Below are positions 1-36,813 of a stretch of 36,813 nucleotides of DNA, piece after piece. This stretch comes from Candidatus Aenigmatarchaeota archaeon (lineage in GTDB: Archaea; Aenigmatarchaeota; Aenigmatarchaeia; CG10238-14; SCSR01), in NCBI GenBank assembly GCA_026397385.1, contig JAPLUY010000005.1, positions 1 through 36,813 of the forward strand. The letters run 5' to 3'. Position numbers and translations under genes: made by a program. Numbering within the stretch: the first letter of the stretch is position 1; every line of letters starts with the position of its first letter. A model generated the notes under the pieces. That model searched no databases. It was not told the DNA's origin and saw nothing but the letters and a program-made list of their open reading frames with translations.

Positions 1-1712
1 TTGCGAACGCAATCATAGAAAACAAGCCCGAGAGGACGGTGAAGAAGCTCTTCACGGACAAGGAGGAAGGCGAGAAGGTCGACGTGATCGAGACCAAGGA
101 CGATGACGACCAGGCGAATTTCATCCTCAAGACCGTAAAGGAGCTGCTGAAGAAGTACAGCATGAAGGACATAGCGATACTTTGCAGGGGGAGGGCAAGC
201 GCTGGACTGATCGTCGACGCCTTCCGGAAGCACGGCATCCCGTTCCACTTCGTCGGCGAGGCTGGATTCTTCGAGGAGCCTATAGTCAAGGACGTCATGT
301 CTTATCTCAAGGTCGTCGATGACCCAGTGGAGAGCAACGCGGAGATGGTGAGGATACTCCACAGGGACATCTACTCGATAAGGAGGACGGACATAGCGAA
401 GTTCAACACCTACGCGTCGGACAACGACCTCAGCGCTTTCGAGGCGCTTGAGCACATCAATAAGATGGACATAGACAGGAAGAGGTTCGAGGCGGCGAGG
501 TCGGTGCTGGAGGATCTGATAAAGTCCAAGAGTAAGATGAAGCTGCTCGAGCTGGTGCACAAGCTGCTTTTCGAGACGGACTTCTACAGGTACGAGATAG
601 CCTTCGACAACAAGAAGAACATCGCCCTTTTGAACAAGTTCTACAAGTTTGTCGAGGAGTATGACGGCATATACCGCGGCTTTTCTACGTAGGCGTGACG
701 AGGGCGGAGAAGAAGCTCATAATAACCTATGCGAAGAGGTACGGAGACAACAAGACCGATTCGAAGCCCTCGAGGTTCCTTGAGGAGATTGCATACAGGA
801 AGAACCCGAATGTCAAGTTCGAATCGGTGGAGGTCGAAAGGACGGAAGTAGAGGAGACGAAGATTGAAAGGCGGGTGCACGACATGCTGCTAAGGGAGGC
901 CGTTTCCGCGCTTAGGCTGAACGACTACAACCTGGCCATAGAGAAGGTATTGCTCATGGCGAAGGCGATAAACGAGGACACGGACATCGAAAAGGACATA
1001 ATCGGCAAGATCAAGGCTCCCGACTGCAGCGAGGTCTTGAGGCAGATAAAGGACGGACGGATGGTCCAGGAAAAGCTGATCATGGAAGGCTCCACGCGAC
1101 TTCGGAGCCACGGTGCACGACGTGATAGAGCAGCTCACGAGGATGATTATGGACGGCCGGAAGCCAAGCGAAAAGGACGCGCTGGAGCTGCTGAAAAGGA
1201 GATGGGATCCCAAGGGCTACGGGTCCAAGCTGGACGAGAAGAGGGACTACGATGAGGGGAAGGATATACTCAAGACCTTCCTCAAGGAGCAGACTGCGAT
1301 GAAGGGCGATATCGTGGACATAGAGAGGTCCTTCACCACGGACGTGGACGGCATAAAGATGACAGGAAGGATCGACAGGATAGACAAGGACGGCGAGGAC
1401 TACACGGTCATCGACTACAAGACCGCGAAGAAGGTCCTGTCGGAGAAGGAGATAAGGGAGGACCTGCAGCTGCTGATGTACTCGCTTGTCACGGAGAAGC
1501 TCTACGGGAAGAAGCCAAGCAGGATAGGCATCTGGTTCCTGCGGCACAACAAGAAGGTCTTCGTGGAGGTGGACGGCGCCTCCCTGGAGGCGATGAAGGC
1601 AGACGTGAAGGCGGCCGTCGAGAAGATCATGTCCGAAGCTTTCGATCCAACGCCCGGATGGGAGTGCAAGAACTGCGACTACGACTGCCTGTGCGACGCG
1701 AGGAAAATGTGA
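1..1712 (+). pseudogene. UvrD/PcrA-family helicase fused to C-terminal PD-(D/E)XK Fe-S nuclease (AddA/AdnA-like); 5'-partial, in three frames with two internal deletions
   Basis: Frame is open from the window edge (ANAIIENKPERT.K.L). DIAILCR and FFEEPIVKD motifs lie in 39-692, motif VI RLFYVGVTRA starts at 677 in a new frame, PSRFLEEI follows, and the nuclease motifs DFGATVHDVIE, GRIDRID, VIDYKT, QLLMY and CKNCDYDCLC lie in 1098-1712. Motif V and the first nuclease Cys segment are missing. May be intact in the real genome. Confidence 0.85.
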
Positions 1713-1718
1713 GGGAAA

Positions 1719-1754
1719 AATATATTATTAGAAAAATGCAATAAATTATTAGAA
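1719..1754 (+). repeat. 15-bp direct repeat AATAWATTATTAGAA x2, 21-bp period, upstream of half-TBP
   Basis: aatatattattagaa at 1719-1733 and aataaattattagaa at 1740-1754. Confidence 0.55.
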
Positions 1755-1789
1755 GTCGAAAAAATAAAGGATTTATTTGGTGGCAACAA

Positions 1790-2125
1790 ATGAAACAAAA
1801 AAAATCAGCAATTCAAAATTTTTTAAAAAATAAATCGGAGTGTGAACCTAAAATTGTCAACATCGTTGCAACTGGCAATTTTTCGAAAAGACTTAATATT
1901 AATTCACTAGCAAGAAATCTGGATGTAGAAGAAAAAATATATGACCCTGAGACGTATCCAGCTTTACTTGTAAAAGTAGGAAAAAATAAAAAACACGTGA
2001 CCCTATATTCAAGTGGTAAATACATTATTGTAGGAGTGACGTCTAAAAAAGAATTATTTTTAGTATACAAAGAAATAGTAAAAAAATTAAAGAAAGCCGG
2101 AGCATTAAACTCCAATTTTCAATGA
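1790..2125 (+). CDS. Single-repeat TATA-binding-protein-like protein (half TBP), 111 aa
   Basis: Aligns end-to-end by eye with one repeat of the TBP at 6944-7540: IVNIVATG / LNINSLA / YDPETYPAL / LYSSGK..IVG / KKLKKAGAL. GGTGG lies upstream of the ATG. Confidence 0.85.
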   Translation: MKQKKSAIQNFLKNKSECEPKIVNIVATGNFSKRLNINSLARNLDVEEKIYDPETYPALLVKVGKNKKHVTLYSSGKYIIVGVTSKKELFLVYKEIVKKLKKAGALNSNFQ

Positions 2126-2313
2126 TGATAAATAAAAATTAAATATGTAATAGAAAATTTTCAGAATGAAGGTCGTGAAACGGGTACATTTCAATTGGTG
2201 TATGTGTTTTAATTAAGAACTTTTTTAGAAGTATGAAAAGTTATGCGGGAGGAGGTTATTAATCTCAGAGGGTTAAGATTATCATAAAACATCACTTAAA
2301 GAAGGTATTACAA

Positions 2314-4095
2314 ATGAATGAAGATATCCACGATTCTATTTTTACGAAAAACATACAAAGAGGACTAGATAAAAAAATCATTAAAGTAGAAAATGATGGT
2401 TCTAAAATAATTTATTATTGCAAGAGAAATTACTCAACCTCTTTTAAAAATCCGGAAGAAAGAGTCAGAGCTTCTTATTTTTGTGAGCTTGTTATAGATT
2501 ACGATTATCAGCCAAAAAATATAGATATTGAGGTTACGGTTCCTAGAAGGACGCCGGAAGACAGGGCAGATATTGTTGTTTATGATGAGGACGGTGCAGA
2601 ATATCTTGTTGTTGAATGCAAAAAAGACGGAATAACTGATGCTGAATTTAAACAGGCAATTGAACAAGTTTTTGGAAATGCAAATAGCCTAAGGGCAAAG
2701 TTTGCCTCTGTCATTGCAGGTATTACTAAAACTGCTTTTGATGTTTCAGGGTTCAAACCAAATGAAAGAGAAAAAAATGTTATTTCCGACATTCCTAAAA
2801 AATATGGAAAAACACCAAAATACAAATTCGTCAAAGGATACCCATACAAAGAATTAAAGGAAGTCTCTAGGGAGGAATTAATAAGAGCATTGGAAAAATC
2901 ACATGATACGGTTTGGCAAGGTGGAAAATTAGCGCCTACTACCGCTTTTGACGAAGTTTCTAAATTACTTTTTTGTAAATTAAGAGATGAAAAAATAACA
3001 AAGAAAGGCGAAGCTTACAGTTTTCAGATAGGAACTCATGAATCTTCGGAAGAAATTTTTAAGAGGATAGATGTAATTTATCAGAAAGCAAAGGCTGAAG
3101 ACTCAGAAGTCTTTAAGGAAGATATAAAATTAGAACCAAGAGTAGTTTATAGTGTTGTTGAACATTTGCAGGAATTAGCAATAGGCAAGATAGATTTAGA
3201 TACAAAGGGTGTTGCGTTTGAGCGATTTATGGAAGACTTTTTTAAGGGCAAGATGGGACAATTTTTTACACCGAGAGAAATAATAAACTTCTGCGTTGAA
3301 ATTATGAACCCGGAAAGAAGCGATTTAGTTATAGATCCCGCTTGCGGGTCTGGTGGTTTTTTGCTTAACGCTCTTGATAAAGTTAGAAAATTTTCAGAAT
3401 TGAATTACGATGAAATGGAAGCGTGGGAAAATTGGCATAAGTTTGCTATGAATAATCTTTATGGAATTGAAATAAATGATCAAATTGCAAGAGTTTGTAA
3501 GATGAATATGATAATTCATGATGATGGACACACAAATATTATCAGCACAGATTCATTGAAAAATATTGATGAAATCACAAAAATCCACAAAGGATTTAAG
3601 AAAGCTCAATTTGACATTCTTTTAACAAATCCCCCGTTTGGAGCAATTGTAAAATCTACAGAAAAAGATTATTTGGACAAATATGAATTGGGTAAAGATA
3701 AACAAAACCAAAAAACAGAGATTTTATTCATAGAAAGATGTTTGGATTTCCTAAAGCCAAATGGAAAAATGGCGATTGTTTTACCGGATGGAATTTTAAC
3801 AAATTCCTCTTTACAATATGTTAGAGATTTCTTGATAAAAAAGTCGCAGATTTTGGCAATTGTTAGTTTACCGCAATTTGCGTTTACACATTTCGGAGCG
3901 GGGGTCAAATCCTCTCTTATTTTTGTAAGAAAGAAAAAAGAAGAAGAAACAAACAACTGTCCTATTTTTATGGCGATCGCTGAACACATCGGTTACGATG
4001 CAACGGGAAGGAAAGATGCGATCAACGACTTAAATAAAATTTATGACGAATATAAAAAATTCGAGAAGGATCCAAAGTCTTACAAGGGAGTTTAA
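2314..4095 (+). CDS. hsdM: N6-adenine DNA methyltransferase with N-terminal HsdR_N-type PD-(D/E)XK nuclease domain (fused RM subunit)
   Basis: PEERVR, RADIVVY...VECK, GQFFTPR, DPACGSGGFL, NPPFG, AIVLPDGIL. Confidence 0.9.
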   Translation: MNEDIHDSIFTKNIQRGLDKKIIKVENDGSKIIYYCKRNYSTSFKNPEERVRASYFCELVIDYDYQPKNIDIEVTVPRRTPEDRADIVVYDEDGAEYLVVECKKDGITDAEFKQAIEQVFGNANSLRAKFASVIAGITKTAFDVSGFKPNEREKNVISDIPKKYGKTPKYKFVKGYPYKELKEVSREELIRALEKSHDTVWQGGKLAPTTAFDEVSKLLFCKLRDEKITKKGEAYSFQIGTHESSEEIFKRIDVIYQKAKAEDSEVFKEDIKLEPRVVYSVVEHLQELAIGKIDLDTKGVAFERFMEDFFKGKMGQFFTPREIINFCVEIMNPERSDLVIDPACGSGGFLLNALDKVRKFSELNYDEMEAWENWHKFAMNNLYGIEINDQIARVCKMNMIIHDDGHTNIISTDSLKNIDEITKIHKGFKKAQFDILLTNPPFGAIVKSTEKDYLDKYELGKDKQNQKTEILFIERCLDFLKPNGKMAIVLPDGILTNSSLQYVRDFLIKKSQILAIVSLPQFAFTHFGAGVKSSLIFVRKKKEEETNNCPIFMAIAEHIGYDATGRKDAINDLNKIYDEYKKFEKDPKSYKGV

Positions 4096-4096
4096 G

Positions 4097-5479
4097 ATGG
4101 AATGCTTTACTATCCTTGCTGATGAAATTGATCAAAGGAGATTAGATCCTTACTATCATTCTAAAATTTTTAAAGATAATGAAAAAATAATAAGAAACTC
4201 TAAATTTGAAGTAAAACTGTTGAAGGATGTTTCTAAAAAAATAGTTGACGGTCCTTTCGGTAGTCAACTAAAAGTAGAGGAATATGTTGAAAAAGGAATC
4301 CCACTAATCAGAGTCAAAGATGTTAAAGATCAAGAATTACTTGAAGATAATTTTGTATACATTTCTAAAGAAAAACAAGAACAACTAAAGAGAAGTAAAG
4401 TACTTCCAGGAGATGTACTTTTAACTAAGGCGGGTTCTATTGGAAATGCATGTGTTTTTCCAAAACACTTAAGAGAAGCGAACATAACTTCTCACCTGGC
4501 AAAGATAGAAGTAAACAATGTTGTATACCCAGAATATTTATGTAAATATTTAAACACAAAATATGGCAGATTACAAATATTTAGAGAAGGAAATAAAACT
4601 ACACGACCGGAGCTAAATATTTCCGAAGTTTCCTCCATACTTGTTATAGTCCCTCCATTGGGAAAACAGGAAAAAATAGTTCAATTGATGGATAAATCAT
4701 ATTTTCAAAAGAGGGAAAAAAAACTAGAAGCCCAGAATTTACTTGATTCATTAAATGATTATGTTCTTGGAGAATTGGGAATAGTCCCACTCAAATTAAA
4801 GGATAAAATGATTTATGTTGTTAATTATGATACTGTTAAAAATAATAGATTAGATGCTTACTATTATCAGCCTAAATTTGAAGAAGTGGAAAATATAATT
4901 AAGAACTGTGGAGTTGAGGTTAAAAAGTTAAAAGAATGTTTTGATGGTGAGTTAGTCAAAGGGATATTGCCCACCGATAAAGAAAAAGAAGGTGGTGCAA
5001 AAGTTTTACAGATTAAAAACATTCTTAGAAACGGATTGATAAATACTTCTAAATATGTTACTGCCAAAAATATCTTTGGGTCAGAACATAAGATAAAAAA
5101 GGGAGAAGTGATACTAGTCATTACTGGGGCAACAATTGGTAAAGTTGGTTTATGGTATTCTAATGAAGATTTTTATCTTGGTGGGGATATGGTAAAATTT
5201 TTTACAAGTGACAATGTTGATCCATACTATATTCAAGCCTTCTTATTGTCCCAATTAGGGCAATATCAATTATTGAGACATATTACGGGAGCGACAAACA
5301 AACATTTGTCTCCTGATGATATTGAGAAAATTAAAATTCCTATTCCATCGTTTAGTGTTCAAAACAAAATTGGCGAAGAATTTAAAAAACGAATGCAAAA
5401 AGCTGAACAATTGAAAAATGAAGCTAAAGAAGATTTTGAAAAAACTAAACAAGAAGTTGAAAAGATGATTCTAGGTTAG
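4097..5479 (+). CDS. hsdS: Type I-like restriction-modification specificity subunit with two TRDs
   Basis: Internal duplication RLDPYY/RLDAYY, GPFGSQLK, GDVLLTKAGSIG, PPLGKQEKIV, IPIPSFSVQNKI. The ATG at 4097 sits just after the MTase stop. Confidence 0.88.
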   Translation: MECFTILADEIDQRRLDPYYHSKIFKDNEKIIRNSKFEVKLLKDVSKKIVDGPFGSQLKVEEYVEKGIPLIRVKDVKDQELLEDNFVYISKEKQEQLKRSKVLPGDVLLTKAGSIGNACVFPKHLREANITSHLAKIEVNNVVYPEYLCKYLNTKYGRLQIFREGNKTTRPELNISEVSSILVIVPPLGKQEKIVQLMDKSYFQKREKKLEAQNLLDSLNDYVLGELGIVPLKLKDKMIYVVNYDTVKNNRLDAYYYQPKFEEVENIIKNCGVEVKKLKECFDGELVKGILPTDKEKEGGAKVLQIKNILRNGLINTSKYVTAKNIFGSEHKIKKGEVILVITGATIGKVGLWYSNEDFYLGGDMVKFFTSDNVDPYYIQAFLLSQLGQYQLLRHITGATNKHLSPDDIEKIKIPIPSFSVQNKIGEEFKKRMQKAEQLKNEAKEDFEKTKQEVEKMILG

Positions 5480-5536
5480 AAAAATTGATTATATATATTT
5501 TCAAATATTATTTTCTGGGGATTAACTAAATTAACA

Positions 5537-5833
5537 TTAAATAATTCCTGAAAACCCAAGTTCTTTGAGTTCCTCTAGTCTTTTTTTCTTATCTATGTTA
5601 TTCGTCTGAGTACCTTCTCTCCAAGCGCGTTCTATCTCCTTCGCGGACTTGCCACAGTTCGGACATTTATCTGATAAAAGTTCGTGCCCCTCTGCCTTTT
5701 TGTGCCATCTAGTGTTCTTGGCAATTGCACTTCTGCTGATGCTAGCCGCAGTATGACTAGGCCACCAGAGAATCTCCAGAACCTCATGCTCGCAGAAAGG
5801 ACACATTTCTTTGAGTTTCTGATGTGGATCCAT
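5537..5833 (-). CDS. Small zinc-ribbon hypothetical protein
   Basis: CPFC and CPNC pairs in 98 aa. Confidence 0.7.
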   Translation of the reverse strand: MDPHQKLKEMCPFCEHEVLEILWWPSHTAASISRSAIAKNTRWHKKAEGHELLSDKCPNCGKSAKEIERAWREGTQTNNIDKKKRLEELKELGFSGII

Positions 5834-5958
5834 GATTTAATAATGTCTAGGAGTTAATTAAAAAGAATATTAAAAGTCTGGCTTTGCATATTCTGTCAAC
5901 AAGCCATGGTGACGAGAAATTTTGTCGCACGCGGGTGATTCATTTTTAAAGACGCTAA

Positions 5959-6420
5959 TTAGCCGCTGGCTTCTGAAGCTTCCACTTCCTTTCGTATTTT
6001 TGCTATATGTTGCTTCGCTGTTTCGGGGGCTATAGTTTCTATGTGCAAATCCCCACATTTTGCACGTTCCGTTTCGTCTTCGGTTACAACAACAACGTCT
6101 AGTCCTTCAAGCTGTTTCAGCTGAGCTAGTTTGACGGTGGACTCGATCGGTGTAAGGGAAGCGGAGGGGTTGTCCTCGTGCAGTAGGCCTTTTACACACC
6201 CTATATACCAGTGCTTTTCCGGATAAGCCGCAAAAAGACTGTTCAGCACGGACGACGTAACGCAAAAGTTAAGTTCCATCTTGTGGCATTTGCAATCCAT
6301 CACTTCTTTGAGCATGGCTTTAGATGGTGTTTCCACGTAATGCTTCTCTATGGATTTGTTAAGCGCGGAAAACCCGAAAATGAACACTTGAAAATCGTCT
6401 CGTACGTGCTCTTCAAACAT
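5959..6420 (-). CDS. Hypothetical protein, possibly degenerate PIN-domain
   Basis: The C-terminal VVVVTED...IETIAPE pattern resembles the PIN end. The first catalytic Asp position reads FIFGFSAL. GAGGGG lies upstream. Confidence 0.5.
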   Translation of the reverse strand: MFEEHVRDDFQVFIFGFSALNKSIEKHYVETPSKAMLKEVMDCKCHKMELNFCVTSSVLNSLFAAYPEKHWYIGCVKGLLHEDNPSASLTPIESTVKLAQLKQLEGLDVVVVTEDETERAKCGDLHIETIAPETAKQHIAKIRKEVEASEASG

Positions 6421-6475
6421 ATGTGCCCCTCAGTGCTAAAAGTAAGTCCGTTCAGAACTTGCTTTTTTAAGCAGT

Positions 6476-6739
6476 TTAATCTTCGGCAACCGCAAAGATG
6501 TCAGGTGTTTGAGTAACGTTTGCGGCTTTAATTATCCTAAGAGGCGAGTGCATCGTAATCCTGACAGAAATGATGTCTTGCGGTTGTGCCGAATCTATGA
6601 TTTCCCGCGCAGGCCCCTCGACGACGAACCCGTATTTTTTGACGGTAGTCCTGATGGTATCGGCGGGCAGGTATTTCACGGCTTCAAATTCTTCTTTGTT
6701 TGAGTTCATTTCTATCATCTTCATACTAGCCTCTGGCAA
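6476..6739 (-). CDS. Small hypothetical protein (start uncertain)
   Basis: 87-aa ORF co-oriented with the two downstream genes, with a TTTAAA box upstream. Confidence 0.45.
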   Translation of the reverse strand: MPEASMKMIEMNSNKEEFEAVKYLPADTIRTTVKKYGFVVEGPAREIIDSAQPQDIISVRITMHSPLRIIKAANVTQTPDIFAVAED

Positions 6740-6943
6740 TTCGTAATCGCATGGCTAAGAATTTAAACTTGAGCCCAACGCGCACCAGAGCTATGTAAAA
6801 TATGGGCTAGCTACATGATAAGTTTAACGTCCACCTTCGGAGATCATCGACAGTTCCCTTGACAATCTTCACAACCGCCTCGCTGTTCTTATAATCGTCG
6901 TCTATCTTGAACTTGGACTTCCTTCAAGTCTTCCGCCCGTCCA

Positions 6944-7540
6944 CTAAGCCTTCGTCGCGGGCTTCGGCTTGATTATCGCGCCTATTTCCTTGAGCTTCTT
7001 AGAGACGCGCGCGACTGCGATTCCGATGTCCTTCACGTTGCGTGCGCCTGCGCAGATGACCTTGCCGCTGCCGAACAGCAGGAACGCGACCTTCGGGTCC
7101 TTCATGCGGTAGACGAGGCCAGGGAACTGCTCGGGCTCGTACTCTGAGTTGTCCAGGTTGAACGCGATCTTGTCGAGGTCCAGCGTACCATCGAGCTTGG
7201 CCGAGGCCACGATGTTCTCGACCTGCACCTTATAGTCCTTGGGCAGCTTCACGCCCGACTTGGTGATGAGTTCGGCCACGCGCTCGAAGACGAGCTTGAC
7301 GTCGGATATGTTGCGGCAGCCCGTGCAGACGACCTTCCCGCTGCCGAAGATCAAGGCAGCGGCCTTCGGCTCCTTCATGCGGTAGACCACGCCCGGAAAA
7401 CGCTCCGGCTCGTACTCCATCCCGCCCGTCTTTACCAGCCTTTCCAGCTGTATGCGTACGCCAAACGTGGCGGTAGCGACCGTGTTCTCCACGTGAATCC
7501 CGAACTCCTTAGAGGCTGTCAATAGAAAACGACCTAGCAT
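6944..7540 (-). CDS. tbp: TATA-box-binding protein (two repeats); true start possibly TTG at 7522
   Basis: Two repeats: VENTVAT...YEPERFPGVVYR...IFGSGKVVCTG and VENIVAS...YEPEQFPGLVYR...LFGSGKVICAG. Confidence 0.97.
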   Translation of the reverse strand: MLGRFLLTASKEFGIHVENTVATATFGVRIQLERLVKTGGMEYEPERFPGVVYRMKEPKAAALIFGSGKVVCTGCRNISDVKLVFERVAELITKSGVKLPKDYKVQVENIVASAKLDGTLDLDKIAFNLDNSEYEPEQFPGLVYRMKDPKVAFLLFGSGKVICAGARNVKDIGIAVARVSKKLKEIGAIIKPKPATKA

Positions 7541-7577
7541 AAATTAGTCATGCACCCACATATACTCGATATATGGC

Positions 7578-7680
7578 GCCCTGGCAGGCCCGGACGGGCG
7601 TCGCCCGAACCACGGGAGGTGGTGGGAAGGGCAGATATCCTTCCGGGGTGCAACGGAATCGTATGGAAGCATTGCCGGGA
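7578..7680 (+). other. GC-rich, putatively structured intergenic element (copy A)
   Basis: Closing stem cctggca 7580-7586 / tgccggg 7673-7679; hairpins gccc-ggac-gggc, accac-gggag-gtggt and ggaagg...ccttcc. Similar to the minus strand of 9668-9728. Confidence 0.4.
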
Positions 7681-7691
7681 TCAAAACTTAA

Positions 7692-7715
7692 GTATTATAT
7701 AGACGTATATAATAC
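7692..7715. promoter_or_regulatory. Perfect inverted repeat operator next to TATA of TA-like operon
   Basis: GTATTATATA-gacg-TATATAATAC, between the aaaacttaagta BRE/TATA-like box and the ATG at 7723. Confidence 0.75.
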
Positions 7716-7722
7716 AGATAAC

Positions 7723-8022
7723 ATGCCCCAGAAACGTAAGACCGAAGCCTCGCAGGCCAGGCGCGCGAACAGCATCCTGCACTACCCGAGGCTGGACACG
7801 GTCATGATGATCGAGGATGCAATACGCGACGCGAAGGAATACCCTTCCAAGCGCCAGCTCTGGCTGTCGCTGAAGAGGAAGGTGATGTACCAGACGTTCC
7901 TCGTGGTGCTCGACTACCTCGAAAAATCGAACAAGATACTGCTGAACAGGGGCAAGATCATCTGGATATGGGACCCGGAAGGTGCTAAAAAATACCTGAA
8001 AGACGGGTTGATAGTCAGATGA
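7723..8022 (+). CDS. Winged-helix DNA-binding protein, putative antitoxin (99 aa)
   Basis: Helix-turn-helix-wing pattern (SKRQLWLSL...YQTFLVVLDYLEKSNKILLNRGKIIW). Start reassigned to 7723, after the promoter. ATGA overlap with the next gene. Confidence 0.7.
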   Translation: MPQKRKTEASQARRANSILHYPRLDTVMMIEDAIRDAKEYPSKRQLWLSLKRKVMYQTFLVVLDYLEKSNKILLNRGKIIWIWDPEGAKKYLKDGLIVR

Positions 8023-8363
8023 GCAACGGCAGCACCGGAACGAGAAGGGTTGTCGTCACATTCGCCGACGACGGCCTTCGCGAGTCATACGAGAGGCTAA
8101 AGAAAGAGGACGACAAGCTGTACAAGGCGATAACGCGCGTGCTCGACTCGCTGAGAAGCAACCCCGCTTTCGGCGTCTCGATAGCGAAGAACCTGATACC
8201 GGCTTACTACGTAAGGAGATATGGCGTGAACAACCTCCACAAATGCAACCTGCCGGGCGGATGGAGGCTTTTGTATTTCGTGAAAGGCACGCAAGCGGAG
8301 GTCGTTTCCATCGTGCTCGAATGGCTCACTCACAAAAAGTACGAAAGAAGGTTCGGTTACTGA
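8019..8363 (+). CDS. RelE/ParE-superfamily-like toxin
   Basis: Basic 114 aa; L..NPAFG, LHKCNLPGGWRLLYFV, LEWLTHKKYE. Confidence 0.65.
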   Translation: MSNGSTGTRRVVVTFADDGLRESYERLKKEDDKLYKAITRVLDSLRSNPAFGVSIAKNLIPAYYVRRYGVNNLHKCNLPGGWRLLYFVKGTQAEVVSIVLEWLTHKKYERRFGY

Positions 8364-8386
8364 ACGGATGCAAAAGCTGAAAATAG

Positions 8387-9067
8387 CTAGACTATCAGCA
8401 GAAGCTCGCTTATGCCGCCGATCTCATGGTCGGCCTTGCAACGTCTCGTCTCCTTCCAGACCTGCCCGTACTTCGCCAGTACTGTCCGCATGCCGAGCTT
8501 GTGCGCGCCGAGCACGTCGCGTCCGACAGAGTCGCCGACCATGACAGCCTCCGCAGGCTTCACGTGCAGCTTCCTCAGCGCGGCCCTGAACGGCAGCCGG
8601 CTAGGCTTCTTGCGGCCGGTGTCCTCGAGCGCAACGATGAAGTCAAAGTACTTGTCCAGTTTCAGCTCGAACAGCCTGGACCACGCCTGGAACCGCGGAG
8701 CGTCCGTTACTATGGCAAGCTTCAGTCCGCGCGTCCGCAGCTGGCGGAGCGTAGGCACCACGCCCGGATACGGCCGCATCTGCAGCTCCTTCGCGTGCCT
8801 GTATGCCACGACGCCTGCCGCCAGAAGCCTATCGTCCGAACGGCCAGTCGTCTCCTTCAGGAAAATCTCGAAGATCCTCTGGTTCTCGATGCCATAGAGG
8901 TCGAAAAGGCGGTTCAGCGTACGCCAGGCCACCTGCTTGTCGGTCTTCAAGCCGGCGCGGATCATCGCCGCAAGCGCCGCCTTGCTAGCCGCCTTCTTCA
9001 TCTTCCAGAAGTCTATCAGCGTGTTGTCCAGGTCGAACAGCACTGCCTTGATCGCTGCGCCAGCCAT
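8387..9067 (-). CDS. HAD-superfamily hydrolase (subfamily IA, archaeal TIGR02253-like)
   Basis: FDLDNTL, IVTD, KKP, MVGDSVGRDVLGA. Confidence 0.92.
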   Translation of the reverse strand: MAGAAIKAVLFDLDNTLIDFWKMKKAASKAALAAMIRAGLKTDKQVAWRTLNRLFDLYGIENQRIFEIFLKETTGRSDDRLLAAGVVAYRHAKELQMRPYPGVVPTLRQLRTRGLKLAIVTDAPRFQAWSRLFELKLDKYFDFIVALEDTGRKKPSRLPFRAALRKLHVKPAEAVMVGDSVGRDVLGAHKLGMRTVLAKYGQVWKETRRCKADHEIGGISELLLIV

Positions 9068-9128
9068 GAATAACTGGATAGTCGCCGGAGGTATAAAAGA
9101 CCTACGGCCGCTTGCCGGCCGGAAGCCT

Positions 9129-9335
9129 TCACATTATCACGGTCGCGCCGTGCGGCGCCTTCACGGCCTTCAGCTGCTTCCTGACGCGCTCGTACTCCGT
9201 CTCGGACACGCTCGAGAAACCGCAGTTGCAGCACTCGTCCACTCCGACCTTCTCCACGATGACCTTCGGGTTGACCTCGAACTCCATCGCTTCCTTCTTC
9301 TTCCGCATCTTCGAGTCGCAGTCCGGGCATCTCAT
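9129..9335 (-). CDS. YgiT/MqsA-type zinc-finger protein, putative antitoxin
   Basis: MRCPDC...VIVEKVGVDECCNCG; overlaps the upstream gene by 4 nt. Confidence 0.75.
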   Translation of the reverse strand: MRCPDCDSKMRKKKEAMEFEVNPKVIVEKVGVDECCNCGFSSVSETEYERVRKQLKAVKAPHGATVIM

Positions 9336-9643
9336 CTCTCTTGCACCTTCGCCTTGGAGCGCTTGTAATCCTCTATCTCTCGATAATTGGATTTATACAC
9401 CGTTATGATAAATATAACCCTCGCCTTCGGCGCGATTATCAGCGTCCAGTGGCAGCCGTCGTCCGGGTCCCTGTAGACGCACGTCCGCCTGTCCTCGATC
9501 ACGTGCGGGCACCATACGCCGCCGTACACCATACGTTTCAGTTTCGAAATCGGGAACCTTCTCTCGATGCACCTCTTGAAAGCCTCCTTCGTAAGATGGA
9601 GTCCGCATCTTTTCGCTGGGTTGCCCGCGTGCCCGGCTGCCAT
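9332..9643 (-). CDS. DUF4258/BrnT-like putative ribonuclease toxin
   Basis: LTKEAFKRCIERR...FIITVY pattern; paired with the zinc-finger gene. Confidence 0.6.
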   Translation of the reverse strand: MAAGHAGNPAKRCGLHLTKEAFKRCIERRFPISKLKRMVYGGVWCPHVIEDRRTCVYRDPDDGCHWTLIIAPKARVIFIITVYKSNYREIEDYKRSKAKVQER

Positions 9644-9653
9644 TTTCTGATTT

Positions 9654-9729
9654 CAGGGATATGGCGTATATCATGCTTTCCCACCGCTGCCGGTGGTCGG
9701 GAATCCTCGTTCAGGTCCCTGGCTGGGCC
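9654..9729 (-). other. Putatively structured intergenic element (copy B)
   Basis: Stem caggga 9654-9659 / tccctg 9716-9721 and hairpin ccaccg-N4-cggtgg. Sequence similarity to 7578-7638. Confidence 0.35.
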
Positions 9730-9777
9730 GTCCGAAAAGCAAAAATAATACCCCGGAACGCCAATTAATAGCATAAG

Positions 9778-11346
9778 GTGGAGTTCTTGGTAGACGAAGA
9801 TACCGACGACGTTTCAGAGCTGGAGGAGCGGCCTACGTCGGTCATGGGCGGGGCCATCCGCAACGCCGTGCGGCCCGAGGACAAGTTCAAGCTCAGCATG
9901 CTCAACATGGAGAAGCGCTTCATCGACATGGAATTTGCTATCTCCGAGCTCGCGTCGCGCGTGAAGGACATCAATCCTGAGAACATCGAGACGTACGACA
10001 ACCGCATCGAAGCGCTCGAGGACATGATAACCGTCGAGCAGGCGGGCGTCGGCGAGCTCAAGCAGATAATGGAGCGCGTGGACGAGGGCTTCACGACCTC
10101 CGCGACCCTGCGCGATATCGAGGATATGCGCGAGCGCGTGCGACGCGTGGAAAATCTCGCGCGCGCGGCCGCGGAGATGACGGACCTGCCCGCGGAGATG
10201 AGCGAGGAGACCAAGCACCGGATGAAGTCGCTCGAGGACGGCGTCGCCGAGCTCAAGGACAAGACGTTCGAGTCGGTCAGCCCCATGGAAGTAGCGGAGA
10301 TGCGGCGCGCGGTCGGCAACATCGACGAGCGCGTGACCATGATGCGAATGTGCGTGGACGACCTGAAGCGCAGCATAGACAAGCGCGTGCAGGACGGCAT
10401 CAAGGGCGCGCAGATAACCACCGCGGACTTTGACTTTATCAACACCAAGATCAACTCCGTCAAGTCCGCAATCGACATGCTGTCCGACAAGCGCATCGAG
10501 AACGAGATGAAGATATCCGCGCTCGAGCAGCGGCTGTCCACCCTGCACGCGGGCCAGGGCGACGACGGCACGGGCATGCTGTCCGAAAAGTTTCTCGATG
10601 AGCTGAAGAGCATGCGGCGCGACGTCGAGACCGCGAAGCTGCGCATGGAGTCGGTCGAGCGCGTGACGCAGGAGACGTCGCACATGGCGCAGGAAGCCGA
10701 GAAGGCCGCGAGGCGCTTCGAAGGCTTCGAACGTTTGTCAGGATTGAAGAACGAGGTCGACGACAAGCTGCAGCAGTTCCGCGCCGTGCAGAGCGAGATC
10801 AGCAACCTCTCGAACCGCGTCGAGAGCATGTACGAGGGCGTGGAGAAGCGGTTCGCCGAGCTGCGTGGCGCGGAGCGCGAGATGCACGACATGGGACGCG
10901 TCATCGCGGACACGCGCAGGGACATCGACGAGCTGAAGCTCGCGGCGCACCGCACGGCCAGCAAGGAAGACCTGGCGAAGGTCGCGGTCGGCTCGAACAT
11001 GGCCGGCCGCCTCGAAGGCAAGGTCGCCGAGCTCGAGGACGAGGTACGCCGCATGGACAAGTCGTACGAGCACCTCCAGAGCTCGGGCGGCGTGTCGAAC
11101 GAGGTGCTGTCGGTCCTGAAGGAGATGGACGACAGGCTGGAGAACGCCGAGCAGAGGATCTCCGAGGTCCAGAAGTCGGCCGGCGGCGGGAACGTCGTGT
11201 CTGCGACAGGGCTGCTCGGGCCGCAGGACATCGAGGGCAGGTTCAACGACGTCATCGACAAGCTCATCTTCCTGGAGAGCAGGCTGAGCGCCGTCGAGGC
11301 GGTGTACCAGACCAGCTCGAAGACGCACGCCATGGTCATAGAGTAG
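9778..11346 (+). CDS. Long coiled-coil hypothetical protein
   Basis: 522 aa rich in E/K/R/L/M with heptad pattern; no ATPase motifs; host codon usage. Confidence 0.85.
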   Translation: MEFLVDEDTDDVSELEERPTSVMGGAIRNAVRPEDKFKLSMLNMEKRFIDMEFAISELASRVKDINPENIETYDNRIEALEDMITVEQAGVGELKQIMERVDEGFTTSATLRDIEDMRERVRRVENLARAAAEMTDLPAEMSEETKHRMKSLEDGVAELKDKTFESVSPMEVAEMRRAVGNIDERVTMMRMCVDDLKRSIDKRVQDGIKGAQITTADFDFINTKINSVKSAIDMLSDKRIENEMKISALEQRLSTLHAGQGDDGTGMLSEKFLDELKSMRRDVETAKLRMESVERVTQETSHMAQEAEKAARRFEGFERLSGLKNEVDDKLQQFRAVQSEISNLSNRVESMYEGVEKRFAELRGAEREMHDMGRVIADTRRDIDELKLAAHRTASKEDLAKVAVGSNMAGRLEGKVAELEDEVRRMDKSYEHLQSSGGVSNEVLSVLKEMDDRLENAEQRISEVQKSAGGGNVVSATGLLGPQDIEGRFNDVIDKLIFLESRLSAVEAVYQTSSKTHAMVIE

Positions 11347-11400
11347 GACTTCTGCGCTCGCTTTAATTTTTGCAAGAAGAATTTATAGACAGCCCCGCGG

Positions 11401-13494
11401 GTGAGTGTTCTGGCCGAAAGCATCTCAGGATTGACAGTCATCATCACGGAGAAGCCGGATGCAGCCACGCGCATAGCCGGCGCGCTCGCGGAGAGGCCGC
11501 GCAAGGTCGCGAGCCGCGGCGCGTACTGGTACGAGTTCGAACGCGGCGGCCGCAAGTTCATCGTCGTTCCGGCCGTCGGCCACCTGATCGCGCTCGACAC
11601 CGTCAAGGACAAGAGCGGCTGGGGCTATCCCACGTTCGCGACGCGCTGGATCCCCGCATACGAGAAGAAGGGCGGCGAGTTCTCCGAGCGATACTACCGC
11701 AACATGCAGGACGTGCTCGCGGCTTCGCCGTCCGCGGAGGTCATCGTCGCGACGGACTATGACACCGAGGGCAGCGTGATCGGATACAATATCATCAGCC
11801 GGATCGCCGGCCGTGCGGACGCGGGCAGGATGAAGTTCTCCACGCTCACGAAGGACGAGCTCGTCGAGGCGTTCGAGAAACGCGACGAGGCGCTGGACAT
11901 GGGACAGGTCGAATCGGGCCTGACGCGGCACTATCTGGATTTCTACTGGGGCATCAACATGACACGTGCGCTCACGACGGCGGCGAAGCACGCGAACGAG
12001 CACGGCTTCGCGCTGCTGTCCACGGGCCGCGTGCAGGGCCCGACGCTCGCGATGCTATTCGACCGCGAGCTGGAGATACGCGCGTTCGTACCCAAGCCGT
12101 TCTGGCAGGTCGATGCCGGCTTGGAAAATGACGGCCGCGCGTTCACGGCATCGTACGGCCGCGGAAGCATCTGGGACGAGGACGAGGCGAAGAAGATACG
12201 CGACGAGTGCAGCCGCGCAGGCACGCGCGCGATCGTGACCATAGTTGAAAAGAGAAAATATTCGCAGGCCCCGCCTGTGCCGTTCAACACGACCGACCTG
12301 CAGGCCGAGTCGTACGAGCACTTCCACTACTCGCCGAAGCAGACGCTGGGCATCGTGGAGGAATTGTATCAGGCAGGCGCCGTGTCGTACCCGCGATCGT
12401 CGTCGCAGAAGCTCCCGCCTGCCATAGGATACAAGAAGATAATCTCCGCGCTGTCGAAATTATCGGCGTACAAGACGCTCGCGAACGCGCTTGCGAAGAG
12501 GAAGGAACTCATTCCTAACGAGGGTTCGAAGACGGACCCCGCGCACCCGGCGATCTATCCGACAGCCGAGACGCCCGACACGCGCAAGCTTTCGACCGCG
12601 CAAAAAAACCTGTACGACATGATCGTCCGGCGCTTCATGGCGGTGTTCGCGGAAGCGGCGCTGCGCGAGGCGACCACGGCGACGTTCGACATCGCCGGGC
12701 ACGAGTTCAAGGCCACTGGGCACACGACGCTCGAGCAGGGCTGGGCGAAGTTCGCAGGCAAGTACGCGAGCCTAGAGGAGGACACGCTGCCCGATCTGAA
12801 GGAGGGCGAACAGTTGTTGGTGAAAACGATAGCACTTCTCGCGAAGAAGACGCAGCCGCCCGCGCGCTTCACGCAGGCTTCGGTGCTGCGCGCGATGGAG
12901 GACAAGGAACTCGGCACACGCGCCACGCGCGCCGAGATATTGCAGACGCTGTACGACCGCAACTACATAACCGGCCGCACGATCGAAGTCACGAAGCTCG
13001 GCGAGGCCGTCACTTCGGTGCTGAAGGATTACTCGCCGCGGATCGTTAGCGAGGAACTGACGCGCAAGTTCGAGGAGGAGATGGAAGCGGTGCAGTCCGG
13101 CGGGAAGAAGCGCGACGAAGTCTTGGAAGAGGCGAAGAACATACTTACAGAACTGCTCGCAGGTTTCAAGCAGAACGAGCCCGAGATCGGGCAGAAGCTG
13201 CTCGCGGGCGTGCAACAGGCGCGGGACGAGGAGCGCGCGTTCGGCAAGTGCCCGAACTGCGGCAGCGACCTGCGCGTGATCGTGTCCAAGGCCACGGGCA
13301 AGCGCTTCGTCGGATGTTCTAACTACCCGAAGTGCAGCACGTCGTTCCCCCTGCCTCAGAAAGGCGCGCTCAGGAAGGCCGGTGCGACGTGCAAGTGCGG
13401 GCTGCCGATGATACTCATCTTCGGCCGCGGCCGCCGGCCGTACCGCGCGTGCATCAACCCCTCGTGCAGAGGTAAGGAATCCTCGGCTCGTTGA
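11401..13494 (+). CDS. topA: Type IA DNA topoisomerase with C-terminal zinc ribbons
   Basis: TEKP, ATDYDTEG, STGRVQGPTL, catalytic SYPRS, AHPAIYPT, CPNC...FVGCSNYPKC. Confidence 0.96.
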   Translation: MSVLAESISGLTVIITEKPDAATRIAGALAERPRKVASRGAYWYEFERGGRKFIVVPAVGHLIALDTVKDKSGWGYPTFATRWIPAYEKKGGEFSERYYRNMQDVLAASPSAEVIVATDYDTEGSVIGYNIISRIAGRADAGRMKFSTLTKDELVEAFEKRDEALDMGQVESGLTRHYLDFYWGINMTRALTTAAKHANEHGFALLSTGRVQGPTLAMLFDRELEIRAFVPKPFWQVDAGLENDGRAFTASYGRGSIWDEDEAKKIRDECSRAGTRAIVTIVEKRKYSQAPPVPFNTTDLQAESYEHFHYSPKQTLGIVEELYQAGAVSYPRSSSQKLPPAIGYKKIISALSKLSAYKTLANALAKRKELIPNEGSKTDPAHPAIYPTAETPDTRKLSTAQKNLYDMIVRRFMAVFAEAALREATTATFDIAGHEFKATGHTTLEQGWAKFAGKYASLEEDTLPDLKEGEQLLVKTIALLAKKTQPPARFTQASVLRAMEDKELGTRATRAEILQTLYDRNYITGRTIEVTKLGEAVTSVLKDYSPRIVSEELTRKFEEEMEAVQSGGKKRDEVLEEAKNILTELLAGFKQNEPEIGQKLLAGVQQARDEERAFGKCPNCGSDLRVIVSKATGKRFVGCSNYPKCSTSFPLPQKGALRKAGATCKCGLPMILIFGRGRRPYRACINPSCRGKESSAR

Positions 13495-13978
13495 GCTTCT
13501 TCTCCAACTGCTCGAATATGCCGTCGAGGCTGAGCAGCCCCCTCGGCCCGTACATGCCTACCATGCCGGCATGGGCGTCGTCGTTGCCGACGATTGGGAG
13601 GTGGGAGAGCCCGTGCTCGCGCATCAGCCCCATCGCGTCGTCCACCGTGAAGCCGTAAGGCGCGCGCGGATAGGCGCTGCCGAAGTCTTCCATGGACACG
13701 TCCCTGCAGCAGGATTCGGAAAAGTACTTGGCGACGTCCCTGTTCTTCGGGGAGTATCCTGCGGGCATCTTGACCGCCCCGCGCACCACGCCGCCGTCCA
13801 CTACCGGCATGACGTCCAGCTGGAGCCTGTGCATCGCGTCGAACGCACTGATTGCAGGCGTCGCGGGGCCGAGGGCGTACTCCCCGCCCCGGTAGCGCAC
13901 GATGCCGGACGGAATCATGTTCAGCTTCATACCGCCCATGTCGGAAGCCTTCGCAGGGTTCGCAGTTTTCGTGACCAT
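13454..13978 (-). CDS. CBS-domain pair protein
   Basis: AFDAMHRLQLDVMPVVD and VDDAMGLMREHGLSHLPIVG. Confidence 0.75.
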   Translation of the reverse strand: MVTKTANPAKASDMGGMKLNMIPSGIVRYRGGEYALGPATPAISAFDAMHRLQLDVMPVVDGGVVRGAVKMPAGYSPKNRDVAKYFSESCCRDVSMEDFGSAYPRAPYGFTVDDAMGLMREHGLSHLPIVGNDDAHAGMVGMYGPRGLLSLDGIFEQLEKKLNEPRIPYLCTRG

Positions 13979-14062
13979 CGGAACGACCTCTCCTTTGAGG
14001 GAATTTTAAAAGTTAAGCATTTAATGCTATTGATTTATCTTCCAGTCCGAGAAAGATAAATC

Positions 14063-14344
14063 ATGCCGAAACGTGCGGCACGAGCAGCCAGCATGTCGTG
14101 GATGGAGACCCATTCCGAGTGGCTCCTGTCGCTGATGATAGCCACGGCGTGCATCGTGTTCTCGTTCATATTCACCGTGCTCACGGCGCTGCTCGGGCCG
14201 ATAGCCAGCGACATCAAGGTCATATTCATAATGCTGCTCGTGTTGACGACCACGGTCGCATCCACGGTCTCGCTGATTTTCTACATGCTCGTGGTCAACA
14301 ACGTCGGGGCGAGACTGAAGCGCACCAGCAGGAGAAGGCGCTAG
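14063..14344 (+). CDS. Small two-TM membrane protein
   Basis: Two hydrophobic stretches and a basic C-terminus. Confidence 0.7.
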   Translation: MPKRAARAASMSWMETHSEWLLSLMIATACIVFSFIFTVLTALLGPIASDIKVIFIMLLVLTTTVASTVSLIFYMLVVNNVGARLKRTSRRRR

Positions 14345-14352
14345 ACCCGCGC

Positions 14353-14955
14353 TCAGCCGAACAGCTCGCGCACGTCCTTCGACAGCGATATCAGGTTGGT
14401 CTTGCCGCGCGCGTGCACCGACACCACGCCCTTCCTTTCGAGGTCGCGTATGGCGCGGTGCGTCCTCAGCTTGTCCATCCCGTCAAGCCGGCTTATCTCG
14501 GCCTGCATCATCTCGCCTTTCTTGCGTATGAGCGCCTCAACGACCCTGCGCTCGCCAGGGTTAAGGAACTTGAGCACTATCTCGTTGCCCCCTGACGCGG
14601 GCCCGGCCTTCGGCATGCGTCCGCCCTTCACGAGCTTGGATATGAGGCTGAACTTGGCCTCGAGGTGCTGCTCCAGGCTCTCCGATACGATGTAGTACGA
14701 CACGGGCACGACCGCGGCTATCAGAAGCGCCGAGGAGAGGAACATGCTGTGCAGCGGCAGCCCGAGCCTGGCGCGGAAGAACGGGTCGAACGGGCCTGCG
14801 AAGGCGTCCGGCCTCGACTGGTTGCCCGGGACGGCGACCGCGCCGGTCTGGAACTGCGGAGCCTCGAAGGTCGCGCTCATGTAGAGGTTCAGCGCGAACC
14901 CGACCATCGCCACGAACGACAACGCCAGCAGCCATCTCCTGCTCCTGTAGGCCAT
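14353..14955 (-). CDS. Membrane-anchored winged-helix (MarR-like, COG2512-type) transcriptional regulator
   Basis: Two N-terminal TM segments; C-terminal LNPGERRVVEAL...QAEISR..GMDKLRTHRAIRDLERKGVV...GKTNLISL. Start set at ATG 14955, downstream of the TATA box. Confidence 0.85.
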   Translation of the reverse strand: MAYRSRRWLLALSFVAMVGFALNLYMSATFEAPQFQTGAVAVPGNQSRPDAFAGPFDPFFRARLGLPLHSMFLSSALLIAAVVPVSYYIVSESLEQHLEAKFSLISKLVKGGRMPKAGPASGGNEIVLKFLNPGERRVVEALIRKKGEMMQAEISRLDGMDKLRTHRAIRDLERKGVVSVHARGKTNLISLSKDVRELFG

Positions 14956-14976
14956 ACTGGATAATTGCAGCGTGGG

Positions 14977-15057
14977 TTTAAATAGTTTCAAGTCCATGAA
15001 ACCATGAAAGATGGTTTCACCAGCGTTTTAAATATGGTTTCAACCAAATGAAACTAT
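14977..15057. promoter_or_regulatory. Divergent promoters with two ATRGTTTCA-N6-TGAAACYAT operators plus an extra half-site
   Basis: Operators at 14982-15005 and 15034-15057, half-site at 15011-15019, TTTAAATA boxes at 14977-14984 and 15027-15034. Confidence 0.8.
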
Positions 15058-15073
15058 CACGGAAGGCGGAATA

Positions 15074-15760
15074 ATGAACGGGAAGCCTGTAATCGAGCTG
15101 AAGGGCGTCGGCAAGACGTACGGCATGGACGAGGTCACCGTGCAGGCGCTGCGCGACATAAACCTCCGCATAATGAAGGAGGAGTTCGTGGCGATCATGG
15201 GACCGAGCGGGTCCGGCAAGTCGACGATGCTGAACATGGTCGGCCTGCTGGACCGGCCGACGAAGGGCAAGATCCTGCTCAACGGCGTCGACATAGCCAC
15301 GCTAAACGACTCGGAGCTCTCGAGGCTCCGCGGCGGGCGCATCGGGTTCGTGTTCCAGTTCTTCAACCTTTATCCCACGCTCACGGCTAAGGAGAACATC
15401 GAGCTGCCGATGATGATACTCGAGAAGGGCAAGGAGGAGCGCGAGGCCAAGTCGACGAAGCTGCTGAAGATGGTCGGGCTCGAGGCTCGCGCGAACCACC
15501 TGCCCGCGCAGCTGTCCGGAGGCGAGCGGCAGCGTGTCGCGATATGCCGCGCGCTCGCGAACGATCCGCCGCTGCTGCTAGCGGACGAGCCGACGGGCAA
15601 CCTCGACTCGAAGACGGGCGACGACATAATAACTTTTTTGACCGGCCTGGTGAAGGAACACCACGTCACGGTCGTCATGGTCACGCACGACCCGCACCTC
15701 GCCAGGCGCGCGGAGCGCGTGATAACGATGAAGGACGGGAAAATAATGGAGGACAGGTGA
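15074..15760 (+). CDS. ABC transporter ATP-binding protein (LolD/MacB/SalX family)
   Basis: GPSGSGKST, LSGGERQRVAI, LLADEPTGNLD, VTHD. Confidence 0.95.
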   Translation: MNGKPVIELKGVGKTYGMDEVTVQALRDINLRIMKEEFVAIMGPSGSGKSTMLNMVGLLDRPTKGKILLNGVDIATLNDSELSRLRGGRIGFVFQFFNLYPTLTAKENIELPMMILEKGKEEREAKSTKLLKMVGLEARANHLPAQLSGGERQRVAICRALANDPPLLLADEPTGNLDSKTGDDIITFLTGLVKEHHVTVVMVTHDPHLARRAERVITMKDGKIMEDR

Positions 15761-15766
15761 ATTGAC

Positions 15767-16759
15767 ATGGACAGGATTGGAAAATTGATTTTCGTAACGA
15801 TTGTGGCCGGGGCGCTGCTCACGTTCGCGCCCGCGGCCATGGCATCGAGCGTGGTGGCGGTCGGGACGACCAGCAGCTCGAACTACATCGCGGTGGACCA
15901 GACGAGCCTGCGCGCCACGCTGCTGAACCAGGACCCCGTGTCCGCGGAGCCGGGCAGCTACGTGAACCTGCTGTTCAAGCTCGAGAACTGGGGCACGATG
16001 CCGATGAACGACGCGAATTTCACGCTCGTGCAGGCGTTCCCGTTCACGCTCGATCCGGGCACCGATGCAACGGTGCAGCTGGGAACGGTCGGCTCGCTCG
16101 CGCGGGGGGCGACGTCGTACTTCATCAAGTACAAGGTGAAGGTTGACGCTGACGCCGTGGGCGGCGAGAACCAGATCAAGGTCGAGTTCGGCAACGCCAC
16201 ATCGCTGTCGCAGCAGACGCTCAACGTCAGCGTGGAGGACCCGCGCACCGACTTCGACGTGATAACGCAGGGCTCTACATCGGCGGCGTCCGCCACGGCG
16301 CTGTCGTCGACGAACCTCGTGATAGCCAACATCGGCGCGAACACCGCCTACTCGACAATAGTAAGCGTGCCGGACCAGTCCGGCTTCCGCGTCTCGGGCG
16401 ACTATGCCAGCATAGTGGGCAACCTGAACGCGGGCGACTATACGCTGGTGAGCTTCACGGTCGTTCCGATGAACGCGACGGCCGCGCCTGCGCAGAACGG
16501 AAGGCGCGACCTGATAGTGGAAGTCTCGTACACGGACGGCCTGGGCATACGACGCACGGTCGACAAGAACGTGCCGATCGACGTCTCGGGCTCGTCGTCC
16601 GTCCTGATTGAAAGGGCGCGCACGACCAGCACTAGCAACGGCACGTTCCAGCTGTTCGGAAGCACGGGCATGACGTACATAACGATCGGCGTCGTCGGCA
16701 TAGTGGCCATCGTGCTGCTGTTCAAGGTCGTAGGCAGGAAAAAGAAGATGAAAGGATGA
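15767..16759 (+). CDS. Secreted S-layer-domain (COG1361-like) protein with C-terminal TM anchor
   Basis: Signal peptide, QDP..AEPG..V.L.FKLENWG, IANIGANTA, VSYTDGLG, then TM and basic tail. Confidence 0.8.
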   Translation: MDRIGKLIFVTIVAGALLTFAPAAMASSVVAVGTTSSSNYIAVDQTSLRATLLNQDPVSAEPGSYVNLLFKLENWGTMPMNDANFTLVQAFPFTLDPGTDATVQLGTVGSLARGATSYFIKYKVKVDADAVGGENQIKVEFGNATSLSQQTLNVSVEDPRTDFDVITQGSTSAASATALSSTNLVIANIGANTAYSTIVSVPDQSGFRVSGDYASIVGNLNAGDYTLVSFTVVPMNATAAPAQNGRRDLIVEVSYTDGLGIRRTVDKNVPIDVSGSSSVLIERARTTSTSNGTFQLFGSTGMTYITIGVVGIVAIVLLFKVVGRKKKMKG

Positions 16760-18033
16760 AGTTCAACGACATATTCAGGCTCTCGATGAACAACCTGCTG
16801 CACCGCGGCCTCAGGAGCTGGCTCACGATACTCGGGATCGTGATTGGCGTCGCAGCCGTAGTGGGCATACTCTCCATCAGCGCGGGCCTGCAGGAGAGCA
16901 TCTCCTCGAGGCTCGGCGGACTGGGCGCGGACATACTCACGATCACGCCGGGGTTCAGCCGGGCCGCAGGGTTCGCCTTCGCAGGCAGCGGCGGCGGGAG
17001 CACGTTCTTCACGCAGAGTGCATCATCCTCGAAGAACCTGACCACGCGCGACGTCGAGGTGATCAAGGCCGTGCCCGGCGTCGCAGTCGTGGACGGCATA
17101 GTGTCCGGCCGCGCGACCGCGTCCTACCTCGCGCAGAGCGCGTCCGTATCCGTGCAGGGCGTCGAACCGCTCGCATGGCGGCAGATGACGACCACGTCGC
17201 TCGGTTCCGGCCGCTACCTGTCGCCCGGCGACGCGAACGTGGTCGTGATCGGATACGGCATCGCCAACAACGTGTTCAAGCAGCCGCTCGGGGTGAACAC
17301 GCAGATCACGATCGGCGGCCAGCCTTTCAAGATAGTCGGCATACTGGAGCAGTCGACGGGCATCGGCGGAGGGGACAACAACGTCATAATGCCGGTGACC
17401 GCGGCGCGCAACATCGTGTCGGACATGACAGCGACCCAGCTCTCGTCCATACAGGTGAAGGTCGCGGACGTGAACGCGCTCAACGACACCAGCAACGCGA
17501 TCGAATCGAGGCTGCTGCTGTCGCGCCACGTGACCGGGACGACGAAGGACTTCACGATCACGTCGGGCGCGGCCATACAGGCGACCATAGCCAGCGTGCT
17601 GGACACGCTCAACCTGTTCCTCGGAGGCATCGCGTCCATCTCGCTGCTCGTCGGCGCGATCGGCATCGCGAACACCATGTTCATGTCCGTGATGGAGCGC
17701 ACGCGCCAGATCGGCACGCTGAAGGCATTGGGCGCGACGAGCTTCGAGGTGATGAAGCTGTTCCTTTTCGAATCGGCGATGCTCGGCCTCATCGGCGGGC
17801 TGATAGGCGTGTTCCTCGGCTTCATCGCGTCGGGCGCCCTGTCGGAACTGGGCGTCAGGCTCAACGCGGCGAGCGGGGCGGCCGCGGCGGGCGGGACGTC
17901 GAGCACGCTGATAACGCCGCAGCTCGTGCTGTTCGCGATGGGCTTCTCAATCGCGATAGGCGCCATCGCGGGCATACTGCCGGCGCGCAGCGCGTCGAAG
18001 CTGCAGCCGATAGAGGCGCTGCGGTACGAATAA
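16756..18033 (+). CDS. ABC transporter permease (MacB/FtsX family)
   Basis: RSWLTILGIVIGVAAVV, GIANTMFMSVMERTRQIGTLKALGA, PARSASKLQPIEALRYE. Confidence 0.95.
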   Translation: MKFNDIFRLSMNNLLHRGLRSWLTILGIVIGVAAVVGILSISAGLQESISSRLGGLGADILTITPGFSRAAGFAFAGSGGGSTFFTQSASSSKNLTTRDVEVIKAVPGVAVVDGIVSGRATASYLAQSASVSVQGVEPLAWRQMTTTSLGSGRYLSPGDANVVVIGYGIANNVFKQPLGVNTQITIGGQPFKIVGILEQSTGIGGGDNNVIMPVTAARNIVSDMTATQLSSIQVKVADVNALNDTSNAIESRLLLSRHVTGTTKDFTITSGAAIQATIASVLDTLNLFLGGIASISLLVGAIGIANTMFMSVMERTRQIGTLKALGATSFEVMKLFLFESAMLGLIGGLIGVFLGFIASGALSELGVRLNAASGAAAAGGTSSTLITPQLVLFAMGFSIAIGAIAGILPARSASKLQPIEALRYE

Positions 18034-18057
18034 GCCGCAGGACGCCGAATTCATTTC

Positions 18058-18735
18058 ATGGGGAACGTCTCACATCTCAGGAGAGGAGTTTTTCTAAAAA
18101 TAATTATGGCCGTAGCGGTCCTTTGCGCCGCCTTCTTCCTGCCGGCGGGCTCCCTGGGATACTGGCAGGCGTGGGCGTACCTGGGCGTCGTCTTCATCCC
18201 GGGGTTCTTTGTCATAATCTATTTCGTGAAAAGGGATCCTAAGCTGCTCGAGCGGAGGATGAGGTTCAAGGAGAAGATACGGGAGCAGAAGATCATAATA
18301 ACCGTCTCGAACATCATCTTCTCCATCGGGTTCCTGATTCCCGGTTTAGATTACCGTTACCATTGGTCCGTCGTTCCCGTGCCGCTTGTCATAATCTCGG
18401 ACATGATGGTATTGCTTGGTTTCATGATAGTCGCACTTGTCTTCAGAGAGAACAGCTACGCTTCTAGGATAATCCAAGTCGAAAAAGACCAGAAGCTCAT
18501 AACGACTGGGCCGTATTCGATCGTCAGGCATCCGATGTACCTGGGCGTGCTGCTGGCGATGCTGTTCACGCCGCTCGCCCTCGGGTCGTACTGGGGCCTG
18601 GTGGCGTTCGCACCGACCGCGATAATAGTCGCGCTCAGGACGCTGAACGAAGAGAAGGTCATGATGCGTAAGCTGCCGGGTTACAGGGCGTACGCCCGGA
18701 AGGTCAGGTACAGGATAGTGCCGTTCGTCTGGTAG
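18058..18735 (+). CDS. Isoprenylcysteine carboxyl methyltransferase (ICMT/PEMT) family membrane protein
   Basis: LITTGPYSIVRHPMYLG, EE...L.GY..Y..KV.YR..PFVW. Confidence 0.9.
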   Translation: MGNVSHLRRGVFLKIIMAVAVLCAAFFLPAGSLGYWQAWAYLGVVFIPGFFVIIYFVKRDPKLLERRMRFKEKIREQKIIITVSNIIFSIGFLIPGLDYRYHWSVVPVPLVIISDMMVLLGFMIVALVFRENSYASRIIQVEKDQKLITTGPYSIVRHPMYLGVLLAMLFTPLALGSYWGLVAFAPTAIIVALRTLNEEKVMMRKLPGYRAYARKVRYRIVPFVW

Positions 18736-18852
18736 TTTCGGGTTCTTCATCTTCCGGATTTCCGACAAACCCCCGACCTACATCTTTATATACTTTTAGG
18801 ATACAATACATTAAAAAGTTTAGTGTACGTGCACACAAAAACGGCGAGTGTC

Positions 18853-19272
18853 ATGGCAACAAGCGAGAGACGGAAACTGCCGAAGGAGATGCAGCGCACG
18901 AGGGACGAGCGCGTGACCGAGCGCAGCGCGACGCTCGTGTGCTTCAGCGTGCGGGGCGAGAAGTTCGACAGCGCGAGCGAGCGCAACAAGTTCTTCCGCG
19001 GGCTGTACGGATGGAAGCAGACCGTCAAGACGGAGGACGCGGGCGGGCATGAGAAGGAATATACGTACGAGCGCCATGGCGTGCTGGACCGCGTGCCGCA
19101 CAAGAGGGTCGACCAGAGCTCGATAATCATGGACGACGAGAAGGCCGACGACGTGCTGCAGTTCTTCAAGAGCTGGACGAACAAGGTCATGTGGCGCACG
19201 TTCCGCGTGATGCTCGGCGAGGAGGACGAGCTCGAAAGCGACGAGACGGGCGAGGAGGAAATACCGGAATAA
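18853..19272 (+). CDS. Conserved-looking hypothetical protein, possible Cas2/PaaX-like ferredoxin fold, acidic tail
   Basis: LVCFSV...RNKFFRGLYG...GVL..VPHKRVDQSSII; directly upstream of cdc48. Confidence 0.65.
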   Translation: MATSERRKLPKEMQRTRDERVTERSATLVCFSVRGEKFDSASERNKFFRGLYGWKQTVKTEDAGGHEKEYTYERHGVLDRVPHKRVDQSSIIMDDEKADDVLQFFKSWTNKVMWRTFRVMLGEEDELESDETGEEEIPE

Positions 19273-19314
19273 GTATTTTTGATTGCTTCGCTAGATATCA
19301 AGAGGAAGATGTAA

Positions 19315-21594
19315 ATGGCCGAAGAAGTCAAGCTGAAGGTCGGCGAGCTGACCGAGCGCGCCGAGGCCGGCAGAGGCATAATCCGTGTCGGCTCCGAGAC
19401 CATGAAGGAGCTTGCCATACGCGAAGGCGAGGTAGTCGAGGTCGAAGGCAACAAGAAGACCGCGGGCATAGCCGTTCGCAGTTATCCGTCCGATGTCGGG
19501 CTGAGGATCGCGCGCATGGACGGCATCATGCGCAGGAACTGCGACAGCGGCATAGGCGAGTACGTCAAGATCCGCAAGGCCGACGTGAAGGAGGCGAAGC
19601 GCGTCACGCTCGCTCCCGCGCAGAAGGGCATCGTGATACAGATATCGCCGAACCTGATCCGCCAGAACATATACAAGCGGCCGGTGATGAAGGGCGACGT
19701 CATCGTTCCGTCGCCGGTGATGCGCAGACGCGACAGGGACAGCGACTTCTTCTCCGAGTTCTTCGGCATGGACTTCGACGCGTTCTTCACGCCGTTCTCC
19801 GAGGACACGCGCTTCGTCGTGACGGAGACGGACCCGAAGGGCATAGTCGTTATAACAGATGCGACGGACCTGGAGATGCAGCCGCGCGCGCCCGACGACA
19901 TGAAGCTGGAGGACCGCGCCGTACCCACGGTCACGTACGAGGACGTCGGCGGCATGAAGGGCGTGACGGAAAAGGTGCGCGAGATGATCGAGCTGCCCCT
20001 GAGGCACCCGGAGCTGTTCGAGCGCCTGGGCGTCGAGCCGCCGAAGGGCGTGCTGCTTTACGGGCCGCCGGGCACCGGCAAGACGCTGCTCGCCAAGGCC
20101 GTCGCGAACGAGTCGGGCGCGTACTTCATAAACATCAGCGGGCCGGAAGTGATGAGCAAGTTCTACGGCGAGTCCGAGGCGAACCTGCGCAACATATTCG
20201 ACGAGGCCGAGAAGAACGCGCCGAGCATCATATTCATCGACGAGATAGACAGCATAGCGCCGAAGCGCGAGGAAGTCACAGGCGAGGTCGAGCGCCGCGT
20301 CGTCTCGCAGCTGCTGACGCTCATGGACGGGCTGAAGAAGCGCGGCAAGGTCATAGTGATAGCCGCGACGAACCGGCCGAACGCCATCGACCCCGCGTTG
20401 CGCCGAGGCGGGCGCTTCGACCGCGAGATAGAGATACCGGTGCCGGACCGCAGCGGACGATTGGAAGTTTTGAAGATCCACACGCGCAACATGCCTATGG
20501 ACAAGACGGTCAGCCTCGACTGGCTCGCGGACGTGACGTACGGCTACGTCGGAGCGGACGTGGCAGCGCTGACGAAGGAGGCGGCGATGAGCGCGCTGCG
20601 CCGCGTGCTGCCCGAGATCAAGTGGAAGAACGAGGAAGAGCTGCCGCGCGAGATAATGGAGAAGCTCGTCGTTACGAAGTCGGACTTCGAGAACGCGCTG
20701 CGCATGGTCGAGCCGAGCGCGATGCGCGAGGTCATGATCGAGGTGCCGAAGGTCAAGTGGAGCGACATCGGCGGACTCGAGGACGTGAAGCAGCGCCTGC
20801 AGGAGATGGTCGAGTGGCCGCTGAAGAACCCGGAGAGCTTCGCGCGCGTGGGCATAAAGCCGCCGAAGGGCATACTTTTGTACGGTCCGCCCGGCACGGG
20901 CAAGACGATGCTTGCGAAAGCCGTTGCCACGGAATCGGGAGCGAACTTCATCAGCATCAAGGGCCCGCAGGTCTACAGCAAGTGGGTCGGCGAGTCGGAA
21001 AAAGCAATCCGCGACATATTCCGCCGCGCGCGACAGGTCGCGCCCACGGTGATATTCTTCGACGAGATAGACTCGCTCGCTCCGAGGCGCGGCGCGAACA
21101 CGGGCACGCAGGTCACGGAGACGGTCGTATCGCAGCTGCTGTCTGAGATGAGCGGGCTGGAAGATTTGAAGGGCGTGGTCGTAATGGCCGCGACCAACAG
21201 GCCGGACATGATCGACTCGGCGCTGATGCGGCCGGGCCGCTTCGACCGCCTGCTGTACGTGCCGACGCCGGACGAGAAGACGAGGCTCGAGATATTCAAG
21301 ATACACACGAAGGACATGCCGCTCAAGGGCGTGAACCTGAACGAACTGGCCGAGAAGACCGACGGCTTCAGCGGCGCCGACATCGAGGCGCTCGCGCGCG
21401 AAGCGGGGATGAACGCGCTGCGCGAGGACATCGACACGAAGGAGATCAAGCCGAAGCACTTCGAGGAGGCGCTGAAGAGCGTCGGGCCGAGCATAACGCC
21501 GAACCTGCAGAAGCACTACACGAGCTTCGAGGACCGCAGGAGGAAGATGCAGGAGGACCGCATGAAGTCCGACGTGCCGAACTACATAGGATGA
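19315..21594 (+). CDS. cdc48: CDC48/VCP (VAT) AAA+ ATPase
   Basis: Double-psi-barrel N domain, two GPPGTGKT Walker A motifs, IIFIDEID and IFFDEID, and a C-terminal YIG. Confidence 0.97.
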
Positions 21595-21601
21595 GCGCAC
21601 A

Positions 21602-21850
21602 ATGGAAAACAAAGTGCCTCCGTTCGTTTTTGTTCTATCGCTAGCGATAATTCTGACGGTTGTGGTCATCGCTCGGGCGCCTGGCAAAGAATGTTCATCG
21701 TTCTCTTATTCCGATTGTCCGAGCGGATGCGTGGTGTGCCCTCCGTGCGAAGTGTGCAGTTCGATCAGCTGCCAGACCGAAGAATACTGTAAAAGCATCG
21801 GGTTTAACGAAGATTGGTATGGCACCACCGTCAGTGGAATTCCCAGATGA
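21602..21850 (+). CDS. Small exported eight-cysteine protein
   Basis: N-terminal hydrophobic helix followed by 8 Cys within 33 residues. Confidence 0.65.
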   Translation: MENKVPPFVFVLSLAIILTVVVIARAPGKECSSFSYSDCPSGCVVCPPCEVCSSISCQTEEYCKSIGFNEDWYGTTVSGIPR

Positions 21851-21888
21851 ATGATACGCAAAACAAGAAGTCTGCGGTCCGCGGCGGT

Positions 21889-22452
21889 TCACTTTCTCGC
21901 GATCTTGAACAGGTCGGCCTTCGTTATTATGCCCACGGTGTGCGTGCCCTTCGTCACGAGCACGGCCGCGTTCGTCTGCAGCAGCGCCGAGACCGTCGCT
22001 ATCGCCTCGTTCTCGCTCACGATCGGCGGTGCGTCGTCCATCACGGAGTCCACACGCGTGCGCATAATGTCATCGAGCTTCTTCCCGTGGGCTATCTCGT
22101 CAAGCACGGTCTTCTCCGACACGCCGCCCACCACGTGCGCGCCGTCGACCACTGGCAGCTGCGAATAGCCGCGCTTGTTCATCAGTTCCACCGCCTTGCC
22201 AAGCGTGCTCTTGCGTCCGATCGTCGCGACGTCCGCGCTCATCACGTCCTTCGCGCGCGCCTCGGTCGCGCGGCCCAGTTCATCGAAGACGGCGAACAGC
22301 CGCCGCACTATGTCGTAGCTCGGACTGACGCTGCCCGCCTCTATCTTCGCCACGATGGACTGGCTAACGCCCGCGCGCAGAGCCAGCTCCTTCTGCGTCA
22401 TCCCCGCGGCCTTTCGCCTGCGACCTATCTCGCGCACTTCCGGCAACGCCAT
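21889..22452 (-). CDS. XRE-HTH + CBS-pair transcriptional regulator (COG3620-like)
   Basis: RRKAAGMTQKELALRAGVSQSIVAKIEAG; CBS motifs GYSQLPVVD and VGIITKADL. Alternative starts at 22458 and 22461. Confidence 0.9.
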   Translation of the reverse strand: MALPEVREIGRRRKAAGMTQKELALRAGVSQSIVAKIEAGSVSPSYDIVRRLFAVFDELGRATEARAKDVMSADVATIGRKSTLGKAVELMNKRGYSQLPVVDGAHVVGGVSEKTVLDEIAHGKKLDDIMRTRVDSVMDDAPPIVSENEAIATVSALLQTNAAVLVTKGTHTVGIITKADLFKIARK

Positions 22453-22459
22453 AAGCATC

Positions 22460-22481
22460 ATATTCCTATAGGAATATTCCT
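22460..22481. promoter_or_regulatory. Overlapping palindromic operator between HTH-CBS gene and metK
   Basis: Perfect 18-bp ATATTCCTATAGGAATAT at 22460-22477, overlapped by perfect 12-bp AGGAATATTCCT at 22470-22481. Confidence 0.75.
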
Positions 22482-22532
22482 TTCAGTAAAGATTAATAAC
22501 CCCCGCCACGAAGCGCATATCAAGGTGGTTTC

Positions 22533-23699
22533 ATGGAGAACAAAGGCAGATACTTCTTCACGTCCGAGTCCGTAGCAGAAGGACACCCGGACAAGGTGGC
22601 GGACCAGATATCCGACGCCGTGCTCGATGCGATATTCACGAACGACCCGCAGGCGCACGTCGACTGCGAGAACCTGATAATGCAGGGCACCGTGATGGTG
22701 ACGGGGCAGATCACGACGAAGACGTACGTGAACATCCCGCAGATCGTTCGCAAGACGCTGAAAGAAATCGGTTTTGATAACGCCAAGGACGGCCTGGACT
22801 GGCAGACGTGCGGCGTGCTCACGTCGATCGAGGAGCAGTCGCCTGACATCGCGCAGGGCGTCGCCCAGAGCGCGGACCACGAGCAGGGCGCGGGCGACCA
22901 GGGCATGATGTTCGGCTACGCGACGAACGAGACGCCCGAGCTTATGCCGCTGCCGATAATGCTGGCACACAAGCTCGTCAAGCGTCTGGCGGACTGCCGC
23001 AAGCAGGGCATAATCAAGTACCTGCGTCCTGACGGCAAGTCGCAGGTCACGGTCGAATATCTGGACAACAAACCGATACGCGTCGACGCTGTCGTCATCG
23101 CGGCGCAGCACGGCGAGGAGGCCGGGCACGACCAGGTGAAGCGCGACGTGATCGAGCACGTGATCAAGCCTGTCATACCCGCGAACCTGCTCGACGCGAA
23201 CACGAAGTTCCACGTCAACGAGACCGGACGGTTCGTCATAGGCGGCACGCTCGCGGACAGCGGGCTGACCGGACGCAAGATCATAGTCGACACGTACGGC
23301 GGAGCCGGCCGGCACGGAGGAGGCTGCTTCTCTGGCAAGGACCCGTCGAAGGTCGACCGCTCGGGCGCGTACATGGGACGATACATCGCGAAGAACATCG
23401 TAGCGGCAGGCCTGGCTGACAAGTGCGAGGTCCAGGTCGCGTACGCGATAGGCGTCGCTCAGCCCATCTCGGTGATGGTCAACACGTTCGGCACCGGCAA
23501 ATGCGCGGACGAGAAGATCGTCGAGCTCGTGCGCAAGCACTTCGACCTGCGGCCGCGCGCGATAATCGACCAGCTCAAGCTGCTGCGGCCGATCTACAGG
23601 AAGACGGCCGTCTATGGCCACTTCGGCCGCGACGACCCGGACTTCACCTGGGAGAAGACCGACAAGGCCGACATCCTTAGGAAGGACGCAGGAATCTGA
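22533..23699 (+). CDS. metK: S-adenosylmethionine synthetase, bacterial/eukaryotic type
   Basis: [58 protein letters not shown]. Confidence 0.97.
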
Positions 23700-23724
23700 G
23701 CGCCGCAAGAAGCGGATTCCGAGT

Positions 23725-24042
23725 CTATCTGCGCCTGCGGCTCGATTTCCTGCCGCGCCTGCGCAGGCGTCGGACCCCCGAGCGTACGCCCGCGACGGCC
23801 TGCTTGGCGCGCATCCTCGACTCGACCGCGATCAGTAGCAGGCCTATAATCACGAGCGACGCGATCGCTATGCGCTCGAAGCCGAGCGTGGCGATGGACG
23901 ACATTATGTACTGCGTCAGCGTGAGCGAGGTCATCGACACGAACAGCATCACGAGCAGCACGCCCAACATGGCCCTCTTATGCTCGCCGACCGCGCTGCG
24001 CACACGGACGCGGACGCGCCTGAGCCTTCTCGACCTCGCCAT
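23725..24042 (-). CDS. Small two-TM membrane protein with Arg-rich termini
   Basis: Two hydrophobic segments flanked by R-rich tails; TTTTTAAT box upstream. Confidence 0.65.
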   Translation of the reverse strand: MARSRRLRRVRVRVRSAVGEHKRAMLGVLLVMLFVSMTSLTLTQYIMSSIATLGFERIAIASLVIIGLLLIAVESRMRAKQAVAGVRSGVRRLRRRGRKSSRRRR

Positions 24043-24127
24043 TATTAGATTCTGTGTTCGGCCGATTAAAAAGGTTTGCTAGCCGGGCCGGCCGAATCGT
24101 TTTATTCGTGCAAGACGAATATGAATT

Positions 24128-25443
24128 ATGGCTCGTTCTTTCGCAGCTGCCGCTGTCTTAGCGGTCGCGCTGGCGATGTCCGCGTGCGCTCTCGCACGGC
24201 CTGCGGCGGCAAGCATCTTCGCCGCTGACGCCGCCGGCAGCGCGGTGGGCAGTTTCTACACAAACGGCACCGTGTACGCGGCCGCGGATGCGAACATAAC
24301 GAACGAGAGCCGCGCCGTGCGCCTGTACGCCACGGCCGACAGCAACAGCTGGACCGACGGCGCCGCGCTCACGGACGTGTCAGGAGGCTACAAAAGCATC
24401 AGCACGAACTCGAGCGGGCACATGCCGCTCACGCTGCTGTGGAGCGGCCCGGCCGTCGGATCGTACGACATCGCCGCCGACGTGAACGCGGACGGATATT
24501 ACAACTCGGCTACCGACACCGTCTACAGCCTGTCGGCCGCGGGCTTCGCCGTGGTGCAGAACCCGCAGCCGTCGCTCGCCGTCGTGCCGGGACCGTACAA
24601 CCCTTCCGGCCGCGACTGGCCCGTAGGTAACACCAGCCACGCGACCGTGATGCAGCTCACGCTCTCCGGGGGGGCACCGGCGACGACGCCGCAGACGTGG
24701 GGATGACATACCTGGTCGAGGACGCCAACGGCGACGGCGCCTACAACACGGGCGACATCATGCTCGGCTACGGCACTTATTCCATGAACGACGGCGTGAT
24801 GAACTTCGCGATCGGCAGCGCCTACACGGTGCCTGCGGGCACGAGCAGGACCATGCTGCTGGCGTACGACATGAAAGGCGGCGCTTACGGAAGCACGTAC
24901 GCGGCCACGCTCGCTTCTGTGGACGCGACGGGCGTAGCGACGCACGACCCGGCGCAGGTGAGCGGGCTGTCCCTGACGTCGAGCGCGCTGACTCTCGGCG
25001 GGACCGCGGCGCCCAGCACCACGACCACCATGGCGAGCACGACGAGCAGGCTGCCCAACGACGAGTGCGCATCGGACTCGGACTGCCCGATAGAGTCGTG
25101 CACATCGCTGCAGATGTCGAGGTACAACTGCAAGGTCAGCCCGTCGAACGGCTTGCGCGTGTGCGCGGCGACCATCGAGTCCGTGCAGTGCTGCGGGGAC
25201 GGGGACTGCAACGCGGGCGAGACGTGCACGGGCAACTCGTGCTCGACGACGGGCTTCCGCCCGGTGTGGTTCGGCGGGAACACGAACTATCTGATGTTCG
25301 GGGTGATCGTCGCGGTCGTAGTCGGCACCGCGGCCGCGGTGTTCCTGATAATCACGAACAAGCAGCACTCGCACTCGCCTTGGAAGGGAGAGATCGACTA
25401 CGAGCGCGAGTGGCGCAGGCTGCGGGAGAAATGGAAGAAATAA
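24128..25443 (+). CDS. Cell-surface glycoprotein-like protein (signal peptide, DxDxDG loops, Thr linker, Cys-rich module, TM), interrupted near 24670
   Basis: ORFs 24128-24706 and 24697-25443 join across a G7 run at 24668-24674. The second frame reads GTGDDAADV...DANGDG upstream of its called start. Confidence 0.7.
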
Positions 25444-25512
25444 AAGGGACCTCGGGCATAGTTGATTTGTTCTTTTCCGGAAAGGCTTGACAAAAAAACG
25501 GAGGCGGTTCGG

Positions 25513-25557
25513 ATGGCGTGCGGCTGCGGATGTGGAGCGAGCAAGAAAAAGAAGTGA
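25513..25557 (+). CDS. Putative 14-aa micro-peptide MACGCGCGASKKKK
   Basis: GGAGG at 25500-25504, then ATG 25513 and TGA 25555-25557; non-random composition. Confidence 0.5.
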   Translation: MACGCGCGASKKKK

Positions 25558-25575
25558 GCTTTGGCGGTGTGACCC

Positions 25576-25695
25576 TTGGGATGGAGCGACCAGGAACCTG
25601 ACAGGAAGCCGAAGAAGCGCTACCGGGCGTACAAGCACGGCTTCGGAAGGAGCAGGTACGCGCTGGCAGACAAGTCAAAGCGCCCGGATGGTTGA
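25576..25695 (+). CDS. Putative 39-aa basic peptide (TTG start)
   Basis: GGTGTGA upstream; MGWSDQEPDRKPKKRYRAYKHGFGRSRYALADKSKRPDG with host-like codons. Confidence 0.4.
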   Translation: MGWSDQEPDRKPKKRYRAYKHGFGRSRYALADKSKRPDG

Positions 25696-25785
25696 AGTTC
25701 TTTCGTTTCACGTTTCCTATTTTTCGTCCTTAGCGTACTCGCGGTAGCATCGTGTTCTTAAACCTTACTGCCAATCATCATACTC

Positions 25786-26622
25786 ATGAAAAGGGGCACG
25801 CTGCCGTTCGTGTACGACATAGGCGGCTCGACGCTTGTCGGAACCGCACATATAATCCCGAAGCAGCTTTACGACGAGCGCTTCAGCCGCACGCTGCCCG
25901 AGATGGCAGAGTTCTATCTGGACGGAAAGGAAACGGCGGCGTTCGAGACCGACATAGGCGCCTTGGCGTCCGGCATCGACGGCTCAATATACGAGTCGAA
26001 ACACAAGCTCGGCGAAACTCTTGGTTCGGAAATCAGGGCGCTGGACAACGTGGTGAAAACCGACATTGCCAAGATTGGAACGCTGTACGGGAAACGCGCT
26101 TCAAAAATATTTCGCACTATGTACGATGACGCGCGGAAGACTGACGACCTTGCAATAATTGCGATGACCGCGTACACGGCAGAGATGTACTGTATGCAGC
26201 CGATACAACTTGACGCCGAGTTCTATTATCGAGCAAAAGACATGGGCAAGGCTTTACTGCCGCTGGAAAGCGTGGAGGAGCAGATGCAGGCTCTCAAAAA
26301 GGTCGGTGGAAACGTAGACGCGAGAAAGATGATTGACATCATCAAGGAGATTCTGGAAGGCACGGCGCAGGAGCGCGCTATGCGTGCAATGTTCGTCCCC
26401 TACGTGGACGGTGACATCGCGAGCGTCATGCGGGAGGTGTCGTCCCCGGAAAACTCGGCATCTTTCGGCCCGGTGTTCTACGATCGCAATCCGAAGTTTT
26501 ACGAAAGGAGCAGGCCTCTCTTCAACGACCCGAAGAACATAATCTTCGTCGGAGTCGGGCACTGCCCGTACATAACAGACCACGCGGCATCAGACGGATT
26601 CAGCGTTAAGAGGCTGAGCTGA
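25786..26622 (+). CDS. TraB/GumN (TIKI-like) family protein
   Basis: LVGTAH, AFE.D, LESVEEQ, DRN, FVGVGH. Confidence 0.75.
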   Translation: MKRGTLPFVYDIGGSTLVGTAHIIPKQLYDERFSRTLPEMAEFYLDGKETAAFETDIGALASGIDGSIYESKHKLGETLGSEIRALDNVVKTDIAKIGTLYGKRASKIFRTMYDDARKTDDLAIIAMTAYTAEMYCMQPIQLDAEFYYRAKDMGKALLPLESVEEQMQALKKVGGNVDARKMIDIIKEILEGTAQERAMRAMFVPYVDGDIASVMREVSSPENSASFGPVFYDRNPKFYERSRPLFNDPKNIIFVGVGHCPYITDHAASDGFSVKRLS

Positions 26623-26689
26623 AACTCACTTCTCGTCCTTCGAGCAGTCATTGCTACAATATAAAACCTTTGCCGTCCCAGAAAATGGT

Positions 26690-27274
26690 ATGGAAAACCA
26701 CCCGACGAAAACCAAGCCGAAAATCAAGGCTGTGGTCTTCGACATGCATGGCGTTGTCTTGAAGATAGACTTAGGTCAGTGGTATCGTTACGTTCCATAC
26801 TACGCATACCTGATAAGCGACAAGCTCGCCAAAATTTTGGGAGAGCATGAGACGCCCGCCCACAAACAGGAAAAATTGGACCGGCATCTGAAATGTTACA
26901 ATGGGTGGGATAGACTGGATACCGGTGTTGCCGAGATTATCAAGTCGCTGAAATCGGCCAATTACGTCACCGTTGCGCTGAGCAATATGCCGACCGATCA
27001 CGCAGACACCAACCGCATGCTTGGCTATTACGATAATTTCGATTATACGATACTGTCGTCCGAAGTCGGACATAGCAAGCCGGACAGGCGGATATTCAAT
27101 AAGGTCGAAAAAGTCACCGGCATCCGGCCGGAAAACTGCCTGTACTTCGACGATTTCTTTGTAAACATACTGGCGGCCCGTGCTTATGGCTTCAACGCCG
27201 AATTGTACACTCACCTATTTGACAGCCCGAAGAAGATGAGAGCCGTGCTGGATAGGTACGGCGTGAAGTTCTGA
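26690..27274 (+). CDS. HAD-superfamily phosphatase
   Basis: VFDMHGV, ALSN, SSEVGHSKPD..IF, YFDD...NI..AR. Confidence 0.88.
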   Translation: MENHPTKTKPKIKAVVFDMHGVVLKIDLGQWYRYVPYYAYLISDKLAKILGEHETPAHKQEKLDRHLKCYNGWDRLDTGVAEIIKSLKSANYVTVALSNMPTDHADTNRMLGYYDNFDYTILSSEVGHSKPDRRIFNKVEKVTGIRPENCLYFDDFFVNILAARAYGFNAELYTHLFDSPKKMRAVLDRYGVKF

Positions 27275-27295
27275 TGGGTTCGAATCCCGCACAAC

Positions 27296-27979
27296 TTACT
27301 TCTCGTCCTTCGCGCACTTGTCCGCGTATTCGCAGTAGCGGCACATCCACTTCTCGTCCGGCAGCTTCTTAGCCTCGGGCGCCGGCAGCGTCGCCGCGGT
27401 CAGGTGCTTGTGCAGCGCGCGGAACTTGTTGATTATGCGCTTGGCCTGGTCCATCGAGAACGCGACCTCGAAGCTCTTCGTCTCGAGGGTGGACTTGTCG
27501 ATGTACAGCATCACCCCGTCGTGCACGCCCGTGGCGTACATGTAGAACTGCAGCTGCGTCTTGTGGTGCTCCATCGGCCCGCGCATGTACTTCAGCGTCT
27601 TCGTGGATTTTACTTCCACCAGGACCTTCTTGTCGCCGGCCTTCAGCAAGAGCAGGTCGTCGATGCGGCCCGACACGACGAACTTGCTGTCGGGCTCGCC
27701 GAACTCGAGCTTGAACGGCATCTCCGCATCGAGCAGCTGTATGTCGCCGTTGCGCGTGTCGCGCAGGACTTCTATGATGAAGTCGTGGAGGATGTTGCCC
27801 ATCTCGAACACGCGCCGCAGCTCGGGCTTGATCTCCGTCGGATGGTTATAGGAGTACCATACGTTCCGTATGCACTTGCCGATCTCCGACGGGTAGTAGC
27901 GTCCGACGGCCTTCGGCCGCTGCTCGCGCATGAGGTGCCTATCAATCAGACCGTCGAAGTCTATGCGCGTGCCTGCCAT
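27296..27979 (-). CDS. Solo Cas4-like PD-(D/E)XK exonuclease with 4Fe-4S Cys motif
   Basis: PSEIGKC.R, G.ILH, SGRIDD, VEVKS, QLQFY, CRYCEYADKC. Confidence 0.85.
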   Translation of the reverse strand: MAGTRIDFDGLIDRHLMREQRPKAVGRYYPSEIGKCIRNVWYSYNHPTEIKPELRRVFEMGNILHDFIIEVLRDTRNGDIQLLDAEMPFKLEFGEPDSKFVVSGRIDDLLLLKAGDKKVLVEVKSTKTLKYMRGPMEHHKTQLQFYMYATGVHDGVMLYIDKSTLETKSFEVAFSMDQAKRIINKFRALHKHLTAATLPAPEAKKLPDEKWMCRYCEYADKCAKDEK

Positions 27980-28814
27980 GTATATTCATTGCATCGGCCA
28001 GGTCTTCTTCCTTTTCGTGAGTTCGGTTCCGCAGCTCCTCGCGAATCAGCTTCACCTTGTAGGCGGTCGCGGCGCGGATGCGCTTGAGGTCGAGGAACCC
28101 GCCATCGTCCACAAGCTTCTTCCGCACGTACTCCGGCAGCACCTCATCGACGACCTCCGGTTCCAGCCCGAACCAGAGCTTCTTCCGCACGAGGTTGCCG
28201 ACCCAGTCCTTCAGGCACGACTCGTACGTCTTCTTCTCGATGGGCACGTTGTTCTTCTTCGTGCCGTTCGTAGATATCAGCCTCACATTCTCGTCGAGCA
28301 CCGGCGCGTCGTATGGGAGCCGGTTCCTCCACGTCCGCATGCTTTCCCTTCCGCCGTAGAACCTGCGCAGGAAGTTGTAGCTCAGCGCGCACGTGTAGAC
28401 GTCGACAGGCTTGCGCGAGTCTGTGCATAGCTCGTTGAGCGGCTCGACCATGCGCGACGCGAGTTCGAGCCAGTGCGGGCCGCGGGCGTCGGCGGACAGG
28501 AGGGTCTCGTAGTGCTCGAGCTCCATCTTCAGGTCGGTTATGCCGCTTTCCGGATCCGTCGCCATCGTCAATTTCGGCCTGCCCACTCCCATGCCTATGC
28601 CGACGATGTTTTTGTCGAACGTGGCGTAGGCCGGCTTGCACTCGAGCAAATAGGGCAGCACCGCCTCGTCGATGTACAGATGCTCCAGCAGGTTCGCGGG
28701 CATAGGCTTCCCGTGGAAGCGCTCCATGTCGCGCATCATCCTGCGCGGGTCGTAACTGGTCTCAGGCACGCCGCTCACGTTCTCTTCGAAAATTCGAATC
28801 TGATAACGGTCCAT
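27942..28814 (-). CDS. Hypothetical protein
   Basis: 290-aa ORF with host codon usage in a minus-strand gene run; no motif recognised. Confidence 0.75.
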   Translation of the reverse strand: MDRYQIRIFEENVSGVPETSYDPRRMMRDMERFHGKPMPANLLEHLYIDEAVLPYLLECKPAYATFDKNIVGIGMGVGRPKLTMATDPESGITDLKMELEHYETLLSADARGPHWLELASRMVEPLNELCTDSRKPVDVYTCALSYNFLRRFYGGRESMRTWRNRLPYDAPVLDENVRLISTNGTKKNNVPIEKKTYESCLKDWVGNLVRKKLWFGLEPEVVDEVLPEYVRKKLVDDGGFLDLKRIRAATAYKVKLIREELRNRTHEKEEDLADAMNIHGRHAHRLRRSD

Positions 28815-28880
28815 CGTGACGCCGCCTGCAATTCTGAAATAATATTCGAACGTGAAGCTTAAGCCGTCTTCGCCGTCGCT

Positions 28881-29519
28881 TCAGCGCTCCCAGAAGTACG
28901 CCGGTTTCTTTCGCTGGCGCCGCAGGTACAGCCCGTACAGCACGCCGATTGCGAGGCCGGCGATATGCGCCTGGTGCGCGATGTCCGAGGGCGTGAAGAA
29001 ACCTACGAACTCCAGGACAAACCATAGCACGGCCGCGAACACCATCGGCATGGGCACGAACACGACGTACACCGTCAGCCCCGGATACAGCGCTGCGAGC
29101 ATGCCCATGATGCCGTAGATCGCGCCGCTCGCGCCCACCGCCGGTATGGTGCCGAGCGGGTCCGTGGCCCAGTATGCGACGTTGCCCAGGATGCCCGCGA
29201 TGAAGAAGACCGTCAGGAACTGGTCCGGCTTCACGCGCGTCTCGAGGTACGTGCCGAATATGAAGAGCGCGAACATGTTGAAGAACAGGTGCTCGATGCC
29301 GGCGTGCATGAACACCGCGGTCACGAGCGTCCACGGCTGCGACGCGACGGTCGCGGGCGTGAACGCGAGGAAGTCCGATATGGAGAACACGACGTCAATC
29401 AGGAACGCGACCGCGCACACGGCGATAAGCGCGAACGTGAGCACCGGCTTCCTCTGCTCCGGGCGCCCCGAGAACATCGGGCGGTAATAGAAGAAGTCGC
29501 TGCTGGTTCTGTCGGCCAT
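28881..29519 (-). CDS. Rhomboid-family intramembrane serine protease
   Basis: PWTLVTAVFMH, HLFFNM, GASGAIYG, AHQAHIAG. Confidence 0.94.
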   Translation of the reverse strand: MADRTSSDFFYYRPMFSGRPEQRKPVLTFALIAVCAVAFLIDVVFSISDFLAFTPATVASQPWTLVTAVFMHAGIEHLFFNMFALFIFGTYLETRVKPDQFLTVFFIAGILGNVAYWATDPLGTIPAVGASGAIYGIMGMLAALYPGLTVYVVFVPMPMVFAAVLWFVLEFVGFFTPSDIAHQAHIAGLAIGVLYGLYLRRQRKKPAYFWER

Positions 29520-29558
29520 CGGAACACCCGCGATAAGACTAACTCGCTCTCCGCAGTC

Positions 29559-30320
29559 TTATTTGCGCCTGCTGAACGCCACTGTGGCGACCACGCTCAT
29601 GGCCGCGGTGAACGCAAACACGACCGCCAGCGAGACGACGGGACTGACGGACGACACGCCTATGGCAGCGTAGCGCAGCGCCTCGACGCCGTACGTCATC
29701 GGATCCAGGTAGACGGCCGTTGCCATCAGCCCGCCCGTAGCCGCGATGGGGAAGAGCGCGCCGCTAAGCAGGAACATCGGCATCACGATGAAGTTCATTA
29801 TGACGTTGAATCCTTCCATCGTGTCCATGAACGACGCGATGGTAAGGCCGAGCGCGGTGAAGCCCACGGATATGACTACGATGAGCGGCAGCATGGCCAG
29901 CGCGCCCGCTATTGGCATCGTGACGCCTACGGCGTACGCGACGCCGATTATCAGCAGCGACTGGAGCAGCGACGACGTCGCACCGCCGAGCGCCTTGCCG
30001 ATTACGATGGACACGCGCGAAATCGGCGCCACGAGCATCTCCTTCAGGAACCCGAACTCGCGGTCCCAGATGACCGACACGCCCTGGAACAGCGACGTGA
30101 ACAGCACGGTCATGCCGATTATGCCCGGCGCTATGAAGGTGAAGTAGCTGAAGCCTCCGGTAGCCTGCTGGCCTGCAGCGCCAAGGCCCCCGCCGATAAT
30201 GAGGAACCACATCAGCGGCCTTGCCACCGATCCCAGAAGATTGCCACGGTCGCGGTAGAAGCGCTTGAACTCGCGCAGCCACACCGCATAAACCCCCATC
30301 ACTTCGTTCTTCATCGTCAT
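29559..30320 (-). CDS. ABC-2 type transporter permease
   Basis: DREFGFLKEMLVAP, PMFLLSGALFP, PMTYGVEALR. Confidence 0.93.
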   Translation of the reverse strand: MTMKNEVMGVYAVWLREFKRFYRDRGNLLGSVARPLMWFLIIGGGLGAAGQQATGGFSYFTFIAPGIIGMTVLFTSLFQGVSVIWDREFGFLKEMLVAPISRVSIVIGKALGGATSSLLQSLLIIGVAYAVGVTMPIAGALAMLPLIVVISVGFTALGLTIASFMDTMEGFNVIMNFIVMPMFLLSGALFPIAATGGLMATAVYLDPMTYGVEALRYAAIGVSSVSPVVSLAVVFAFTAAMSVVATVAFSRRK

Positions 30321-30335
30321 GCTTCACACCCGCGT

Positions 30336-31355
30336 TCAATGCCTGTGCATGCGCCCGAACGCGCGCATCGCATCGGCCGTGCCGGCCTTCTCGTCGCGTA
30401 TCTCTCGGCCCGTGAGCTTGAGGAACACGTCGTTCAGCGTGGGCCTGTGCATGCTCGTCTCGAGCACGTCGATGCCAGCGCTCCTGGCCTGCTCAAGCAC
30501 GCCGCTTATCTCCTTCTCAGCGGCCTTGACGGACAGCACCATGCTGCCGTCGAACAGCTTCGCGTCCGGGAACGTCGCCTGCACTTTCTCGCGCACGGCC
30601 GGCGTGTCCGCGTCCCTCAGCTTCAGCACCACGGTCTCGCCGCCGAGCATCGACTTCAGCTCGTCCGGCGTGCCCAGGGCGATGATCTTCCCGTGGTCGA
30701 TGATGGCGATGCGCGTGCACAGCATCTCGGCCTCCTCCATGTAGTGCGTGGTCATGAGGATGGTGATCTGCTCGCGCTTCGCGAGGTCCTTGACGTAGGC
30801 CCATATGTGCTCCCGCGTCTGCGGATCCAACCCGATCGTCGGCTCGTCGAGGAACAGAACCTTCGGGTAGTGCACCAGCCCGCGCCCGATCTCCAGCCTC
30901 CGCCTCATGCCGCCCGAATAAGTGCGTACGAGCGCGTCGGCCTTGTCCTTCAGCTCGACCAGGTCCAGCACGCTGGCTATGCGCTGCGACGCAGTGGCGG
31001 CGTCCAGTCCGTACAGGGTGGCGTGCAGCTCAAGGTTCTCGCGGCCGGTGAGCCTGTCGTCCAGGCTCTGCTCCTGGAACACTATGCCTATGTTGCGGCG
31101 CACGTCGCCTGGGCGTGCGACGACGTCGAAGGAGTTTATCGACGCGCTGCCGGAGCTCGGCATCACCGTCGTGCACAGCATCGATATCAGCGTCGTCTTG
31201 CCCGCGCCGTTCGGACCGAGCAGTCCGAATATCTCGCCCGGCTTTATAGACAGGTCCACGCCGTCGACCGCCGCGAAGTCCCCGTACTTCTTAGTCAGCC
31301 CGGACGTCTGTATTATCGCGCCATCGTTTTCGGACAAGAAAACCACTCGTACCAT
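30336..31355 (-). CDS. ABC transporter ATP-binding protein (DrrA-like); start uncertain
   Basis: GPNGAGKTT, YSGGMRRRLEI, LFLDEPTIGLD, TTHYMEEA. Confidence 0.94.
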   Translation of the reverse strand: MVRVVFLSENDGAIIQTSGLTKKYGDFAAVDGVDLSIKPGEIFGLLGPNGAGKTTLISMLCTTVMPSSGSASINSFDVVARPGDVRRNIGIVFQEQSLDDRLTGRENLELHATLYGLDAATASQRIASVLDLVELKDKADALVRTYSGGMRRRLEIGRGLVHYPKVLFLDEPTIGLDPQTREHIWAYVKDLAKREQITILMTTHYMEEAEMLCTRIAIIDHGKIIALGTPDELKSMLGGETVVLKLRDADTPAVREKVQATFPDAKLFDGSMVLSVKAAEKEISGVLEQARSAGIDVLETSMHRPTLNDVFLKLTGREIRDEKAGTADAMRAFGRMHRH

Positions 31356-31512
31356 TCGGATACCTCTTAACATCTCCTTCGACGCTTATAAATCAGACGG
31401 GACGCGGGCTCTGGGGCCTGCCGGAGAAAAAGCTTATCTGCGGAGAAACAGAAATCTAATTTTATCCGCGCATTTGCCGCGGAAGACAGGCGAACGGTAC
31501 GGTGCGAACTGG

Positions 31513-32391
31513 ATGACGAGGGTAATAGGCATTTCTTCCGGCAAGGGCGGGGTGGGCAAGACCACCGTCGCAGCCAACCTCGGGCTGGCGCTGCGCGCGC
31601 TCGGCAAGCGCGTGCTCATAGTGGACTGCAACCTCTCCACGCCGCACCTCGGATACTACCTGGGCATAACAGACTACAAGCGCACGCTCAACGACGTGCT
31701 TCTGGACCGCGTGGCCGCGGACGCGGCAGTGTACAACCACGACGGGCTGCGCGTGATGCCAGCATCTCTCGACATGGCCGACCTGATAGGCCTGGACCTG
31801 AAGAAGTTCAGGAAGACAGTGGTGAAGCTCGCGGACCCGACTAAGTTCGACTTCGTGCTGCTGGACTCGGCGCCGGGGCTCGGGCGCGAGGCCGTGTGCG
31901 TGCTCAACGCCGCGGACGAGATACTTTTCGTGACGAACCCGTTCGTGCCCATGCTGAACGACGTGCTGCGATCCATAGGCATAATCAAGCAGCTCGGGCA
32001 CAAGAAGGTCGGCGTGGTGCTGAACATGGTCACCGGCCAGGGCCACGAGCTGTTCGAGCACACGGTCGAATCGGTGCTGGCCGTGCCCGTCGTAGGCTCC
32101 ATCCCGTTCGACTCCGGCATGGCGAAGAGCCTCGCATCCGGCGTGCCGATAATCGAGTCCGCGCCCAGCGCGTCGGCGAGCATCGGATTCATGAGACTCG
32201 CGGCTAGCCTGGCCGGCGTAGAGTACACGCCGCCCAGCGCGCTGTCCGCGCTCGCAAGCCGCATCAAATCGCGGTTGCTCGAGCTGTCGAGGGTCAGCGA
32301 CATAAGGGTGCCGCAGAGCAGGGAATACGTCGAGAGGGAGATGTTCATACAGGAAGGCCAGAGACACGGGGACGAGGACGAGTCAGGCTGA
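31513..32391 (+). CDS. minD: Archaeal MinD/ParA-family ATPase
   Basis: SGKGGVGKTT deviant Walker A, VDCNL, LDSAPGLG, IPFD. Start reassigned to 31513. Confidence 0.88.
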   Translation: MTRVIGISSGKGGVGKTTVAANLGLALRALGKRVLIVDCNLSTPHLGYYLGITDYKRTLNDVLLDRVAADAAVYNHDGLRVMPASLDMADLIGLDLKKFRKTVVKLADPTKFDFVLLDSAPGLGREAVCVLNAADEILFVTNPFVPMLNDVLRSIGIIKQLGHKKVGVVLNMVTGQGHELFEHTVESVLAVPVVGSIPFDSGMAKSLASGVPIIESAPSASASIGFMRLAASLAGVEYTPPSALSALASRIKSRLLELSRVSDIRVPQSREYVEREMFIQEGQRHGDEDESG

Positions 32392-32446
32392 ACCGCCCGC
32401 GCACGCCCGGTTCGTTTTTTTAAGCGGAGCTTCACAAAGTCTATCT

Positions 32447-33313
32447 ATGAGCCTCACACGCAGCGCAGGCAAGTTCGTAGGAGGCATTCTGTTCTCGCTG
32501 GCGCTCGCGCTTGCGATAACGGCGGCGGGCCTGGCGGACTTCACCGCCCGCGGCAACGCCATCCCGTTCTTCACGAACATACTGGGCCCGTATGCGACTG
32601 CCACCATACGCCAGAGCGTGCAGGGCGTCGACAACTACGCGCAGAGGCAGGACGTGCTGGCGATGTGCGAGGGCAGGGAGGCGCTGCAGAGCGGCGCCGT
32701 TGACATGAGCTCCGTCGGCGGCGGGAGCCTGCAGATATCGATAAGCTGTCCCGAGCTGATCGCGGCGACCGAATATTCGCCGGACGTGGCAGCGACTGTC
32801 GGCAACCTGACCGCGAAGGCCGTGGCGAACGCGCTGTACGACTACAATTACACCTGCGGCTTCGTCGACTGCATGCAGCAGGGAAGGCTGCTGGTGGTGA
32901 TGTCGGCCGAGGGCAACGCGTTCTTCCTCTTCGTGCAGCCCGTGCTGGCGATCATCACGGCAGCGGGCGCGGTGATGCTTCTGGCGGCTAACGAGAACTG
33001 GGCCGCGAGGCTCAAGTCGATCGGCACGCATACTGCAATGGTCGGCGTAGCGTACTTCATACTGACGTTCGGCAAGTCCTACATGATATCGGCAATGGTG
33101 CCTTCTTCCGCCAAGGCGCAGCTTGCGACCGCGGGCATAGACATCGGCGCGATGGTCGACAGCGTCGTAGGCCCGATGAACGACATGCTGCTCTACACGT
33201 TCGTCGCGGGCGTCGCGATCGTCGCTGCCGGTTACATCATCGCCTGGCGCTGGCCGGAGAAGGCTAGGGTGCAACCGCAGCAGCCGCAGAGCGTGCTTGA
33301 TATCAAGAAATAG
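32447..33313 (+). CDS. Multi-pass membrane hypothetical protein
   Basis: One N-terminal and three later hydrophobic segments; Cys-containing external loop. Confidence 0.8.
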   Translation: MSLTRSAGKFVGGILFSLALALAITAAGLADFTARGNAIPFFTNILGPYATATIRQSVQGVDNYAQRQDVLAMCEGREALQSGAVDMSSVGGGSLQISISCPELIAATEYSPDVAATVGNLTAKAVANALYDYNYTCGFVDCMQQGRLLVVMSAEGNAFFLFVQPVLAIITAAGAVMLLAANENWAARLKSIGTHTAMVGVAYFILTFGKSYMISAMVPSSAKAQLATAGIDIGAMVDSVVGPMNDMLLYTFVAGVAIVAAGYIIAWRWPEKARVQPQQPQSVLDIKK

Positions 33314-33330
33314 CTGGCCGGAGAACGCGT

Positions 33331-33492
33331 TCAGCCGATGTAGCGCAGGTCCTTCTCGTGTTCCTTGTGCAGGCGTATGTATTCGTCCATCTGCTCGATG
33401 ATGAAGCGCTCCACGCGTATCTCCCGGCGCGTCCTGGACCTGCCCCCGACATCGGGCGCCGGACGCTTCGTTTTCCTGGTCTTTTTTGGCAT
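33331..33492 (-). CDS. Small hypothetical protein (53 aa)
   Basis: MPKKTRKTK...FIIEQMDEYIRLHKEHEKDLRYIG, directly after the 33503-33766 gene. Confidence 0.5.
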   Translation of the reverse strand: MPKKTRKTKRPAPDVGGRSRTRREIRVERFIIEQMDEYIRLHKEHEKDLRYIG

Positions 33493-33502
33493 GGGCCCGC
33501 AC

Positions 33503-33766
33503 CTACAACTTCGCACGCACGAGCGACGACTGGACGTACTCGACCTTGATGTCCTCGAGAAGCTCGATGTCCACGCCGCGGTTCAGCGTGCGTATCTTCC
33601 CCCGGCGCTGCAGCCCGCGCAGGCACTCGGATACCGACTTGCTGGACCCGCATATGCGCTTTCCCATGACGGACTTGAAGACTTCCTTCAGCGGGAGCTT
33701 GCCCATCCCGCGCCTCTTCATGCCTCGCAGCACTTCCAGCACTTCTTCGGATTCAATCGGGTCCAT
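33503..33766 (-). CDS. Small winged-helix-like protein
   Basis: LKEVF...VSECLRGLQRRGKIR pattern; GGAGA and GTGA upstream. Confidence 0.6.
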   Translation of the reverse strand: MDPIESEEVLEVLRGMKRRGMGKLPLKEVFKSVMGKRICGSSKSVSECLRGLQRRGKIRTLNRGVDIELLEDIKVEYVQSSLVRAKL

Positions 33767-33911
33767 GGGGCGGTCACGTCTCCGTTCAGTAGAAGGGTTC
33801 CATCAGATAGTTGTGGCGCGGGAGTTAAATTGATTTCCACACGCGACAGGAGGCTTCGAGCGCTCGAAAACGCGGCGAAGACTTAATAGTTTGCGGGACG
33901 AAATTAATGTT

Positions 33912-34337
33912 ATGATGGTCAAGGACGTCATGAACACCAACGTCGTCGTTGCTAAGCTGGAGGCCACGATACGCGAGGCCTCCGAGGTCATGGACAAGTA
34001 CAACATCGGCAGCCTCGTCGTGATCGGCGAAAAAGGCATAGCAGGCATAATCACAGAGCACAACATTCTGGAGACGGTCGCGGCCAACAAGAACCCGGAC
34101 GAGACCAAGGTCGGCGATGTAATGTCGCCGGAGGTCGTCACGGTGTCTCCGGACAGCACGATCGAGCAGGCCGTCGACCTGATGGTCGAGCACAAGATAA
34201 AGAAGCTGCCCGTCGTGGAAGGCGACAAGCTGCTCGGCATAATCACGGCGAGCGACATCATAGTCGTGGAGCCGAAGCTAGTCGCGAGCATAGCGAACCT
34301 CATTTCTATGAAGATGCCCGCATACAGCGGAGGATAG
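33912..34337 (+). CDS. CBS-domain pair protein
   Basis: VKDVM, IGSLVV, GIITE.N, IKKLPVV, GIITASDI. Confidence 0.92.
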   Translation: MMVKDVMNTNVVVAKLEATIREASEVMDKYNIGSLVVIGEKGIAGIITEHNILETVAANKNPDETKVGDVMSPEVVTVSPDSTIEQAVDLMVEHKIKKLPVVEGDKLLGIITASDIIVVEPKLVASIANLISMKMPAYSGG

Positions 34338-34341
34338 GCGC

Positions 34342-34557
34342 ATGCAGGCCAGGTGCTTCTGCCCCGAGCACGGCAGGCTCGGTTTCGATGACATACTGAT
34401 AAAGAACGGTACGCCGACGTGCGCCAAATGCTCGAAGCCGCTGGAGTACGGGAAGGTCATGCCGAGACCGGTCGTGGCTGCAGCCGCGAAGCCGAAGGCA
34501 CCTAACGCGAAGAAAAATCCTGCGAAGAAGCGCGCCGTCGGCAAGAGGCGCGGCTGA
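34342..34557 (+). CDS. Small zinc-ribbon protein with Lys/Ala/Pro-rich tail
   Basis: CPEH...CAKC followed by AAAAKPKAPNAKKNPAKKR; GGAGG upstream. Confidence 0.7.
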   Translation: MQARCFCPEHGRLGFDDILIKNGTPTCAKCSKPLEYGKVMPRPVVAAAAKPKAPNAKKNPAKKRAVGKRRG

Positions 34558-34559
34558 AA

Positions 34560-35600
34560 TCACTTGCGCGCGTTCACGACATCGTAGAACGTCGCCTTGT
34601 CCAGCGCCTTGGGCGTCGAGCCTCTGCGGCCGCGTTCGAAATGCATTATCGACTCGAACTCCTTGGGTTCAGGCACGCCGCCGTACGGGTCGAATCCCCC
34701 GGCGAACAGCGACATCTTCGGCGAGATGGTCTTCGTCCTGTAGTTCGATATCCAGTTCACAATCGAATCGCAGTCGCGGCCGTGCTCGAGAAAATACAGC
34801 CCTCCATCAAGCGCCTTCAGCGCGTTGCGTATGCGCTTGACCTCAAAATCTACTTTGTCGGGTGTACTGGCACAGCTCTTCCCCAGATCGACCATTCCGA
34901 CGTCTATGCCGCCGACAACAGTGTAGAACGCTATGTTGTGCATGCCAGCGCTCGACCTGTGGATGCGTCCGCGCGATGCCGGGTCGTCGCGTGGAATCGT
35001 GCCCCAGCACAGGCCCGCGCGCTCGAAGCCGCCGTACCAAAACCCGAGGAAATCGCCTATGCCGTAGACCAGTCTGCGAAGCTCCTCGGCTTCGCGCACG
35101 CCGTCCTGACGCATGCCCACCAGCAGGTCGCAGAACCTCGATGCGAATTCGGACAGCCGGAAGTCGCCGCGCACCTTCAGCACCGACGCGTAGACGTCGT
35201 TACCCAGGAACTTTTTTTCATAGTCGAACGCGCAGACTGGCTCCATCGGCGCCGGGATGTCGTGGCTGCGGCCGTATTCCGCCATCACGTCGGCCGCGGC
35301 GAGCTCCCTCATGACCGCATCCGCCTTCTGGCCGCCCACGGGCGTATCGCGCCCTTCGAAGCGCGCGTCGGTGGGCGCGACGCCCTTGATCTTGTACCAC
35401 GGCCCGTCCACGTTCAGCAGCGCCGACCTTTTTCCTGACGAGCGGGCCGGCATGGCAGCATAGCGCTCGGTCTTTATCAGCGGCGTGTTGAAGACCGTCC
35501 ACTTCCCGTCATACGGCAGGACACGGCCGTGGCACTCAGCCAGCCCCAACTCTGCGGAGTCTGGCATGAAAAGGAACTCATCCGCGCCTCGGTAAGACAT
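34560..35600 (-). CDS. Hypothetical protein with divergent kinase-like (SelO/YdiU-like) motifs
   Basis: G.RSALL, KIKGV.PT, VMRELAA, GLCWG, HNI and MVDLG in SelO-like order. Confidence 0.6.
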   Translation of the reverse strand: MSYRGADEFLFMPDSAELGLAECHGRVLPYDGKWTVFNTPLIKTERYAAMPARSSGKRSALLNVDGPWYKIKGVAPTDARFEGRDTPVGGQKADAVMRELAAADVMAEYGRSHDIPAPMEPVCAFDYEKKFLGNDVYASVLKVRGDFRLSEFASRFCDLLVGMRQDGVREAEELRRLVYGIGDFLGFWYGGFERAGLCWGTIPRDDPASRGRIHRSSAGMHNIAFYTVVGGIDVGMVDLGKSCASTPDKVDFEVKRIRNALKALDGGLYFLEHGRDCDSIVNWISNYRTKTISPKMSLFAGGFDPYGGVPEPKEFESIMHFERGRRGSTPKALDKATFYDVVNARK

Positions 35601-35663
35601 AGTTAGTAACTTTATGCTAACGTTCTTAAGCCCTGCGGTCCGGCAGCGCCAATCAGGACGCGC

Positions 35664-35951
35664 TCAGTTGTTGCCTTTCGATTCCTCTTCCTTCTCCTTG
35701 AGTTTCGCGACTTTCGACATGAGCTTGTCCATGCCTTTGATGGACACGGCGTCGCCCTTGAAAATCGACTCGTCGACGTGACCGTGCTTCTCGACTATGT
35801 CCGACGTCTGCATCCCGGCGTTCTCGAGCGCGCACGCCTTGCATATCGTCACCGCCTTCTTCGTGTCCTCATCGCCCGCAGTGAAAACTACCGCATCCTC
35901 GCCGCAGATGTCGCACTTGCCCTCGAAAGTCGCGGAGATTTTTATTTTCAT
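35664..35951 (-). CDS. Small zinc-ribbon hypothetical protein
   Basis: CDIC...CKAC; start set at MKIKIS. Confidence 0.75.
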   Translation of the reverse strand: MKIKISATFEGKCDICGEDAVVFTAGDEDTKKAVTICKACALENAGMQTSDIVEKHGHVDESIFKGDAVSIKGMDKLMSKVAKLKEKEEESKGNN

Positions 35952-36097
35952 AAATTTTATTTGTTTTTGCCGCATAAACGCTTTCAAAATTCCGCGCACA
36001 CGGATTTTTTTTCCGGAAAAAAATTTCTGAATTTTTTGCTCACGTTTATATTGAAGGAACGCGAAATAATATTATCGATAAATCTGAGGTGTAAAAA

Positions 36098-36130
36098 GTG
36101 GCAAAAAAGAAGAAGAGCAAGAAGCGCTGA
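36098..36130 (+). CDS. Putative 10-aa basic micro-peptide MAKKKKSKKR
   Basis: TTTATATT box at ~36045, GAGGTG at 36086-36091, GTG start and TGA stop. Confidence 0.45.
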   Translation: MAKKKKSKKR

Positions 36131-36292
36131 TCTGAGTTTCAATTTTTTGATTGACAATCGATGTTTTGCACGTTCTTCGTTTTCATTTTTCCTTCAAACC
36201 TTAACTCCCAGCATGTGGATGGAATTTATTTAAATCGATTCAAATCATTATATACAGTTGCTGCGGCCGACGGGCCGCGCAGGCAGTCGAAC

Positions 36293-36813
36293 ATGTCCGA
36301 AAAGGTGCTTTCTGGCAGGGCCGGCGAGAAGGCCGTGATGCTCGGGAACGAAGCCATAGTGCGCGGCGCGCTCGAGGCGGGCGTGCAGTTCTCATCGACG
36401 TATCCGGGCACGCCGGCGAGCGAGATAGGCGATACTTTTGCGGCGATAGCGAAGCATGCGGGCGTCTACTTCGATGGGCGTGGACGGCGGGCTGGTCATC
36501 GCGTTCGCGGACGACCCCAGCGGATGGAGCAGCCTGCAGACCGAGCAGGACAGCAAGTGCTACGCCCGCATGATGCACATCCCCATGCTCGAGCCGTCGG
36601 ACTCGCAGGAGTGCATAGACTTCGTGAAGCGCGCGTTCGAGCTCTCGGAGAAGTTCAAGACGCCCGTTTTCGTGAGACTGACCACGCGCGTGGACCACAG
36701 CCGCAGCATAGTGAAGCTGGGCGAAGTGGTGCGCGGCACCCGCAAGGCCAGGTTCGTGAAGGACCACGAGCGCTATTTCACGATGCCGCCGGTGATAGTC
36801 GCGCTCCACGAGA
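36293..36813 (+). CDS. iorA: Indolepyruvate:ferredoxin oxidoreductase alpha subunit, 3'-partial, with internal deletion/frame break at ~36475
   Basis: MLGNEAIVRGALEAGV...YPGTPASEI, then in a new frame GVDGGLVIAFADDPS..SS..EQDS, LEPSDSQE and RLTTRV.H. Confidence 0.9.
   Translation, partial: MSEKVLSGRAGEKAVMLGNEAIVRGALEAGVQFSSTYPGTPASEIGDTFAAIAKHAGVYFDGRGRRAGHRVRGRPQRMEQPADRAGQQVLRPHDAHPHARAVGLAGVHRLREARVRALGEVQDARFRETDHARGPQPQHSEAGRSGARHPQGQVREGPRALFHDAAGDSRAPR

Follow-up and report, generated by a model that had tools for sequence, protein, structure and literature searches.

Why would an archaeal genome that already encodes ordinary TBP keep a halved one as well, and why at the head of a restriction-modification (RM) island? 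The question is raised by a 111-aa reading frame in the window, i.e., the whole stretch of DNA that was analyzed (36,813 nucleotides of contig JAPLUY010000005.1 from a Candidatus Aenigmatarchaeota archaeon), and it falls into three: is this half-TBP a genuine gene, does its company of RM genes recur elsewhere, and what might such a protein be doing there?

The half-TBP gene and its AT-rich island

The original prediction depicted an intact single-repeat ORF with a ribosome-binding motif of its own (Table 1), and this description held: Pfam TBP (PF00352) is matched in a single stretch at 62.8 bits (cut-off 22.9; E 2.8e-17), with residues 20-102 covering profile positions 2-84 of 85, whereas canonical TBP has two tandem repeats in one chain. 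Residues 1-19 form a Lys-rich N-terminal extension, which is modelled poorly. The NIVAT, TYPAL and LYSSGK motifs are all present, and alignment to archaeal TBPs of solved structure as well as to that of the host bore out the claimed replacement of both Phe by Tyr, placing Y56 and Y73 opposite the Phe of “EQFPG” and that of “LIF/LLF”, which we take to be the intercalating Phe residues of TBP. The paired Phe on the DNA-facing sheet of canonical TBP is thereby absent, and, with Tyr at both wedge positions, TBP-like kinking of DNA by the half-TBP is not assured.

Table 1. Features of the window around the half-TBP gene.
Feature	Position	Strand	Description
AT-rich island	1713-5500 (~3.8 kb)		GC 0.27-0.35 vs. 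~0.62 elsewhere; composition profile
Paired 15-nt AT-rich direct repeats	1719-1733, 1740-1754	+	93% alike; starts 21 nt apart
GGTGG, Shine-Dalgarno-like motif	1779-1783	+	6 nt 5' of the half-TBP ATG; read from sequence
Half-TBP gene	1790-2125	+	ATG start, intact ORF, 111 aa, one TBP repeat
HSDR_N_2 nuclease (PD-(D/E)XK-type)-N6-adenine DNA methylase fusion	2314-4095	+	593 aa; R-M subunit
HsdS-type specificity subunit	4043-5479	+	478 aa; two target-recognition domains
Host two-repeat TBP	6944-7540	-	198 aa; Pfam TBP in 2 stretches, E 6.7e-59; outside the island

That the gene is AT-rich, opposite in strand to the host tbp and far diverged from it was likewise confirmed (GC of the island ~0.30 vs. 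~0.62), and an identity of only 34% to repeat 2 and 26% to repeat 1 of the host TBP rules out a fragment of that gene. A half-TBP whose second repeat has decayed is ruled out as well by searching the entire assembly in six frames with PF00352, which gave five matches, only one of them (1847-2095) within this stretch, and no remnant of a second repeat near the half-TBP, the flanking intergenic gaps of which (77 and 188 bp) are too short for a repeat of ~255 bp.

The insertion point of the island lies immediately past the stop codon of a PD-(D/E)XK nuclease gene, and the island carries the half-TBP gene first, followed by a two-gene RM system. The fusion protein shows HSDR_N_2 (E 2.3e-16) in its N-terminal part and N6_Mtase (E 3.6e-47) in Pfam, as well as MTase_I PDLC03030 (E 2.3e-143) in PADLOC; its gene overlaps by 53 nt with that of the HsdS, which is recognized by Pfam Methylase_S in two stretches (E 6e-22) and by PADLOC Specificity_I (E 9e-67). 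No family of PADLOC-DB 2.0 matches the half-TBP itself. An assembly chimera is excluded, since GC-rich sequence lies on either side of the island and a second sample yielded a 584-nt contig that spans the left GC/AT junction (1234-1817) with 0 differences. The half-TBP reached this genome on an AT-rich RM island. An apparent joint in X1 that skips 4041-5433 was disregarded, its sides being only 21 nt long. Neither a tRNA gene in the window nor att-like repeats flanking the island were found, and a second full TBP of the same assembly is encoded on contig C9.

The two direct repeats at the island's left edge, situated ~36-71 nt 5' of the half-TBP ATG, are candidate TATA-like promoter/operator elements, with no comparative support among the half-TBP relatives, whose upstream contexts are different.

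A conserved single-repeat family with a TBP fold

The closest homologues turned out to be nearly all of the same kind: of the 34 non-self homologues, 33 have a single repeat, a length of 90-112 aa and 49-70% identity, the remaining one being a two-repeat protein of 171 aa. When 133 genomes belonging to one class were scanned, 15 of them had frames of 103-104 aa at 114-121 bits, vs. no more than 62 bits for canonical TBP repeats. Invariant residues of the family include N24, V26, A27, Y56, K77 and G82, while Y51, P53, E54 and Y73 are at least 90% conserved; the half-TBP of the window carries all 14 family-invariant residues. The family has a signature of its own, “NGKYII”, and has kept, as in TBP, the S1 “NIVA(T/S)” strand, the acidic “EPE” stirrup, the “GK” motif and the final Gly. 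It is the acidic stirrup with which TBP meets TFB.

Purifying selection is strong, with a median dN/dS of 0.077 over 205 pairs (L054, with a frame truncated to 64 aa, and L044, which runs off its contig, were left out here and kept elsewhere). For the copy in the window, dS could not be computed in five of its six closest pairs and was 1.46 in the sixth; being thus saturated towards the nearest relatives, it leaves purifying selection as a property shown for the family rather than for this copy. The ORF is a real gene, coding for a single-repeat TBP-domain protein of a conserved archaeal family.

A profile search of 1.84 billion representatives gave 4791 matches at E<=0.001, from which no family size follows, since the profile fails to separate the family from TBPs; among the matches listed, all those above 130 aa have two or more TBP stretches and resemble ordinary or duplicated TBPs. 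A search of proteins of 196-2000 aa at E<=1e-8 found no fused forms, which is weak evidence. A viral origin was considered and rejected: a pattern scan of IMG/VR, using narrow patterns, gave no relative, and the three matching records of the phage collection are all halovirus TBPs (~31% identity). The plasmid collection contributed 76 records, all below 60% identity, and the 23 listed among them are haloarchaeal (31-38% identity), most being annotated as TBP.

The AlphaFold monomer (pLDDT 85.3) has the order S1-H1-S2-S5-H2, and its elements (E25-30, H37-43, E48-52, E56-63, E68-73, E77-83, H86-102) match the strand, helix, four strands and helix of one TBP repeat. All 44 Foldseek matches against the PDB at E<=1e-3 are TBPs, with neither an RNase HIII nor an RnlA chain among them, and most of those listed superpose at an rmsd of 1.3-1.9 A over 79-87 columns. 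The two repeats of TBP pair through their S1 strands. Homodimer modelling, as suggested by the original prediction, likewise favoured a TBP-like pair (predicted ipSAE of 0.74 vs. 0.01 for the best control), passing a mark that 20 of 30 proteins with structures solved as same-chain pairs attain, against one of 23 solved as single chains; at least 97% of the contacts agree between runs, the partner pLDDT is at least 84 and the interface takes in residues 17-32 of each copy. The models thus support two half-TBPs pairing via their first beta-strands into a symmetric ten-stranded TBP-like saddle, although this pass may reflect the model's memory of the two-repeat structure of TBP.

Canonical archaeal TBP (PF00352; 1PCZ, 1MP9, 2Z8U, 1AIS) shares with the half-TBP the domain, the fold (the rmsd given above holds for either of its repeats) and, if the predicted dimer is correct, S1 pairing, but it is a two-repeat product of a housekeeping gene, whereas the half-TBP is a one-repeat product encoded in RM loci. 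Stand-alone archaeal proteins are also described from Thermococcales (Brindefalk et al. 2013, PMC3597702, Table 3); these have ~82-136 aa, one predicted TBP domain and likewise no adjacent second repeat, but are reported to lie very far from TBP, aligning locally over 9-73 residues, whereas the half-TBP aligns over the whole repeat. No relationship to them was detected, as the half-TBP profile at E<=1 found two-repeat TBPs only and no short frame in 5/5 complete genomes of the same class (191-aa TBPs), in which the Table 3 genes need not be present. Halobacterial TbpA, also a single TBP domain, is set apart by its description in the same paper as very similar to, and clustering with, full-length TBPs of the same species, while the half-TBP family forms a high-scoring group of its own; the word “restriction” does not occur in PMC3597702. 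RNase HIII and the defence nucleases of the RNase LS/RnlA type carry TBP-like domains at their N-termini, as outlined in PMC3710099. These resemble the half-TBP in being single and in serving nucleic-acid binding, which is predicted for the half-TBP, with that of RnlA lying within a defence system, but they are fused to enzymes and far more diverged.

Linkage to restriction-modification and BREX genes

Tabulating the neighbours of single-repeat TBP ORFs for RM/defence enrichment had been proposed as a check, and the neighbours in a census of 58 half-TBP loci (52 distinct) show a linkage that is strong, repeated and independent across lineages. The nearest gene is an RM or BREX core gene in 42/58 loci (36/52 distinct), and one is found at most four genes away in 47/58 (41/52 distinct); L018 (30% identity, a 217-aa frame, a GC-rich contig) and the two-repeat TBPs L064 and L065, which are treated apart, were left out of these locus counts. 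When the half-TBPs are clustered at 75% identity, 17 of the 20 clusters contain at least one linked locus, and the linked systems, the types of which were checked with Pfam, are of at least nine kinds (Type I, II, IIG and III, a nuclease-methylase fusion with HsdS, BREX parts and others), the fusion architecture of the window recurring beside the half-TBP of L045. HsdM lies within 1.5 kb at 12/15 half-TBP loci vs. 1/23 canonical-TBP loci, and the sole strong N6_Mtase match of a 1.4-Mb Methanofastidiosum genome sits 5 bp from the half-TBP. HMMs for M, S and R matched 34/93 at gene distance 1 and 1/182 at distances of at least 6, of which only the silence at distance is informative, as these HMMs were built from the half-TBP neighbours themselves.

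The gene order is anything but fixed, for the half-TBP gene may head the operon (as in the window), lie inside it, stand at its tail or be convergent with it across a 5-bp gap. In L024-27, L036, L039, L043, L046, L047, L049 and L050, its start or stop overlaps with that of an hsdS, hsdM or EVE gene or lies only a few nt away from it. In six loci with readable flanks (L002/L042, L010, L013, L014 and L058) there is no RM gene nearby, so a half-TBP can persist without an adjacent system; in the last four of these, the half-TBP adjoins an EamA transporter gene.

Could the half-TBP then be a passenger that has nothing in common with RM genes but the hot spots of integration or the mobile islands, or its copy in the window a decaying remnant? 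Defence genes cluster anyway, integrase genes adjoin the half-TBP in L032 and L037, and in the Methanofastidiosum group it stays put, with the Type I operon separating it from the EamA gene in 18 loci and missing in 4. Such a reading is, however, at odds with the variety of systems and gene orders, with the translational coupling, with linkage in nearly all of the sequence clusters, with the near absence of RM matches farther away and with the strong selection on the family, and the window ORF is intact with its family-invariant residues complete; we consider it highly unlikely.

As for novelty, the original prediction of an undescribed system stands in part: no report of half-TBP-RM linkage was found in the literature searched (supplements or the Aravind 2022 review could mention the family), whereas monopartite TBP proteins (PMC3597702) and the TBPs of TOTE and TALON systems (PMC12458937) are in print. 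The latter, bacterial conflict systems with TBP components (TOTE standing for TPR, OB, TBP, Effector; Aravind et al. 2022 as cited in PMC12458937), resemble the half-TBP loci in having a TBP-family protein encoded in a prokaryotic defence/conflict cluster; their defining members are, by description, TPR-cold-shock/OB partners, effectors and YprA helicases, while the half-TBP loci are archaeal and methylase-centred, with no TPR, OB/CSD or YprA domain among those neighbours that were run through Pfam. “TBP” and “TATA” do not occur in PMC4158269 or PMC12988326, the sole mention of TBP in PMC7641849 concerns DUF1831, and PMC6222260 was of no relevance to the half-TBP.

Possible roles of the half-TBP

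What would a TBP-derived protein do beside so many different systems? The reading we lean towards, albeit tentatively, is a mini-TBP that works on DNA as a homodimer, either controlling methylation-based defence or assisting it. The dimer would bind TATA-like or AT-rich DNA, for which, as for recruitment of TFB, the conserved S1 residues and “EPE” stirrup are indirect evidence, and control transcription of the linked system via that DNA rather than via contact with one particular enzyme, which would make it the archaeal counterpart of RM controller (C) proteins or BrxR-type regulators; it may also serve as a portable TBP, still offering its acidic stirrup to TFB, and in some loci may cooperate with a neighbouring EVE protein, a modified-base reader that would report the methylation state. 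Half-TBPs that are 25% apart adjoin methylases that are 81% apart, and at least seven N6_Mtase lineages, as counted from a distance matrix, are found beside half-TBPs; related half-TBPs with unrelated methylases favour action through DNA over a fixed protein contact. The regulation and support of RM and BREX systems in archaea are, to our knowledge, almost unknown, and we know of no described archaeal counterpart of the bacterial controller proteins.

The C proteins of Type II RM and the BrxR/CapW regulators are helix-turn-helix or WYL proteins with operators 5' of their own genes. Like the half-TBP, they are small, probably dimeric DNA-binding proteins (predicted in the case of the half-TBP), encoded with, and exchanged among, many unrelated defence systems, and a gene location inside or next to RM operons of various types is a C-protein trait that the half-TBP shows as well. 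The C proteins, however, have an Xre-type helix-turn-helix, whereas the half-TBP has the TBP fold and no operator was found for it: inspection of the regions 5' of half-TBP genes by eye revealed only ordinary TATA boxes, and the extended promoter motif of the Methanofastidiosum half-TBP matched, in a 16-nt motif search of L007, only its own promoter and is not repeated in the region read 5' of hsdR. The half-TBP gene also often lies inside the operon or at its tail, unlike C-protein and BrxR genes with their upstream operators, and such a variable position is unusual for a dedicated operon regulator. An HxlR-type winged-helix gene is already present in some of the half-TBP loci.

Might the half-TBP rather act in defence itself, as an accessory effector or a sensor? 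PrrC, which EcoprrI holds, and the other “restriction-linked” genes that reside in Type I loci would be the precedent for an effector: it would idle while RM works and, once a virus disables restriction, block TATA boxes and stop transcription. Ocr-type mimics hit Type I RM and BREX alike; a sensor would use its DNA-binding saddle to trap or sense such viral DNA-mimic anti-restriction proteins. Several observations would suit this: half-TBP genes lie inside Type I operons beside other inserted genes (a PIN_12 protein in L049, unknown proteins of 209-267 aa in L045 and L046), HEPN, AbiEi, RadC and PD-(D/E)XK genes are found nearby, the linked systems are of many types, the gene position is variable to the point of convergence and the DNA-facing residues are conserved. 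A guard held by contact should, however, co-evolve with its RM partner, and this reading is weakened by near-identical half-TBPs sitting beside unrelated methylases; the half-TBP also has neither a toxin-like domain nor a matching PADLOC model and persists in the six loci that have no RM nearby. We regard an effector or sensor as rather unlikely. As for a decoy of viral anti-TBP proteins, which had been proposed as well, nothing found in the analysis favours it.

Another alternative, which seems to us distinctly improbable, is a DNA-binding helper of the enzymes themselves rather than of their transcription: by bending DNA or binding certain forms of it, the dimer would mark or obstruct it, causing translocating or sliding enzymes (Type I, III, BREX) to stall and cut, or it might steer methylation, or bind RNA-DNA hybrids in the manner of the RNase HIII TBP-like domain (hybrid-binding domains of this kind are described in PMC3710099). 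ATP-driven translocases or helicases (HsdR, Res, PLD-helicase, BrxC/BrxL) are indeed present in most linked systems, the overlaps with hsdS and hsdM suggest co-production, and the pairing with an EVE reader recurs; the system of the window and the Type II cassettes (a methylase with an R.PabI- or XamI-family nuclease), however, have no translocase, and the conserved acidic stirrup fits a transcriptional role better.

A conserved protein that derives from TBP and travels with methylase-based systems of many unrelated kinds would be a new and easily tested player, small, soluble and encoded in compact three- or four-gene cassettes, and the half-TBP family points to an unrecognized DNA-binding partner or regulator of archaeal immunity. 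TBP is thought to have come from a single-domain homodimer. A half-TBP that is under selection, probably homodimeric according to the models, and has kept the residues of its DNA-facing side and of its stirrup would make it possible to test directly what the TBP ancestor was able to do.

Control through DNA can also be taken a step further, to a version that we find possible yet doubtful: a mobile transcription switch, i.e., a portable homodimeric mini-TBP that would bind TATA-like DNA, engage TFB on either side and, where an EVE reader is present, turn the restriction genes on only after the host DNA has been methylated. Such a switch would be a living example of the single-domain symmetric ancestor that has long been proposed for TBP, and the first controller-protein equivalent made from the archaeal basal transcription machinery. 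The EVE gene is a recurrent neighbour of the half-TBP, and this pairing links the reading of DNA modification to a promoter-binding fold. Two-repeat TBP paralogues whose first repeat is half-TBP-like adjoin RM and EVE genes as well (G070 beside Type I RM and EVE, G128 beside a DUF1156 methylase and EVE, L064 and L065 beside Type I or Type II RM), and, if the half-TBP is such a switch, these would be its fused descendants or ancestors.

Half-TBP and its island

Half-TBP reached its GC-rich host genome on an AT-rich RM island (GC 0.27–0.35 versus approximately 0.62 for the contig), of which it is the first gene. The original prediction of an intact ORF holding one TBP repeat is borne out: the frame of 111 aa opens with ATG, has GGTGG 6 nt 5' of it, and its residues 20–102 align to positions 2–84 of the 85 in the PF00352 profile (Pfam; 62.8 bits against a cut-off of 22.9, E 2.8e-17). 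Its identity to the two repeats of the host TBP encoded in the window is 34% and 26%, and a second full host TBP lies on another contig of the same assembly (675 kb, 59 contigs, 78% complete). Among the 120 listed relatives of the TBP of this assembly, the two nearest that carry a name come from Aenigmatarchaeota MAGs, so that, tentatively, the host is a probable DPANN-type archaeon. When the whole assembly was searched in six frames with Pfam, no other TBP repeat turned up near half-TBP, and neither flanking gap (77 and 188 bp) is long enough to conceal one. The left border is matched without a difference by a contig that the same study obtained from another freshwater-sediment sample and that spans a GC-rich nuclease gene into the start of the half-TBP gene, and, as GC-rich sequence lies on either side, the island is a real insertion; neither a tRNA gene nor flanking repeats were found at its borders.

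The gene 5' of the island appears split, two of its ORFs being parted by one stop and the third, which has a PD-(D/E)XK/Cas4-like nuclease domain, overlapping in a different frame; a frameshift in a helicase-nuclease gene, or an error in sequencing, could account for this. The three small ORFs that separate the island from the host tbp have no Pfam family match and may be part of an older insertion, and the 98-aa one, judging by its two Cys pairs, may be a zinc ribbon. Just past the host tbp, two ORFs are arranged like a toxin-antitoxin pair.

Coordinates of features in the window and at loci holding half-TBP relatives or two-repeat TBPs (L numbers; G numbers are genomes)
Feature	Location	Strand	Remarks
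ORFs of the apparently split gene	window 3-692, 695-1255, 1113-1712	+	
Match to second-sample contig	window 1234-1817		0 differences
AT-rich island	window ~1713-5500		
Half-TBP	window 1790-2125	+	
Nuclease-methylase fusion	window 2314-4095		593 aa; HSDR_N_2 nuclease domain and N6-adenine methylase
HsdS specificity subunit	window 4043-5479		478 aa
Three small ORFs	window 5537-6739	-	98, 153 and 87 aa; GC 0.40-0.47
Host two-repeat TBP	window 6944-7540	-	
ORF pair	window 7573-8022, 8019-8363	+	149 and 114 aa; 4-nt overlap
BREX-type cluster	L005:5956-16303		BrxB, BrxC, BrxL
Integrase gene	L032:6487-7299		immediately 5' of half-TBP
Integrase gene	L037:3-695		immediately 5' of half-TBP
Shortened family member	L054:322-516		64 aa
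Two-repeat TBP	L064:5680-6234		184 aa; immediately after hsdM-S-R
Two-repeat TBP	L065:203-754		183 aa; between XamI-family nuclease and N6 methylase
Two-repeat TBP paralogue	L102:8850-9380 (G070)	-	176 aa
Two-repeat TBP paralogue	L108:9782-10306 (G128)	-	69%-identical orthologue of the G070 paralogue

The single-repeat family and its predicted dimer

Among 5.8 billion proteins searched, half-TBP had 34 non-self matches, 33 of which are single-repeat proteins of 90–112 aa with repeat identities of 49–70%, the remaining one being a two-repeat protein of 171 aa with 33% identity (P0035). Fourteen residues are invariant in the family alignment (P20, N24, V26, A27, Y56, L59, K62, G76, K77, Y78, I79, I80, G82 and L100), and eight more are conserved in at least 90% of members (Y51, P53, E54, P57, A58, H69, Y73 and N75). 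The S1 strand "NIVA(T/S)", the "EPE" stirrup, "GK" and the final Gly are common to half-TBP and solved TBPs, whereas the Phe of the TBP motifs "EQFPG" and "LIF" is replaced by Tyr, and "NGKYII" is specific to the half-TBP family. When 133 genomes of the class holding Methanofastidiosum were scanned, 15 contained frames of 103–104 aa scoring 114–121 bits, whereas canonical TBP repeats scored at most 62 bits, which clearly separates the family from canonical TBPs. The median pairwise dN/dS (Nei-Gojobori) was 0.077 over the 205 pairs with 0.05<dS<1.5, two of which exceeded 0.5; for the window copy, comparisons with its nearest relatives are saturated in dS, five of the six closest pairs not being computable and the sixth having a dS of 1.46. 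Protein searches, one of which constitutes weak evidence, found no fused forms. One member, adjoining an N6/N4 methylase gene (L054), is shortened by a frame break and is likely a pseudogene or a sequencing error.

The AlphaFold model (mean pLDDT 85.3, pTM 0.71; residues 1–19 poorly defined) has the strand-helix-four strands-helix layout of a single TBP repeat, all 44 PDB fold matches with E<=1e-3 are TBPs, and the PDB relatives by sequence are two-repeat TBPs only. Two copies are predicted to pair with an ipSAE of 0.74 versus 0.01 for the best control, a result rated as support for binding rather than proof of it. Of proteins solved as one-chain pairs, 20 of 30 attain the mark applied, as does 1 of 23 single-chain structures; at least 97% of contacts are common to the three runs, with a partner pLDDT of at least 84. 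The modelled interface comprises residues 17–32 of each copy plus 78, 80, 86, 89–90 and 93, which sets S1 against S1'. The two repeats of TBP are themselves arranged S1 against S1', so the pass may partly reflect the model's memory of TBP; half-TBP probably forms a symmetric TBP-like homodimer.

Linkage to RM and BREX genes

A single-repeat TBP-domain protein under selection, half-TBP travels with defence genes of the methylase-based kind, and the RM tie suspected in the original prediction is upheld by the comparative data. After the exclusion of L018, L064 and L065, 17 usable loci from one-genome-per-species contigs, 40 from metagenome contigs and the window gave 58 loci (52 distinct at 98% DNA identity), whose neighbouring ORFs were clustered by BLAST, with representatives checked against Pfam. 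An RM or BREX core gene is the nearest gene on one side in 42 of the 58 loci (36/52 distinct), lies within four genes in 47 (41/52) and was not found in 11 (11/52), in five of which the contig stops 0–914 bp from half-TBP, while six have no RM gene nearby; in the genome-only subset, such a gene is adjacent in 12/17 and within three genes in 13/17.

Half-TBP is linked to at least nine kinds of system: Type I hsdR-M-S (the Methanofastidiosum group, L046, L047, L049, L050 and L001), nuclease-methylase fusion with HsdS (window and L045), Type II methylase with an R.PabI-family nuclease (L039, L043, L048 and shorter contigs), M.Eco57I-type methylases (L035 and L037), Eco57I-like Type IIG enzymes with a C5 methylase (L028 and L040), PLD-helicase with an Eco57I/MmeI-type methylase (L038), Type III Res and Mod (L003), small N6/N4 methylases (L004 and L054), and BrxB-BrxC-BrxL (L005, with a fragment in L052). 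The gene order in the window is half-TBP > RM > S; R > x > S > half-TBP > M and M > x > S > half-TBP are also seen, as are arrangements in which half-TBP converges with hsdM, Res or brxL across gaps of 5–55 bp. The BREX-type cluster of L005 has no PglX or PglZ gene between BrxC and BrxL, and AbiEi-like and RadC-like genes lie on the opposite side of half-TBP from it. The integrase genes at the metagenome loci L032 and L037 are of the archaeal phage type, which fits carriage of half-TBP on integrating elements.

HMMs of the M/S/R clusters matched 34/93 genes at a distance of one gene from half-TBP, 17/73 at two, 15/57 at three, 3/48 at four and 1/182 at six or more, the informative part being the silence at distance only, as the HMMs were derived from the neighbours themselves. 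In a 1.4-Mb Methanofastidiosum genome, the sole strong N6_Mtase match (240 bits) is a gene 5 bp from half-TBP. HsdM lies within 1.5 kb in 12 of the 15 half-TBP loci of the class scan, versus an M, S or R match within the same distance in 1 of 23 canonical-TBP loci (some of which overlap one another), and in 17 of the 20 half-TBP clusters at 75% identity an RM gene adjoins half-TBP in one locus or more. Distances between half-TBPs correlate weakly with those between their adjacent methylases (r 0.38 with the Methanofastidiosum group collapsed; reached in 2 of 2000 permutations): L034 and L035, for instance, are 0.25 apart in half-TBP and 0.81 in methylase. Close half-TBPs stand beside unrelated methylases, of which the distance matrix gives at least seven N6_Mtase lineages, so the link was formed many times over, and to a class of system rather than a single enzyme. 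This linkage is very probably real and functional in some way, and half-TBP is very unlikely to be a mere passenger of these systems.

In 8 of the 52 distinct loci (L024–L027, L036, L039, L041 and L043), a gene of 135–150 aa for an EVE domain, a modified-base reader, directly precedes and overlaps or abuts half-TBP; the order EVE > half-TBP > M, with codons overlapping or nearly abutting, is seen in seven, the contig of the eighth (L041) ending 115 bp past half-TBP. In contigs that extend far enough upstream (L036, L039, L041 and L043), a divergent HxlR-type winged-helix gene comes first, and a convergent R.PabI-family nuclease gene is found downstream in L039 and L043, making up a compact four- to five-gene cassette.

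The only control locus with an RM match is that of a second TBP paralogue in the Thermococcales-like genome G070, convergent with and 15 bp past an hsdR-hsdM-hsdS operon, with an EVE-domain gene on the opposite side; its repeat 1 has Tyr at both positions and "SGKYII", and its repeat 2 is canonical. The G128 orthologue has an adjacent EVE gene and, two ORFs off on the opposite side, a DUF1156 methyltransferase-like gene. The family HMM gives repeat 1 of the L064 protein a score of 64.9 bits, and the marks of half-TBP, namely Tyr in place of Phe at both positions and "GKYI", recur in repeat 1 of L102, L064 and P0035, the last of which looks like the same type as the RM-linked two-repeat paralogues (174–184 aa).

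Possible function and known relatives

The mechanism that we infer would act through DNA, because the swapping of partners argues against a fixed protein-protein fit, and because the DNA-facing S1 residues, an aromatic at both wedge positions and the acidic stirrup are conserved; in TBP, the acidic stirrup contacts TFB/TFIIB. A role as a helper of the enzymes on DNA appears rather improbable. The simplest reading is that half-TBP would control transcription of the linked system, as an archaeal stand-in for RM controller (C) proteins or BrxR-type regulators, perhaps as a portable TBP serving island promoters; the recurrence of an EVE partner hints that methylation state may serve as an input. 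This full regulator statement is possible and is put forward tentatively, as the variable gene position, the failure of a search for an operator motif at half-TBP loci, the HxlR-type genes in some loci and the six loci devoid of a nearby RM gene count against it; that half-TBP is an effector resembling PrrC, or else traps DNA mimics, is unlikely.

Half-TBP is akin to two known kinds of protein, single-domain TBPs and the small partners of RM systems that bind DNA, and stands outside the C-protein, TOTE and canonical TBP families, because each has a defining feature that half-TBP lacks. TBP components occur in the bacterial TOTE and TALON conflict systems (PMC12458937, citing a 2022 review), which, as described there, are defined by TPR-OB partners that are absent from the half-TBP neighbours scanned. 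Single TBP-domain proteins were reported in Euryarchaea (Brindefalk et al. 2013, PMC3597702), namely Thermococcales proteins of 82–136 aa very distant from TBP and halobacterial TbpA; neither a function nor an RM context is given for them there, and "restriction" appears nowhere in the paper. The family profile found no short-frame relatives in five complete genomes of the Thermococcales class, PADLOC has no model for half-TBP, and no published report of the half-TBP link was found in the literature searched for TBP with RM or defence in archaea, although supplements could mention one.

Several clusters of TBP-domain proteins of 104–123 aa are present in the ESM Atlas, one of which (104 aa) is labelled 71% viral, a lead only, as the phylum is known for just seven members. 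Viral scans found no member of the half-TBP family; the haloarchaeal tailed viruses MZ334505.1 and MZ334513.1 carry annotated TBPs approximately 31% identical to half-TBP, and such viral members of the TBP family might be counterparts where promoters are contested.
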